NCBI GenBank assembly: GCA_963844715.1
Contig: CAWJPJ010000007.1
Location: 992,001 to 1,056,000 of the forward strand
Direction of reading: 5' to 3'
Length of the DNA stretch: 64,000 nucleotides
Source: an uncultured Phycisphaerales bacterium
GTDB lineage: Bacteria; Planctomycetota; Phycisphaerae; Tepidisphaerales; Tepidisphaeraceae
Shown: in pieces, positions 1 to 64,000 of the stretch
Numbering within the stretch: the first letter of the stretch is position 1
Layout: every line of letters begins with the position of its first letter
Notes under the pieces: model-generated
Database searches by the model: none
The model's input: the letters and a program-made list of their open reading frames with translations, nothing else
What the model was told of the DNA's origin: nothing
Program-made: the position numbers and the translations under genes

Positions 1-511
1 AGTCCAATGTTTCTTTGACCGGCTTCATGGATAGTTCGACGCTTTATGTAGCGACGGCTACGGTTTACCCGACACGGATGTATCGTCGCCGCACAAGCGC
101 GCCGTTAGTTTGATGTGGATATTAAAATCTTGCCGAAGAGAAAAATGCGCCGTTATCGGACGCGGCCAGTGACTGGCAGTCCCGGTAAATGTGGCGGCGC
201 AGGTGAGGATCGAGTCCTTCTTCTACTCAGTTGCCAGAACCCAATCTCGCCAAAACCGGAACCGATCCTGCGGCCGACGCGGAAGAGGCGTAGCAAGATT
301 TATGAATTTCAATATTAATGTTGCACTTTTGGTGGATGGCTGGCTAAGCTGCGTTCCGCACTTCAATGGAGGGTTTCGTCCGAGGCGAAACCGATTGGTT
401 GTACCTATCGCGGAATGAGAGTTCATCTTATTCCGCTCGAATCAAAAATTTAGCCGCTGATGTCAGCGGACGTGAAGACCGTAGGCGTAGACACCTTTGG
501 AGGACTTGTTT

Positions 512-3500
512 ATGTCGATCGTGGAGCGAGGGTTTGGTCGTCGCGGTTTTTTCGTTAAATCCAAACTAGGCAAAAGCAAAAACGTGAGTTCGGCTGCGCG
601 CCGTGCTCGAGACACTCGAACAGCGGCTGGTGCTTTCGGCGCCGCCGCTGCCGGTTATTCCGACCGGTTCGGGGCATCTCTTTGTCGTCACGGCTGCGCC
701 CTACGACGCAAAGGGAGACGGGTCCACGGACAACACCGCGGCGATTCAGGCCGCGATCAACGCCGCCTCGGCCGCCGGCGGGGGGGTCGTCGAAGTCCCG
801 ACCGCCAGCGCCGATTACGAATGCGGCGCGCTCACGTTCGCGAGCAACGTCGATCTGCAAATTGACTCGGGCGCAACCCTTCAGGCCACCACCGACGTCT
901 CCGGAAAAATCTGGATCTACGTCAACGGGGTGACCAACTGGGAAATCACCGGCTTGGGCAGCGGCGCAACCATGGGCGCTCTCGACGGGCACGGCGGCGG
1001 GAGCAGCGGCAGCCTCAACATGATCAACATCAACGGCGCCACCGTCGGCCTGATCCAGAACATCCAGGTCAACAACTCACCCCACGAACACATTCAGTGC
1101 GGATCGGATCTCGTCAACGACATCACCATCAACGGCGTCTCCATCAACACGCCTTCCGATACGTCCAACACGGACGGCATCGACCCGGCCGGGCAAAACT
1201 GGCTGATCGAAAACTGCACGATTTCCGATGGCGACGACGATATCGCCGTCAAACCGCAGGAGCAGTATTGCGCCAATATCGACGTCGAAAACTGCACCAT
1301 TCTGGCCGGGCATGGCATTTCCGTCGGCGGCGAGACCAACGACGGCCTCGATGGATTCACCGTGAACAACTGCACATTCAACGGGACCACCAACGGCATG
1401 CGCCTCAAGGCCGGTGAAGGAAACGGGGGACTCGTCGAAAACGTGACTTATTCCAATATCACGATGACCAACGTCACCAATCCGCTGATCATCAATAGCT
1501 ACTACAACGGCGGCAGCGACAATTACCCCAGCAATCCGTACGCCGATACCGGCTCGCCGCCCGATGCGACCACGCCTATTTGGGAAAATCTTAATTTCAT
1601 CAACATCACCTCCACCAATACCTCCTCCAGTTCCAACGCCGGCATCATCTTCGGCCTGCCCGACGAACCGGTGAACGGCCTCCATTTCGTCAACGTCAAA
1701 ATCTCCGCGCATCACGGACTGGAAATCAATCACGTCCGCAACACCACGTTCGACGCCAATTCCCTCATCACCGCCAACACCGGGCCGGACATTTCCGGCA
1801 TCGCCGGGAATTCCTCTTATCCGGTCCCGGTGGACGCGCAGGTCACGCTCGCCGGATATACAAATCAGGACATCGGCTCGCCGACGATTCCGTTCGATAC
1901 CTCCGAATCGCTCTTCGATCCGGCGACGGGAATCTGGACCATCGATGGCGGCGGGTCCGGCATAGGCTCGACCAGCGACCAGTTCAATTACACATCGCAG
2001 ATCGTGTCCGGCAATTCGAGCCTCTCGGCGGAACTCACCAGTCTCAGCAGTGGGGCGGCTGGTTTGATGTATCGCGCCAGCACCAACACCAACGATCCTT
2101 TCGCCGCCGTCGTGCAGAGCGGCAGTCAGATTCTCTTCGAATGGCGCGCCACGTCCGGCGGCGCTGTGCAATCGACCGCGGTCAGCGGAACCGTCGGTTC
2201 GACTTTCCTCGAGATCAGTCGGTCTGGCAGCAGCTTCTCCGCGTTCTACAGCACCAACGGCGGAAGCAGCTACACGCAGATCGGTTCCGCGGAAACGATC
2301 TCCGCCATCGGCACGGCGGCCAATCTCGGCGTTTACGATTCGTCCAACAGCAACGGAAGCGTGAACGTCGCGACGTTCTCGAAGGTCGCCATTTCCGGAA
2401 GCCAGGCCAGCGGCCCGACCGTCGCGACCGCCGCCAGCGCCACGCCAAACCCGGTCACCGGAACCTCCACAGCGCTGAGCGTTCTTGGGGCCGACCCGAA
2501 CGGCGAATCTACGCTCACGTACACCTGGGCGACGACCGGCACTCCGCCCGCGGCGGTTAATTTCAGTTCCAACGGCACCAACGCGTCGAAGAATACCACC
2601 GCGACATTCACGGCGGCTGGTTCGTACAACTTGCAGGTCACGATCACCGATCAGAACAATCTCAGCACGACCAGCAGCGTGACCGTCGCTGTGAATCAGA
2701 CCGTTACCACGATCGCCGTGAGTCCCTCTTCGGCGACTGTTACTCAAAGCGGCACTCAGCAGTTCAGCGCTTCAGCCAAGGATCAATTCGGAAACACGCT
2801 CACAACGCAGCCGACCTTTACCTGGTCGCTGGCTTCGGGGAGCGTGGGAAGCATTTCCACCGGCGGTTTGTATACAGCTCCGGCCAGCAACGGCTCGGCA
2901 ACCGTTCAGGCGGCCGCGTCGGGCGTCACCGGCACGGCGGGCGTCACGGTCTCCGGGACGACGAATCAGCCACCCACCGTTGCGACGCCCGCCAGCGCCA
3001 CGCCGAACCCCGTAACCGGAAAGACCACCGCGCTCAGCGTGCTGGGCGCCGACGACGGCGGCGAATCGAATCTGACTTACACCTGGGCTGACACCGGCCC
3101 CTCCGGCGTCACTTTCAGCGCCAACGGGACGAACGCTTCCAAGAACAGCACGGCGACGTTCGCCTCGGCGGGGAGCTATACGTTTACCGTCACGATCAAG
3201 GATAGTGGCGGATTGACCACGACCAGCAGCGTGAATGTGACGGTCAATCAGACGGTCACGACGATTTCCGTCAGTCCCTCCTCGGCTTCGGTTGCGGAAA
3301 ATGCGACGGAGCAGTTCAGCGCCTCGGCGAAGGACCAATTTGGCAACACGCTGACGACCCAGCCGAGCTTTAGCTGGTCGCTGGCGTCGGGAGGCGTCGG
3401 AAGCGTATCGTCGAGCGGCCTGTATACGGCGCCGGCGACGACTGGAAGCGCAACCGTGCAGGCGGTCAGCGGCGGGGTGACTGGGACCGCGAGCGTGACG

Positions 3501-4601
3501 GTCACGGCGGTCAATCAGCCGCCCACTGTCGCGACTCCCGCCAGCGCGACCCCGAATCCCGTCACCGGCAAGACCACCGCGCTCAGCGTCCTGGGAGCCG
3601 ATGACGGCGGTGAATCGAACCTCACTTACACCTGGGCTGATACCGGCCCGTCCGGCGTTACCTTCAGCGCCAATGGGACGAACGCTTCGAAGAACACGAC
3701 GGCGACGTTCGCCTCCGCCGGCAGTTACACATTCACTGTGACGATCAAGGACAGCGGCGGCCTGACCACCACCAGCAGCGTCAATGTCACTGTGAATCAA
3801 ACGCTGACGACGATCACCGTCACGCCGTCAACTGCATCGATTACCGAGGGCGCAACTCAGCAGTTCAGCGCCTCCGGGAAGGATCAGTTTGGCAATACGA
3901 TGACCACCCAGCCGACGTTTGCCTGGTCCCTCGCTTCGGGCGGGGTCGGGAGCGTTTCCTCCAGCGGGTTGTACACGGCGCCTTCCACCACCGGCAGCGC
4001 GACCGTGCAAGCCACAAGCGGTGGAAATACCGGGACGGCAACCGTGACCGTCACCGCGGCAAGCACGGCGACTCATGTGAATCTGCCGTCCTATTACAAC
4101 CGGGTCGGCTTCGCCAACGACGGGCAGACTTTCTCCGGCACCGGCATCGACGAGAGCGGCAACGCGTACTCGGCGAATCTGCTCGACGCCAGTTCGCTGG
4201 CGAGCACCTACACGCTTGGAACCGCCGGCGTGAACGACGTCGTGTCGGTGACCGACCAGACGATTACGTTGCCGCAGGGGAATTACAGCACCCTCACGTT
4301 CATCGGGACCGCGCTGAATGGCAACAAGACCGGCCGCACGTTTGTCGTCCATTACACGGACGGCACGAGCCAGTCCTTCAGCATCAACATGAGCCAGTGG
4401 ACGACGCCGCAAAATTACTCCGGCGAAAGCGTGGCGCTGAGCATGAGCTACTACGATACGTCCAAGGGAGGCAAGACGAACACCACGGTTGACCTCTATC
4501 AGTACACGTTGACGCTGAACAAGTCGAAGACCGTCGAGAGCATCACGCTGCCCGGAACGACCAACAGCATCGTGATCGTGGCCATGAATCTGAATCCGTA
4601 A
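512..4601 (+). CDS. Secreted GH28 polygalacturonase-like glycoside hydrolase with planctomycete extracellular leader, ConA-like domain, tandem Ig-like (PKD/Big_2-type) repeats and C-terminal beta-sandwich
   Basis: GH28 motifs NTDG, GDD, GHG, RLK in ORF 603..4601; leader VLETLEQRLVLS. Probable start is ATG 512 with GGAGGA RBS at 499-504, joined by a frameshift near 600. Confidence 0.85.
2964..4060 (+). repeat. Intragenic tandem duplication of a ~183-aa two-Ig-domain unit
   Basis: NQPPTVATPASATPNPVTGKTTALSVLGADDGGESNLTYTW recurs at 2964 and 3513 with near-identical protein sequence; a more diverged copy starts near 2415. Confidence 0.85.
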
Positions 4602-4616
4602 GCGTGGGAATTCCTT

Positions 4617-4652
4617 TCGGGCTCCCGGTCCTCAGGGGGATCGGGAGCCCGA
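4617..4652 (+). terminator. GC-rich stem-loop after the GH28 gene (terminator or RNA-stabilising hairpin)
   Basis: TCGGGCTCCCGGTCC...GGATCGGGAGCCCGA inverted repeat; U-tract is weak. Confidence 0.5.
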
Positions 4653-5025
4653 TCACTTCAACTCGCGGATTTCGCGGACCTTGGCGGCTCGATTTGCACG
4701 AGCTGCGCGCTCGGTTTGGAGAAATCGTCCGCCACCGCCAGCGTCTGATCTGCCAAGGCCAAATTTATCGGCGAGTCGGCAGCGCGGCTCGTTAGTTTGC
4801 TTGCGCCAGTAAACGCGCAATCTGACGCCATACCCTCACGCCAGTCGTTTAGTCACTCATCTTACCGGCTGCTTCGGCGCGCATTTAAAGCGCTCGAAGT
4901 TGGGGAACAAATTGTCGATAAAAACTCACGCAGGCGGCCCATTTCGCTGTTGATGTAGCCGTCGTGACATTCCGTCGAGAGGAAAACGAACTGCAATGAG
5001 CACCAGATTGGGGGCTGATCAAGCC

Positions 5026-8000
5026 ATGGCTAAACCATCACGCATCTTTTCCGGGCGATCGAAGATTTTCAGGCGGCCGAACCACGCCGGGCGGGAATCC
5101 GCTGCGTGGCGAAAAGCGGCGGACCGCGGAACTATGTCGTCGAGCCGCTGGAGCAGCGCCTCTTGCTGAGCATCAATACGCTCGCTTACTTCACTGGAAC
5201 TTCGGGGGCAGACCCGGGAAACAATAATACCGCAACGATTGCGGAGGGCGCCCCGGTAATGGATGCAAGCGGAAATCTTTACGGCGTCACGCCGACGGGC
5301 GGCGCCAACAACAACGGAGAAATTTGGGAGCTTGCCGCGGGCGCAACCAGTATCACGGTTCTATACAATTTCAGCGCGGTAAACGGACAGGGCGAAAACG
5401 CCGACGGGATCAATCCGTATGGCGGGTTGCTGATTGATGGAAGCGGGAATCTTTATGGTACCGCCTCCGCCGGCGGAGCCTCGGCCATTGGGACCATCTT
5501 CGAATACTCGACGACCGGTTCCACGTTCAGCACTCTGGCATCGTTTCAGGGGAGTAACTTTCCGACTGCAAAGCCTCTGGGCACGCTGATCATGGACGGG
5601 AGCAAGAATCTCTACGGTACAACCGAAGTAGGCGGGAATGGCACGATTTTCGAGCTAGCGTGGAACGGCTCCTCGTATGCGACGCTGCCGAGCGTGCTTT
5701 ACGCCTTCCAGGGGACGACGGACGGAAAAAATCCGTACGGCGGGCTAGTGATGGACGGAAGTGGAGATATCTTTGGAACGACCAAGTCGAGCGGCACGGG
5801 CACGCCCGCGGATGGCGTCATTTTCGAACTCGCCGCCGGGGCGACGGCGACAACCACTTTATACACGTTTACGGGAACGCCGGACGGGAAGGACCCGCTC
5901 TCCTCACTGATTATTGACAGCAACGGCGATCTATTCGGTACGGCTGAGCAGGGCGGCGCCAACAGCGACGGTTCGCTCTTTGAGCTTACCAAAAGCGGCG
6001 GGTCCTACAGCACGGCACTGACGATACTCTACGCGTTCAAAGGCGGCGCGAGCACGCCCGAGCTTCCATATGGCGGCCCGATCGAAGACAGCAAGGGGGA
6101 TCTATTCGGCACTCTGGAGTTAAAAGGGGATGGTACCACTGGGAATGGGGCGGTGTACGAGCTTCCCGCCGGCGCCACCACTCTTACGGTTCTTTACGAG
6201 TTCACCCCATTGACCGGCAGCGACAACACCGACGGCGCGAATCCCTTCGGCCCTCTTCTGATGAACAAGGGCAATCTTTACGGCACGACCGCCATGGGCG
6301 GAACATCCGGCGACGGAACCATTTTTGAAATCCCGTCGACGACAAAACTCGCCTTCGGGACGCAGCCGGCGAGCACGACGGCGGGAACTCTTTCGAGCTT
6401 TACGGTGGATGTCGAAGACACCTATGGAAATATCCTCACGGGGGATAGTTCCAGCGTGACCCTTACGGTCGCCAGCGGTCCTGGCTCGATTGGCGGCACG
6501 GACACCGTCGCGGCCGTGGCCGGCGTGGCGACCTTCAATAACGTCACCATCACTAAAGCCGGGAGTTACACGCTCACCGCGGCAGACACCGGCGATACTT
6601 CGGCCACCTCCAGCAGCTTCACCATCAGCGCAGCCTCGGCGTCCCAGGTTGTCTACGCGCAGCAACCCAGCAACGTCACCGCCGGCGTAGCCAACAGCCC
6701 GGCAATTACGGTCGACGTGGAAGATCAGTACGGCAATATCGTCGCGTCGGACAGCTCTAACGTAACTCTATCGGTTGCCAGCGGCGGGGGGTCGGTGAGC
6801 GGCACCTCGACGGTTGCCGCCAGCAGCGGCGTGGCGACGTTCAGCAATCTCATCGTCGATACCGCCGGCGCGCACACGCTTCTGGCGTCCGACGGCTCTC
6901 TTACCACCGCGACGTCCAACAGCTTTACCGTCAGCGTGGCCGGCGCGGCGCAGCTCGCTTTTCTACAACAGCCGACCACTGCCGACGCGGGGAGCACAAT
7001 TTCTCCTTCGGTGACGGTGGAGGTTGAAGATCAATTCGGAAACGTCGTCACCACCGATTCGTCGAACGTCACGCTCTCGTTGAACAGCGGGTCCGGTTCG
7101 CTGAGCGGAACGCTCACGGAAGCCGCATCGAGCGGCGTCGCCACGTTCGGCAATCTTTCGATGACCGACGCGGGCTCGAAAACCTTGCTCGCCAGCGACG
7201 GCAGCCTGACCACGGCGACGTCGAGCAGTTTCACCATCAGCGCCCTCAGCGCGTCGAAAATTGCCTTCGTGCAGCAGCCAAGCGATGTGGCGGCGGGGGA
7301 CGCCAATAGCCCGTCGATCACGGTGGATGTGGAAGACCAATACGGGAACCTCGTCACCGGAGATGGCTCGAATGTGACCCTGTCGATCAACTCGGGCCCG
7401 GGTTCCATCGGCGGAACGGATATGGTCGCGGCTTCGGGCGGCGTGGCGACATTTAGTAACGTGATTCTCGATACGGCCGGCAGCTATACGCTGGCGGCGG
7501 CGGATGGATCGCTCACCGGCGCGGATTCCAGCAGCTTTACGGTGAGCGCGGCGTCCGCCAACAAGTTGGCTTTCGATCAGCAGCCGTCGACGGCGACCGC
7601 CGGTGTTGCCATCAGCCCGGCGATCACCGTCGACGTCGAGGACCAGTTCGGCAATATCGTGACGACGGATACGTCCAACGTTACCCTCTCGCGAAATTCC
7701 GGCTTCGGCACTCCCTCAGGCACGCTTACGGTTGCGGCAGTCGCCGGCGTCGCGACGTTCAGCAACGTCATTCAAGACGGTTCGGGGGCTCACACCCTCG
7801 CGGCTTCGGATGGCAGCCTGACCGGCGCGACCTCAAACAGCTTCACGATTAACGCGGCCGCGGCGTCGCAAATTATCTGGGGACAGGGGCCGAGCGATGT
7901 GACGGCGGGCGTCGCCAACAGCCCGGAGATTATCCTCAACATCGACGATCAGTACGGCAACGTCGTTACGTCGAACAATTCCGACGTGACGCTCACCGTC

Positions 8001-11000
8001 CATAGCGGCCCCGGGTCGCTCAGCGGCACGGATACCGTCGCGTTCTCCAGCGGCGTGGCGCAGCTTGATAACGTCATCATCGATACGGCCGGCGCCTATA
8101 CCCTGACCGCGACGAGCGGCTTGATCAGCGCCAATTCCGGCAGCTTTACGGTCAGCGCGGCATCGGCGTCCCAGGTGGTGTTCTCGCAGCAGCCGACCGA
8201 TGTCGTGATCAATTCGGCGATCAGCCCGTCCATCACTGTGGACGTGGAAGATCAGTTCGGCAATGTCGTCACCGGCGACACTTCCAACGTGACGCTGGCC
8301 ATCAACACGGGCTCCGGATCGATTGGCGGCACCGACACTGTCGCGGCTTCGAGCGGCGTTGCCACATTCGATAATGTGACGATCAATGCACTGGGCGCGC
8401 ATACACTTCATGCTTCAGATGGGAGCCTGACCATCGCGAACTCTTCGAGCTTCACGGTCAATCCCGCGCCGGCGAGCCAGATCGTTTTTGATCAGCAGCC
8501 GACCACTGTGACCGCCGGCAATGCGATCAGCCCGGCGATCACGGCCGATCTTGAAGATCAATTCGGAGACATCGTCACCACCGACACCTCGACCGTGACG
8601 CTGACGGTCGCGAGCGGACCCGGCTCGATCGGCGGGACCGACAGTGTGGCAGCTGTTAGTGGCGTGGCGACATTCAGCAACGTCATCTTCGACACGGCCG
8701 GCAGCTATACGATCAGCGCCGCCAACGGCGTCGCCAGCGCGGCGACGTCGAACAGCTTCACGGTCAATCCGGGCAGCTCCGACAAAGTCGAATTCGTGCA
8801 GAACCCGACGACCGCCACCGCCGGCGTGACGATTTCCCCCGCCGTCACCGTCGCCGTTGAGGATCAATTCGGAAACGTCGTCACCGGCGATACGTCGAAC
8901 GTTATGCTGTCCGTGAACAGCGGGACCGGGTCGTTAAGTGGGACGCTCACCGAAGCGGCTTCCAGCGGCATCGCCACGTTCAGCAATCTTTCCATGACCG
9001 CCGCCGGCGCGAAGACTCTTCTAGCCATAGACGGCAGTCTGGCCGCTGCCGATTCCGGCAGCTTCACGATCGACGCCACGACCGCGACGAAATACGTGTT
9101 CGCCCAGGGACCCAGCGATTCCAGCGCGGGCAGCGCGATCAGCCCCGCGGTTGTGGTTGACATCGAAGACCAGTACGGGAATGTGGTGACGACCTACACG
9201 CAAAATGTCACCCTGTCGGTCAACAGCGGCCCGGGCGTCTTTAGCGGGACGTCTTCGGTGAACGCCGTTGCCGGCGTGGCGACCTTCTCCGATCTGATTC
9301 TGGATACCGCCGGCGCCTACACCATCGATGCCGCCAACGGCATCCTCAGCTTTGCGCTATCGGGTTCGTTCAACGTCAGCGCCGCGGCGGCAAGCAAGTT
9401 GGCATTCTCGACACAGCCCGGCACGAGCACGGCCGGCGCGGATATATCCCCGAGCCCGGTCGTGGACGTGGAGGACCAGTTCGGCAATATCATCACATCC
9501 GACTCCTCCAATGTGACGCTCTCGGTCGCAAGCGGCGGAGGATCGGTCACGGGAACGCCCACCGTCGCGGCGAGCAGCGGCGTGGCGACGTTCAGCGGCG
9601 CCGTCATCGATACAGCCGGGACTCACACGATCGCGGCCTCGGACGGCAGCCTCACTTCCGCGACTTCCAGCAGCTTCACGATCCATCCCGCCGGCGCATC
9701 GCAGATGGTCTTCACGCAGCAGCCGACGACGGTCGCCGCGGGCGTCGCCATCTCGCCGGCCATCACGGTTGCCATCGAAGACCCGTTTGGGAATCTGACC
9801 AACTCCAGCCCGTCGGTTTCGCTGTCCATCGATACCGGGCCCGGATCGATCGGCGGGACCGACTCGGTCTTCGCATCGGGCGGGATTGCAACATTTAATA
9901 ACGTGCTCTTCGATACGGCCGGCAATTACACGCTGACGGTCGCCGCCGGTGGTTTGCCCGACGCGAACTCCGCCAGCTTTACGGTCAATCCTGGAGCCGA
10001 GTCGCTTATTGTCTGGGGCCAGCAGCCGAGCGACGTTGCCGCGGGCGCCGCGATCAGCCCGTCGATGACCGTGGAGGCGGAAGATTCATTCGGCAACATC
10101 GTCACCTCCGACTCGCGCAGCGTGACCCTTGCCGTGGCGACGGGTCCGGGCTCGATTGGCGGGACGGATACGGTCGCCTTCTCCTCCGGCGTGGCGACAT
10201 TCAGCAACGTTAAGTTTGACATGGCCGGAAGCTACTCCATTGCGGCCAGCGATAGCTTCTCCCCTGTGACGACATCCAACAGCTTCACCGTCAGCCCCGC
10301 GGCGGCGTCTCAAGTGGCCTTCGTGCAGCAGCCGAGCACGGTTACGGCGGGAAGCGCCATCAGTCCGGCGATCACCGTCGATGTCGAAGACCCATTCGGA
10401 AACATCGTCACCACGGACAGTTCGAACGTCACGCTGGCGATTCATACCGGCGGCGGCTCGATCGGCGGGACATCCACCGTCGCGGCCTCGAGCGGCGTGG
10501 CGACGTTCAGCGATGTGCTGATCGACACCAGCGGCGCTCACACGCTCGGCGCCAGCGACGGCGTTCTCACCGGCGCTGTGTCGAGTGCGTTTACCGTCAA
10601 TCCCGCGGCGGCTAGCCAATTGGCGTTTGCCCAGCAGCCGAGCACCGTCGCGGCCGGCAGCGCGATCAGCCCGTCGATTGTCGTCGATGTCGAAGATCAG
10701 TATGGAAATATCGTTACCAGCAACAGCTCGAACGTCACCCTTTCGATCAACACCGGGCCGGGCGCCATTGGCGGAACTGATACCGTGGCAGCCTCGAGCG
10801 GCGTGGCGACCTTCAGTAATGTGAAATTGAATACGGCCGGCGCCTACACTCTGGCTGCCAGCGACGGGTCGCTCACCGGCGCGGATTCCAGCAGCTTCAC
10901 CGTCAATCCTGCCGCGGCGAGCCAATTGGTCGTCAATCAGCAGCCGAGCGACGTCACGGCGGGCAGTGCGATCAGTCCCTCGATGACGGTCGATGTTGAA

Positions 11001-12068
11001 GATCAATTCGGAAACATTCTGACTGGGAACACGTCGAACGTCACGTTGGCCGTTCATAGCGGAGCTGGATCGATCGGTGGAACCGATACGGTCGCGGCCT
11101 CGGCAGGCGTGGCGACTTTCGCCAACGTCATCTTCGATACCGCCGGGACGTATACACTGACCGCCAGCGATGGAGCGCTGACAAGCGCGACCACCGGCAG
11201 CTTTACGGTCAGCCCGGCGGCGGCGTCGCAAGTCGCCTTCTCACAGCAGCCCACGCGAACGCTCGTGGCCACCGCGATTACTCCGGCGATGACCGTCAAC
11301 GTGGAAGATCGCTTCGGAAATATCGTGACCAGCGATACGTCCACGATCACTCTTTCCGTTCACACCGGACCGGGCGACCTGACCGGAACCGTCTCCGCGG
11401 CGGCGGTCGGCGGCGTGGCGACGTTCGACAACGTAGTTATCGATATCACCGGCACCTATACGTTGACCGCCAGCGACGGGAGCCTCACCTCGGCGAACTC
11501 CAGTTCGTTCGTGGTCGGGTCCTCCGGCGTGGCGACCCAAATCGTCTTCCTGCAAACGCCCTCGGCGGAGTGGCAGTTTGGGCCGGTCAATGTCCAGGTG
11601 GCCGTCGAAGACGCGTTCGGAAATATCGTGACCGACAGCTCGGCGCCCATCACCATCAGCACCAACGAGACCGGTTCACTCGGCGGGACCATGACGGTCG
11701 ATGCGGACAACGGCGTGGCGACCTTCTCCAATATCTACCTCGCCAAGTCGGGCACGTTCAGCTTCTCAGCCAGCGGCGGGGGATTCAGCGCCGGCAATGG
11801 ATTCAGCGTGCAATCGGTAGCGCTGCCCGTGGTCGTGCGCACGCGTGCCTTGATCAATCCTGCGCCGTTTGATCCGACCTATGTGCTGGGCCTGGAGCGC
11901 TACTTCGGGGCGCAAGTGACCCAGGAAGGTCTCCCCTCCGTCGGACACGGCAATACGCCTCAGCCGGCTGATACCGACACGCCCGCCATCGCGGCCGCGT
12001 TCACCCCGACGCCGACCGCCAGCGCGCAGTCCGACAATCTCGACTACACGAATCCGTTGTTGAATTAA
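5026..12068 (+). CDS. Giant surface/adhesin-like protein: planctomycete extracellular leader, 7 Gloeo/Verruco (GloVer)-type propeller repeats, 18 Ig-like repeats
   Basis: ORF 5106..12068 has VEPLEQRLLLS, seven GxLxxDxxGNLYGTT-type repeats and 18 ~100-aa repeats (xxLAFxQQP...VEDQ[FY]GN...GVATFSN). Possible upstream ATG at 5026 needs a frameshift, so the start is uncertain. Confidence 0.8.
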
Positions 12069-12209
12069 TTGGTTTTCTTAGCCACTCGCTTGCACGGCTT
12101 GCGCGAGCGCGGACGCGCCGCGGTGTCTGAAAGTCGGCATTGCCGTTAATGGCGCGAACGGATCGTGTCGGCCAATCGCCGCGCCGCCGGGAATCATCGG
12201 ATGGCAAAA

Positions 12210-12929
12210 TCAAAATTGGTAGGGCGAGAGATAGGGCTCTTCCGGCGCGGGGATTTGAACGATCTGATCGGCGCGGATGGTTGGAATCGTTTGCCCGTCC
12301 TTGCTTTGCAACTGGAGCGTTCCCTCGACATGTACCCACTGGTCGTCCTTGAATCGGCTTGCCATGGGCGAAGTCACCACCACCTGCACGGGCATGGCGT
12401 CGGCAGCGCAGCACACGACAACGAATCGGAAAATCACCATTTGTCCGTTGGGAAGCGAGGGATCCATCCAGACGCGCCCCTCGGTGGCGATGTGCGTGCC
12501 GTTTAGCCGAGTGAGATTTCGGGCGATCGTGCCCAGATTAATCGACTTGCTGGTATCGATTGGGGCATCGCTCGAATCGGTTCCGAGGGACATCCCCAAA
12601 CCCAGGGACCGCTTCTGCAAGGCAAAGCTGTTTAGCCCTGACGCCGCCGAGCCGGAGATCAGGCTTCCCATATAAATGACCGGCAGCAAAATCATTCCCC
12701 CGCGCACCCACGCCCCGGCCGAGACGCGCCCGCCATGCGCCGGGCGCAGAAACATCGCGACGATGAATAGAGCCAGAATGATCACGCTAGCCAGAAGCAG
12801 CGGCCAAAGTTCGGCGCGGATGAAAAGCGAATACCGCCCGGCGATCAGAATCGCCGTGAGGCCGACGGTCCATCCGCCGAGCACCGTGGCTCGCCATCGG
12901 CTGCTTGAGGTTGTCAAAGGCCCGATCAT
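12210..12929 (-). CDS. TIGR03943/DUF1980 (YcgQ-like) permease subunit
   Basis: N-terminal TM helices, RFVVVCCAADA motif and C-terminal PEEPYL; ATG 12929 overlaps the upstream stop (ATGA). Confidence 0.8.
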   Translation of the reverse strand: MIGPLTTSSSRWRATVLGGWTVGLTAILIAGRYSLFIRAELWPLLLASVIILALFIVAMFLRPAHGGRVSAGAWVRGGMILLPVIYMGSLISGSAASGLNSFALQKRSLGLGMSLGTDSSDAPIDTSKSINLGTIARNLTRLNGTHIATEGRVWMDPSLPNGQMVIFRFVVVCCAADAMPVQVVVTSPMASRFKDDQWVHVEGTLQLQSKDGQTIPTIRADQIVQIPAPEEPYLSPYQF

Positions 12930-14083
12930 CTTAGTTGTGCCGCAAATAGGTAATGCCACGCGATCATCAGCACGAACACGAAGCTGTACATGAGGACCAC
13001 GAGCACGATGAACGTCCGCTTACGAATGAAGCTGAGGTACATGGCCGAGAGTTTCAGGTCGAGCATCGGTCCCAGCACCATGAAACCCATCTGCGCCGAC
13101 AAAGGCAGGACCGATCGGAACGACGCCGCCACAAACGCATCCGCGCCCGAGCAGAGATTCAGCACGACCGCCAGCCCCATCATGATCATAATCGCCAGCG
13201 CCGGCGCGTGCGCCATCAGCAGAAAAGTCTGGCGCGGAATAACCGTCTGACAGATCGCGGCGAAAAAAGCGCCGAACACCAGGTATTGTCCCACCGAAAG
13301 AAAATCGTCTCCGGCATGATTAACGGCTTCGGCCAATCGGCTCCACAGCGGCGGCGTTTTGTGATGATGAGAGTGATCGTGGTCGTGATCATGATCGTGC
13401 CCGTGATCGTGATCGTGTTCGTGACGATCGTGATCTCCGTGATCGTGCCCGCAACCGCACGATTCGCCCTGCGATTCGCCTGTTTTCATCGAATCAAGCA
13501 GGGCCGAATGCCCTGGGAAAAAGCGATCCATGCAAAGCGCGACGGAAACGGCAACCACGTATCCAAAGACCATTCTGGCGGCCAGGACATGCCAGTTCCA
13601 GGCATATGCCATGAGGGTCGCCGAACCGACCAGGACATTGACGATCGGCCCGGCCAGGAGATACGCCACCGCCGTGGAAAACGGCACGCCTTTGCGCACC
13701 AGCCTTCGCGTGAACGGAATTACCGCGCATTCGCATACGGGAAGCAGCAGGCCCAGGCTTGCGGCGACCAAAATCCCCAGGATTTTCCGCTCCGGCAGAA
13801 GCCTGACCACCATTTCCCGCGGAACGAATACCTCGAACAATCCGCCAAGCAGCGACCCGAGCATCACGAACGGCAATGCTTCCAAAATAATGCTGACGAA
13901 GGAAAGCCCCATCGCCGTCCCCGGCGGCGTGCCGTGCATCGCCAGCAACAGCGCAACGGCCAGCAGTAGAAAGAGCGCGCCGGCGAGGGTCCAAAAAGAA
14001 ATGCTCCGCCCAACAGGGATTTCGTATCGAAACGGCTTCTTGTCGCCAGTTTGCGCGGGAAGAGTGGTTGAGGACTGGCTCAT
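12926..14083 (-). CDS. DUF318/YcgR-like permease with His-rich loop (probable Zn/Ni/Co uptake)
   Basis: LEALPF, PVCEC, LCSGADAF and GPMLDLK motifs; CGCGHDHGDHD...HHH loop. Confidence 0.85.
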   Translation of the reverse strand: MSQSSTTLPAQTGDKKPFRYEIPVGRSISFWTLAGALFLLLAVALLLAMHGTPPGTAMGLSFVSIILEALPFVMLGSLLGGLFEVFVPREMVVRLLPERKILGILVAASLGLLLPVCECAVIPFTRRLVRKGVPFSTAVAYLLAGPIVNVLVGSATLMAYAWNWHVLAARMVFGYVVAVSVALCMDRFFPGHSALLDSMKTGESQGESCGCGHDHGDHDRHEHDHDHGHDHDHDHDHSHHHKTPPLWSRLAEAVNHAGDDFLSVGQYLVFGAFFAAICQTVIPRQTFLLMAHAPALAIMIMMGLAVVLNLCSGADAFVAASFRSVLPLSAQMGFMVLGPMLDLKLSAMYLSFIRKRTFIVLVVLMYSFVFVLMIAWHYLFAAQLR

Positions 14084-14146
14084 GCTTTGAGGGCGTCAAA
14101 CAATTCGGTCAGTCTCGGATCAGTGCGGTCCCGCGCTGGCGGCGCC

Positions 14147-14584
14147 TCAATCGTGATGACAGTCCCGACACGTCCCATGGAGAAGAACTTCGGAGTAGGC
14201 TACGCGATATCCGCTGCGCACGCGATACGAATTTTTAGTATTTTTCGCCGCCGGCGCGTCGTCGAGACATTCGACGGCCCCACACTCATCGCACACAAAA
14301 TGCGCGTGGTCGTGTTTGGCCGCGCCGTGCTGCGATCCATATCCATATCGCCATACCTGGTCATCTCCCCGGACGCGATGTACCAGATTCTTTTCGGTAA
14401 ACGTCTGCAAGGTTCGATAAAGGGTCACGTTGTCAGTTCCCTCGGGCAGCTTTTCAAGGATTTGCGGGGCGCTCAGCGGCTGGCGCGAGCCGGAGAGGAT
14501 CGACAGTACGCCGGTCCGCACCGGGGTCCGGCGCAGGCCGGCTTCATGAAGCAAATCGGCGGGTTTTCTGTCAGTTTTGTCCAC
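14147..14584 (-). CDS. Fur-family transcriptional regulator (Zur/Nur-like)
   Basis: GLRRTPVR, VTLYRTL, HDHAHFVCDECG and C-terminal CxxC motifs. Confidence 0.9.
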   Translation of the reverse strand: MDKTDRKPADLLHEAGLRRTPVRTGVLSILSGSRQPLSAPQILEKLPEGTDNVTLYRTLQTFTEKNLVHRVRGDDQVWRYGYGSQHGAAKHDHAHFVCDECGAVECLDDAPAAKNTKNSYRVRSGYRVAYSEVLLHGTCRDCHHD

Positions 14585-14590
14585 AACGCG

Positions 14591-14599
14591 ATTATAGCA
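14591..14599 (-). promoter_or_regulatory. Extended -10 promoter (TGnTATAAT); probably leaderless transcript for the fur operon
   Basis: Minus strand TGCTATAAT, 6 nt before GTG start at 14584; no SD. Confidence 0.65.
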
Positions 14600-14784
14600 T
14601 TCGCTTATCTCCGATGCCTGAGACGGAATTATCGGACCAGCGAAATACGAGAAAATTTTCGCAAAAAATCGGTCCTGGCGTCCGGCGTTATCTTTCGTGC
14701 GGGGCGCGTGTTACCGCCGAAATAAGGGTAATCCGCCGGTCCAGCGGCGGCTCGCTTTGAGCTTCGTCATGGAAGAAATCCGCC

Positions 14785-15324
14785 ATGTCGCGCAACTACA
14801 CCGGTGACGTGGAGGATGTGGAACTTGCGGCCAAGGCCGCGCAGGGCGACGCAGCGGCTTTCCATGCCTTGGTGGATCGGCACTCCGACCGGCTCTTTCG
14901 CATCGCCATCGCTCTCGTCGGGAATAACGCCGACGCGGAAGACGTTTTGCAGGAAACGCTCATTGGCGCGTTTCGAAGTTTGAAGGGATTCCAAGGGCGA
15001 GCGTCGGTCAAAACGTGGCTGACGCGAATTCTGATGATCCAGGCGGCGCGCTTTCGCCGCGGCAGACGCAAAACGGAGCCGATTTCGGAATCAGAGGCGG
15101 CAAAGACGGGCGGTGCCCAGAGCGTGGAAGCGAAAATGGATGTGAATGCGGCGTTGACGGAACTGTCGCCGGAGCATCGGCAAGTGATCGTTCTTCGGGA
15201 ACTGGAACATTTGTCCTACGAGGAAATCGCCGAGGTTCTCGAGGTGCCGCAGGGAACTGTCGAATCGCGCCTCCATCGGGCCCGCTCGGCGCTGCGGGAA
15301 AAATTAAAGGCGTATCTCGGCTAG
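14785..15324 (+). CDS. ECF RNA polymerase sigma factor
   Basis: DAEDVLQE, FQGRASVKTWL, LSYEEIAEVLEVPQGTVESRLHRAR. Confidence 0.95.
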   Translation: MSRNYTGDVEDVELAAKAAQGDAAAFHALVDRHSDRLFRIAIALVGNNADAEDVLQETLIGAFRSLKGFQGRASVKTWLTRILMIQAARFRRGRRKTEPISESEAAKTGGAQSVEAKMDVNAALTELSPEHRQVIVLRELEHLSYEEIAEVLEVPQGTVESRLHRARSALREKLKAYLG

Positions 15325-15349
15325 GCAGACCTGGCCGAACGTGATTTGA

Positions 15350-15810
15350 ATGGCGGATTGCGAATTCAAACAATTTCTGATGGCGTACCACGATGGCGCT
15401 CTGGACGCGGCGCTTCGCGAGCAGATGGACCGCCATCTTCCGCACTGTCCTGCCTGTGCGGCGGAACTGGCGCAGCTCCGCTCGCTCTCCAATCTCATCG
15501 AAACAAATGTCTCCCTTCCGGCGGGATTGTCGCAGATCGAGCGGCACCGCCTTCACGCGCGGGTTGACGCCGCCATGGATGAAGGCGTCTTGCGCGCTGC
15601 GCGGATCATCAGCGCGATTGCGGCGTGCGTTCTGGCGGGGTGCTCGATCGGCCTGATGCACTCGAGCCAGCTATCCCCCGCGCCTCCGCCGTGGGTCGAT
15701 GTGGCGGCGCAGGCGGATGCGAGCGCGACCGCGCCAGCGCCGAAGCGAGCACGCCGGCGGCCGTCTGGTATCTCGCCAGCGCGTCGGGTCGATCGGACGA
15801 ATCGCCGTAG
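15350..15810 (+). CDS. Zinc-binding (zf-HC2/ZAS) membrane anti-sigma factor, frameshifted near 15735
   Basis: HLPHCPAC (HxxxCxxC), one TM helix, directly downstream of the ECF sigma. Confidence 0.8.
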
Positions 15811-15824
15811 ATTTTGGAGCCGGT

Positions 15825-16369
15825 ATGACGCGTCGAAAAATTATCCTGGGCGTGACGGCGTTCCTGGTGCTGGGCGCGGGGCTGGCGATCGGGCGATTGA
15901 CCGCGCGCTTCCCCGGCCCGTTCCACGAACACGGAGCGCCCCCCTCTTGGCTCGTCGATCAGCTCAATCTATCCCCCGACCAGCATGCGGCGATAAACGC
16001 GATCTGGGACGACACCAAGCAAAAAATGCAGGACCTCGGCCACCAACGGCACGACCTCGATCTCAATCGCGACAAGTCTGTTCGAGATTTGCTGACCGAT
16101 CAGCAGAAGGCCGCATACGACAAAATTTACGCCGACTATCACGCTCAGAGGGCGCAACTCGATCAGCAGCGTTCGGCGTTGATGCACGATGCGGACCAGC
16201 ACAGCCGCGACCTGCTCGACGATGCGCAGAAAGCGCAATGGGACGAATTGACAAAGGAATTCTTGCGCACCACGGCCCGCACGAACCGGGTGGTCCTGCC
16301 GGACCCGGCGGTCCTCCTGATCAGGGCCCTCCCGGCGGCGCCCAGCCGCCGGCGGCCACCCAACCTTGA
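15825..16369 (+). CDS. Spy/CpxP/ZraP-like periplasmic helical protein, frameshift near 16260
   Basis: Signal/TM segment, LNLSPDQ, LLTDQQK and LLDDAQK (LTxxQ repeats), Pro/Gly tail ending ATQP. Confidence 0.7.
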
Positions 16370-16416
16370 ACAACAGGCAACTTTTCCAATACCCAATCGC
16401 TGAAAGGAGCGAAGTC

Positions 16417-17055
16417 ATGACGGTGAAAGGCATCAGAATCGGATGGTTAACTTCCCTAGCGCTGGTCGGTTTGCTGGCGCTACCCGTCCTCAGCCAGGTC
16501 GACAACGGCGGCGGAGGCGGCGGTCAGAACAACAATAATAACAACGGCGGTGGTCCCGGCGGCGGTGGACCGGGCGGCGGCGGAGGGGGTGGTGGCGGCG
16601 GAGGCGGTGGTGGGGGAGGCGGCGGCGGGCGCAGGTTTGATCCCGCCCAGATGCGTCAGCGAATGATGCAACGCCTCCAGCAGGACCTGGGAGCTTCCGA
16701 CGATGAATTTGCCGTCCTTGAACCCAAGATTGACGCCGTGATGCAGCTTCGCCGCGATGCTGGCGGCGGCTTCAATCCGCGGATGTTCATGCGTCGCGGC
16801 GGCGGCGGTGGCGGCGGAGATGCCGGCGGCGCCAGCACCCAGCCGCAATCGCCTGCCCAACAGGCGGTCTCGGATCTGCAATCGACGCTGGACGACGCCA
16901 GCGCCACGCCCGATCAGATCAAGAGCAAACTCGACACGCTTCGCCAGGCCCGAGCGCAGGCGAAAGCCGATTTGTCCAAGAGCGAGGACGATCTGCGCAG
17001 CCTCCTGACTCAGCGGCAGGAAGCCCAGCTCGTGCTTTACGGCATCCTCGACTGA
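16417..17055 (+). CDS. Exported Gly-rich helical hypothetical protein (Spy-like LLTQRQ C-terminus)
   Basis: AAGGAG RBS, signal peptide, poly-Gly tracts, helical C-terminal domain. Confidence 0.7.
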   Translation: MTVKGIRIGWLTSLALVGLLALPVLSQVDNGGGGGGQNNNNNNGGGPGGGGPGGGGGGGGGGGGGGGGGGGRRFDPAQMRQRMMQRLQQDLGASDDEFAVLEPKIDAVMQLRRDAGGGFNPRMFMRRGGGGGGGDAGGASTQPQSPAQQAVSDLQSTLDDASATPDQIKSKLDTLRQARAQAKADLSKSEDDLRSLLTQRQEAQLVLYGILD

Positions 17056-17085
17056 TGCCGCGTTTTTTTCACAGGATGTGCGACC

Positions 17086-18819
17086 GTGCATGACGTTTTG
17101 ACCAGTTTGATGCGGGATGGGCTGCTGGACGTGGAGTCCGCGCGGCAAATCAGCGATGCCGTCGCAGGGGGAAGCTCCCTCGACGACGCGATGCGCAAAG
17201 TCGCCCGCGCGCAGGAGGAAAAAATCCTCCGCGCGCTGGCGGCTTATTACGACATTCCGTTCGTCGATCTGGAAAAAGACGCGGACCGCCTCGCGCCGGA
17301 AAAGGAATTGCTCTCGAAATTTCCGGCCCGGATTCTGCTGGACCGGCGCATCATGCCGCTGGCGGGCGAGGCGAATGGCGACGGCGTGGCGATCGTCACA
17401 TCGCATGTTTTCGAAACCGCCGGGCTCGACGAATTGCGCATGGCCACGGGTCTGGATGTTCACCCCGTGCTCGCGCCGTCGACGGAAATCGACCGCTTCA
17501 TGAAAAAATTCCTCGGCGTGGGCGCCGACACCCTCCAGTCGATGGGCGTCGACGAGCCGGAGGAAGTCAAGGTTCTGGAAGACTACGACGAAAGTGAGAT
17601 GGATCTCACCAGCGCTGCCCACGACGCTTCGATCATCAAATTCGTCAACCAGGTGATGGCCGAGGCCCTGGAGTCCCGCGCGACGGACGTGCATTTCGAG
17701 CCGTTCGAAAATCAGCTTCGCGTTCGCTATCGAATCGACGGCGTGTTGCATGAAGCCAACATTCCGCCGCAGGTGCGGCGCTTTCACGCCGCGATCGTTT
17801 CGCGACTGAAGATTCTCAGCCACCTGGACATCGCCGAAAAACGCCTCCCTCAGGACGGGCGCATCCGGCTGAAAGTCGCCGGTCGTGAAATCGACCTCCG
17901 CGTCAGCGTCATCCCCATGATCCACGGGGAAGCCGTCGTACTGCGAATTCTGGATCGCGGCGACGCCTTGCTCGGTTTGGAACACCTGGGCATGTCGGCG
18001 CACGACAACGGAGCGTGGCAGCGCGTCCTGGATCTGCCGCATGGAATCATTCTGGTCACCGGCCCCACGGGCTCGGGAAAAACGACGACGCTTTACGCGG
18101 CTCTTTCGAAGATCAACCAGACGGATTTGAAAATCGTCACCATCGAAGACCCCGTCGAGTATCAATTATCCGGCATCAATCAGATTCAGGTGAACGTCAA
18201 GGCCGGATTGAGCTTCGCTGCCGGATTGCGGGCGATTTTGCGCCACGATCCGGATGTCGTGCTGATCGGCGAAATCCGCGATCGCGAAACCGCCGAGATC
18301 GCGGTGCAGGCGTCCCTGACCGGACACCTGGTCTTCAGCACGCTTCACACCAACGACGCCCCCGGCGCGACGACGCGGCTGGTGGATATGGGCGTCGAGC
18401 CGTATCTCGTCGCCAGCTCGCTGGAAATGGTCGCGGCGCAGCGGCTGGTGCGGCTGATCTGCCCGCGTTGCAAAACTCAGCGCCCGCCCGGCGAAGCGGA
18501 AAAATTGCGGGCACAATTCGGCGATCTTGCCCCGGAGGTTCTGTGGTATGGCGCCGGATGCCGCAATTGCCAGGGCACCGGGTATCGCGGCCGCCAGGCT
18601 GTGTTCGAAATGATGCCCCTGACGGATGAAATCCGGGCGCTGATCCTTGAACGCGCCAGCTCGCGCGAAATACGAAAAACCGCGATCCAGCAGGGGATGA
18701 ACAGCTTGCGGGACGACGGATGGCGGATGATTCGGGACGGCCGCACCACGCCGGAGGAAGTGCTGCGAATGACCAAGGACGAGAATTTGGCCGCCGGAGC
18801 GATCGAAGGTTCGAAGTAA
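17086..18819 (+). CDS. gspE: Type II secretion ATPase GspE
   Basis: Walker A GPTGSGKTT, TIEDPVE, GEIRD, STLHTNDA and two CxxC. Confidence 0.95.
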   Translation: MHDVLTSLMRDGLLDVESARQISDAVAGGSSLDDAMRKVARAQEEKILRALAAYYDIPFVDLEKDADRLAPEKELLSKFPARILLDRRIMPLAGEANGDGVAIVTSHVFETAGLDELRMATGLDVHPVLAPSTEIDRFMKKFLGVGADTLQSMGVDEPEEVKVLEDYDESEMDLTSAAHDASIIKFVNQVMAEALESRATDVHFEPFENQLRVRYRIDGVLHEANIPPQVRRFHAAIVSRLKILSHLDIAEKRLPQDGRIRLKVAGREIDLRVSVIPMIHGEAVVLRILDRGDALLGLEHLGMSAHDNGAWQRVLDLPHGIILVTGPTGSGKTTTLYAALSKINQTDLKIVTIEDPVEYQLSGINQIQVNVKAGLSFAAGLRAILRHDPDVVLIGEIRDRETAEIAVQASLTGHLVFSTLHTNDAPGATTRLVDMGVEPYLVASSLEMVAAQRLVRLICPRCKTQRPPGEAEKLRAQFGDLAPEVLWYGAGCRNCQGTGYRGRQAVFEMMPLTDEIRALILERASSREIRKTAIQQGMNSLRDDGWRMIRDGRTTPEEVLRMTKDENLAAGAIEGSK

Positions 18820-18830
18820 ATCAATAAAAG

Positions 18831-20063
18831 ATGTCCGTATTTGCCTATACAGCATTGCATAAGGACGGCCGGCGCGCCACGGGCACGCTGAGTTCCGATT
18901 CGCGCGCCGCCGCCATGGCCGAGATCGCGCGGCAGGGGATGGTCCCGGTGCGCATTGAAGAAGCCAAGGATTCCGCCGCCGCCGCGAAAAAAGTTCAGGC
19001 CGCTACCGCCGCGGCGCATCCCGTCAAGGTTTCCGGCCGGCAGATCGAGGCCTTCACGCGCGAACTGGCCAATCTGCTCTCCGGCAGTGTGCCTCTGGCG
19101 CAGGCGCTTTCCCTTCTGCGCCGCGAGGCGTCTAATTCCGCCGCGCGCGAACTCTGGAGCGCCATTCATGACGACGTGGTGGGGGGCACGGCGCTCGCCG
19201 ACGCCATGGCGAAGTGGCCGCAGAGTTTCTCCAGCGTTTACGTGGCGATGGTCCGCGCCGGTGAGGCCGGCGGATTCCTCGAAGTCGTCCTGGCCCAGAT
19301 CGCCGATTTCCGCAATCGCGAGGCGGACCTCAAGGGACGCGTCAAAGGCGCGATGATCTATCCCATCATCCTGGCGTGCCTGGCCGTTGGAGTGCTGGTC
19401 TTCCTGATGGAATTCTTCATTCCGAGATTTAGCCAGATTTTCGAGCAATTCGGCGGGAATTTGCCGCTGCTGACGCAAATCATCATCGGCGTGAGCCATG
19501 TCGTGCAGCATTACGGCCTGGTCGTCGCCGGCGTGCTGTTGATGGTTTTTATTCTCGTCAAGCGAGCCCTGTCCACCGAATCCGGCCGGCGCATGATGGA
19601 AGTTGGCATTTTGTCCACGCCGATGGTCGGCAAGGTCATCTCGCATTTCGCCCTGGTGCGATTTGCGCGAATGCTGGGAACCCTGCTTGGCGCGGGCGTT
19701 CCGCTCATGGCGTCCCTGCGAGTGGCCCGCGAAGCGATCGGCAACCAGACCCTGGCGGATACTGTTCTCCGCGCCATCGAGCAGGTTCAGCAGGGTTCTC
19801 CCTTGTCCAAGAGTCTGGCCGCAAGTCCCCTGCTTTTCCCGCCTTCAGTAGTCGAAATGATCGCCATCGCCGAAGAGACCGGTCGGTTGGACAAAGAGCT
19901 GCTCAGACTCGCGGCGGCGTATGAGTCCGATCTCGACCGCCAATTGCGGCTGCTGGTCGGCGTCGCCGAGCCGGTCATGCTTTTTCTCATGGCGGGAATG
20001 ATCGGCACGATCGTCGTCGGAATGCTTCTGCCGGTATTCAATCTGCAGGAGCTCATTCACTGA
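18831..20063 (+). CDS. gspF: Type II secretion inner-membrane platform protein GspF
   Basis: MVRAGEAGGFL, AMIYP, IAEETGRLD; follows gspE. Confidence 0.95.
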   Translation: MSVFAYTALHKDGRRATGTLSSDSRAAAMAEIARQGMVPVRIEEAKDSAAAAKKVQAATAAAHPVKVSGRQIEAFTRELANLLSGSVPLAQALSLLRREASNSAARELWSAIHDDVVGGTALADAMAKWPQSFSSVYVAMVRAGEAGGFLEVVLAQIADFRNREADLKGRVKGAMIYPIILACLAVGVLVFLMEFFIPRFSQIFEQFGGNLPLLTQIIIGVSHVVQHYGLVVAGVLLMVFILVKRALSTESGRRMMEVGILSTPMVGKVISHFALVRFARMLGTLLGAGVPLMASLRVAREAIGNQTLADTVLRAIEQVQQGSPLSKSLAASPLLFPPSVVEMIAIAEETGRLDKELLRLAAAYESDLDRQLRLLVGVAEPVMLFLMAGMIGTIVVGMLLPVFNLQELIH

Positions 20064-20084
20064 TTAGAAACGAGGAGCGATTCC

Positions 20085-20516
20085 ATGAACATACAACTCA
20101 GGCGTCGAACGCGACGAGCCTTCACATTGATCGAACTACTGCTGGTGATGGTGATCATCGCCATCCTGGCGGCGATCGTTATTCCGAAATTCGCCGGCCG
20201 AACCGAGCAGGCGCGAGTCACCCGCGCCACGGCCGACATTGCCAACATCAAAACAGCCCTCAACGCGTTTGAAATCGACAACGGGCGATATCCGACGACC
20301 GAGGAAGGGCTCAACGCCCTGGTAACCCAGCCGAACGATTTGACGACCGGTTCAGACGGCAAGACCTCCTGGCATCAATTGCTCGATAAGGTGCCGCTCG
20401 ATCCCTGGGGCCATGCGTACATCTATCGCTGCCCCGGCACCGGCGGGAAGGATTTCGACCTCGTTTCCACCGGCGCCAGCGGCACTGAAGGCGGCACCGA
20501 CAACATCACGAACTAA
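20085..20516 (+). CDS. gspG: Major pseudopilin GspG
   Basis: AFTLIELL N-terminus, YPTTEEGLNAL and DPWGHAYIY. Confidence 0.95.
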   Translation: MNIQLRRRTRRAFTLIELLLVMVIIAILAAIVIPKFAGRTEQARVTRATADIANIKTALNAFEIDNGRYPTTEEGLNALVTQPNDLTTGSDGKTSWHQLLDKVPLDPWGHAYIYRCPGTGGKDFDLVSTGASGTEGGTDNITN

Positions 20517-20526
20517 CGTCCGCACC

Positions 20527-21078
20527 ATGCGCAATCGGCGATCCAATTTCCGTGCCTTCACGCTCATCGAGCTGATCCTGGTCATGATCATCCTGACGAT
20601 CGTGGCCGGGGCGGTCGCGCCGATGCTGCGCGGATTTACCGCCGGGCGCCGCATCGCCAACTCCGCCCGGGCCATGCTCGCGCTGTCGCAATATGCGCGC
20701 ACGCAGTCGATGTCGGAAGGGCGCATCTACCGCCTGAATTTTGATCCCACCGCCGGGGCCTTCTGGCTGACCGAGGACCAAGACGGAACATTTGCCGCTC
20801 CCACCAACGATTTCGGCGATCGCCAAACGCTGGAATCCGGCGAGAAAATGCAAATCGAGATTACCGCGCCCGTCGTGCCCCTCGACGAACAGCAGACCGG
20901 CAGTCCAACCACGCCGCAGGCAGCCCCCAGCGACCAATACGTCGAATTCGATCCAAGCGGGCGAACCCAGCAGGTGACCATCACACTCACCGATCAATTC
21001 GGTTCCGCCGTGCAACTTGCCTGCGCATCCGCCACCGATCAGTTGCGAATCGTTCCAGCGGGGGAGGCGGTCCAATGA
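20527..21078 (+). CDS. gspH: Minor pseudopilin GspH-like
   Basis: RAFTLIELILV N-terminus; position after gspG. Confidence 0.8.
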   Translation: MRNRRSNFRAFTLIELILVMIILTIVAGAVAPMLRGFTAGRRIANSARAMLALSQYARTQSMSEGRIYRLNFDPTAGAFWLTEDQDGTFAAPTNDFGDRQTLESGEKMQIEITAPVVPLDEQQTGSPTTPQAAPSDQYVEFDPSGRTQQVTITLTDQFGSAVQLACASATDQLRIVPAGEAVQ

Positions 21079-21458
21079 GACGCCGAGCCGGATTTACTCT
21101 TGTTGAGGTCCTTGTGACCCTCATGTTCCTTGCAATCAGCCTCCCCGCGGTCATGGAGGGAATCTCGCTAGCGACGAAAGTCGGCGCGCAAACGGTTCAT
21201 CGCACCGAAGCGGCGGGGCTGGCGCAATCGAAGCTAGCGGAAATCGTCAGTTCCGATGAATGGGAGAACGGGAATCTCTCCGGCGATTTTGGCGCCGATT
21301 GGCCAAGTTATCGGTGGGAGGCGGACGTGCAGCCGTGGGCCGAGGACACCACCAGCGCCGGAATTCAGCAGATTGACGTGAATGTCTATTGGACCGAGCC
21401 GGGTCGTGAACAGTCGATCACCCTTTCAACCCTTGCCTACGCGCGGAGTCAGGAATGA
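21075..21458 (+). CDS. gspI: Minor pseudopilin GspI-like
   Basis: GFTLVEVLV N-terminus, 127 aa, gene order. Confidence 0.8.
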   Translation: MRRRAGFTLVEVLVTLMFLAISLPAVMEGISLATKVGAQTVHRTEAAGLAQSKLAEIVSSDEWENGNLSGDFGADWPSYRWEADVQPWAEDTTSAGIQQIDVNVYWTEPGREQSITLSTLAYARSQE

Positions 21459-22309
21459 TGATGCGTTGTCGCAGACTGATGCGCATGCCAAAGGGCGGGG
21501 CATCCCCTTCCCCAGCCCTCCGCCGGAATACCGGAGGCGGGGGAATGCGCGGCGGTTTCACGCTCCTAGAATTAGTCGTCGCCTTGGGGATGGTCGCGGT
21601 CTTGGCCGTCTCGCTGTACACCAGCCTGCACATCGCCTTCGCGGCGCAGAGCAGCGCCGAGGCGGCCCTGGATGCCCCGCGCACGGCCGAATTGGCGATC
21701 GACTTCCTTCAGAAAGACTTTGAAAACGCGGATGTCCCCAACGACACGGGTGACACCTACAACACCGTCGCCGTGAGCCCGGCGATGCAAAGCCTCTATT
21801 CGTCGATCACGACGACCACCGGGGCGAACACCACGGTCCTGGCCGGAAACTTCGAGGGAATCCAGGCGCAGGACGATCGCGGTCATGAGGCGGACGATGT
21901 GGTCTTCTTCACAACCGCCGGGGCCGGCGATCACATCGACGCCAATGGCGAAATCAAACAGGTTGAGTTGACGGTCCAGCGCTCCGCATCGGGCGATTAT
22001 CAGCTGGTGCGCCGGGTGTCGCGCAACTTGCTTTCCGAGCAGCAGGTGGAGCCCGATGTGGAAGTTTTGTGCCGCGGCGTGTCGTCGTTCTCCATTCAAT
22101 ATTCCACCGGCTCGGAATGGGTCGATAGCTGGGATTCCACGCAGGAGGACAACGATCTCCCCGCCGCCGTGCAGATCACCCTCGAACTCGATCGGCCCAA
22201 CGCCACGGGCACTCAGACCGAAACGCACACGTACACACGGATCATCGCGATTCCGTCGTCGACGGCCGCGCTCGATCCCAATGTCAACGCATCGGTGAGC
22301 ATGCAATGA
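21455..22309 (+). CDS. gspJ: Minor pseudopilin GspJ-like
   Basis: GFTLLELVVA; C-terminal WVDSW...LPAAVQITL typical of GspJ. Confidence 0.85.
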   Translation: MMMRCRRLMRMPKGGASPSPALRRNTGGGGMRGGFTLLELVVALGMVAVLAVSLYTSLHIAFAAQSSAEAALDAPRTAELAIDFLQKDFENADVPNDTGDTYNTVAVSPAMQSLYSSITTTTGANTTVLAGNFEGIQAQDDRGHEADDVVFFTTAGAGDHIDANGEIKQVELTVQRSASGDYQLVRRVSRNLLSEQQVEPDVEVLCRGVSSFSIQYSTGSEWVDSWDSTQEDNDLPAAVQITLELDRPNATGTQTETHTYTRIIAIPSSTAALDPNVNASVSMQ

Positions 22310-23498
22310 GAATTTTCAACGACAAAACCCGTCGTCGAGCGTTCCGCCGTCGCGGAGCGATCTTCATCATGGCGATGGGGATCGTGGTGATTCTCAGCGG
22401 CATGCTCTTGGTCTTCGCCGAGGAGATGCGAGCGGAAGCGATGGCGTCCGCGAATCGGCTCTCGTACGACCAGGCCGACGCCGTCGAAAAAGGGGCGGAG
22501 CAGTGGGTTCTCGCGCAGGTCGAGGAATACGGGCAGGACGCCGTCACTCTGTGCAACAACGTGCCTGCCGAAGGGATTCAGGTCGGCCAGGGTTATTTCT
22601 GGATCATCCGCCCCAATCAGGACAGCAATCAGAATTACGATTTCGGCCTGGTTGACGAATCCGGCAAGCTGAATTTAAACGTCGCCACGTCCGACGAGCT
22701 TCAGATATTGCCGAACATGCAGCAGAACCTGGCCGACGCCATTGTCGACTGGCATAACCCCGAGCAGACGGCAACGGGCGACGGCGCCAAGAGTCCGACG
22801 TATCAATCCCTTCCCGAGCCTTATGACTGCAAGGACGCGCCCTTTGAGAGTGTGGAGGAGTTGCGCCTGGTTTACGGCATGACGCCGCAGATTTTGTTCG
22901 GCGCAGGACACCAATCGCAACGGCGTGATCGACCCCGAGGAAGAAGCCGCCCAGAGCAACAACGGCATTACGCTCAACTTCGACAGCGGCGCGGACATTC
23001 AGCGTGGCATCATCAATTTCGTCACCACCTATAGCGCCCAGTCCCAGCGTGGGCGCACCGTGCAGGGATTGGTGAACGTCAATACGGCCCCGATGCAGGT
23101 TTTAATGTGCCTGCCGGGAATGACCGAGCAGACCGCTGAATCCGTCATCAGCGCTCGCCAGGGCGGCACCACCAGCGGGGATACATCCTGGATTCGCACT
23201 GCTCTGGGCACCGGCATCTACAACGAAGTCTCGGGCCTGATCACGACGACGTCGTATCAATATTCGGCCGATATCGTCGCCGTCAGCGGAGATGGGCGCA
23301 CGCTTCAAGCGCGTGCAGATCGTGGTCGATGTGCGGCAAGTGCCGGCGACGATCGTCTATCGCCGAGATTTGACGAGCCTCGGCTGGCCGCTCCCCAAGG
23401 AAATCCGCGATTCCCTCCGCGCCGGCCAGGGCGTGCCGGCGGATTATTCCGGCAATTCGATGACCGGATCAGAAGGCGGAAATCCGCTGAACCCGTAA
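22306..23498 (+). CDS. gspK: Minor pseudopilin GspK, frameshifts near 22905 and 23295
   Basis: RRGAIF N-terminus, DESGKLNLN, ADAIVDW, FESVEELRLV and VNVNTA across frames. Confidence 0.85.
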
Positions 23499-25049
23499 TG
23501 AAAGCCAATAGTAGTGAAAGCCAAGCAATGAAAACACTCGATCAATGGCGCGATCAGATCATGCGGCAAGCCCAGGGGATGCTGCGCCCGCGAAAAGTGA
23601 TCGGACTGGCGCTGGGAGAAAAATCGCTCCTGGCGGCGGAGGCATCCGCGACGCCTCAGCCTCGCGTCACGCTGCTCGAAGAATTCGTCTATCCGGCCGG
23701 AATAACGGACGCGCAGCCCGCCGAACTTGGGGCGGCTCTGGAGAAATTCCTGAAGGAAAAAGGGTTCACCGCCAAGGCCGCCGTGATTGGAATTCCCGTG
23801 CGATGGCTTCTGGTGCGCCGCAAGGAAGTCCCCCCTTCCGATGACGCGACCCTGATCGATTTGCTTCGGCTCGGCGCCGAGGCGGAATTCACCACGGAGA
23901 TCAAGGATCTGGTTTACGACTTTGCCGATTCCGGCAGCGCCGGATGTCACGGACGATGCCGGCAAACCCGCCGAGCGTTCCGTGCTTCTATTGGGCACGC
24001 AGAAAAAGCATGTCGAATCGGCGGCGGCGCTCTGCAAGGCGGCGCATCTGCGGCCGCTGGCGGTGACCGCTTCCGCTCTGGCCGTCGGCGAGGCGACCGC
24101 GGCGCAGGGGGTGGAGACGATGGTTCTGACCGCCTCGGCGTCGGGCTCCGAACTGTCCATGCAGCGAGGCGCTTCGCCCGTGGCGATCCGACACCTGCCC
24201 CCCCCGATCCGCAGCCGCCATTTTTGAGCGAACTTCGCCGCGCGGTTTCGACGATGACCGGCCCGGGCCGGCGCGATCTCGTTCTGTGGGATGCGGCGGG
24301 AGGAATGAACGCGCAACAGCTTGGCGATCAACTGGGCCTGCGCGTTCGCAACGGCGCGCTGGCCGAACTCGGCGTGGAAATCGCCGCCGCGGCTGCGGAG
24401 CGCGAACGGCGATGCGTCGAAGTATGCCGGCGCAGTCGCCCTGGCGCGTTCGGGATTGAGCGGAAAACAGACCGTCGATTTCCTGCATTCGCGGCTTTCG
24501 CCGCCGAAGCAGCCCCTGGTTCCCCGATGGGCGGTGATCGCGGGCGCGGCCGTTTTATTGGTCTTGATTTACGCCTTCTGGTGCTACGTCGACATGGCCC
24601 ACCAGGAGACCGATCTGGCGTCTCTCAACGCGACCCTAAAAAGCACCAAAGATCAAGTCGCAACCGCGCAGGCATTCGTCTCAAAGGTCTCGTTCGCCCA
24701 AAATTGGCACGGCGGCGAACCGCGATATCTTGTTTGTCTGCGCGATCTGACATCCGCCGTCTCCGACGACGGGCAGACCTACGCGACAACTCTTTCGCTG
24801 CGTGAAGCGAGTCACTCCGGCGCCGCGCCCGCCGGAAAAACCGGCAGCGACTGGCGGGCGTTGTCCGGCCAACTGGCTGGCCGCAGCAGCGATCAGCAGC
24901 GCATTCAGCGCCTGGTTGAACGAATCAAGCATACGCCGGGATTTTCGGATGTAACCCTGGTCGGCACCCAAAACGTCGTGCGCGAGCGATCGGTGACCTT
25001 CTCAATGTCGTTCACCTACGTCGCGCCTGCATTGGGCCGGACGGAATAG
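23498..25049 (+). CDS. gspL: GspL-like protein (PilM-like cytoplasmic domain, TM, PilN-like periplasmic domain), several frameshifts
   Basis: IGLALGEKSL actin-like start, YAGAVALA, TM helix, PilN-like C-terminus; gene order. Confidence 0.7.
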
Positions 25050-25061
25050 ATTGGAGTAGTC

Positions 25062-25610
25062 GTGGTTCTTTCGAAGCGTGAAAAATATATCGGCATCGGG
25101 GCGGTCGCCGCGATCGCGATCCTGGTGATTGACCAGTTCGTGGTCTCTCCGTACCTCGACCAGGTGGATGCGTCGAATCGCGATCTAACCAATGCCCGCC
25201 AGCAGGTCGCCGACAACAATCTGGTCTTCGAGCGGCAGCACAAATTGCAGCAGGTTTGGAACGACATGCAGACCGGCGGGCTGCAGGTCGATGAATCGCA
25301 GGCCGACAGTCAGGCGCAGATGGCGATTCTCCAGTGGGCGCAGCGCAGCGACGTCACCATCACAGCATTGAAGACCGAGCACGTTTCCCAGGAAAAAGCG
25401 TTTGAGGTGCTCAGCTACGACGTCACCGCGACCGGCTCCACGCCTGCCGTCGCGCACCTGCTCTGGGCGCTGGAGACGGCCACCATTCCGCTGCGGCTGA
25501 ACGAAGTGCAGATCTCCTCGCGGCCCGAAAATACCGACAACCTGACGGTCCGCATGAATATCTCGACGCTATCCCTGCCCGAGGCCAATTCAGCCGGGGA
25601 GGCGCAATGA
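25062..25610 (+). CDS. gspM: GspM/PilO-like protein
   Basis: LSKREK followed by a TM helix and coiled coil; follows gspL. Confidence 0.75.
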   Translation: MVLSKREKYIGIGAVAAIAILVIDQFVVSPYLDQVDASNRDLTNARQQVADNNLVFERQHKLQQVWNDMQTGGLQVDESQADSQAQMAILQWAQRSDVTITALKTEHVSQEKAFEVLSYDVTATGSTPAVAHLLWALETATIPLRLNEVQISSRPENTDNLTVRMNISTLSLPEANSAGEAQ

Positions 25611-26265
25611 ACATCCGCAAAATCGAAATTTGGATTCTGTCCGCGGTTCTCGCGTCCAGCTGCGCATTGGCCTGGAGCCAGACGACCACGACGCGCCAGC
25701 CGACGCCCGCGGGGATTTTCGCCGCCAGCGCTCCGCCGATCCATCTGGATCCGATTCACAACTTCGGATTCCCCAGCCGGCGGATATGTCGCGCGCGTTC
25801 GATCTGCTCAATTCGTACAGCCTGTTCGTCAAAGGCCGGCTCGAAAACACAGGCTCCAACTTCGGCGGCGGATCGTTCAATTCCCAGGCTCCCGAAAACG
25901 TGCTTGTCTTCACGGGCGTCACCGTCACCGATCACGCAACCGTCGGTTTCGTTGAAGACACCTCGCAGGGAACCGTCCGGCAGGTCAAGGTGGGCGACTC
26001 CATCGCTCAGGGCAAAATCACCGATATCACACTCAATGAACTTGTCTATCACGCGTCCGACGGACGGACTGTCCATGTCGCCGTCGGGCAAAACCTCCGC
26101 GGCGAAAGCGCGTTCGGTTTGATCTACGGGACCGGCATCGGCACCGCCGAACCTTCGGCAAGCGACCAGAACGTTGACGCCGGCACCGCCGCCCTGTTGG
26201 CGAAAATGCGGGCAAAGCGATTGCAGGAGATGGGCGTTGCTCCCGCGACTCAGCCGGCGCAATGA
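25607..26265 (+). CDS. GspC/PilP-like protein, frameshifted near 25730-25760
   Basis: Signal segment in frame 25607, then LVFTGVT...QVKVGDSIAQGKITDI (HR-domain-like) in frame 25630; precedes the secretin. Confidence 0.55.
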
Positions 26266-26296
26266 AGAGGGCTTTTTGGCGAATGAAAGGGCTGTT

Positions 26297-28759
26297 ATGA
26301 GAGGAATCGGTCGATCGGCGGCGTTGTGGAGTGCGGTGGCCGCGATATCGCTTGCCCCGCTCAGTTCGATGGCGCAAGTTGAGCCGTCTCCCGCGGATCA
26401 GGAGAACCCCGCGCCGACCACCGCGCCGGCGACGCGCATCAGCCTGAATTTCAAGGACGCGTCGCTCGACGCCGTCCTCGATTATCTCTCCCAGCAGGCG
26501 GGCTTTGAAGTGGTAAAGGTCACCCCCGTGACCGTCCACATCACGGAACTGATCAGCAAGCAACCGGTCACGCCCGAAGAGGCTGTGTCTCTGCTCAACA
26601 GCGTCCTGAACGCCAATGGTTACACCGCCATCCGCATGGGACGGATTTTGAAAATCGTCTCCCTCGATAAGGCCAAGAAGGAGAACGTCCCCGTTCATTT
26701 CGGCAACGATCCGGCGGAGATCGCCGATTCCGACGAGCTGATCACCCAGGTTATTCCGGTCCGTAGCGTCGATGCCGTGAAGTTGAAAACCGATTTGCAG
26801 CCCCTGATCAGCACCGATGCCGATTTCACCGCCAACGCCATGAGCAACACGCTCATCATGACGGACACGTCGGCCAATATCCGCCGCGTCGTCGAGATCG
26901 TCTCCAATCTCGACAAGCGTGACGCCCAGGCGAACAGCATCATCGTCAAGCAGCTCAAATACGCGGATGCCACGGCGGCGGCCAAGCTCGTGACCGACAT
27001 CTTCTCCCCCCAACAGCAGCAGACGCAGAACACCAATATTCCCAATCCCGGATTTTTCTTCCGCGGCTTCGGCGGCGGGGGCGGTGGAGGCGGCGGCGGA
27101 GGAGGATTCGGGCCGGGCGGCTTCGGCGGGGCGGCCGCGCGGCGGCGGCGCAGTCCGCCTCCCAGGACCAGGGACAAACCGGCAAAGTCACGGCATCCGC
27201 CGATACGCGGACCAATACCGTCGTCGTCAGCGGTCCCACCGACACGCTGAAAATCATCACCGACGTCCTGAGCCAACTCGACGCAAACCCCGCCGCAGAA
27301 GAAGATTTCTTCACCTACGCGGTCAACAACGGCCAGGCCGTGGACATGGCCGCGACGCTCAACGCCCTCTTCGGGGGCAGCGGAACGACGCCGAGCACTT
27401 CCAACAATCAGCGCAACCAGTACGGCACCGCCACCGGAAATCCCGTCAGCGGCAGCAACCGCAGTTCCGTCGGCGGCTTAGGCGGTGGAATCGGAACCAG
27501 CTTCGGCGGCGGAACAGGCGGCGGACTCGGGGGCTACGGCGGCGGCGGGGGGCTGGGAAGCTCCAACAGCAACCGCAACACCGGAACGAGCAGCCTGACC
27601 GCGAATCGCGGAATCTCCGGCGTCCCCGGTCTCACCGGCGGCGCGAACGGCGCCGCTGCCGAATCGGGACTCGCCCAACTCATCGGCCAGGTCTATGTCG
27701 TCCCGGATCAGGACACCAACTCGCTCCTCGTCGCCACCGCCACTAAATTTGAGCCCCAGGTCCGCGAAGTCATCGCCAAGCTCGATCGCCCCGTCCCGCA
27801 GGTGCTCATCAAGGTTCTCATCGCCGAAGTCACCCATGACAATTCCCAGGACCTCGGCGTTGATTTCTCCGGCTTGAACCTCGGGACCGGCGGGAATCTA
27901 AATACCCAAACCGGCCTCATCTCCTCGGGCCACGGCCAGGCGGGCAGCAGCATTCTGGCGCCGCCGCGGCCGCAGCAGCAGGGGCCGGCTCGACCAGCGC
28001 TCCCCCGGGAATGGTCGTAAACGTCCTGGCTAACAACCTCACCGCCACGCTCCAGGCGCTGTCCCAGCAAAATAAATTGGACGTCCTCTCGCGCCCTACA
28101 TTTTGACCAGCGACAATCAGGAAGCCGATATCACCGTCGGGAGCGAAGTCCCCTTTATCGACAACAGTTATGTCGACTCCAACGGTGGCACCCACAACAC
28201 CGTCCAATATCAGGACATCGGCATCATTCTGAGCGTGACCCCTCATATCAATCCCGAAGGCACCGTTGTCATGGAAGTCTCGCCGCAGATTTCGGCGTTG
28301 ACCGGCCAGACGGTGACCATCCAGGCGGGCGTGAACGCCCCCGTCTTCGAACTCCGCTCCGCTGATGCATATGTCGCCATCAAGGATGGACAAACCGTCG
28401 TCATCGGCGGCCTTATGCAGGACCAGAAAACCGACAACATCAGCGAGGTTCCCCTCCTCGGCGATATTCCTCTGCTCGGCAAACTTTTTCAATATCGCAC
28501 CACCAGCAAGACCAAGACCGAGTTGCTGATTTTCCTGACGCCGCATGTGGCGATGTCGCCCGGATCGCTGACCAAGATGTCCCAGGATGAAGCGAACGGT
28601 CTTAAGCTCACGCCCACGGCCGTTCAGCCCGGCGTGATGCAGGAGCAATTGGAAGGCATGGCTCGCGGATCGGCAACGCAACCGTCGATCCCGCTCCAAC
28701 TGCCCAACCCCAGCGGCTCGGGTTCCTCCTCAGGTCCGCCGTTGCCCGGCACTAAATAA
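26297..28759 (+). CDS. gspD: Secretin GspD, about 3 frameshifts
   Basis: ISLNFKDASL, LDRPVPQVLIKVLIAEV, DNQEADITVG, VVIGGL, VPLLGDIPLLGKLF, KTELLIFLTP. Confidence 0.9.
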
Positions 28760-28767
28760 ATGGCAGA

Positions 28768-29232
28768 ATGGAATCATGCGATTTGAGCTGCGTTGGGGCG
28801 GTGTTATTTCTGACGGCGGTTCTGGCCGGATGCCAGACAAAGCCCGCCGACAATCCATCCCCGTCTGGGATGGCCGCCGTCACCGACCCGTGCGCAACCC
28901 AATTGCACGACATCGCCGGCGACATCCTTTTGTATTACGCCCTCAATAAGCGCATGCCCGCCGAGTTGACCGACCTGCAAACCGTTGCCGACGCCGACAC
29001 GCCCCTTCATTTTGAATGCCCCGTCTCCGGCTTGCGCTACCTTTATTATCCGCTCGGCTTAATGTCCCCCGACGGCATGGGGGCCATCATCGTTTGTGAC
29101 CCGACGCCTGCCCACGACGGCAAACGCTGGTGTATCGTCGAGGGCGTGGCCCACGGCAAATCGCTCTCCCTCGATGTCGAAGAGCTGCCGGAGGCGATAT
29201 TCAGGCAATTCGGACCTGCCGGGGGGCAGTAA
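28768..29232 (+). CDS. Lipoprotein at the end of the T2SS cluster (candidate pilotin; pilin-head-like sequence)
   Basis: Lipobox LAGC; starts 9 nt after the gspD stop. Confidence 0.65.
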   Translation: MESCDLSCVGAVLFLTAVLAGCQTKPADNPSPSGMAAVTDPCATQLHDIAGDILLYYALNKRMPAELTDLQTVADADTPLHFECPVSGLRYLYYPLGLMSPDGMGAIIVCDPTPAHDGKRWCIVEGVAHGKSLSLDVEELPEAIFRQFGPAGGQ

Positions 29233-29242
29233 TTGGATTTAC

Positions 29243-29270
29243 TTGACAGGATTACTGAGAAACCTAAGAT
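29243..29270 (+). promoter_or_regulatory. Sigma70-type promoter upstream of the SAM riboswitch
   Basis: TTGACA-16 nt-TAAGAT. Confidence 0.65.
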
Positions 29271-29301
29271 TGTCATCTGACAATTCGAACTGAGTAAGAG
29301 A

Positions 29302-29414
29302 TCTTATCCAGAGTGGCCGAGGGTCGGGCCCGTCGACGCCACAGCAACCGTTTAGCGGCTTTTGAGCCGGATATGGTGCTAAATCCCGCCCCGAATGGTC
29401 GGGGGAAGATAAGA
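29302..29414 (+). ncRNA. SAM-I (S-box) riboswitch
   Basis: P1 TCTTATC...GATAAGA, CAGAG...GAGGG...GGCCC, CAGCAACC and GGTGCTAA conserved elements. Confidence 0.92.
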
Positions 29415-29441
29415 GGAGCCCCAACGTAAACTACGCCACAG

Positions 29442-29471
29442 CCTCTTCTTATCGGTAAGGAGAGGTTTTTT
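29442..29471 (+). terminator. Riboswitch-controlled intrinsic terminator
   Basis: CCTCTTCTTATCGGTAAGGAGAGG followed by TTTTTT; the 5' arm (TCTTATC) can alternatively pair with the P1 3' strand as an antiterminator. Confidence 0.85.
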
Positions 29472-29489
29472 GTTGGAGCAATTGGAACT

Positions 29490-30780
29490 ATGAGTTACGT
29501 GGTGGGTCTTAAGTGCAAGGAGTGCGGAAATCGGATTCCGGTTTCCCCGGAACACGTCTGCAAATCCTGCTTTGGACCGTACGAAGTTGAATACGACTAC
29601 GCGAAGATGAAGGGGAAAGTCACCCGGCAATCCATCGCCGCCGGCCCTCGAAGTTTGTGGCGATACAAGGATTTACTCCCCCTGGCAGGCGCCCCGCGCA
29701 CCGGCCTGAATTCGGGGTTCACCCCGTTTCGAAAAGCCGAGCGCGCTGGGAAAAGAACTCGGCTGCTCCGATCTCTGGATCAAAGACGATTCCTGCAACT
29801 ATCCCACATACTCATACAAGGAACGTGTCGTCTCCGTCGCCATTAGCAAGGCGGTTGAGTTTGGCTTCGACACCGTGGGCTGCGCCAGCACGGGGAATCT
29901 TGCCAACAGCACCGCCGCTCATGCCGCCATGGCCGGGCTTCGCTGCTTCGTCATGATTCCCCATGATCTCGAGCAGGGCAAAGTCCTCGGCAGCCTCATC
30001 TTCGGGCCAACAATGGTCCGCATTCGCGGCACCTACGACGACGTCAATCGGCTTTGCACGGAGATCGCCGACAAGTACGGCTGGGCGATTGTGAACGTGA
30101 ACCTCCGCCCGTATTACACCGAAGGCGCCAAAACCTACGGCTTCGAGATCGCCGAACAGTTCGGCTGGCGCCTCCCGCAGCACACGATTGTGCCGACGGC
30201 CGGTGGAACGATTCTCCCCAAGATTTACAAGGCGTATCAGGAATTGATCGAACTCGGTTTGGTCGAGGACAACAAGCCAAAAATTTATTCCGCGCAGGCG
30301 GCGGGTTGCAACCCGGTCGTCACTGCCATCCACAAGGGCGTCGATATTATCGAACCTCAGAAGCCGAACACGATTGCCAAGAGCATCGCCATCGGAAATC
30401 CAGCCGATGGATATTATGTCTGGCACGCCGTGAAGGATTCCGGGGGCTGGGGCGAAAGCGCGACGGATCGCGAAATCGTCGACGCCATCAAGCTTCTGGC
30501 GAAGCTCGAAGGCATCTGGACGGAGCCCGCCGGCGGCACCACGCTGGCGGCGGCGATCAAGCTCATCGGCCAGGGACGTATCCCCAAAAACGAATCCATC
30601 GTCATCAGCATTACCGGAAACGGGCTGAAAACTCTGGAAACGGTCCAGAACGATCTGGTGCCACCGGAAGTGATCGAGGCGAAATTGTCGGAATTCGATA
30701 AAATCCTTTCGCGCCAGGGCGGCACGGAAATTTCTGCCAGCGTCGCGCGGTCGTCCCCGCGGGCGCCGGCGGCGGTATAA
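29490..30780 (+). CDS. Threonine-synthase-like PLP enzyme (probable O-phosphohomoserine sulfhydrylase), frameshift near 29745
   Basis: N-terminal CxxC...CxxC, NYPTYSYKER PLP-Lys region, CASTGNLANS, TGNGLKT. Confidence 0.85.
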
Positions 30781-30808
30781 TGGCGGAAGCACGAAGCGAG
30801 GTTTTTTT

Positions 30809-31084
30809 ATGGGCGTGAAAGTCAGGATTCCCTCTCCGCTGCGGAGCTACACTCAAAACGCGGACGTCGTCGAAGTCGCCGGCGCCACCGTGGGCGAGGT
30901 GCTCAACGGTTTGAAAACCAAGGCCAGCGGCATCGAAACGCGCCTATTCAAGGGGCCGAATCAGCTCAATCGCTTCGTCAACGTTTATTTGAACGACGAG
31001 GATGTTCGGTTTTTGAAGAACCTGGATACGCCCGTGAAAGAAGGGGACGAGATCAGCATCGTGCCGGCGATCGCCGGCGGCTGA
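30809..31084 (+). CDS. MoaD/ThiS/CysO-family ubiquitin-like sulfur carrier
   Basis: RFVNVYLNDEDVRF; C-terminal PAIAGG. Confidence 0.92.
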   Translation: MGVKVRIPSPLRSYTQNADVVEVAGATVGEVLNGLKTKASGIETRLFKGPNQLNRFVNVYLNDEDVRFLKNLDTPVKEGDEISIVPAIAGG

Positions 31085-31096
31085 ACGAGTCGTATC

Positions 31097-31357
31097 ATGA
31101 GCGAAAGCGATTATTCCCGCCGCTGCTGGTTTACCTTCCCGACGCGCTCGCAGGTCGAGCAGCCGATCATCTGGCAGATGAGCCAAAAATTTCCCGGCGT
31201 TATATTCGATATTCGCCAGGCGAGCGTGCAAAACGAAATTGGAATCATGGCGGTATTGCTTACGGGGCCGGAGCGCGACGTCAAATCCGCCATCGAATTC
31301 GTCCGCTCCAGAGGGGTCACAGTCGAGCCGATCGAAAAAAGCGTTGTCGAGGGATAA
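31097..31357 (+). CDS. Standalone NIL-domain protein
   Basis: TFP...QPIIW..., FDIRQASV...GIMAVLL.G..., GVTVEP pattern; 86 aa. Confidence 0.8.
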   Translation: MSESDYSRRCWFTFPTRSQVEQPIIWQMSQKFPGVIFDIRQASVQNEIGIMAVLLTGPERDVKSAIEFVRSRGVTVEPIEKSVVEG

Positions 31358-31414
31358 GTCCCTCGCTTCGTCTCATCGTCTCTTAGTCTTAAGTTATCAT
31401 TTTAGAAAGAATTC

Positions 31415-33709
31415 ATGTCTGAAGAACTACGTAATAAAATATTAGAACACATTGAGTCCGGCGAGTATCGCCCGATCAAGCCGAGCCGGTTGGCTCGGCA
31501 AATGCAAATTACCGAGGAAGATCAGTATCACGCGTTTCGCGATGCACTGAAGGAATTGATGCACGCGGGGCGCGTCGTGCTCGGGTCGGGGGGAAGCGTT
31601 ATGCTCCCCTTGCAGCCGCTCCGCGCCGCCGGAATTGTGGGCACCTATCGCCACAACCCGCGCGGGTTCGGCTTCCTCTCACCCACCGATCCCACTTCCC
31701 ACGAGGACCTTTACATCCCCGAGGGGGAAAACGGCGGCGCCATCACCGGCGACATCGTTCGCGCCACCATCACCAACAAGCATCAGCGTGATGGGAAAAC
31801 GATGTATCGCGGGCGAATCGAGGAAATCATCAGCCGCTCGCAAAAGCGGTTTGTCGGGACCCTCGGCCGCTATCACGGCAAATGGCAGGTCCTGCCCGAC
31901 GGCAACACCCTGACCGCCCCAATTCTCACACCCGACGCCGCTGCCCGACACCTCAAGGAGGGCACGCAAGTCGTTGTCGAAATCACCGAATACCCCAAGC
32001 CGGGCGTGCTCGCACAGGGCGTCATCACCGAAATCCTCGGCCGGCGCGGCGAGAAGGACGTCGATCTCAGAAGCGTCATCATCCAGTTCAATCTGCCCGA
32101 AAAATTTCCGGAAGAAGCCCTCGATGAAGGCCGCCAGGCGATCGATATCTTCAACGCCAGGCAGGAATGGCGCGATCGCGTCGACCTATCCGGCGAAACG
32201 ATCTGCACGATCGACCCGGACGACGCCAAGGATTACGACGATGCGATCAGCCTGAAAAAGCTCCCCAGCGGAAATTGGGAACTCGGCGTGCATATCGCCG
32301 ACGTTTCGCATTTTGTCCCGCCGGGCAGCGCCCTCGATACCGAGGCGCAGCTGCGCGGAAATAGCTGCTATTTCCCCGGCTACGTCATTCCGATGTTGCC
32401 CGAGGTCTTATCCAACGGCGTATGCAGCCTTCAGGAGGGCGTTCCGCGCCTTTGCAAATCCGCGTTTATTACGTTGGATGACGACGCAAATCCCGTTTCG
32501 ACGCGTTTTGCCAACACAGTGATTCGCAGCGCCAACCGCCTGCGTTATCGCGAGGCTCAAGCCATCATCGATAACGCCGATGTGATCCCGCATCCGGACG
32601 GCCCGCGCAAGCGTGACAGTTACAGCCCGCGGGTCATCGAACTTTTGAATCAAATGAACGCCCTGGCCAAACGAATTCAAAAGCGCCGCGCGGCAGAGGG
32701 GCAGTTGGTCCTCGAATTGCCCGAGGTGGAACTGGTTTTGAACGACGAAGGGAGAGTCTCCGGCGCCGAGGCCGAGGATACGAGCTTCACCCACACACTG
32801 ATTGAGATGTTCATGGTCGAGGCCAACGAAGCCGTCGCCCGAGCGCTGGACAGCGTCAACGTCCCGTTCCTGCGCCGCATTCACCCCGAGCCGGAAATGG
32901 ACGACTCGACCCGCCTTCGACAATTCGTCGAAGCCGCCGGGTATAAGATTCCCAAAATTCTGGACCGGAAAGCCCTCCAGGCGCTTCTGGCGAGCGTCAG
33001 AGGGAAGCCCGAATCGTTCGCCGTGAATCTGGCGGTGCTAAAAAGTCTGACGCGGGCCGAGTATTCGCCCAAAGCCATTGGGCATTACGCGCTGGCCAGC
33101 CAGTTTTACTGTCATTACACCAGCCCGATCCGGCGTTACGCCGATCTGACGATCCATCGTCTGCTCGATCAATATATTCAAGCGCAGGACCAGGCGGGCG
33201 GAAAAAAGAAAGTGCATCTGGAAAATGTTCCCAGCGAGGATGACCTGGTTACGCTCGGCAAACACTTGAGCTTCACCGAGCACCGCGCCGACGACGCCGA
33301 GCGCGAACTCCGCCAGGTGAAGGTCCTCGCTCTTCTGGAAAACAAGGTCGGCTCCGATTTCCCCGGCGTCATCACCGGCATCACCAATTTCGGAATCTTC
33401 GTGCAGCTCACCACCTGGCTCATCGATGGACTTATCCGTTACGAAGATCTGATGGACGACTGGTGGGACGTCGACGAAGCCCGCGGCGCCATTCGCGGCC
33501 AGCGCACCGGGCGGCGCATCGGCATTGGCGATACCGCCACCGTCCGAATCGTCCGCGTCGATCCTCCGCGCCGGCAGCTTGACTTGGCGATTGTCGAACT
33601 CAAAGGAAAAGGCTCGCCAACCCCGCCACCGAAGGTAAAAAAACCTCATCGCAAGGGCGCGCCGAGAGGCAGATTCAGCGCCCCTCAGAAACGGCGGCGA
33701 TCGCGCTAG
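31415..33709 (+). CDS. rnr: Ribonuclease R
   Basis: TIDPDDAKDYDDAIS, HIADVSHFV, HYTSPIRRYADL, S1 domain and basic tail. Confidence 0.95.
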   Translation: MSEELRNKILEHIESGEYRPIKPSRLARQMQITEEDQYHAFRDALKELMHAGRVVLGSGGSVMLPLQPLRAAGIVGTYRHNPRGFGFLSPTDPTSHEDLYIPEGENGGAITGDIVRATITNKHQRDGKTMYRGRIEEIISRSQKRFVGTLGRYHGKWQVLPDGNTLTAPILTPDAAARHLKEGTQVVVEITEYPKPGVLAQGVITEILGRRGEKDVDLRSVIIQFNLPEKFPEEALDEGRQAIDIFNARQEWRDRVDLSGETICTIDPDDAKDYDDAISLKKLPSGNWELGVHIADVSHFVPPGSALDTEAQLRGNSCYFPGYVIPMLPEVLSNGVCSLQEGVPRLCKSAFITLDDDANPVSTRFANTVIRSANRLRYREAQAIIDNADVIPHPDGPRKRDSYSPRVIELLNQMNALAKRIQKRRAAEGQLVLELPEVELVLNDEGRVSGAEAEDTSFTHTLIEMFMVEANEAVARALDSVNVPFLRRIHPEPEMDDSTRLRQFVEAAGYKIPKILDRKALQALLASVRGKPESFAVNLAVLKSLTRAEYSPKAIGHYALASQFYCHYTSPIRRYADLTIHRLLDQYIQAQDQAGGKKKVHLENVPSEDDLVTLGKHLSFTEHRADDAERELRQVKVLALLENKVGSDFPGVITGITNFGIFVQLTTWLIDGLIRYEDLMDDWWDVDEARGAIRGQRTGRRIGIGDTATVRIVRVDPPRRQLDLAIVELKGKGSPTPPPKVKKPHRKGAPRGRFSAPQKRRRSR

Positions 33710-34641
33710 ATCCTTTTCAACTTGACCCGGCGCTGGAGTCTTTGGACATCTTTCATCAAAAATATCCCTGATCCCGGCACGAGGGCGTTCGCCGTCGCGC
33801 ACGCCGTGGCAAGGCGGCACGCCTCGGGGACCTCTCGGCCATGACTAATCTCCCGGCTCAATCCCGCCGCAAACGCGTCTCCGCTCCCGATCGCGGATAC
33901 CGCGTCGATCTTCAAACCGGGGATTTCCCAGAAGGTCTTTCCATCACAAACCCATGCCCCGGCGCGTCCCAGGGTTACAATCACCCACTGGGCCCCCATA
34001 TCGCACAGGCCAAGCATGGCCCGCCGCAAGCCGGCGGCACTGTCCAGCGATCGTCCCAACGTCGCGGCCAATTCGGATCGGTTCGGCTTAACGACCAGGG
34101 GACGCTGTTCCAAGGCGCGCAACATTTCGTTCCCTCGCGCATCCAGAATGACGTTGACGCTATTCCTTCTGGCTGCCGCGCAGCAGTCGGCATAAAAATT
34201 CGCATGAACCCCCGGCGCCAAAGATCCCGAAAAAATCGCCATCTTTGACCCGGGCAGAACGCGCAGGAATTCCCGTTTCAACCCGGCAATTTCGGTCTTC
34301 CGCAATCTCTCGGATTCCTGCACCAGCTCGGTCGCCTCTTTCCGCGATTGATCGATCGCCGTCACGCACGTCCGCGTGCCCGCTCGCGTCTCCACAATGC
34401 GGCTTTCGATTTCCGATGCTTTCAAATCAGCTAGAAAGATTCTGCCTGAGTCTCCCCCGACCGGCGCACAAGCCACGGCTTCTTCTCCAAGCGTCTTCAG
34501 CCCGCGCCAACGTTGATTGACTTCCCCGAAGCATGATAGAAAACCTTCGTCGCCCGATTCACTTCCCCCTCGGCCAGGCGAGAAAAAATCATCGTCCCTT
34601 GCAATGCCGGCGTTGTTCCAAGGCAAACGTGCACAATTCAT
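33706..34641 (-). CDS. PfkB/1-phosphofructokinase-family sugar kinase, 5' frameshifts
   Basis: SGSL, VVKPNRSEL, SAIGSGDAFAAG; N-terminus CLGTTPALQ and ASGKSINV found in other frames. Confidence 0.85.
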   Translation of the reverse strand: MNCARLPWNNAGIARDDDFFSPGRGGSESGDEGFLSCFGEVNQRWRGLKTLGEEAVACAPVGGDSGRIFLADLKASEIESRIVETRAGTRTCVTAIDQSRKEATELVQESERLRKTEIAGLKREFLRVLPGSKMAIFSGSLAPGVHANFYADCCAAARRNSVNVILDARGNEMLRALEQRPLVVKPNRSELAATLGRSLDSAAGLRRAMLGLCDMGAQWVIVTLGRAGAWVCDGKTFWEIPGLKIDAVSAIGSGDAFAAGLSREISHGREVPEACRLATACATANALVPGSGIFLMKDVQRLQRRVKLKRI

Positions 34642-34652
34642 TCCTCGCTTGG

Positions 34653-34880
34653 CTACAGCAACGAACGGAATGTCTCCTCGGTCAACCCCGCCTGATTGAT
34701 AATCTTCTTTACCAATCCCCGACCCAGATCCCCCGGATGCATCGGCACGCCTGTCAGGAGTTTTTTGCTCTCGTGCCAAAGATAGAGGTGACTGCCTTTT
34801 TGGTTAATTTCCCGGAATCCCCCGCGCTTCAATGCTGCGACAACTTCTTTGGCTGTCAACGTCGGAAGCCGCCGGCTCAC
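34653..34880 (-). CDS. hicA: HicA-family toxin
   Basis: LKRGGF...QKGSH...VPMHPGDL; 75 aa. Confidence 0.9.
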   Translation of the reverse strand: MSRRLPTLTAKEVVAALKRGGFREINQKGSHLYLWHESKKLLTGVPMHPGDLGRGLVKKIINQAGLTEETFRSLL

Positions 34881-35179
34881 GCCGGCACCCGTAGCTTAAC
34901 CTGCACCTTTCCGATCATCGCGTCCTCGCGCCCCGCCTCCTCTGGAATCGGCTCGCCGAGTTTGGCCAGCGATTCCAAATATCCTTCGATCGCTTCCCGG
35001 GCACGCTCCATGCACTGCTCAACCGTCTTGCCTTGCGTAAAGCATCCCGGCAACGCTGGAACCTCCACCCAGAAAGATTCCTCCCCGGCTTCGCCAGGAT
35101 GAATCACGACGGTGTATTTCAGCGTTACCACCGAATTGGACCGTGGCCGAATGCTCTTTTGGACATGACGTTTGGCCAT
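34877..35179 (-). CDS. hicB: Short HicB-family antitoxin
   Basis: VEVPALPGCFTQGKTVEQCMERAREAIEGYLE; ATGA overlap with hicA. Confidence 0.9.
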   Translation of the reverse strand: MAKRHVQKSIRPRSNSVVTLKYTVVIHPGEAGEESFWVEVPALPGCFTQGKTVEQCMERAREAIEGYLESLAKLGEPIPEEAGREDAMIGKVQVKLRVPA

Positions 35180-35213
35180 AATATCGTTCCAGGCAGCGCA
35201 TTAACCCAAGTAC

Positions 35214-36043
35214 TTAGGGCCTGTCTGATGAATCCAAAATCCTGAAATAGCGACGGATCATGGCGAGCTTGGCCATGGCCTGAAAGTTCACCGCCAGTTT
35301 CTCGTAACGCGTGCCCAGGCGGCGATTCTCCTTCATCCAATTCACGCAACGCTCCACCACGTTCCGTCGGCGATACGCCTTGCGATCAAAGTTCTCCTGC
35401 GGCGGCTGATTCGATTTCGCCGGGATCACCGCTTGGATTCGGTGGCGACGCAGCCATCGCCGCACATTTCCGTAACTGTATCCCTTGTCGCCCGCCAGCC
35501 TCCTGGGGCGACGACGGCGGCGACCGATGCGCATCGCGTTCATCACCGGCTCCACGTACCGGCTCTCGTGGCATTGGCCGGCGCTGGCCTCGACGGCGAG
35601 CGGAACTCCCTGGCCGTCAGTAACCAGGTGGAGCTTGCTGCCCCACCCGCCTCGGCTGCGGCCCAACGCGTGATCCGCCGGTTCTTCCGGGACGGTTTTG
35701 ATTTTCTGGCTCCGGCGGCGGATCGACTGGCTCGCACATTGGTGCCGTCGATGCACCACAGGTCCCAGTCGATTCGTCCTTGCTTGTCCAACCTCATCTG
35801 CAGCCGCTGGAGGATTCGATCAATCGTTCCGTCCTTTCTCCAGCGGTTGAAGCGGTCGTAGACGCTTTGCCATCTGCCGTAACGTTCGGGCATCTCGCGC
35901 CATTGAGCGCCCGAGTGCAGAATCCAGAACATGCCGTTGAGCGTGGTGCGGTGGTCGTTCCACTGCCCGCCGCGCTTGCCGTTGCCGGGCAGCAGATCGC
36001 CGATCAACTCGTACTGCTCATCCGTGAGCTCATAACGTCGCAT
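35214..36043 (-). CDS. IS5-family DDE transposase split over two frames
   Basis: YELTDEQY, SGAQWREMPERYG, IDGTNVRA, GRSRGGWGSKLHL, GDKGY, RNVVER, LGTRYEK. Confidence 0.9.
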
Positions 36044-36103
36044 CCGTGACACCTCGTCTGAAAACCGCTATTTATAACCAAAAGCGATTCATCAGACAGG
36101 CCC
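35217..36103 (-). mobile_element. IS5-family insertion sequence (IS427-like group), 887 bp
   Basis: 18-bp perfect terminal IRs GGGCCTGTCTGATGAATC / GATTCATCAGACAGGCCC, flanked by TA at 35215-35216 and 36104-36105. Confidence 0.92.
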
Positions 36104-36158
36104 TAGTTGCGTTGAGCCTCGCATACCCTGAGTGCCGCTGTCAAGCGGATTCGGTTTC

Positions 36159-36627
36159 CTACATCTCCATCAACATTTCGACCGTGCTGACCCGAAATCC
36201 GCAAGACGCGAACAGCTTTCTAGCCGGCTCATTCGCCGCTGCGGTGTCGAGGCGGACTTGTTTCATGCCCAGGGTGGCGAATTTTTCGACCGCCGCCATG
36301 ACCAATTGCCGGCCGATGCCTTCATGCCGGAAATCTTCTTCGACCCAAAGATCGTGGATGAAGCCGAATTCCTTGAGGCGATAGATCGGGATCTCTTTCT
36401 CCACCGTCCCGATGAGGAACCCCGCCAATCGCCCCTTCCCATCGTCCGCAACAAGGAAAACGGCGTTCTGCTCCCCAGCCTGTTTCCCAAGCCACCATTT
36501 GTATCGCTCCTCCGGATGCGGCAAAAACCCGTATTTCGCGGGGTCCCACGCCTCGTGAAGCGCAGATTTTCGCCACCATTGGCAGTACGCCGTCCACATC
36601 GCCGGGTTGCGCGGGCCGAATCTCCAT
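36159..36627 (-). CDS. GNAT N-acetyltransferase, frameshift near 36555
   Basis: MEIRPA start; IHDLWVEEDFRHEGIGRQL and NEPARKLFASCGF. Confidence 0.85.
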
Positions 36628-36701
36628 ACGACACCGGCCGGGAATATACCTCGCGGCAGGGATTTGAAATAATCGTCCGGCCAGTCAGAATGGAAGCATC
36701 G

Positions 36702-38163
36702 ATGCGGCGAAAACTGTACATGGAGACCTTCGGCTGCCAGATGAACGTCCTGGACAGCGAGCTTGTTCTCGGCCAGCTCCGCGCCCACGGCTATGAGTCC
36801 GTGGCCGACCGCGATTCCGCCGACGTCATCATCTACAACACCTGCTCGGTGCGCGACCATGCCGAGCAAAAAGTCTGGTCGCGCCTGGGGAACTCCGGCC
36901 GCGCAAGGCCGCCGACCCGGGCCTCATCATCGGCGTCATCGGCTGTCTTGCCGAGCGCGACGGGAAAAATCTCTTCCGCAAATATCCGCATGTCGATCTC
37001 CTCTGCGGCCCCGGCGAATTGGATAAGCTCGCCTCTCTTGTTCACAACGCGGCCGTTACATCTATCGATGATCGCCCCCGGCATCAATCGGCCCTGATGG
37101 GCGCCAATACCCGCCGCAGTTCGACGCTCGCCACCGCTGAAGATTCACTCGAAATGCTCGATCTTTCGCGTAGCTTCTCCTCATCAGAGGCGATCGCTCA
37201 GGCCTATGTCCGAATCACGCGCGGCTGCAACAAATTCTGCACCTACTGCGTCGTCCCCTACACGCGCGGCCCGGAAGTCCATCGCCCTCCTCAAAACATC
37301 ATCGACGAAGTCAAAAAATTAACCGACGCCGGCGCGATGGAAGCGACCCTGCTGGGTCAGACGATCAACCATTACGCTTACCAACATCCCGACGGGCGGA
37401 CGACCAGCTTCGCCGAATTACTCTACGCCGTTCACGAAGCGGTTCCCAAACTCCCGCGCCTGCGTTTCGTCACCAGTTTCCCGCGCGATTTCACGGATGA
37501 AGCGCTCCAGGCGATGCGGGACTGTCCACGCATTTGCCGATACCTCCATGTTCCCGCCCAGCATGGCTCTGATCGCATCCTCAAAATGATGAACCGCGGC
37601 TACACCGCCTCGCAATACCGCGATTTTCTGGGCCGGGCCAGGCAATATATGCCGGATATCTCCCTCGCCAGCGACTTTATCGTCGGGTTCCCTACCGAAA
37701 CTGACCATGAGTTCCGGCAAACCGTCGAACTGCTTCGCCAGAGCCGCTTTAAGAACAGCTTCATCTTCAAGTATTCCCCGCGCCCCGGCACCGCCGCGAT
37801 CGATCGCTATGATGACGACATCCCCGAGCCGGTGAAACGCGACCGAAACAACCAGCTTCTGGCCGCCCAGCAAGCCGTCAGCGAGGAATTGAATGCTCAG
37901 ATGGTCGGCCAGGAAGTCGAGGTGCTCGTCGAAGGCCCCAGCAAGCTGCACTCCGCCCGCCCGCCGGCGGTGGGGCGGTTGAGTTAGCATGGGAGATCAG
38001 AAATGGCGCAGACTCAAATGCCCATAGTCAATTGGTAGCGCGAACGCGAGGCGATCAAGTCGTCGTCTTTGATGGTGCGCAGGAACTCGCCGGCAAGATA
38101 TTGAAATTGAAAATCGCCGACGCCAGAAACATGACCCTCTTCGGCCGGCAGTTTACCGATTAG
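36702..38163 (+). CDS. miaB: tRNA-2-methylthio-N6-isopentenyladenosine synthase MiaB, frameshifts near 36890-36910 and 37960
   Basis: TFGCQMNVLDSE, NTCSVR, GCNKFCTYC radical-SAM motif, DFIVGFPTET, YSPRPGT and TRAM domain. Confidence 0.92.
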
Positions 38164-38585
38164 CCCCCGCGCACAATCAATACGATCCACGCCACCATAA
38201 AGGTCGGCGGCAGCAGCACCGGCGCCAGCATTCCGAGAAAACGGGTCCCGCAAGTTCCTTGAAGCGCGGGCAATCCGGTCTCTCGTGCAGCGTCCAGCCA
38301 AGGTGAAAATCCGCGGCGCAAATCGCGCATCACTTTCAGTCCCGCAAATATCGACAGCGATATCAGCGCCCCCGCGATGATGGCGATGAGAGGAATAACT
38401 TTAAGCAGCAGCGCCATCCGCGGCGGACTGCTGATCAATATCGCGTACGCCGTAAACAGAAACGACTGACTCGTCAGAAACCAACTCAGCCGCTGCGTGA
38501 TAAGGTTGTCCTCGTGTTGAATCTGCCCGCGGACTTGGTTGTATCGATCAACGAGGCCAATGGAAGAATTTTGCTGCTGTGTCAT
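38160..38585 (-). CDS. Hypothetical 3-TM membrane protein
   Basis: HEDNLITQRLSWFLTSQSFLFTAY followed by hydrophobic helices. Confidence 0.65.
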   Translation of the reverse strand: MTQQQNSSIGLVDRYNQVRGQIQHEDNLITQRLSWFLTSQSFLFTAYAILISSPPRMALLLKVIPLIAIIAGALISLSIFAGLKVMRDLRRGFSPWLDAARETGLPALQGTCGTRFLGMLAPVLLPPTFMVAWIVLIVRGG

Positions 38586-39125
38586 CGCGTCTAATCCAAA
38601 TTCCTCATAGCCGTCTCAATCCATGTAATCCAAACAATCCATATAACCGGCAGGAGTACTCGGAAAGGGGCTTCTCAACGCCGATTTTTCATCATAACTC
38701 ATTATTTTGGAGTGCCATAAAATCGATCGTATCGGCTGGTTTTTTCGGAGCGTTTGACATGTATTTTCCACACTCGAAGACGGCTCGGGGCTTTCATCTT
38801 TTTATAATCCCAATTATAAACGGCTTTTGACGGTAAGCCCGGTCACAAACTTCTCCTGAATAATGGGGTGAGCAGGAGATAGTAAGTCACCATATTGGCT
38901 GCCGACGAGTTGGCTGCGGTTTGTTCTGGAGCGGCCCGTTTTGTCCGATATTGAGGCTATGGGCCTTATTCGATTCTTGGTATCGCGAGGAGGCATGGCG
39001 CCTTCGCCGCGTTCTGTTCCGACCTACGATGTTGTTGGAGGCCACTGTTCCAGAGGCACTTGCGCTGATGGGCATCGGCGCATCAAACTGCCTAGTGTTG
39101 CGCACCGTAAGGAGTGAGACGATCT

Positions 39126-39373
39126 ATGGCTTCGAATCGAGCGATTATGCGCATCCAATTGGATGCGTCGGCAAAGACCGAACTGGATAAAATCTGCGAC
39201 AAGAGGGGGATGACGCAGATCGCGGTCATGAGCCGACTCGTCGGCTGGTTCGTGCGCAGGACGACGTCATTCAAACCGCCGTCATGTCGACACTTACGGA
39301 TGGCGCAATGGCGCACCTTGCCAAACAGATTCTCAAGCGCGCCTCCTCTGAGCGCGGCGACGACGGCAAGTAA
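39126..39373 (+). CDS. Small RHH-like DNA-binding protein, paralogue 1 (frameshift near 39257)
   Basis: RAIMRIQL...CDKRGMTQIAVMSRLVGWF aligns with the next gene. Confidence 0.7.
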
Positions 39374-39461
39374 CAAACTAGCCTTCCCAGGGATTTCTCG
39401 TTAACCTTTGGGTTAGCTCTTTCCAATTGTTCTACCTCTTTTTTTCGAGGAACCTCCGCCT

Positions 39462-39713
39462 ATGGCCAACTCAAGCCAACCCCGACGCGTCATCATGCGG
39501 ATCGAATTATATCCGCACGCCAAGACCGGCCTCACACATATGTGTGACCGCCTCGGCATGACACAGGTTGCCGCCACCAGCCGCGTCATCGAGTGGTTTA
39601 CCGCCCAATCCGATGTGGTCCAGGCCGCGATTCTCGGCCTCTATCCCAAGGACATCCGCGCGGAAGTCGCTGAGATGATCCTTAAGAAAATGGCCTCAGA
39701 ACGCCGCAAGTAA
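39462..39713 (+). CDS. Small RHH-like DNA-binding protein, paralogue 2
   Basis: RVIMRIEL...CDRLGMTQVAATSRVIEWF; GAGG RBS upstream. Confidence 0.75.
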   Translation: MANSSQPRRVIMRIELYPHAKTGLTHMCDRLGMTQVAATSRVIEWFTAQSDVVQAAILGLYPKDIRAEVAEMILKKMASERRK

Positions 39714-39727
39714 GCCCCGTCTTAATT

Positions 39728-41035
39728 TCAGAACTCGCCGGCTGACGGTCGCTCCCTCGCGGATCCGCTAATGGATTTCCGCGCCTGCCCCGCCGCCAGG
39801 GTTTCCTCGATTTTCTCGATTCCCCGCAGAATATCCGCCGCTGAATTAAAGGCCGGATGCGCCGGATCGGCAGGCCTCAGGATTTGGCTGGTCATTTCCG
39901 AAAGCAATTTCGCCTCTTCGCTCTCTTTGTCATAGCGGATCAGTTCCTTCAATTCCGGGTTGCTGTGCGGGGAGTTGACCTGCACGGCAAGGTAAAAGAA
40001 ATCGACCGCCTTATCGACCTTGTGCAACCCGCCGCAGATGGTCTCGCTCGTCACCAATCCGCTTTGCGTCATTTTCAGCAGCATCCGCTGGATTTCGCTC
40101 GTCCGCATCAGTTCTTCGAACAGCCCCGACAGCAGGGGGCTTGCCGCCAAATCCTCTCCCACGCGCACCGCCGACCCAAAATCCACGAATCCGACTCCGC
40201 CCGGCGTAATCACGAAATTGTCCAATCGCAAATCCAGATGGATCACCCCCACTTCATCGTGCAAAACCCGCAGCAAATCCGCGCTCTGATGAGCAAACTG
40301 CAATTGCGAAATCGGGCTTCCCCCGTTTCGCAGCCATTGGAGATGCAGTCGCCGGGCAAATCCCTTCGGATCGACTTCCATATCCAGCAACTGCGGAATC
40401 CGCTCCTGGTACGGCCCGGCAAGATCGCGGTTGATGATCTTTAAAATGGCCGCTTCCCGCGTCAGAAATACCGGGAAAATCTTCTCCGAGAATTTTCTCG
40501 CCCGTCTTTCGAGGATCTCATCCGACAACTCCGGCCATTTGCTGTGCAGCCGCGCCTTCACCTGCTCGATCGTCGGCACTTCCTTCACGACTCGATATCC
40601 GTGCCCATCGTTACCATGGCTCAAATAGACGTGATACGTAAACCGATCCGACAAGTGCCCCGGCTGAACCAGTTGCACCTTCCGAGCCAAAAAATACCAG
40701 ACCGACCTGCGAAGAAAGGGAATGAACCCGCGATGAATGACGCCGATTTTCCCGATCGTTTCAAACCCGCGCTCCGCCAGGTGAATATTGAACTTAACGG
40801 CGTCGTGCCGATCCGCACTGACATAGAGCAGCAGTCCCCCCCAGCGCAGACGATCGAATAATTCACGAGCCGAATGTTTTTGATCCGACGTGCAGATGAT
40901 GGCGTCGGCCAGCTCCCCGCGCGTCAATCCCTCCGACCGCTTCGGCGCCGCCCGGGCGAATTCCTCGTTCTCAGCGAACACCCGGCGCATGACCGCCGAG
41001 ACATCCTCCGCCGCGATGGGCAGTTGGCCGCTCAT
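39728..41035 (-). CDS. Atypical protein-kinase-like protein
   Basis: VVKE, REAAIL, IHLDLRLDNF and FVDFG kinase-fold motifs. Confidence 0.7.
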   Translation of the reverse strand: MSGQLPIAAEDVSAVMRRVFAENEEFARAAPKRSEGLTRGELADAIICTSDQKHSARELFDRLRWGGLLLYVSADRHDAVKFNIHLAERGFETIGKIGVIHRGFIPFLRRSVWYFLARKVQLVQPGHLSDRFTYHVYLSHGNDGHGYRVVKEVPTIEQVKARLHSKWPELSDEILERRARKFSEKIFPVFLTREAAILKIINRDLAGPYQERIPQLLDMEVDPKGFARRLHLQWLRNGGSPISQLQFAHQSADLLRVLHDEVGVIHLDLRLDNFVITPGGVGFVDFGSAVRVGEDLAASPLLSGLFEELMRTSEIQRMLLKMTQSGLVTSETICGGLHKVDKAVDFFYLAVQVNSPHSNPELKELIRYDKESEEAKLLSEMTSQILRPADPAHPAFNSAADILRGIEKIEETLAAGQARKSISGSARERPSAGEF

Positions 41036-41044
41036 TGCGGATGA

Positions 41045-42450
41045 TCAGGCGACTCCAGCCGTCCCCGTCTCGATCGGCGCCGACACGAATTCCCGCGGAT
41101 CGGTGACGAATCCCTTGATTGCGCTGGCCGCCACCGTCAGCGGCGAGGCGAGATACACCGCCGACTTCGTGCTTCCCATTCTGCCTGGAAAATTCCGATT
41201 CGTCGTACTGATGCAGACCTCGCTCTTTTGCAGCCTGCCAAACGTATCCCCCGGCCCGCCCAGGCAAGCCGCGCATCCGCTCGCGCCGACCAGGCACCCG
41301 GCATCCACGAGCACATCCTCGATGCTCTTTTCGTTCGGACCTTTCTCCGCCCCACGCAGATTCAGGCGCTTCATATCCGCGTGCACTTCCGTGCTGCCGG
41401 GAACAACGAAAGTGGGAATCTTCACGCGGTTTCCCTTGAGAATATTGGCCGCGAAGATCATGTCCGTGATCTTTCCGCCCGTGCAGCTTCCGATGTAAGC
41501 CTGGTCGAGCTTCACATCCCGGCAGTTGTAGGCCGTGTCGCGATTGTCCGGAGAATGCGGCTTGGCGACCAGCGGCTCGAGCGTCCCCAGATCCCATTCC
41601 GTCTCAAAAACATACTCCGCATCCGCGTCCTCACGGACCACTTCCCAATTCGGCCGCTTGCTGCGCACCGCACATAACGCAGGGTCTTTTCATCGACATC
41701 GCAGATGCCGTTTTTTCCGCCCGCTTCGATGGCCATGTTGGTCAGGGTCATGCGGTCTTCGAGGGTCAGCGACGAAATCCCGTCTCCGGCAAAGTACATG
41801 CTCCGGTACGTCGCCCCATCGACGCCGATCTCTCCGATGACCGCCAGGATCAAATCCTTCGCTGTCAGATACGGCGGGATCGACCCGTGGAACGTGAACT
41901 TCATGGTGGGGGGGACCTTCAGCCAGGTTTTCCCCGTCCCCAGCGTAAACGCGGCATCCGTGTTCCCCACGCCGATGGAAAATTGCCCAAAGGCCCCGGC
42001 CGTGCACGTGTGACTGTCCGTCCCCATCAAAATCTCGCCCGGCCGGATATGCCCCTCCTCCGGCAGCGCCTTGTGGCAGACTCCCTTGTAGCTGGTCTTG
42101 GTCGGGTCCCGATACGGATTGGGCATCGTCGGCTCTGCCTTTACGAACTCCGCGTCGTAGAAATATTTCAGACCCTGCTCCTTCACGAAGTCGCGAAGGA
42201 TCTGCACGTTGCGATGGCACTTCTGATCGGCCGTAAAGATATAGTGGTCCGGGATGATCACCACGCGATCGACATCCCAAACCTTCGCCTTGGGCCCAAA
42301 CTGCTCATAAAAAATTCCGATGGTTCCCGGGCCGCACACATCGTGCGTCATCAAAACGTCCACATCCACCCAGACGTTCTCGCCCGGCTGAACCCTCTGT
42401 TTTCCAGAGTGCTTGGCCAGAATCTTCTCCGTCATCGTCATGCCCGGCAT
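41045..42450 (-). CDS. leuC: 3-isopropylmalate dehydratase/homoaconitase large subunit (LeuC/HacA type), frameshift near 41672
   Basis: MTMTEKILA, DSHTCTAGA, IGSCTGG, CAACLG and STTNRNFPGRMG. Confidence 0.9.
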
Positions 42451-42529
42451 TTCAAGTATCTCCAATTCGACTACGTTAACGGCCGCACTTGTGCGGCGTG
42501 TTTCCAGCACCACATTATATCACCCCCGC

Positions 42530-43391
42530 TCATACCTCGTCCAAACGGAAGAATTTGTTGCGATACCCGCTCCCGATGTTGATTGCGTCGATTTGTCCCA
42601 CGCGCGCCCGGCTCGGAAAATGGCTATGCCCGCAGTAAACCCGCTTCACATTGCCAAATTTGAGCAATAACTCCCCAATTTTCCCGCTTCCCAGATAGGC
42701 CTTTCCAAAATCCCATTGCGCTATGCGAAGGGGGCAAAAGCTGTGCAAAGGGCAGGCAATGCACCGCCGCCACCACCCGATCGGCATCCGAAACCCGGTG
42801 CAAATGCTCCTCCAGTTTCACAAGCACCTCGTCCAAAAACGCCTCATCGCTTCGGCCGAGTTTTACGTAAACGCCGTCGTTCCATCGGGCGAACAATTCG
42901 ATCATGTCGGGCGGAATATCGTCCGTCCGCGCGAGCAGATCGGCGAACTCCGCATGCCGCTGCGCCACGCCCGGCGAAACTTTTCTTTCGTAAAACCGCC
43001 GCGGAATTCCCAGCTCCGCCTGCGCGAACGAATAGTCGTACCATCCGAGCGATCCCACGATCGCCGCATCTCCAAATCGGAACGGCTCATCGGTCAGCCA
43101 ATGCCACCCGGCCTCCCGGCAGCGGCGGGGGAGTTCCTCGTTCAATATCGCATAACTGTCCGCGCGATTTGTCCACAATTCGTGATTTCCCGGCACCAGC
43201 AATTTCGGCCCCTCAAACTTGAACAACGAAAGACACTCTTCGAGGTCCTTGCCATCCGCGACTGCCGTATCCCCGACCACAAGCAAAACATCCGCCTGAC
43301 CCGCGGCGTTCATACGCTCGATCAAGTCAATCGCCTCCCGGTGGGACCGGACGTGATTGAAATGAAGATCGGCGGTAATCAGGATGCGCAT
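42530..43391 (-). CDS. Calcineurin-like metallophosphoesterase, 3' frameshifts
   Basis: ADLH, VGD, PGNHE and GHSH motifs. Confidence 0.85.
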
Positions 43392-43519
43392 GCCATGGGA
43401 CAGATTAATCGGTTTCGCCTCGACTGCCGAGTGCACCGGGCCGGCTTTGGTAACTCCTTGCGGGCCGAGTCCCTCCGGCTATAGTCATTTTCGACACCCT
43501 TTTTTGAGAGGAAACGTCT

Positions 43520-44261
43520 TTGCCCGCGCCTCCGCTATCCGTTCAGGACGTCACCAAGCGCTTCCGCCAGGGAGATCGCCTCGTCACCGCTCTTTCTTCG
43601 ATCACGCTGGACATTCAGCACGGCGAATTTCTGGCCATCATGGGCGCCAGCGGTTCGGGCAAAAGCACGCTCCTCCATCTCATGGCCGGTCTCACTCGGC
43701 CCGACTCGGGCAAAGTCCAAATCGCGGGCGAAGACCTCGCCCAAATGCCCGACCGTGAACTCACCATCTTCCGCCGAAGAAAAATCGGGCTGGTCTTTCA
43801 GGCATTCAATTTGATTCCGACTTTGAGCGCCGAAGAAAACGTCGCCATGCCCCTCATGCTCGACGGCGTCAATGGCTCCACTGCCTCCGGAAGGGTCGAG
43901 CACCTCATCAATCAGCTTGGCCTGGGAAACCGCCGCACGCATCGGCCGGACGCGCTGCAGCGGCGGCGAGCAGCAGCGTGTCGCCATCGGCCGGGCTCTG
44001 GTCGCGGATCCCGCCGTGCTTCTCGCCGACGAGCCGACGGGAAATCTCGACAGCGCCAGCAGCAAATCCGTTTGCGAGCTTCTGCGCGATCTGTCGCAAA
44101 CCGGCGGACGCACTATCGTGATGGTGACTCACGAACCGTCCGTCGCCGCATATGCCACACAGGTCGCCGTGCTCCGCGACGGCCAGCTTGTCGCGAAATT
44201 TCCAACAGGCGGCGCCGGCGGGCAGGAACTCGCAGCCCGCTATCAGGAAGCCCTCAAATAA
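43520..44261 (+). CDS. ABC transporter ATP-binding protein (LolD/MacB type), frameshift near 43958
   Basis: [33 protein letters not shown]. Confidence 0.92.
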
Positions 44262-44264
44262 CCG

Positions 44265-47012
44265 ATGGTCCTCACGCGCCTCGCCATGTCGAATCTTCTC
44301 GTCCGCAAGATGCGGACGGCCCTGACGGTGGGGGCCATCGCCATGTCGTGCGCCCTGGTCGTCGCCGTTACCAGCGGCTATCGATCCTTGGAAGAGTCGG
44401 CACTGCGGTTCATGAACCGGTACATGGGCACCGCCGATGCGTTCATCATCCCCGCGAATCAAATGGAGGGCCTGATCCCCGAAGATCTCGTGGACCAGCT
44501 CAACCAGGACCCGGCCGTCAGCCAGGCATCCGGAAGACTGACCACCTCGCCATAATGCGTCGCGCTTCCGGTTCCCGCCGGCCAAAGCCGTCCGAGCAAT
44601 ATCTCGCCGCCGGCGCTCTCCCCTCCGACGAAACCAACGTTGAATTCATTGGCTTGCGTCAATCCGGCGACTCGACCGCTGACTCCCTTGAAGTCTCAAA
44701 CGGCAAGTGGTTTGATCCCGACGGCGGCGACACCGCCGTTCTCGATCAGGTCGCTTCCGATCGGCTCGGTCTGGACCTGGGCGATTCGTTCAACGTTCCC
44801 GGCCTTCATCCGCTCACGCTTACGGTGATCGGCATCGTTCACAAGCCGGCCTTCTTCGCTGAGCGCCTCCCACCATTTACGTTCCCCTCAAGACCCTCCA
44901 GCAATTCACCGGGCAGGACAATCCCCCGCAGGTTTCGCGCATCACGATCTACCTGAAAACTGGGTCCGACTTCGACGCCTTCGTAAAGCGCTGGACCGAA
45001 AAACTCGCCGCCCTCAGCGGCAATTACCGTCTCCAGATGCGCCGCGATGCGCCGGGGGAACTGACCAAAAATCTCGAGGTCGTCCACATTGTCAGTTATT
45101 TCGGCGGCTGCGCATCGATGCTCACCGCCATGTTCATCACGTTCTCCGCCCTTAGCATGGGCGTGACCGAGCGCCACCGCACCCTCGCGATGCTGCGGGC
45201 CATCGGCGCTGTCCGTTCCCAGGTCTTTCGCCTCGTCGTCTTCGAAGCATTCCTTCTTTGTGCCATCGGTCTCATCGCCGGGGTTCTGCTCGGCATGCTC
45301 TGCATGATTCTTCTTTATTGGAAATACCCCGATGCGTTCCCGGCCGGCGTTTTCTATAGCTACGGCGGAATCGCCTTCGCCACCGGCGGCTCCCTTCTCA
45401 CCGCCCTCGCCGCCAGCGCCCTTCCGGCCTGGACGGCGTCCAGACTCAGTCCCGTCGAAGCGATGAGCGTTCAAGGCGCCGCGCCGGAATCCGGCCGCCC
45501 TCATTTGCTCTCCGCCTTTTTCGGGCTTCTGCTCATCGCCATCGATCCATTTCTCCTCTACGGGCCCCTCGAAACAATCTTGTCTCATCTGGGATTCAAA
45601 GATCCCGATCAAGCCGCCCATGCCATCCGTTTTTTCGGCCATTTCGCCCTTGGGGTAACCGGAATCATGTTCGGCTTCTTCCTCCTGGCGCCCACGATCA
45701 TCTGGATCATCGAGCGCGTCTTGGCCCCGGTCGTATCCGTTTTGCTAGTCCTTCCCGTGCGCCTGCTGCGACAGCAACTCACCAATGGAATCTGGCGCAC
45801 GGCAGGCACGGCTGCCGCCCTCATGGTCGGCCTCGCCACGCTCATTGCCATGCAGGTGCAGGGGCACACCCTCATCGGCGGCTGGCGGCTCCCCGACAAA
45901 TTCCCGGACATCTTCATTTACAGCCCCGACCCCATCTCATTTCAAGATCAGAAAACGCTGGATAACGTGCAGGGCATCCAACCCGGTTCGCTGATGCCCG
46001 TCGCGATCGCCTCGCCGACCGGGAATAGCGATGCCGCACTCATCGCCACCGCCGCCATGGGAGGGAAAAATGGCTCATTTTTCTTCTTCGGCGTCGATCC
46101 CGATCAGGCGATGCACATGGTTCAACTCGAATTCCGCGACAGCGACGGCCACGCCCTTCCCGAATCCCAGCAATATCCCGCGGCCCTCCACGCCGCCGAG
46201 GAACTCAAGAAAGGCCGACGTATCATCGTCACCGAAGAATTCCGCCTCGTCCGCCATCTCAAAGTCGGCGACACCATCCAACTCCTTACCACCCAGCATG
46301 GCCCGCAAACCTACACCATCTGCGCCATCGTCTGGTCCCCAGGCGCTGATCTCCTCGTCACCCTCTTCGATCTCGGCCGCGTCGTCGATCAGCAAACCGC
46401 TTCCAGCGTCTTCGGCTCCCTCGACGATGCCCGTAGTGATTTCGGCGTCACAGGCTGCCGCCTCTTTGCAGCCAACCTCGCCGGCGGAATCGACAAGAAA
46501 GACATCCTCAAAAACCTCCAGAAAACGCTGGGTGATCGCGGGCTCCGCGCCGGCGACGTCCGGCAGATCAAATACGCCGTCGAAACCGCCTTCTATCGCA
46601 TCCTGCTCCTCATCAGCAGCGTGGCCTTCTCCGCAATGGCCGTCGCATCGCTCGGCGTGACCAACACCATCATGGCCTCCGTCCGCTCACGCCGCTGGCA
46701 ATTCGGCGTCCTGCGAAGCATCGGGGCGGGGCGCGGACAGCTTTTGCGTCTCGTGCTCGCCGAGGCGGCGTTGCTCGGATTCGTGGGGATCGCCCTGGGC
46801 GTAGGCGCCGGCATGGAACTCGCCGCCGATGCCCGAAAACTCTCCGGCGTCGTCATCGGATTTATGCCGCCCATTAACATCCCCTGGGGTATCGTCGGCG
46901 CGGGTGCCTCGCCGTCCTGCTTGTGGCTCTGGTCGCAAGCCTCTGGCCGGCAATTGGCGTCGCGCGGGCTCAGCCCCTGGACCTCCTCCAGGCCGGTCGG
47001 GCATCCATGTGA
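44265..47012 (+). CDS. FtsX/MacB-like ABC exporter permease with two permease modules, several frameshifts
   Basis: RKMRTALT, LAMLRAIGA, FGVLRSIGA, LSPVEAM; ends GRASM*. Confidence 0.85.
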
Positions 47013-47020
47013 GGAGTTTC

Positions 47021-48875
47021 ATGGCGAAATCGAAATGGCCCGCGATTTTCGTCTGCGGACTCCTGCTGGCGATGTTCGCCGTCGTCAGCATGCGATCCTG
47101 GTGGAATCGCTGCTGCACATTCGATGAGCCGCTTCACCTCGTCGGCGCTTTTTCTGAAAATTATCTCGACGACTATCGCGTGAACTCCGAGGACCCGCCT
47201 CTCTGGAAGCATTTTGCGATCGCCGGAATGTCGAAAGATCGGATGGCGTTCGACACGTCGTCCCCCAACTGGAACGGCACCCTCACCAACTCCTCGAATC
47301 GCGACGCTTTCGTCTCGGACACCCTCTTCCACACTTCCGCCAACGATGCCGATTCAATCCTCCGCGACGCCCGCCTGCACATGATCTTTCTGGGAGTCGC
47401 CCTCGGCGCTGCTCATCACCTGGTGGTCCTGGCGTCTGGCCGGCCCGCTGGCGGCCTGCGTCTCCTGCGCCGCCTTCGCCCTCGATCCGAATTTTCTGGC
47501 GCACTGGGCGCTGGTTAAAAACGACGTGCCGATGACTCTCGTTTTTACCGCCTTGATGGCCGCCGTCTGGCTCTTGGGCGAGCGGGCCACCGGCCTCCGC
47601 TGCATCGCCGTTGCCATTATTCTCGGCGTCGCAATCACGACAAAATTTTCCGGAAGCCTGGCCATCCCGATTCTGGCGCTGGCGCTCCTTGCCCGAGTGG
47701 CGTCCTCTCACCCCTGGCCTGTCCTTCGCTGGACAGCGGTTACGCGGATCCAGCGCCTTTTCGCCGGCGCCTCAATCGGGCTCTTCTCTTTTCTGGTCGC
47801 CTGGATGATCATCTGGGCCACTTACGACTTCCGCTTCAGCCCCGGCCCGAGTCCCGACACGGTTACCGATCTATCCGACGTCATGAACGCCTGCGCTGCC
47901 TGCGAATCGATCGCCTCACATCACAACACAAACTGGGATTTAACCACCGCTCAGGTCGCCCAATGGGCTCAGGATTGGCAACCCGGCCCGATCGAACGCA
48001 CGTCCCTGTGGATCAACGACCATCGCCTCCTCCCCCAATCCTTCATTCACGGCTTTTTGATGACTTACGCGACCACCCTCTATCGCGGGTCATTTTTTTG
48101 CGGCGAACTGAGCTACTTCGGCCGATGGTATTACTTCCCAGCCGCCATGGCCTTTAAAACTCCCCTCGCCACTCTCGTCGCTCTTCCCCTGGCTCTTTTC
48201 GCCTGCCTGGCGGAGCACAAAAATATCGTTCACAAGGTCCGGGACATTCTGGCTTCCAAAAAGTTCTGGCCGTTCTGCGCCGCCGCGATCCTGCCCGCCT
48301 ACTACATGGCCTCGGCCATTCACGCCCAGGTGAATTTGGGATTACGTCACATCTTTCCCGTCTATCCATTCTTATTCATCTTCCTCGGAGTGGCCGCTGC
48401 CATCGCCTACGCGCAGCAACCGCGCATCGCCACGGTTTTCATTGGGGTGTTCGTAATCGGTCTCGTCGCCGAAACCTTCTGTGCCGACCCGGATTATCTT
48501 TCCTTCTTCAACGTCGCCGCCGGCGGCCAGCTAGGCGGCGCTGAAACTCCTCGGCGATTCCAATATCGACTGGGGCCAGGACCTTAAATCCCTCGTCGCC
48601 TGGCGAAAGGATCACCCTGAGGGCCAGCTTGCTCTGGCCTATTTCGGTTCCGTCGACCCGCGCTACTACAATCTCCATTACTTCAATATTTCCGGCAGCA
48701 TGGCCCCGGACGATGAAGCGCTCGGCAGAACGTCCCGCATGTCTACGCGGTCAGTGTTACACTCTTGCAGGGCGCTTATCTTTCCACGGCCCAACACCAG
48801 CAGATTTTGCAGCTTGAGCGTTATCCGATCAAAGCGAACCTCGGCGGATCAATTTATGTCTACGAACCTCAGTAA
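47021..48875 (+). CDS. GT-C (PMT_2/ArnT-like, lipid-carrier-dependent) glycosyltransferase, copy 1, frameshifted
   Basis: TFDEPLH, EDPPLWK, KNDVP, KFSG, WYYFP..FKTP, GLRHIFP, DSNIDWGQ. Confidence 0.8.
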
Positions 48876-50681
48876 GCCGATCGCGCTGGCGACGTGCGCG
48901 ATTCTTCTGGCGGTTTATGCTGCCACCGCCTGGGAGGCCAGCCTGGGAAAATGCGCCACCTACGACGAGCCCCTTCATTTCGTCGGCGGCTGGATCGAAA
49001 CCCACGATCACGATTTCCGAATTGACCCCGAAAATCCGCCTCTTTGGAAATACTATGCAATCGCCGGCACCCGCGCTTCCGATCTCACCCTCGAAAACTC
49101 CGGCGAATTCTGGCACACACTGCTCAGCGATCTGGGTTTCAATAATCCGTACGCGAAGCACGTTCTTTATGAGATTCCCGGCAACAAGCCGGACGAACTG
49201 ATCCAGGCTGCGCGCGGAAGAATGGTGCTTCTGGCCGCCCTGATCGGCGTGATCATCGCCTGGTGGTCCTGGCGTCTGGCCGGGCCGATCGCGGCTTGCG
49301 TTTCCTGCGCCGCATTCTGCTTCGACCCGAACTTTCTCGCCCACGGGCCGCTGGTGAAAAACGACGTTGCCACCGCGCGCTGCTTTTCCTGTGCCTTATG
49401 TTTACGGTCTGGCTCCTCGGCCAGCGCGCCACCCTCTGCCGCATACTTTGCATAACCGTGATTCTCGCCGCCATCGTCAACACGAAATATTCCGGACTTC
49501 TGGCGATTCCCATCCTCGCCATCACGCTGACCGTTCGCGCCGCGATGCCGGTGGACTGGCAAATCCTCCGCTGGACCGCCAAAACCTTCCCGGTGAAGTT
49601 TCTGGCCGCGGTAAGCATCGGCCTCTTCGCTCTGCTGTTTTCTTATTTCGCCATCTGGGCTTGCTATGATTTTCGATTCGCCCCCGCTCCCGACAGCGAC
49701 GAGCTTTCGCAACTCGACCAGCCGACCGCCATCTATGCCTCTTATCAATCGATGGCCGAACACGGCGCCACCGTCGACACTTCCCGCGAAGAAGCCCAGA
49801 AATGGATCGCACAGTGGCAGCCCGGGCCCGTGGTTCGCATCACTCAATGGCTGCACGATCACCGCCTCTTTCCCGAAACCTATCTTCGCGGGTTCCTCTA
49901 CATCGCCGGCGACACGCAATTGCGCCAAACCTTCCTCCTCGGCAAGCTCCGGATGACAGGTTGGTGGTATTATTTCCCCCTCGTCATCGCCTTTAAAACG
50001 CCGCTATCGACCCTCATTGCCCTGGCCGCCGCGACGATTTTCTGGCTCGTGCGCCGCCCCAATTTTAAATCCTGGTCCCTTTTCGCCGGTGCGTTCACTC
50101 CCGCCCTCTATTTCGCGTCGGCCCTGCACTCGAACACGGACCTCGGCATGCGCCACATTCTTCCGATCTATCCGTTCCTCTTCATATTCCTGGGCGTGGT
50201 CTCGGCCGCCGCGATCGCCCGTTACAGGAAATTCGCCATTCCCGTCCTTTGCGCACTATTCCTAGGCCTCGCCGCGGAGACGTTCTTTGCCTATCCGGAT
50301 TTCATCCCCTTCTTCAACGTCGCTGCCGGTGGATCGCGCGGGGGTCTGCATCTTCTGGCCGACAGCAATCTCGACTGGGGCCAGGACCTCAAGCTCCTCG
50401 CCGCCTGGCGAACGGCCCATCCCGACGGGCAATTGGCCCTGTGCTATTTCGGCTCAGCCGACCCGCGCTACTACGGAATCCATTACGTCAATCTCCCCGC
50501 CAGCGATGCGCCGGCCGACCAACCCGTGCGCACGGATGTTCCGCACGTTTACGCGTTCAGCGCCACGCTCCTCCAGGGGCTTTACATGGAATCCGATCAG
50601 CGAAAAGATTACCGGCAGTTTTACAACTACAAAATTGCCGCCGTGCTGGGCGGATCGATTTATGTCTACAACCAGCCGTAA
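48856..50681 (+). CDS. GT-C glycosyltransferase, copy 2, frameshift near 49375
   Basis: TYDEPLH, ENPPLWK, DPNFLAHG, GWWYYFP, DSNLDWGQDL. Confidence 0.82.
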
Positions 50682-52513
50682 CGCCGACGGCGCCACCGCG
50701 CGATTCCGCAGCGCCCACGGCGCCGCCCTGGGATTCTGCGCCCTTCTCCTGGCGATTTATGCCGGCACAAGCTGGCTCGCCTGGCAATCCAAGGGGTTGA
50801 CTTGGGACGAACCCCTGCATTTCGTCGGCGCGGCGATCCAGGTCCGCGACTCCGACTTCGCCTACGATGCCGAAAATCCGCCGATGTGGAAGTATTACTT
50901 CGCCCTGGGAAACCCGACGATCAAGCAGATGAAACTCGACGAGCCCGCCGGGGGATGGTCCGCCATCTCCGGCGCGCCCGCGCCATGCAGGACTATGCGA
51001 CCCGCGCCGTCTATCAGACTCCCGCCAACGATGCCCGCACGCTCATGCAATCCGCGCGGGCGAGAATGCTATTTCTGGCCATGCTCTTGGGAGCCATCAT
51101 CGCGTGGTGGGCATGGAGATTGGCCGGTCCGGTCGCCGCATGCGTCTCCTGCGCGCTCTTTTGCCTCGATCCCAATTTTCTGGCCCACGGCCTGCTGATC
51201 AAAAACGATGTCCCTATCGCGATGCTCTTTACCGCATTAACCGCGGCCATCTGGTCCGTCGGTCGATCCGCCGGAATTCTGAATGTTGTGACCGCGGGGC
51301 TTCTTTTGGGCGCGTCCCTGACCACAAAATATTCGGGTCTGCTCGAAATTCCGGTCCTCGGCGTTTTGTTGCTCGCCCGCGCACTGATTCCGACGGATTG
51401 GCCGATCTTGATGTTCACCGCGCGGGCTAGGACGCCGAATCGTCGCCGCCGCCGTCATCGGGCTTTGCGTCATCCTCATTTGCTGGGGTTTGATCTGGGG
51501 GTGCTACGGCTTCCGATATCTCTCGCCCGAGGACGATCTGTCGGACATGAACCCCGCCATCCTCCATTACGCCGCCGGTCGCATGATGGTGGACCACGAC
51601 GTTGACCGCGACACCCCTCCCGAGCAAATCCGCCAATGGCTGTCCGAGTGGCAAATAGATCCAACCGTGCGGTTCGTCCTTTGGGCCGACGCACACCATC
51701 TTTTCCCGCATGAATTTCTGCGCGGCTTCCTCTTCGCCACGGGCGACTCCTTCGGCCGCGCAGCTTTTCTCATGGGCGACGTGCGCGTCCGCGGCTGGTG
51801 GTACTACTTCCCACTGGCCATGTTGTTTAAAACTCCCCTGGCGGTTCTCGTCGCCATACCGCTTGCCGCGATTCTCTGGTTCTTCCTGCCGACGCGGCCC
51901 GACCCCTGGGCGATCTGCGGCATGGCCATCGCCCCGATTATCTACATGGCGTCCGCCATGCACTCGAATCTGAACGTCGGTATTCGCCACATTTTTCCGG
52001 TTTATCCGTTTCTCTATATTGTTCTCGGAATTACGGCCGGACGCGCGGTTGTTCGCTTCGGAAAGCCCGCCGTGGCGATCCTGGCGATAATGCTGATCGG
52101 CCTGGCCGCCGAGACGTTCGCCGCCTTTCCGGATTACATTCCATTTTTCAACGTCGCTTGCGGCGGCGCGCGGCGGCGCGCGGTTGCTCGGCGATTCCAA
52201 CATCGACTGGGGACAGGAACTCCCGGCGATCGCCGCCTGGCAGCGCAGCCATCCGGAATATCAACTCATGCTCTATTATTTCGCCGAAGCCGATCCGCGC
52301 TTTTACGGCATCCGCTATGCCAATCTTCCCGCCAGCAGCGCCCCCGCGGACCAAACGCACGCCACCGGGCAAAGGCCCTACTGGGTCATCAGCGTCGTAG
52401 CGCTACAGGGCCAGTCCCTTACCGCCAGAGGCCGCACGTTTTACCAACCATTCCAACACCGCCAACCCACGCAAATCATCGGCGGCTGCATGTATATGTA
52501 CGCCCCGTGGTAA
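50662..52513 (+). CDS. GT-C glycosyltransferase, copy 3, frameshifted
   Basis: TWDEPLH, ENPPMWK, DPNFLAHG, GWWYYFP, DSNIDWGQEL. Confidence 0.82.
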
Positions 52514-52533
52514 ATCCTCGGTATCCCATTTCC

Positions 52534-52562
52534 TTGTCCCATTTCCTCCCCGGGCTTAGACT
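52534..52562 (+). promoter_or_regulatory. Sigma70-type promoter of GT-C copy 4
   Basis: TTGTCC-17 nt-TAGACT, conserved in three intergenic gaps. Confidence 0.7.
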
Positions 52563-52576
52563 GCCCCGATCGCTCC

Positions 52577-54376
52577 ATGACCCGCAATCTTTTCGCCGCG
52601 ATCTTTTGCGCATTTCTTCTGGCGGTCTACGTATCCACAAGCTGGCTAGCCTAGCAATCCAAGGGAATCACATTCGACGAACCCCAGCTTCTCGTCGCCG
52701 CGACGCTTCAAGCCCGGCGGGGCAATTTCGACGCTGACCAGGTCAACCCGCCTTTCTGGAAGGACTATTTCATCCTCGGCAATTCGGCTTCCCGCATGCA
52801 ACTGCCAGATACCGCCGGCGATCTTTCGAACGTCGCGATTTTTCAGGACTATGCCACGCAGACGATCTACGAGACTCCTGCCAACAACGCCCGGTCGCTG
52901 GTGAACTCCGCCCGTGCCCGCATGCTGCCCCTGGCGGTGCTTCTCGGGGCCTTGATCGCCTTCTGGTCTTTCAAGCTGGCAGGCCCGCTTGCGGCTTGTG
53001 TCTCCACCGCGGCCTTCTCCCTCGATCCGAATTTCCTCGCCCATGGCTTGCTGGTCAAAAACGATGTTTCCATCGCCCTCCTGTTCACAGCCTTGATGTT
53101 CACCCTCTGGCGTGTCGGCCGCGCCGCCACTCTCGTCAACTGCTCCGCCCTCGCGCTCCTCCTCGGTGCGACCCTCAACACGAAATTCTCGGGGCTCCTG
53201 GCCATCCCGCTGATCTCCGCCGTGCTTTTTCTCCGCGCCCTCATTCCCGCCGATTGGCGCGTACTGAGGTTGACCGCCGCGACATTCTCCCGGCGTTTCC
53301 TCGCCGCTGCCGCCGTGACGGTCTTCGCGCTCTTCGTCTCGTGGATTTTCGTCTGGGGATCGTATGATTTTCGTTTTCAGCCGGGACCCGGCCAATCTCC
53401 CGATCTCGACAATGCCATTCGCAGCTACTCGATGGCACAAACCATCGCCCTTCACGAATCGGAGTTCTTCGACGCCGACCCCGGCGAATTCCGTGCTTGG
53501 CTCGCCTCCTGGAGGCCGGATTGCCTAATCCAAGCCGTCAAATGGACCGACGCACATCATCTTCTTCCGCGGCCTTATTTGTGCGGGTTTCTATATGCCA
53601 AGGCCGATACCTCTGGCTCCGCGTCGTTTTTCCTCGGGCGGATTGGTCTGGGCGGCTGGTGGCATTACTTCCCCCTGGCAATGGCTTTCAAAACTCCTCT
53701 GGCCACCCTGATCGCCCTCGCCCTGGCCGCGATTCTCTGCTTCTTTTTGCCCCGCCCGCGCAATCCATGGCCTGCTCTGGTCCTTGGTCTCCCTCCAATT
53801 CTTTTCATGCTTGCGGCAATGCGCTCCGGCATGGACGTAGGAATCAGGCATGTCCTTCCCGTTTATCCCTTCCTCTTCGTTCTTCTGGGCATCGCGGCCG
53901 CCCGCGCCGTGCAAAGATTCGGCAAGCCCGTCCTCCTCCTACTGATCATTCTCCTTCTCGCACTCGCGGCCGAAACTTTCGCCGCTTTTCCGGATTACAT
54001 CCCGTTTTTCAACGTCGCTTGCGGCGGCCCACGCGGCGGAGCGCGTCTCCTCGGCGATTCCAACATCGACTGGGGACAGGAACTCCCCGGCCTCGCCAAA
54101 TGGCAAGCTTCTCACACCGACTACCAACTCATGCTCTATTATTTCGGCGCCGCCGACCCGCGCTACTACGGCATCCATTACGTGAACCTCCCCGGCAGCT
54201 TCGCTCCGAAGGATCAAACCAAACCCACCGGCCAAAAACCCTATTGGGCCATCAGCGCCGTCGCCCTCGAAGGCCAATACCTCAACTCCAAAGCGCGAGC
54301 GTTCTACGAACCCTTCCGCCATCGCCAACCCACGCAAATCATCGGCGGCGCCATCTACCTTTACGCGCCTTGGTAG
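52577..54376 (+). CDS. GT-C glycosyltransferase, copy 4 (in-frame TAG at 52652 where paralogues have Trp)
   Basis: MTRNLFAAIFC start in frame with ORF 52796..54376; same motifs as the other copies. Confidence 0.8.
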
Positions 54377-54408
54377 ATCCACCTCGCATCGTCTCGCCAT
54401 CTCCTTCC

Positions 54409-54437
54409 TTGTCCCAATTATCCGGCGCAGTTAGACT
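54409..54437 (+). promoter_or_regulatory. Sigma70-type promoter of GT-C copy 5
   Basis: TTGTCC-17 nt-TAGACT. Confidence 0.7.
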
Positions 54438-54453
54438 CGCTTGAAATCGCTCC

Positions 54454-56262
54454 ATGACCCGCAATCTTTTCGCCGCGATCTTTTGCGCACTTCTCCTGGC
54501 GGTCTACGCATCCACCAGTTGGCTCGCGTGGGAAAGCAAGGGACTCAGTGTTGACGAACCCCTGGGTCTTGTTGCCGCCGTACTTCAGGTCAAGCAAGCC
54601 AATTTCCGTCTCGACGCCGAAAATCCGCCTTTGTGGAAATATTATTTCGTGCTCGGCACGCCGGCCCTGAACATGGAACTCGCCCCTCCGCCCGGGGGTG
54701 ACTCGGACCCCATTCCCTCAACGGTCGGCATCGCCGCCTACGCCGTCAAGGTGATCTACCAAACTCCCGCTAACGACGCGCAAGCCCTGGTGAATCCCTG
54801 CCGCGCCCGGATGCTCTTCCTGGCGGTGCTCCTGGGCGCCGTGATTGCCTTCTGGTCGTTCAAGCTCGCCGGCCCGATCGCCGCCTGTACCGCCGCAGCC
54901 ACCTTCTGTCTCGACCCCAATTTCCTCGCCCATGGCCTCCCCATCAAAAACGATGTCCCCATGGCCCTGCTTTTCACGGCGGTCATGTTTGCCCTCTGGC
55001 GCGTGGGCCGCGCCGCCACCATTCTCAACTGCTGCGCCCTGGCTCTTCTTATCGCCGCCGCCCTCGGCACGAAGTTCAGCGGGCTCCTCGCCCTGGGCGT
55101 CGTCGCGCCCATCCTGGTCCTCCGCGCCGGGATGCCGATCGACTGGCCCGTCCTCAAATACACCGCCCGAACCTTTCGCGCCAAACTCCTCGCCGCCGCC
55201 TCAATTATTATCCTTGCCCTCTTTGTCTCATGGATTTCCATCTGGGCCAGCTACGATTTTCGCTTCGCTCCCCCAGGCGGCACCGATTCCGATTTCCACG
55301 ACGCACTATCCGTCTATGGCGCGTCTCACACCCCGGTCGGCGACAACGTCACCCTCGATTCGCCTCAGGACCAACTCATCAAGCTCGTTGCCCGCTGGAA
55401 GCCCGATCGCGCCGAGCGAGTTGTTCTTTGGCTGAATGCCCATCGCCTCTTCCCGCAGTCTTATCTGACGGGCTATCTCCTGGCCGCCTCCGACAACGCG
55501 GGCCGCTCCTCGTTCCTGGACGGTCACGTCAGTCTGAACGGGTGGTGGTACTACTTTCCTCTGGCGATGCTCTTCAAGACGCCGCTGGCGACCCTCATCG
55601 CTCTCGCCCTCGCCGTCGTCATCTGCTTCGTCGTTCCGCGAAAGCTCGACCGCTGGCTTCTTTACGTCCTCGTGTTCCCGCCTCTTATTTACATGCTCGC
55701 GGCGATGAAATCCGGCATGAACATCGGCATCCGACACATCCTTCCCGTCTACCCCTTCCTATTCATTTTCCTCGGCATTGCCGCTGCCCGCGCATTCCAA
55801 AAATTCGGAAAATACGCGGTTGCCGTCCTGGCCGTTCTTTTGCTCGGACTCGCCGCGGAAACCTTCGCGGCTTTCCCCGATTTTATCCCCTTCTTCAACG
55901 CCGCTGTGGGCGGGGCTCGCGGTGGAGCCCGGCTGCTCAGCGACTCGAACATCGACTGGGGGCAGGAACTGCCCAATATCGCCCGATGGCAACGCGCCCA
56001 TCCGCAATACCAACTCATGCTCAGCTTCTTCGGCTGCGCGGACCCGCGCTACTACGGCATCCGCTACGTCGATCTCCCCGGCAGCTTCGCCCCGGTTGAT
56101 CAACCACGTGACCCCACTCGAACACCCTATTGGGCCGTCAGCGTCATCGCCCTCCACGGCGAATATCTCTTCGCCGGTCCCCGTGCCTACTACGAACCCT
56201 TCCGCCACCGCCAGCCGAAGCAAATCCTCGGCGGGTGCATCTATCTCTACGACTCCCGGTAG
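54454..56262 (+). CDS. GT-C glycosyltransferase, copy 5 (intact, 602 aa)
   Basis: SVDEP after TM1, ENPPLWK, KNDVP, KFSG, GWWYYFP, GIRHILP, DSNIDWGQEL; many TM helices. Confidence 0.88.
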   Translation: MTRNLFAAIFCALLLAVYASTSWLAWESKGLSVDEPLGLVAAVLQVKQANFRLDAENPPLWKYYFVLGTPALNMELAPPPGGDSDPIPSTVGIAAYAVKVIYQTPANDAQALVNPCRARMLFLAVLLGAVIAFWSFKLAGPIAACTAAATFCLDPNFLAHGLPIKNDVPMALLFTAVMFALWRVGRAATILNCCALALLIAAALGTKFSGLLALGVVAPILVLRAGMPIDWPVLKYTARTFRAKLLAAASIIILALFVSWISIWASYDFRFAPPGGTDSDFHDALSVYGASHTPVGDNVTLDSPQDQLIKLVARWKPDRAERVVLWLNAHRLFPQSYLTGYLLAASDNAGRSSFLDGHVSLNGWWYYFPLAMLFKTPLATLIALALAVVICFVVPRKLDRWLLYVLVFPPLIYMLAAMKSGMNIGIRHILPVYPFLFIFLGIAAARAFQKFGKYAVAVLAVLLLGLAAETFAAFPDFIPFFNAAVGGARGGARLLSDSNIDWGQELPNIARWQRAHPQYQLMLSFFGCADPRYYGIRYVDLPGSFAPVDQPRDPTRTPYWAVSVIALHGEYLFAGPRAYYEPFRHRQPKQILGGCIYLYDSR

Positions 56263-56278
56263 ATTCCCGCCCTGTTCC

Positions 56279-56307
56279 TTGTTCCATCTCCTCCGCGCGT
56301 TTAGACT
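56279..56307 (+). promoter_or_regulatory. Sigma70-type promoter of GT-C copy 6
   Basis: TTGTTC-17 nt-TAGACT. Confidence 0.7.
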
Positions 56308-56321
56308 GCCCCAATCGCTCC

Positions 56322-58133
56322 ATGACCCGCAATCAATTCGCCGCGCTTGCCTGCCCCTTTCTGCTCGCCGCTTATGCCGTCACCAGTTGGACCGCCTGGG
56401 AACCCAAGGGGATCACCTTCGATGAACCGGTCCACTTTGTCGCCGCGGCCCTTCAGACGCGCGAATCGAATTTCCGACTCGATCCCGAGAATCCGCCTCT
56501 GTGGAAATATTACCTCGCCGTGGCCAATCCCGGCATGAATCTGAAACTCGACGCTCCTCCCGGCGGCGACTCCGATCCGCTGCCCGAGGATCAAACCGTC
56601 CTCGACTATGCGACGACTGCGCTTTACCGCACCCCCGGAAACGCCGCGGGGCGCTGATTAACTCGGGTCGTGCCCGCATGCTCCCCCTTGCCGTGCTTTT
56701 GGGCGGACTGATCGCTTGGTGGTCCTGGCGACTGGGCGGCGCGATCGCCGCCATTGCCGCCACCGCCGTCTATTCCCTCGATCCCAATTTTCTCGCTCAC
56801 GGCCTCCTCATCAAAAACGACGTACCCGTGACTCTGTTGGTCGTTGCCCTGATGTACGCCGTGTGGCGCCACCGGCCAACGCGCAACCATTCTCAATTGC
56901 CTCGCGATCGGGCTTTTCCTCGCCGCCGCGATCTGCACAAAATTCTCCGGGGTCCTCGCTATTCCTCTTCTGGGCGCCTGTCTTTTCATCCGCGCACTCA
57001 TTCCGACTCCATGGCCGATCCTTCGCCGCACCGCCAAATCGTTCGCCCTGCGCCTCCTTGGCGCAATAGCCATCGGCCTTTTCGCGCTGCTTTTTTCCTG
57101 GCTCTTCATCTGGGCCAATTACGAATTCCGTTACGAACCATCCCGCGGAATGGTGACGACCGACATCGACCACGCCACGCAAATTTACGCCACTACCGAT
57201 ACCGTCGTCCGTTTTAACATCCAGATCGATACTCCGCCCGACGAATTTCACCGTGACATCGCCCTCTGGAAACCGGATCAATTCATTCAATCCATCCGAT
57301 GGGTCGATGCACATCATTTGTTTCCCCAATCGTTTCTCGTGGGTTTCATCTACGCGGCGTCATTTACCAAAGCCCACGCCGCGTTCCTGCTGGGAAAGGT
57401 TGCCTTTCGCGGCTGGTGGTATTACTTCCCCCTCGCTATCGCATTCAAAACCCCGCTCGCAACGCTTCTCGCCCTGGCCCTCGCCATCGGAATGCGTTTC
57501 GCCCTCCCACCCCCGCGCGATCTCTGGCTTCTCACCGTCCTGGTCCTCCCCCCAATCGTCTTCATGGCCTCGATGATGCACTCCGCCCTCGACGTCGGCA
57601 TCCGCCATCTCTTTCCCATCTACCCGTTCCTCTACGTTTTCCTCGGCGTCACCGCCGCCCGGGCGACCGCCAAATTCGGTAAACCCGCGATTGTCATCCT
57701 TGCCCTTCTTTTCCTCGGCCTGGCTGTCGAAACCTACGCCGCGTTTCCCGATTTTATTCCTTTCTTCAATGTCGCCTGCGGAGGCTCGCGCGGCGGCGCT
57801 CGCCTCTTGAGCGACTCCAACATCGACTGGGGCCAGGAACTCCCCGATCTGGCCAAGTGGCAGGCCAACAACACCGACTACCAACTCATCCTCTTCTATT
57901 TCGGCTCCGGCGACCCGCGCTACTATGGCATCCATTACGGAAACCTCCCCGGCAGCTTCGCGCCCCCAGACCAACTTTCTCCCACAGGGCAACGCCAGTA
58001 TTACGCCGTAAGCGTCGTGGGACTCCAACTCGGCCCCTACCTAAGCGGCACCGGCGGCCAAATCTTCGACCCCCTAAGAAAAAAAGACCCCGCCAAAATT
58101 CTCGGCGGCGCCCTATACCTCTACGCCCCATAG
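56322..58133 (+). CDS. GT-C glycosyltransferase, copy 6, frameshifted
   Basis: TFDEPVH, ENPPLWK, DPNFLAHG, GWWYYFP, DSNIDWGQEL. Confidence 0.82.
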
Positions 58134-58213
58134 TGAGGGACTTGCTGCCTCCCCGGCTTCTTCCTCATTTCCCTTTTTCCAACGCACTCTTTAACTTAAA
58201 CTCCCCCTCCTGG

Positions 58214-59302
58214 ATGCAATCCGAACGCTCCCAAAACCTGGTCTCGGGGACCGGCGCCGCCCGCCCCTCGCTCGGCGGCACGCGCGAGCAGTTCTCGGCC
58301 GAGGAATTGGCCGTCGTTCTTTCCAACTTCGACATCGGCACCGTTGAATCCGTCGTCGAATTCCCCCGCGGCTCCCGAAAAGCCCCCAAGCTCCTCATCG
58401 TCAGCGAGCAAGGCAAATTCCTCCTCAAACGAAGAGCCCGCGGACGTGATGACCCCTTCAAGGTCGCCTTCACCCATTCCCTTCAGCTCTATCTCGCGGC
58501 CAAGCAGTTCCCGCTCCCGCATCTGATCGGAACCAAGAAGGACAACAACTCGATGCTCCAATGGCGCAACGGCGTCTACGAGCTTTTCGAGTACATCCCC
58601 GGCCAGGCCTTTCCCCAAACCCTCGAGGCCACCTTCGACGCCGGCCGCGTCCTGGGGCTGTTCCATAAGCTCCTCGAGGATTTCAAATCCGAGTGGCAAC
58701 CCCCCAGCGGCAGCTATCATGCCGCCGGCGCCGTCGAGCAGGGCCTGCGATCCATTGGCAACAATATCCCCGCCGGCGAGGAAAACACCGCCCTTCAGCA
58801 GGTCGTCCAATTCCTTTCCTCGAGCTACCGCAAGGGAGCCGAAAAGGTGCAGTCCGCCGGCATCGACAACTGGCCCAAGCAAATCGTCCACGCCGACTGG
58901 CACCCAGGAAACATGCTCTTCCGCGACAACCACGTCGTCGCGGTCCTCGATTACGACAGCGGCCGACTCCTCCCCCGCATCATCGATATCGCCAATGGCG
59001 CCCTCCAATTCTCCATCATCGGCGGCGACGAAGACGTCTCCAAATGGCCCGAATACATCGACGAAACTCGTTATAAACGCTTCCTCCGCGGCTACGACGA
59101 AGTCATGCTCCTCTCCCAGGCCGAAATCCGCACCCTTCCCCCGTTGATGATCGAAGCCCTCATCGCGGAAGCCGTTTTCCCCATCGCCGCCACCGGCTCT
59201 TTCGGTAAAGTGGACGGCATGCCCTTCTTGCAAATGGTGCAAAGAAAAATCGCCTGGCTGCAAAAAAGCTACGATCACCTCGTCGAAGTCGCCGAAGGAT
59301 AA
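58214..59302 (+). CDS. APH-family phosphotransferase (type II homoserine kinase ThrB-like)
   Basis: LSNFDIG N-terminus, VHADWHPGNMLF, VLDYD. Confidence 0.8.
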   Translation: MQSERSQNLVSGTGAARPSLGGTREQFSAEELAVVLSNFDIGTVESVVEFPRGSRKAPKLLIVSEQGKFLLKRRARGRDDPFKVAFTHSLQLYLAAKQFPLPHLIGTKKDNNSMLQWRNGVYELFEYIPGQAFPQTLEATFDAGRVLGLFHKLLEDFKSEWQPPSGSYHAAGAVEQGLRSIGNNIPAGEENTALQQVVQFLSSSYRKGAEKVQSAGIDNWPKQIVHADWHPGNMLFRDNHVVAVLDYDSGRLLPRIIDIANGALQFSIIGGDEDVSKWPEYIDETRYKRFLRGYDEVMLLSQAEIRTLPPLMIEALIAEAVFPIAATGSFGKVDGMPFLQMVQRKIAWLQKSYDHLVEVAEG

Positions 59303-59319
59303 TGGGGTAATAGAGGGGT

Positions 59320-59717
59320 AATGACGAAATTCGAATGACGAATGACGAATCAATTTTCGAATGTCCGAATGACCGAATGACGTTTCGCTCATTCGGTCAT
59401 TCGTCATTACCACATGAAATCACGTCCTATGGCCGTGCGACCCTGTATGGCTCTGCCGCTCCAGAAATTTATCCCCTCTCCCCATGTACCCATGGGGAGA
59501 GGGCTAGGGTGAGGGGCGATTTTCGATCGTCGAGTGCCGCCCCTCACCCTAGCCCTCTCCCCGGAGTACCGGGGCGAGGGGACAGATGCGCGAGGCGCCG
59601 ACAAAAGTCCGAGCGTCGAAAACCCCCACGCCCCCTTCGAGGGGGCCACCTGAAGCCACCCCCTATGGGGGTGGAGCGTTCACTCATTCGTCATTTGTCA
59701 TTTATCATTCGTCATTC
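59320..59717. repeat. Composite intergenic repeat: AATGACG heptamer arrays plus an inverted REP-like doublet
   Basis: AATGACG/TCATTCG arrays at 59320-59408 and 59684-59717; CCCTCTCCCC...GGGGAGAGGGCTAGGGTGAGGGG (59473-59516) and its inverse (59540-59581). Confidence 0.85.
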
Positions 59718-60451
59718 CGCAGCAGCTTGCATTCTGGTCCTTCTCGCGACCCTCCTTATTCCAAGCCTAAAGCTTCTCGCGGACGCCTCGCCTTCCACAC
59801 CTTCCACGCAGCCCGACCTTACTCAATATCGTCAGTGGATCACTCAGCTCGCCGACGCCGATCCCGAAGTGCGAGCAACCGCCTCTCAGAATCTCATGGG
59901 GCTAACCCGGAATGATCTTCCCGAACTTCGTCAGGACGTCCTCAGTCTGCAACCGCTTCTCCCCGTTCAGGCGGATGCCTTGCATGACATCGTTCGGCAG
60001 GTCTATCTCTCCTCCGAGCCCTATCCTCCTCTTCCCCGAGAAGGCTTCCTTGGCGTGAGTTATGAGGCGACCAGAATCGGCGATACTCCCGGCCTGTTGG
60101 TGGCCCAGCGCATTCCGGGATTTGAGGGGTTTCGAATTTTGCCGCAATGGTGATGTCATCGTGAAAATACTGGACATCCCCAATCCGCACTCGCAAAATT
60201 CGCTCGACCTCAAATCCGTCGTGCAAGCCCTCGGTCCCGGCAGTTCAATCGGACTGGAAATCCTTCGCGACGGACGATCGATTGATGTTTCCATCCGCCT
60301 GGCGGCGCGTCCCAGGGACTTGCCGGACTTTGGCTTGGACGGCTCGATCTGGTTCATGGTCCGCGCCCGGAATGCCGAAAAGTATTGGAAGTCCAACTTT
60401 TCCTTCCTGGATCACGATGCTGCCGCCACAGAAGCGGCCTCTAGCCCATGA
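59665..60451 (+). CDS. Exported protein with HEAT-like helix pair and PDZ domain, frameshift near 60135; start uncertain
   Basis: Hydrophobic signal, STQP linker, LADADPEVRATA, GFLGV PDZ loop, LEILRDG. Confidence 0.65.
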
Positions 60452-61444
60452 TCGACCTCTATCGCCCCCTCATCGATCGTCTTTCAAAGAGCCGCCGCGT
60501 GCTCATCACCACGCACGTGCGCCCGGACGGCGACGCCCTTGGCACGTCGGCCGCGATGAGCCTCGCCCTCCGCGCCAAAAACATCGATAGCTACGTGCTG
60601 CTCCTCAGCCGCATGCCCGACAAATACGCCTTCATTTTCCGCGATCACAAAATCGATCACTGCAATCTTGAAGCGAATTGCTCCGATCTCAAGTTCGAGA
60701 ATTTCGATTCCCTCCTCGTCGTCGACACCGGCACCTGGTCCCAGCTCCCCGGCCTGAAGGACCGCCTCAACGGCTTCCCCGGCCCGCGCCTTGTCATGGA
60801 TCATCATCTCACCCAGGAAGATTGGGCCGACGTAAAGCTCGTCGATCCCAAGGCCGCCGCGGCCGGTGAAATCGCCGCCGAGTTGCTGAAGCATTGGCAA
60901 ATCCCGTACGACCCGCCCATCGCCACGGCATTATTTCTCGCCCTAGCAAGCGACACCGGGTGGTTCCAGTTCAGCAATACAACCCCCCACACGCTGCGCC
61001 TGGCCGCCGATCTCATGGAAGCCGGCGTGCAGACCGATCGCATCTATCGTCTGCTCTATCAGAACGAGCGCATTCAGCGCCTAGAGCTTCAAACCCTCGC
61101 CCAGCAATCGCTGGAACTGTTCAAGGACAATCGCTTGGCCGTCATGACTCTCCGCCGCGCCGATTTTGAAAAATGCGGCGCCGATATGACCGACACGGAA
61201 AATCTCATCAACATTCCTCTACAGGTCCAGAGCGTCGAAGCCGCCATGCTAATCGTCGAGCCGCTGGATTCCGGCCCCATCCGAATCAGCCTCCGCAGTA
61301 AAAATCATATCGACGTCGCCAAATTCGCCGAACAATTCGGCGGCGGCGGCCACGCCCGCGCCGCCGGCCTGAAAATCCCCGGCCAAATCGAAGAAGTAAG
61401 AAAAAAAAATCGTCGATTCCCTTCTCTCCGACATGTCACATTGA
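60448..61444 (+). CDS. nrnA: DHH/DHHA1 phosphoesterase (NrnA-like nanoRNase/pAp phosphatase)
   Basis: HVRPDGDA, DHH, SDTGWF, SLRS, GGGGHARAAG; 3' end corrected for an A9 homopolymer. Confidence 0.88.
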
Positions 61445-61452
61445 ACAGCGCT

Positions 61453-61555
61453 GGCACAGAGAGCACAGAGAGCACAGAGGACACGGAGAAAGGCCAAATC
61501 TGAGTTTTAAATCTCAATTTTGAATTCTCTCTGTGTCCTCTGTGTCCTCTGTGCC
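61453..61555. repeat. Inverted array of 9-nt CACAGAGRR repeats forming a long hairpin
   Basis: GGCACAGAGAGCACAGAGAGCACAGAGGACACGGAGAA ... TTCTCTCTGTGTCCTCTGTGTCCTCTGTGCC. Confidence 0.85.
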
Positions 61556-61618
61556 AAAGCTTTTGCTTTTCTGCGACTACCCCATTACGATTTCGCCTCC
61601 AATTTTCAAAGGATTTCC

Positions 61619-62638
61619 ATGCCCGCTCCCCTGAAAATGATCTACGAACAGGACGCCCCCCTCGACGCCTTGAAAGGCAAAACCGTCGCCATCCTCGGCT
61701 TCGGGTCCCAGGGGCATGCCCATGGCCTGAACCTGCGCGACTCCGGCGTCAAAGTCATCGTCGCCAATCGCAAGGATTCCCCCAACGGCAAGCTCGCCAT
61801 TCAGCACGGCTTCGATCCGATGTCCGTCGAGGATGCCGTCAAGGCTGCCGATCTGGTCATCGTCACCCTCCCCGACGAAGTGCAGCCCGGCGTTTACGCC
61901 AAAAGCATCGCCCCGCACCTCAAAGCCGGCAAAGCCTTCGGTGCGACCCACGGCTTCAACATCCATTTCAAAACCATCGTCCCCCCCAAGGATGTCGACA
62001 TCGTCATGGTCGCCCCCAAAGGTCCCGGTCATCTCGTCCGCAGCGAATTCGAAAAAGGCGGCGGCGTCCCCTGTCTCCTGGCCGTCCATCAAAACGCCTC
62101 CGGGAAAGGCCGCGACATCGCGCTGGCCTGGGCCCGAGGCATCGGCGGCGCCCGCTCAGGCGTCATCGAAACCTCCTTCAAGGACGAATGCGAAACCGAT
62201 CTCTTCGGTGAGCAAGCCGTTCTCTGCGGCGGTCTCTCCGCCCTTATCAAGGCGGGATTCGAAACGCTCACCGAAGCCGGCTATCCCCCCGAAATGGCCT
62301 ACTTCGAATGCGTCCACGAAGTGAAGCTCATCGTCGATCTCATCTACCAGGGCGGCCTCGATTACATGCGCTACAGCATCAGCAACACCGCCGAGTACGG
62401 CGATCTCACCCGCGGCCCCCGCATCATCACGCCCGCCGTCAAAGCCGAAATGAAAAAAATCCTCGGCGAAATCACCTCCGGTCAATTCGCCAAGGAATGG
62501 CGCGACGAATACGAAACCGGCATGAAAAATTTCAAACGCCTCTACGAACAAGACAACAATCACCCGGTCGAAGTCACCGGCCGGCGCCTAAGAAAAATGA
62601 TGCCCTGGCTAAAAGCCAAAGAACCCCCCAAGTCCTAA
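61619..62638 (+). CDS. ilvC: Ketol-acid reductoisomerase
   Basis: [45 protein letters not shown]. Confidence 0.97.
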
Positions 62639-62650
62639 TCGATTGCGAAG

Positions 62651-62672
62651 CCGGGGGTGCTTGCACCCCCGG
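62651..62672. terminator. Hairpin between convergent ilvC and the TylF gene
   Basis: CCGGGGGTGC-TT-GCACCCCCGG perfect inverted repeat. Confidence 0.55.
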
Positions 62673-62678
62673 ATCCCT

Positions 62679-63315
62679 TCACAACTTGATAATCACCGCC
62701 TGCCCCGTGGGAAAATAGACCGGCCGCTCCGGTTTTTCCCGGAAAAAGTCATCCACCGCCTTTTTCGCCCCCGGACACGAGGGGAAACCGTAATCGTCGA
62801 ATACGATGATTCCCGCCCGATTCATTCGCGGATAAAAAAACTCACAGCAAGCCAGCACCGATGAATAAATATCCACGTCCACATGGACCAGCGCGGAACC
62901 GTCTCCCCTCGATCGCTTCCGCCGTCGCGGGAAACAGCCCTGGATAGATCTTTGCGTTAGGCATATCGGACAAAAACTGTCTCACCGATTCAACCGACGT
63001 GTCCGCGAACTCCCCTGTTTTGTGCCAGTCTTTTTTCGGATCGACGGTCGGCAATCCTTCAAACGTATCGAAGAGGTCAACAATTTTGCCCGATTTGCGC
63101 AACACCGCCGCCAATAGCCGCGCCGTTCCTCCCCGATAGACGCCCACTTCTGCCGCGCCGCCCTCCAGTTTCTCCACGGCCAGGGCGAATTGATAAAGCA
63201 GATACATTCGCCCCGGATCCACCAGACTTCGCGTCTTCGCCTGCGCCAGGAGTGTTCGAAACATCTCGTCCGTCTCCCAGAGCTGTAGTACCCGATGATC
63301 GATCGATTCGCCCAT
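62679..63315 (-). CDS. TylF/MycF/NovP-family O-methyltransferase, frameshift near 62893
   Basis: AEVGVYRGG, FDTFEGLP, HVDVDIY, IVFDDYG. Confidence 0.88.
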
Positions 63316-63330
63316 GCCAAACAGTCTAAC

Positions 63331-63375
63331 AAAAAAAGAAGCCCCGGCGTCTCGAGTGAGAGTCCCCGGGGCTTC
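63331..63375 (-). terminator. Intrinsic terminator closing the structured RNA
   Basis: GAAGCCCCGG...CCGGGGCTTC followed by T7 on the minus strand. Confidence 0.85.
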
Positions 63376-63634
63376 GATTTTAGCCGCAAGCTGCTGCAAG
63401 CAGCCGCGTTCATCGCGGGAGTCTCACCCGCGAAAGCTGCTTACGGCAGCTTGCTCGTACAGTCACAATAGGTCACAGGATCACCTCCATTTCTGACTTG
63501 AGCGGCACAAACGAGGCCGTCTCAAGGGCCACGCCAAGCCGTCACGGAGCCATCGCTCCGCCGCCGGGCTCTCACTCCCGGAAACGCCTTTCCGGAAACG
63601 TCAGACAAGGTCGCCAGGGAGCACTCAGGCGACC
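63331..63634 (-). ncRNA. Putative ~300-nt structured RNA/leader with 11-aa sORF; no family recognised
   Basis: Promoter TTGAAA-18-TAAGAT (63669-63640), multiple hairpins, extended SD and a terminator. Confidence 0.55.
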
Positions 63635-63762
63635 CGCCCATCTTAGCCAAACCGCAGACAAATTTTCAATGACGCGGTTCACGCTTCGCGAGATATTTAG
63701 CGGCGCGTGCCCGGCACCATGTTCCTCTCCCCCGAGCCGCACCCCCCAGCTACAATGAGTTC

Positions 63763-63993
63763 ATGCCTCCACCCCAACTAACCCCCGACCAGATCGATCA
63801 AACCTTCCTCGAAATCCGCTGGCGCACCCTCTCCCTGGGCGCCGATCTGGATCGCCTCGACAGAGCAAGGATAAATGACCCGCGCCGCGAAAAACTGAAA
63901 CAAGCCCTGCGAATACTTTTGGAAGAAAACAGCCCCACGAGAGCCGAGAAAATCCAGCTTCTCCACAGCGACCCCCTGGCAACTGGCAACTAG
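63763..63993 (+). CDS. Small helical hypothetical protein (76 aa), probably leaderless
   Basis: TACAAT 6 nt before ATG; FLEIR...LDRLDRA...DPRREKL amphipathic helices. Confidence 0.7.
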   Translation: MPPPQLTPDQIDQTFLEIRWRTLSLGADLDRLDRARINDPRREKLKQALRILLEENSPTRAEKIQLLHSDPLATGN

Positions 63994-64000
63994 CCGCAGG

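What the first reader, a model, noticed from the sequence alone, without database searches (positions are those of the whole stretch)
63331..63669. Unannotated ~300-nt structured RNA with extended anti-16S SD, 11-aa CxC peptide and terminator/antiterminator pairing
Seen on the minus strand: promoter TTGAAA-18-TAAGAT; 5' hairpin GGTCGCC/GGCGACC; TCTGAC/GTCAGA helix (63600-63605 with 63492-63497) enclosing several hairpins; three loops sharing TGAGA (T-loop-like); AGAAATGGAGGTGATCC, nearly the full complement of the 16S 3' end, with GGAGG 7 nt before GTG; sORF 63476-63441 MTYCDCTSKLP; three more hairpins; a strong terminator. GAGTGAGAG-CCCGG (63577-63564) is complementary to the terminator loop and 5' arm (CCGGG-GA-CTCTCACTC), so a kissing-loop or antiterminator is possible. 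Inference: a new riboswitch or attenuator (Cys- or metal-sensing leader peptide) for the TylF methyltransferase, or a standalone sRNA/peptide gene reminiscent of suhB-type extended-SD RNAs. It has no hallmarks of RNase P, tmRNA, SRP or 6S that I can see.
Basis: partly seen in the sequence, partly recalled or inferred. Interest (0 to 1): 0.75.

Follow-up and report, generated by a model that had tools for sequence, protein, structure and literature searches.

The report
Ribosome-binding mini-mRNA with kissing-loop clamp
This is a free-standing small RNA gene, conserved across many planctomycete bacteria, that carries an unusually strong ribosome-docking site and a tiny reading frame held inside a loop-to-loop clamp, which suggests an RNA that changes shape when a ribosome reads it rather than a switch for the neighbouring gene.

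Summary
The element is real but is not a TylF riboswitch. It is a single-copy, ~300-nt RNA gene with its own promoter and terminator, found in 72 of 120 same-family genomes and, in simpler forms, in other planctomycete families and classes (151 curated homologs). Downstream neighbours vary; TylF occurs once among 47 identified. The antiterminator pairing is unique to this genome and CxC is kept in 50 of 151 peptides. Conserved are an extended Shine-Dalgarno, a GUG start, an in-frame 9-13-codon ORF and a stop inside a 3' rod. This ribosome-binding site is that of the rreB/rreR/CC2171 mini-mRNAs of Alphaproteobacteria (PMC5711450), but Rfam CC2171 scores 21.6 against a cut-off of 75. New here are a covarying 5' domain and a kissing pair between a 5' hairpin loop and the rod: GGCG goes with CGC, GACG with CGU or a second GACG loop, three genomes replace both loops with new complementary ones, and in two the loops swap places. 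Likeliest mechanism (inferred): a parked ribosome leaves the clamp shut; translation to the stop opens it.

The parts
63640..63669 (-). sigma-70-type promoter (-35, 18 nt, -10); predicted start near 63634
   Evidence: promoter-like sites upstream of 77 of 127 homologs scored against 11.5 expected from shuffles
63609..63634 (-). variable 5' hairpin (sequence and number of hairpins differ between homologs)
63576..63597 (-). conserved 5' hairpin P2, 9 bp, with GGCG tetraloop (63588-63585): first half of the kissing pair
   Evidence: 7 of 9 pairs with changes on both sides, 99% of cells paired in 19 sequences
63533..63569 (-). conserved irregular helix P3; carries a 2-150-nt variable insert in homologs, here a short hairpin
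   Evidence: 8 of 12 pairs with changes on both sides; insert lengths
63500..63523 (-). variable hairpin P4 before the SD
63478..63494 (-). extended Shine-Dalgarno: 11 contiguous nt (16 with one bulge) complementary to this genome's 16S 3' tail
   Evidence: 16S tail; the 8-nt core is invariant in alignment A2; lengths
63441..63476 (-). micro-ORF, GUG start, 11 codons, stop TAA at 63443-63441 in the internal loop of the rod
   Evidence: frame kept in steps of 3
63387..63453 (-). 3' rod: two nested helices whose 5' strands overlap the last codons and follow the stop
   Evidence: (5 of 16 pairs with changes on both sides) against (0 of 13 for the local-hairpin reading); MFE
63413..63433 (-). T-loop-like hairpin capping the rod (own family only)
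   Evidence: 4 of 7 pairs with changes on both sides; absent in other families; the T-loop label is from recalled consensus
63406..63412 (-). bulge with invariant ACGC: second half of the kissing pair
   Evidence: invariant columns; partner table
63331..63374 (-). intrinsic terminator
   Evidence: fold; strict terminator-like hairpin in 133 of 151 homologs against 14 of 300 random genome windows
62679..63315 (-). downstream TylF-family methyltransferase gene, in two frames; not part of the element
   Evidence: Pfam PF05711 on both pieces; TylF neighbour only here

Best explanation
A free-standing, single-copy mini-mRNA of the rre type (extended SD, GUG start, micro-ORF, own terminator) in a planctomycete form that adds a folded 5' domain and a long-range kissing clamp. 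Shown by comparison: promoter, terminator, helices P2, P3 and the rod, SD/GUG/frame conservation, independence from neighbours, and complementary co-variation of the two loops. Inferred: the clamp encloses SD and ORF; the long SD duplex and GUG hold a 30S/70S ribosome at the start, which leaves the rod intact because the rod begins 18 or more nt past the start; when the ribosome does elongate to the stop it melts the rod, removes the partner loop and opens the clamp, changing the RNA's fold and probably its stability, as the start codon does for rreB. The act of translation, not the peptide, is the likely signal, so the RNA would report ribosome activity.
For: Fold z -5.8. 72 of 120 same-family genomes, nearly always one match. 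15 of 24 pairs in the 5' domain and 9 of 23 in the 3' module change on both sides, 0 of 500 shuffles as high. GUG in 69 of 71 own-family homologs; the Asp/Asn-Cys hexamer lies at offsets 6, 9, 12 or 15, in frame in 83 of 83 that have it; rod CTG in frame in 107 of 122, at offsets 19-33 apart from two in-frame insertions. Peptides diverge freely between lineages; Cys is TGT 161 times, TGC 17; codons 2-7 are 42% GC against 60%. Loop partners (automatic): GGCG/CGC 75, GACG/CGT 14, GACG/second GACG loop 28, GCCG/CGG 2; wholesale complementary replacements of 4, 6 and 3 WC pairs in L229, L331, L278; loops swapped in L294 and L312. Neighbours vary. The CC2171 model's only match in the whole genome is this locus. 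In four metatranscriptomes from four studies, contigs cover only the element. rreB precedent: 30S binding, weak translation, start-codon-dependent decay (PMC5711450).
Against: No experiment on this RNA; ribosome binding, translation, the kiss and any switch are inferred. Inside the own family the three kissing pairs never vary, so they carry no covariation there; the support comes from a handful of lineage changes and three single genomes, and the automatic table had 5 apparent conflicts and 27 unassigned rows of 151 (the 5 have a GACG hairpin at the homologous place on reading by eye; L246 remains unclear). 15 of 122 homologs have the rod out of frame. The alternative local hairpin over the stop is present in 120 of 126 but shuffles give 95, so a second stable fold is not shown. 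The SD here is 11 contiguous nt, short of the 16-17 of rre. About 40% of same-family genomes gave no match, so it may be dispensable. RNA-library contigs may include DNA, and conserved blocks attract relatives' contigs while the TylF flank cannot.
Confidence: 0.6

Rival explanations
1. The peptide is the product: a small mRNA whose structure only throttles synthesis of a short, often Cys-containing peptide with its own (for example metal- or redox-related) role.
For: Frame is conserved; 106 of 151 peptides have a Cys and a D-C-x-x-G-L pattern recurs in several families; alphaproteobacterial rre peptides also often have an early Cys; Hahn et al. report clade-level peptide conservation.
Against: 45 of 151 lack Cys, lengths run from 6 to 30, in-frame insertions of 12 and 14 residues are tolerated, and the near-exclusive TGT codon and rod-forming Gly-Leu codons point to RNA-level constraint.
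Confidence: 0.15
2. A ribosome-storage RNA: it parks 30S or 70S particles through the long SD, and the loops kiss between molecules to pair or cluster them.
For: Strong SD; GACG tetraloops take part in intermolecular dimer linkage of retroviral RNAs (PMC516450, passages); several relatives' contigs reach depths of 20-95 in metatranscriptomes.
Against: The genome has an HPF-family gene; 20-fold overproduction of rreB did not affect growth and it is far less abundant than ribosomes; contig depth is no measure of abundance.
Confidence: 0.12
3. An untranslated structured RNA (protein scaffold or decoy, for instance standing in for 6S RNA) in which the SD-like block is a binding site, not a ribosome site.
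For: No 6S match in this 85%-complete genome; ornate fold; some frameshifted members.
Against: Fixed SD-to-start spacing (10-11 nt from the core in 150 of 151), GUG/UUG start in all own-family members, indels in multiples of three, AU-rich early codons; fold unlike the 6S rod.
Confidence: 0.08
4. A cis-acting riboswitch or Cys/metal leader-peptide attenuator controlling the downstream gene (TylF here).
For: In this genome the linker can pair with the terminator at -25.1 kcal/mol and TylF starts 16 nt after the terminator on the same strand; 28 of 47 identified neighbours are on the same strand, 5 of them translational GTPases.
Against: That pairing is in 1 of 64 homologs; own pairs average -12.7 against -12.5 for cross pairs; 19 of 47 neighbours are convergent and the rest fall in unrelated families; TylF is in two frames here.
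Confidence: 0.03

Closest known systems
rreB / rreR small mRNAs of Alphaproteobacteria (Hahn et al., RNA Biol 14:1353, PMC5711450)
   Same: Standalone small transcript, SD extended towards the start codon, GUG start, micro-ORF whose peptide is not conserved between clades, terminator, variable neighbours. Some class-level homologs have 16-19 nt of complementarity (19 of 60) and share the first codons' pattern with the alphaproteobacterial RNAs.
   Different: rre RNAs start about 10 nt before the SD (paper); these have a 100-300-nt folded leader with P2 and P3, a rod that starts at codon 7-10 rather than over the start, and a co-varying kissing pair. The window's SD is 11 contiguous nt. The paper reports rre only in four alphaproteobacterial orders.
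Rfam CC2171 (RF01867), Caulobacter sRNA
   Same: Model begins with the same extended SD and GUG and ends in a terminator (alignment); sub-threshold matches on 10 of 20 loci scanned; its only match in this genome is this locus. CC2171 loci encode 14-24-codon ORFs.
   Different: 21.6 bits here, 37 at best, against a cut-off of 75; the middle of the model does not align; no 5' domain. Expression shown, function unknown (bioRxiv 10.1101/2022.01.24.477521, passages).
GACG tetraloops of gamma- and alpharetroviral dimer linkages
   Same: GACG-capped hairpins that join RNA segments (PMC516450, passages); that two such loops kiss through two C-G pairs is recalled, not from a call.
   Different: Structural analogy only; here the pair is within a bacterial RNA and varies (GGCG/CGC, GACG/CGU, longer replacements).
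Leader-peptide attenuators and tmRNA
   Same: Short ORF whose translation would refold an RNA; stop codon inside a helix loop (recalled for tmRNA).
   Different: No conserved downstream gene or antiterminator; has SD and start codon; the genome has a normal tmRNA elsewhere.

Membership tests
rre (rreB/rreR) mini-mRNAs | 16-17 nt of perfect complementarity to the 16S 3' end, reaching the first base of the start codon | tested here: not met
   Window: 11 contiguous nt; own family 6-14; 21 of 151 homologs reach 16 or more, all scored against this genome's tail
rre (rreB/rreR) mini-mRNAs | GTG start 6-7 nt after GGAGG followed by a short ORF | tested here: met
   GTG in 69 of 71 own-family homologs, TTG in 2; ORFs 6-30 codons; the other 80 were partly found with a GTG-containing pattern
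rre (rreB/rreR) mini-mRNAs | Standalone transcript with promoter and terminator, neighbours not conserved | tested here: met
   RNA contigs confined to the element
rre (rreB/rreR) mini-mRNAs | Very short 5' UTR, no leader domain | tested here: not met
   Conserved P2/P3 leader; absent from alphaproteobacterial loci
rre (rreB/rreR) mini-mRNAs | Tight 30S binding, weak translation, start-codon-dependent decay | not testable with these tools
   Shown only for rreB
Rfam CC2171 (RF01867) | Score of 75 bits or more | tested here: not met
   21.6 bits; best homolog 37
Riboswitch / leader-peptide attenuator | Consistent same-strand downstream gene class | tested here: not met
Riboswitch / leader-peptide attenuator | Conserved antiterminator | tested here: not met
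Cys- or metal-sensing leader peptide | Conserved Cys residues or codons | tested here: inconclusive
   CxC in 45 of 71 own-family but 5 of 80 other homologs; any Cys in 106 of 151
tmRNA / RNase P / SRP / 6S RNA | Match to the family model | tested here: not met
   No match in the window; separate tmRNA, RNase P and SRP genes in the genome; 6S not found anywhere in the 85%-complete genome

The most novel reading that the evidence does not exclude
A translation-gated RNA switch kept across much of a bacterial phylum: a ribosome held by an over-long SD sits inside a kissing-loop clamp, and its escape through the micro-ORF unlatches the clamp, turning ribosome activity into a change of RNA shape that is read in trans (partner binding or decay). 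The rre genes of Alphaproteobacteria would be stripped-down members of the same ancient device.
Probability: 0.33. Interest if true: 0.85.

Novelty: new variant of a known kind. Interest (0 to 1): 0.66.

Why it matters
The rre mini-mRNAs are a small unsolved class: conserved, ribosome-bound, function unknown, reported only in Alphaproteobacteria. This finds the same ribosome-binding site in a distant phylum, inside an RNA family missing from Rfam 15, with a structure that says what to test: two loops that co-vary, are replaced together and swap places, one of them set just behind the stop codon. That gives a concrete, mutable mechanism (translation opens a clamp) for a class that had none, and natural variants of interchangeable kissing-loop pairs.

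Tried and rejected
Rfam scans of the window region and of 20 homolog loci: nothing over cut-off at the element. tmRNA, RNase P, SRP, 6S readings (the 6S-Flavo search rang in no control). tRNA-Ala acceptor-stem mimicry of the rod: the G-U pair is not fixed (12 of 18) and is absent in other families; dropped. Antiterminator and TCTGAC/GTCAGA helix. Local three-hairpin reading of the 3' module: pairable but without compensatory change; as a second fold only weakly above shuffles. First frame script used a wrong anchor and was redone. A loose terminator test (145 of 150) also fired on 134 of 300 random windows and was replaced by a strict one. Viral scans: 0 for the own-family pattern; 8 for the general one, being one rreB-like locus and seven ordinary phage gene starts. 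Pattern hits include many chance matches in coding sequence; those fetched were sorted by eye. HPF-replacement idea: HPF is present. Rhodopirellula-1 motif of PMC2864571: rows seen in the supplement show no such SD. Lack of RNA cover over TylF is not taken as evidence, since relatives lack that gene there. The suhB comparison was not pursued in the literature beyond one search.

Full report
Observation. The stretch 63640-63320 folds at -158.9 kcal/mol against -128.7 for shuffles (z -5.8, 0 of 100). The promoter is the only one found in 62500-64000 (0.4 expected). No Rfam 15 family reaches its cut-off; the one match on the element is CC2171 at 21.6 bits against 75. The genome (85% complete) has its own tmRNA, RNase P and SRP genes elsewhere and no 6S match, and holds one copy of the element.

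Conservation. BLAST found it in 19 of 36 same-family genomes; 18 of these have both conserved blocks. A covariance model of the 3' module matched 72 of 120 same-family genomes at E 0.05, a few of them marginal, and 3 of 150 genomes drawn from the phylum; all three proved to be shorter homologs on reading. DNA and pattern searches from there reached other families of the class and other classes. Named records with the own-family form are titled mostly Tepidisphaeraceae, Tepidisphaerales or Phycisphaerales. From the loci printed I kept by eye 151 distinct sequences (71 own family, 60 other families of the class, 20 other classes), dropping truncated loci and pattern matches inside long ORFs. Many planctomycete families gave no true hit in the sample; that is 'not found in those searched'. 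One row of the alignments (L009) comes from the unpublished genome G004; no claim depends on it.

It stands alone. Promoter-like sites lie upstream in 77 of 127 homologs scored (11.5 expected) and strict terminator-like hairpins follow in 133 of 151 (14 of 300 random windows). I scanned 150 downstream ORFs from 76 loci: 47 loci gave a Pfam family, 28 on the same strand and 19 convergent, spread over some 35 unrelated families, TylF once. Here TylF is in two frames. The linker-terminator pairing is strong in this genome (-25.1 kcal/mol) but in no other of 64 (own mean -12.7, cross-genome mean -12.5), and the TCTGAC/GTCAGA helix is likewise not kept (own -3.6, cross -3.2). The riboswitch or attenuator reading therefore fails.

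Expression. Ten of 20 listed runs holding part of the stretch are RNA libraries. In four of them, from four studies, 2, 17, 35 and 45 contigs lay on 62700-64000, almost all between 63360 and 63623; listed contigs are 60-412 nt; one matches 63435-63597 without a difference. This is a hint of a discrete small transcript in many relatives, not proof: these are contigs, DNA may be present, and conserved blocks attract relatives.

Secondary structure. In 19 own-family sequences, hairpin P2 and irregular helix P3 have 15 pairs changed on both sides, 98% of cells paired, 0 of 500 shuffles as high and slid controls far lower. P3 carries an insert of 2 to about 150 nt. The 3' module is a nested rod with a T-loop-like cap (9 of 23 pairs changed on both sides); the three-hairpin reading is pairable but shows no such change in its two own helices.

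The reading frame. The start is GTG in 69 of 71 own-family homologs and TTG in 2; spacing from the SD core is 10-11 nt in 150 of 151 (the 80 outside the family were partly found with a GTG pattern). The conserved Asp/Asn-Cys hexamer lies 6, 9, 12 or 15 nt after the start, in frame in 83 of 83 that have it; the rod's CTG is in frame in 107 of 122. ORFs are mostly 9-13 codons (range 6-30). The peptide is not conserved across lineages: CxC in 50 of 151, no Cys in 45; Cys is TGT 161 times and TGC 17; codons 2-7 are 42% GC in a 60% GC window. This fits selection on being translated and on the RNA, more than on the peptide, though Cys is common enough that a peptide role stays open.

The clamp. In the own family the P2 loop GGCG and a rod bulge ACGC are invariant, which alone proves nothing. 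Across lineages they change together. The automatic table gives GGCG with CGC 75 times, GACG with CGT 14, GACG with a second GACG loop 28, GCCG with CGG 2, five apparent conflicts and 27 unassigned of 151. Reading the five conflicts, each has a GACG hairpin at the homologous place; three unassigned rows are GGCG with CGC; L246 is unclear. GGCG/CGC appears in four separate groups, including L362, whose relatives have GACG/CGT. Three genomes replace both loops with new complementary ones, giving 4, 6 and 3 consecutive Watson-Crick pairs (L229, L331, L278). In L294 and L312 the 7-nt loop found on the rod of other lineages sits on P2 and the GACG loop on the rod. Kin are not independent, so the support is these few events, but they point one way. 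GACG loops are known from retroviral dimer linkages (PMC516450, passages); the two-pair kiss itself is recalled.

Mechanism (inferred). The clamp joins the leader to the rod around SD and ORF. The rod's 5' strand begins 18 or more nt after the start, beyond the roughly 16 nt an initiation complex covers (established knowledge), so a ribosome held by the long SD and GUG can wait without disturbing it. Elongation to the stop, which lies in the rod a few bases before the inner helix, must melt the strand that presents the partner loop. A competing hairpin over the stop can form in 120 of 126 homologs, but shuffles give 95, so a second stable state is not shown. An HPF gene is present, which weakens a pure storage role.

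Known relatives. CC2171 matched 10 of 20 loci below cut-off; the alignment shows only SD, GUG, first codons and terminator in common, and its sole match in this genome is this locus. CC2171 loci in four alphaproteobacterial genomes carry 14-24-codon ORFs right after the promoter. These are the rre type of Hahn et al. (PMC5711450; I read the abstract and parts 1-4 of 5 of the text, not the supplement): 17-nt SD, GUG, 30S-bound, weakly translated, half-life 10 min rising to 37 without the start codon, function unknown, found in four alphaproteobacterial orders. A metagenome scan returned both architectures side by side, leaderless rre-like and leader-plus-clamp, and 50 mixed genomes gave 9 SD matches, among them a bare 6-codon version in a record titled Acidobacteriota. 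The window's RNA works like rre but fails two defining features (SD length, no leader), so I file it as a variant, not a member.

Literature. Ten full-text searches and passage look-ups in bioRxiv 10.1101/2022.01.24.477521, PMC10117765, PMC11109978, PMC10783764, PMC516450 and PMC2864571 with its supplements found no description of a planctomycete RNA of this kind; subscription papers and unread supplements (PMC5711450, PMC11109978) could hold one. Earlier scan notes, looked up last, report rre-type RNAs in other lineages; they are unchecked leads.

Verdict. Real, conserved, standalone, outside Rfam; a new structured variant of the rre mini-mRNAs with comparative evidence for a kissing clamp tied to the stop codon. 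Interest 0.66.

Noticed in passing
window 62679-63315 (-): The TylF-family gene is in two frames, each piece matching PF05711; pseudogene or assembly error. It sits between the RNA and the convergent ilvC, where the same-genus genome has no gene (L002).
   Followed up: partly
window 52796-58133 (+): Three tandem, similar membrane glycosyltransferase-like ORFs (label from recall); the third appears broken into several frames.
   Followed up: no
window 61445-61575: A long imperfect inverted repeat between the DHH gene and ilvC that draws many sub-threshold miRNA matches; probably an interspersed repeat.
   Followed up: no
window 63763-63993 (+) and L001 upstream: A divergent 76-aa ORF without Pfam match followed by a TatD-like hydrolase (label from recall); this divergent neighbour recurs in several own-family loci.
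   Followed up: no
L006, L009, L011-L013, L015 and others, insert in helix P3: An optional 85-130-nt sub-domain with AGUA/GAA strands resembling a loop E motif (recalled) and a segment complementary to the SD core; absent in the window's copy.
   Followed up: no
L007, L039, L040, L045, L228: A translational GTPase gene (EF-G-like in L007) follows the RNA on the same strand in 5 of 47 identified neighbours; synteny or a link to translation.
   Followed up: no
L208, L196, L200: Natural deletion variants: L208 keeps SD, ORF and rod but lacks P2/P3; L196 and L200 keep the rod but lack SD and start.
   Followed up: partly
L321:1500-1580: A minimal version (extended SD, GUG, 6 codons, terminator) in a genome titled Acidobacteriota.
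   Followed up: no
L409, L414, L422, L445, L472; L440, L461: Further leaderless extended-SD micro-ORF families in metagenome contigs (18- and 20-codon types) distinct from the common alphaproteobacterial-like type.
   Followed up: no
genome G000: No 6S RNA match in the 85%-complete assembly.
   Followed up: no
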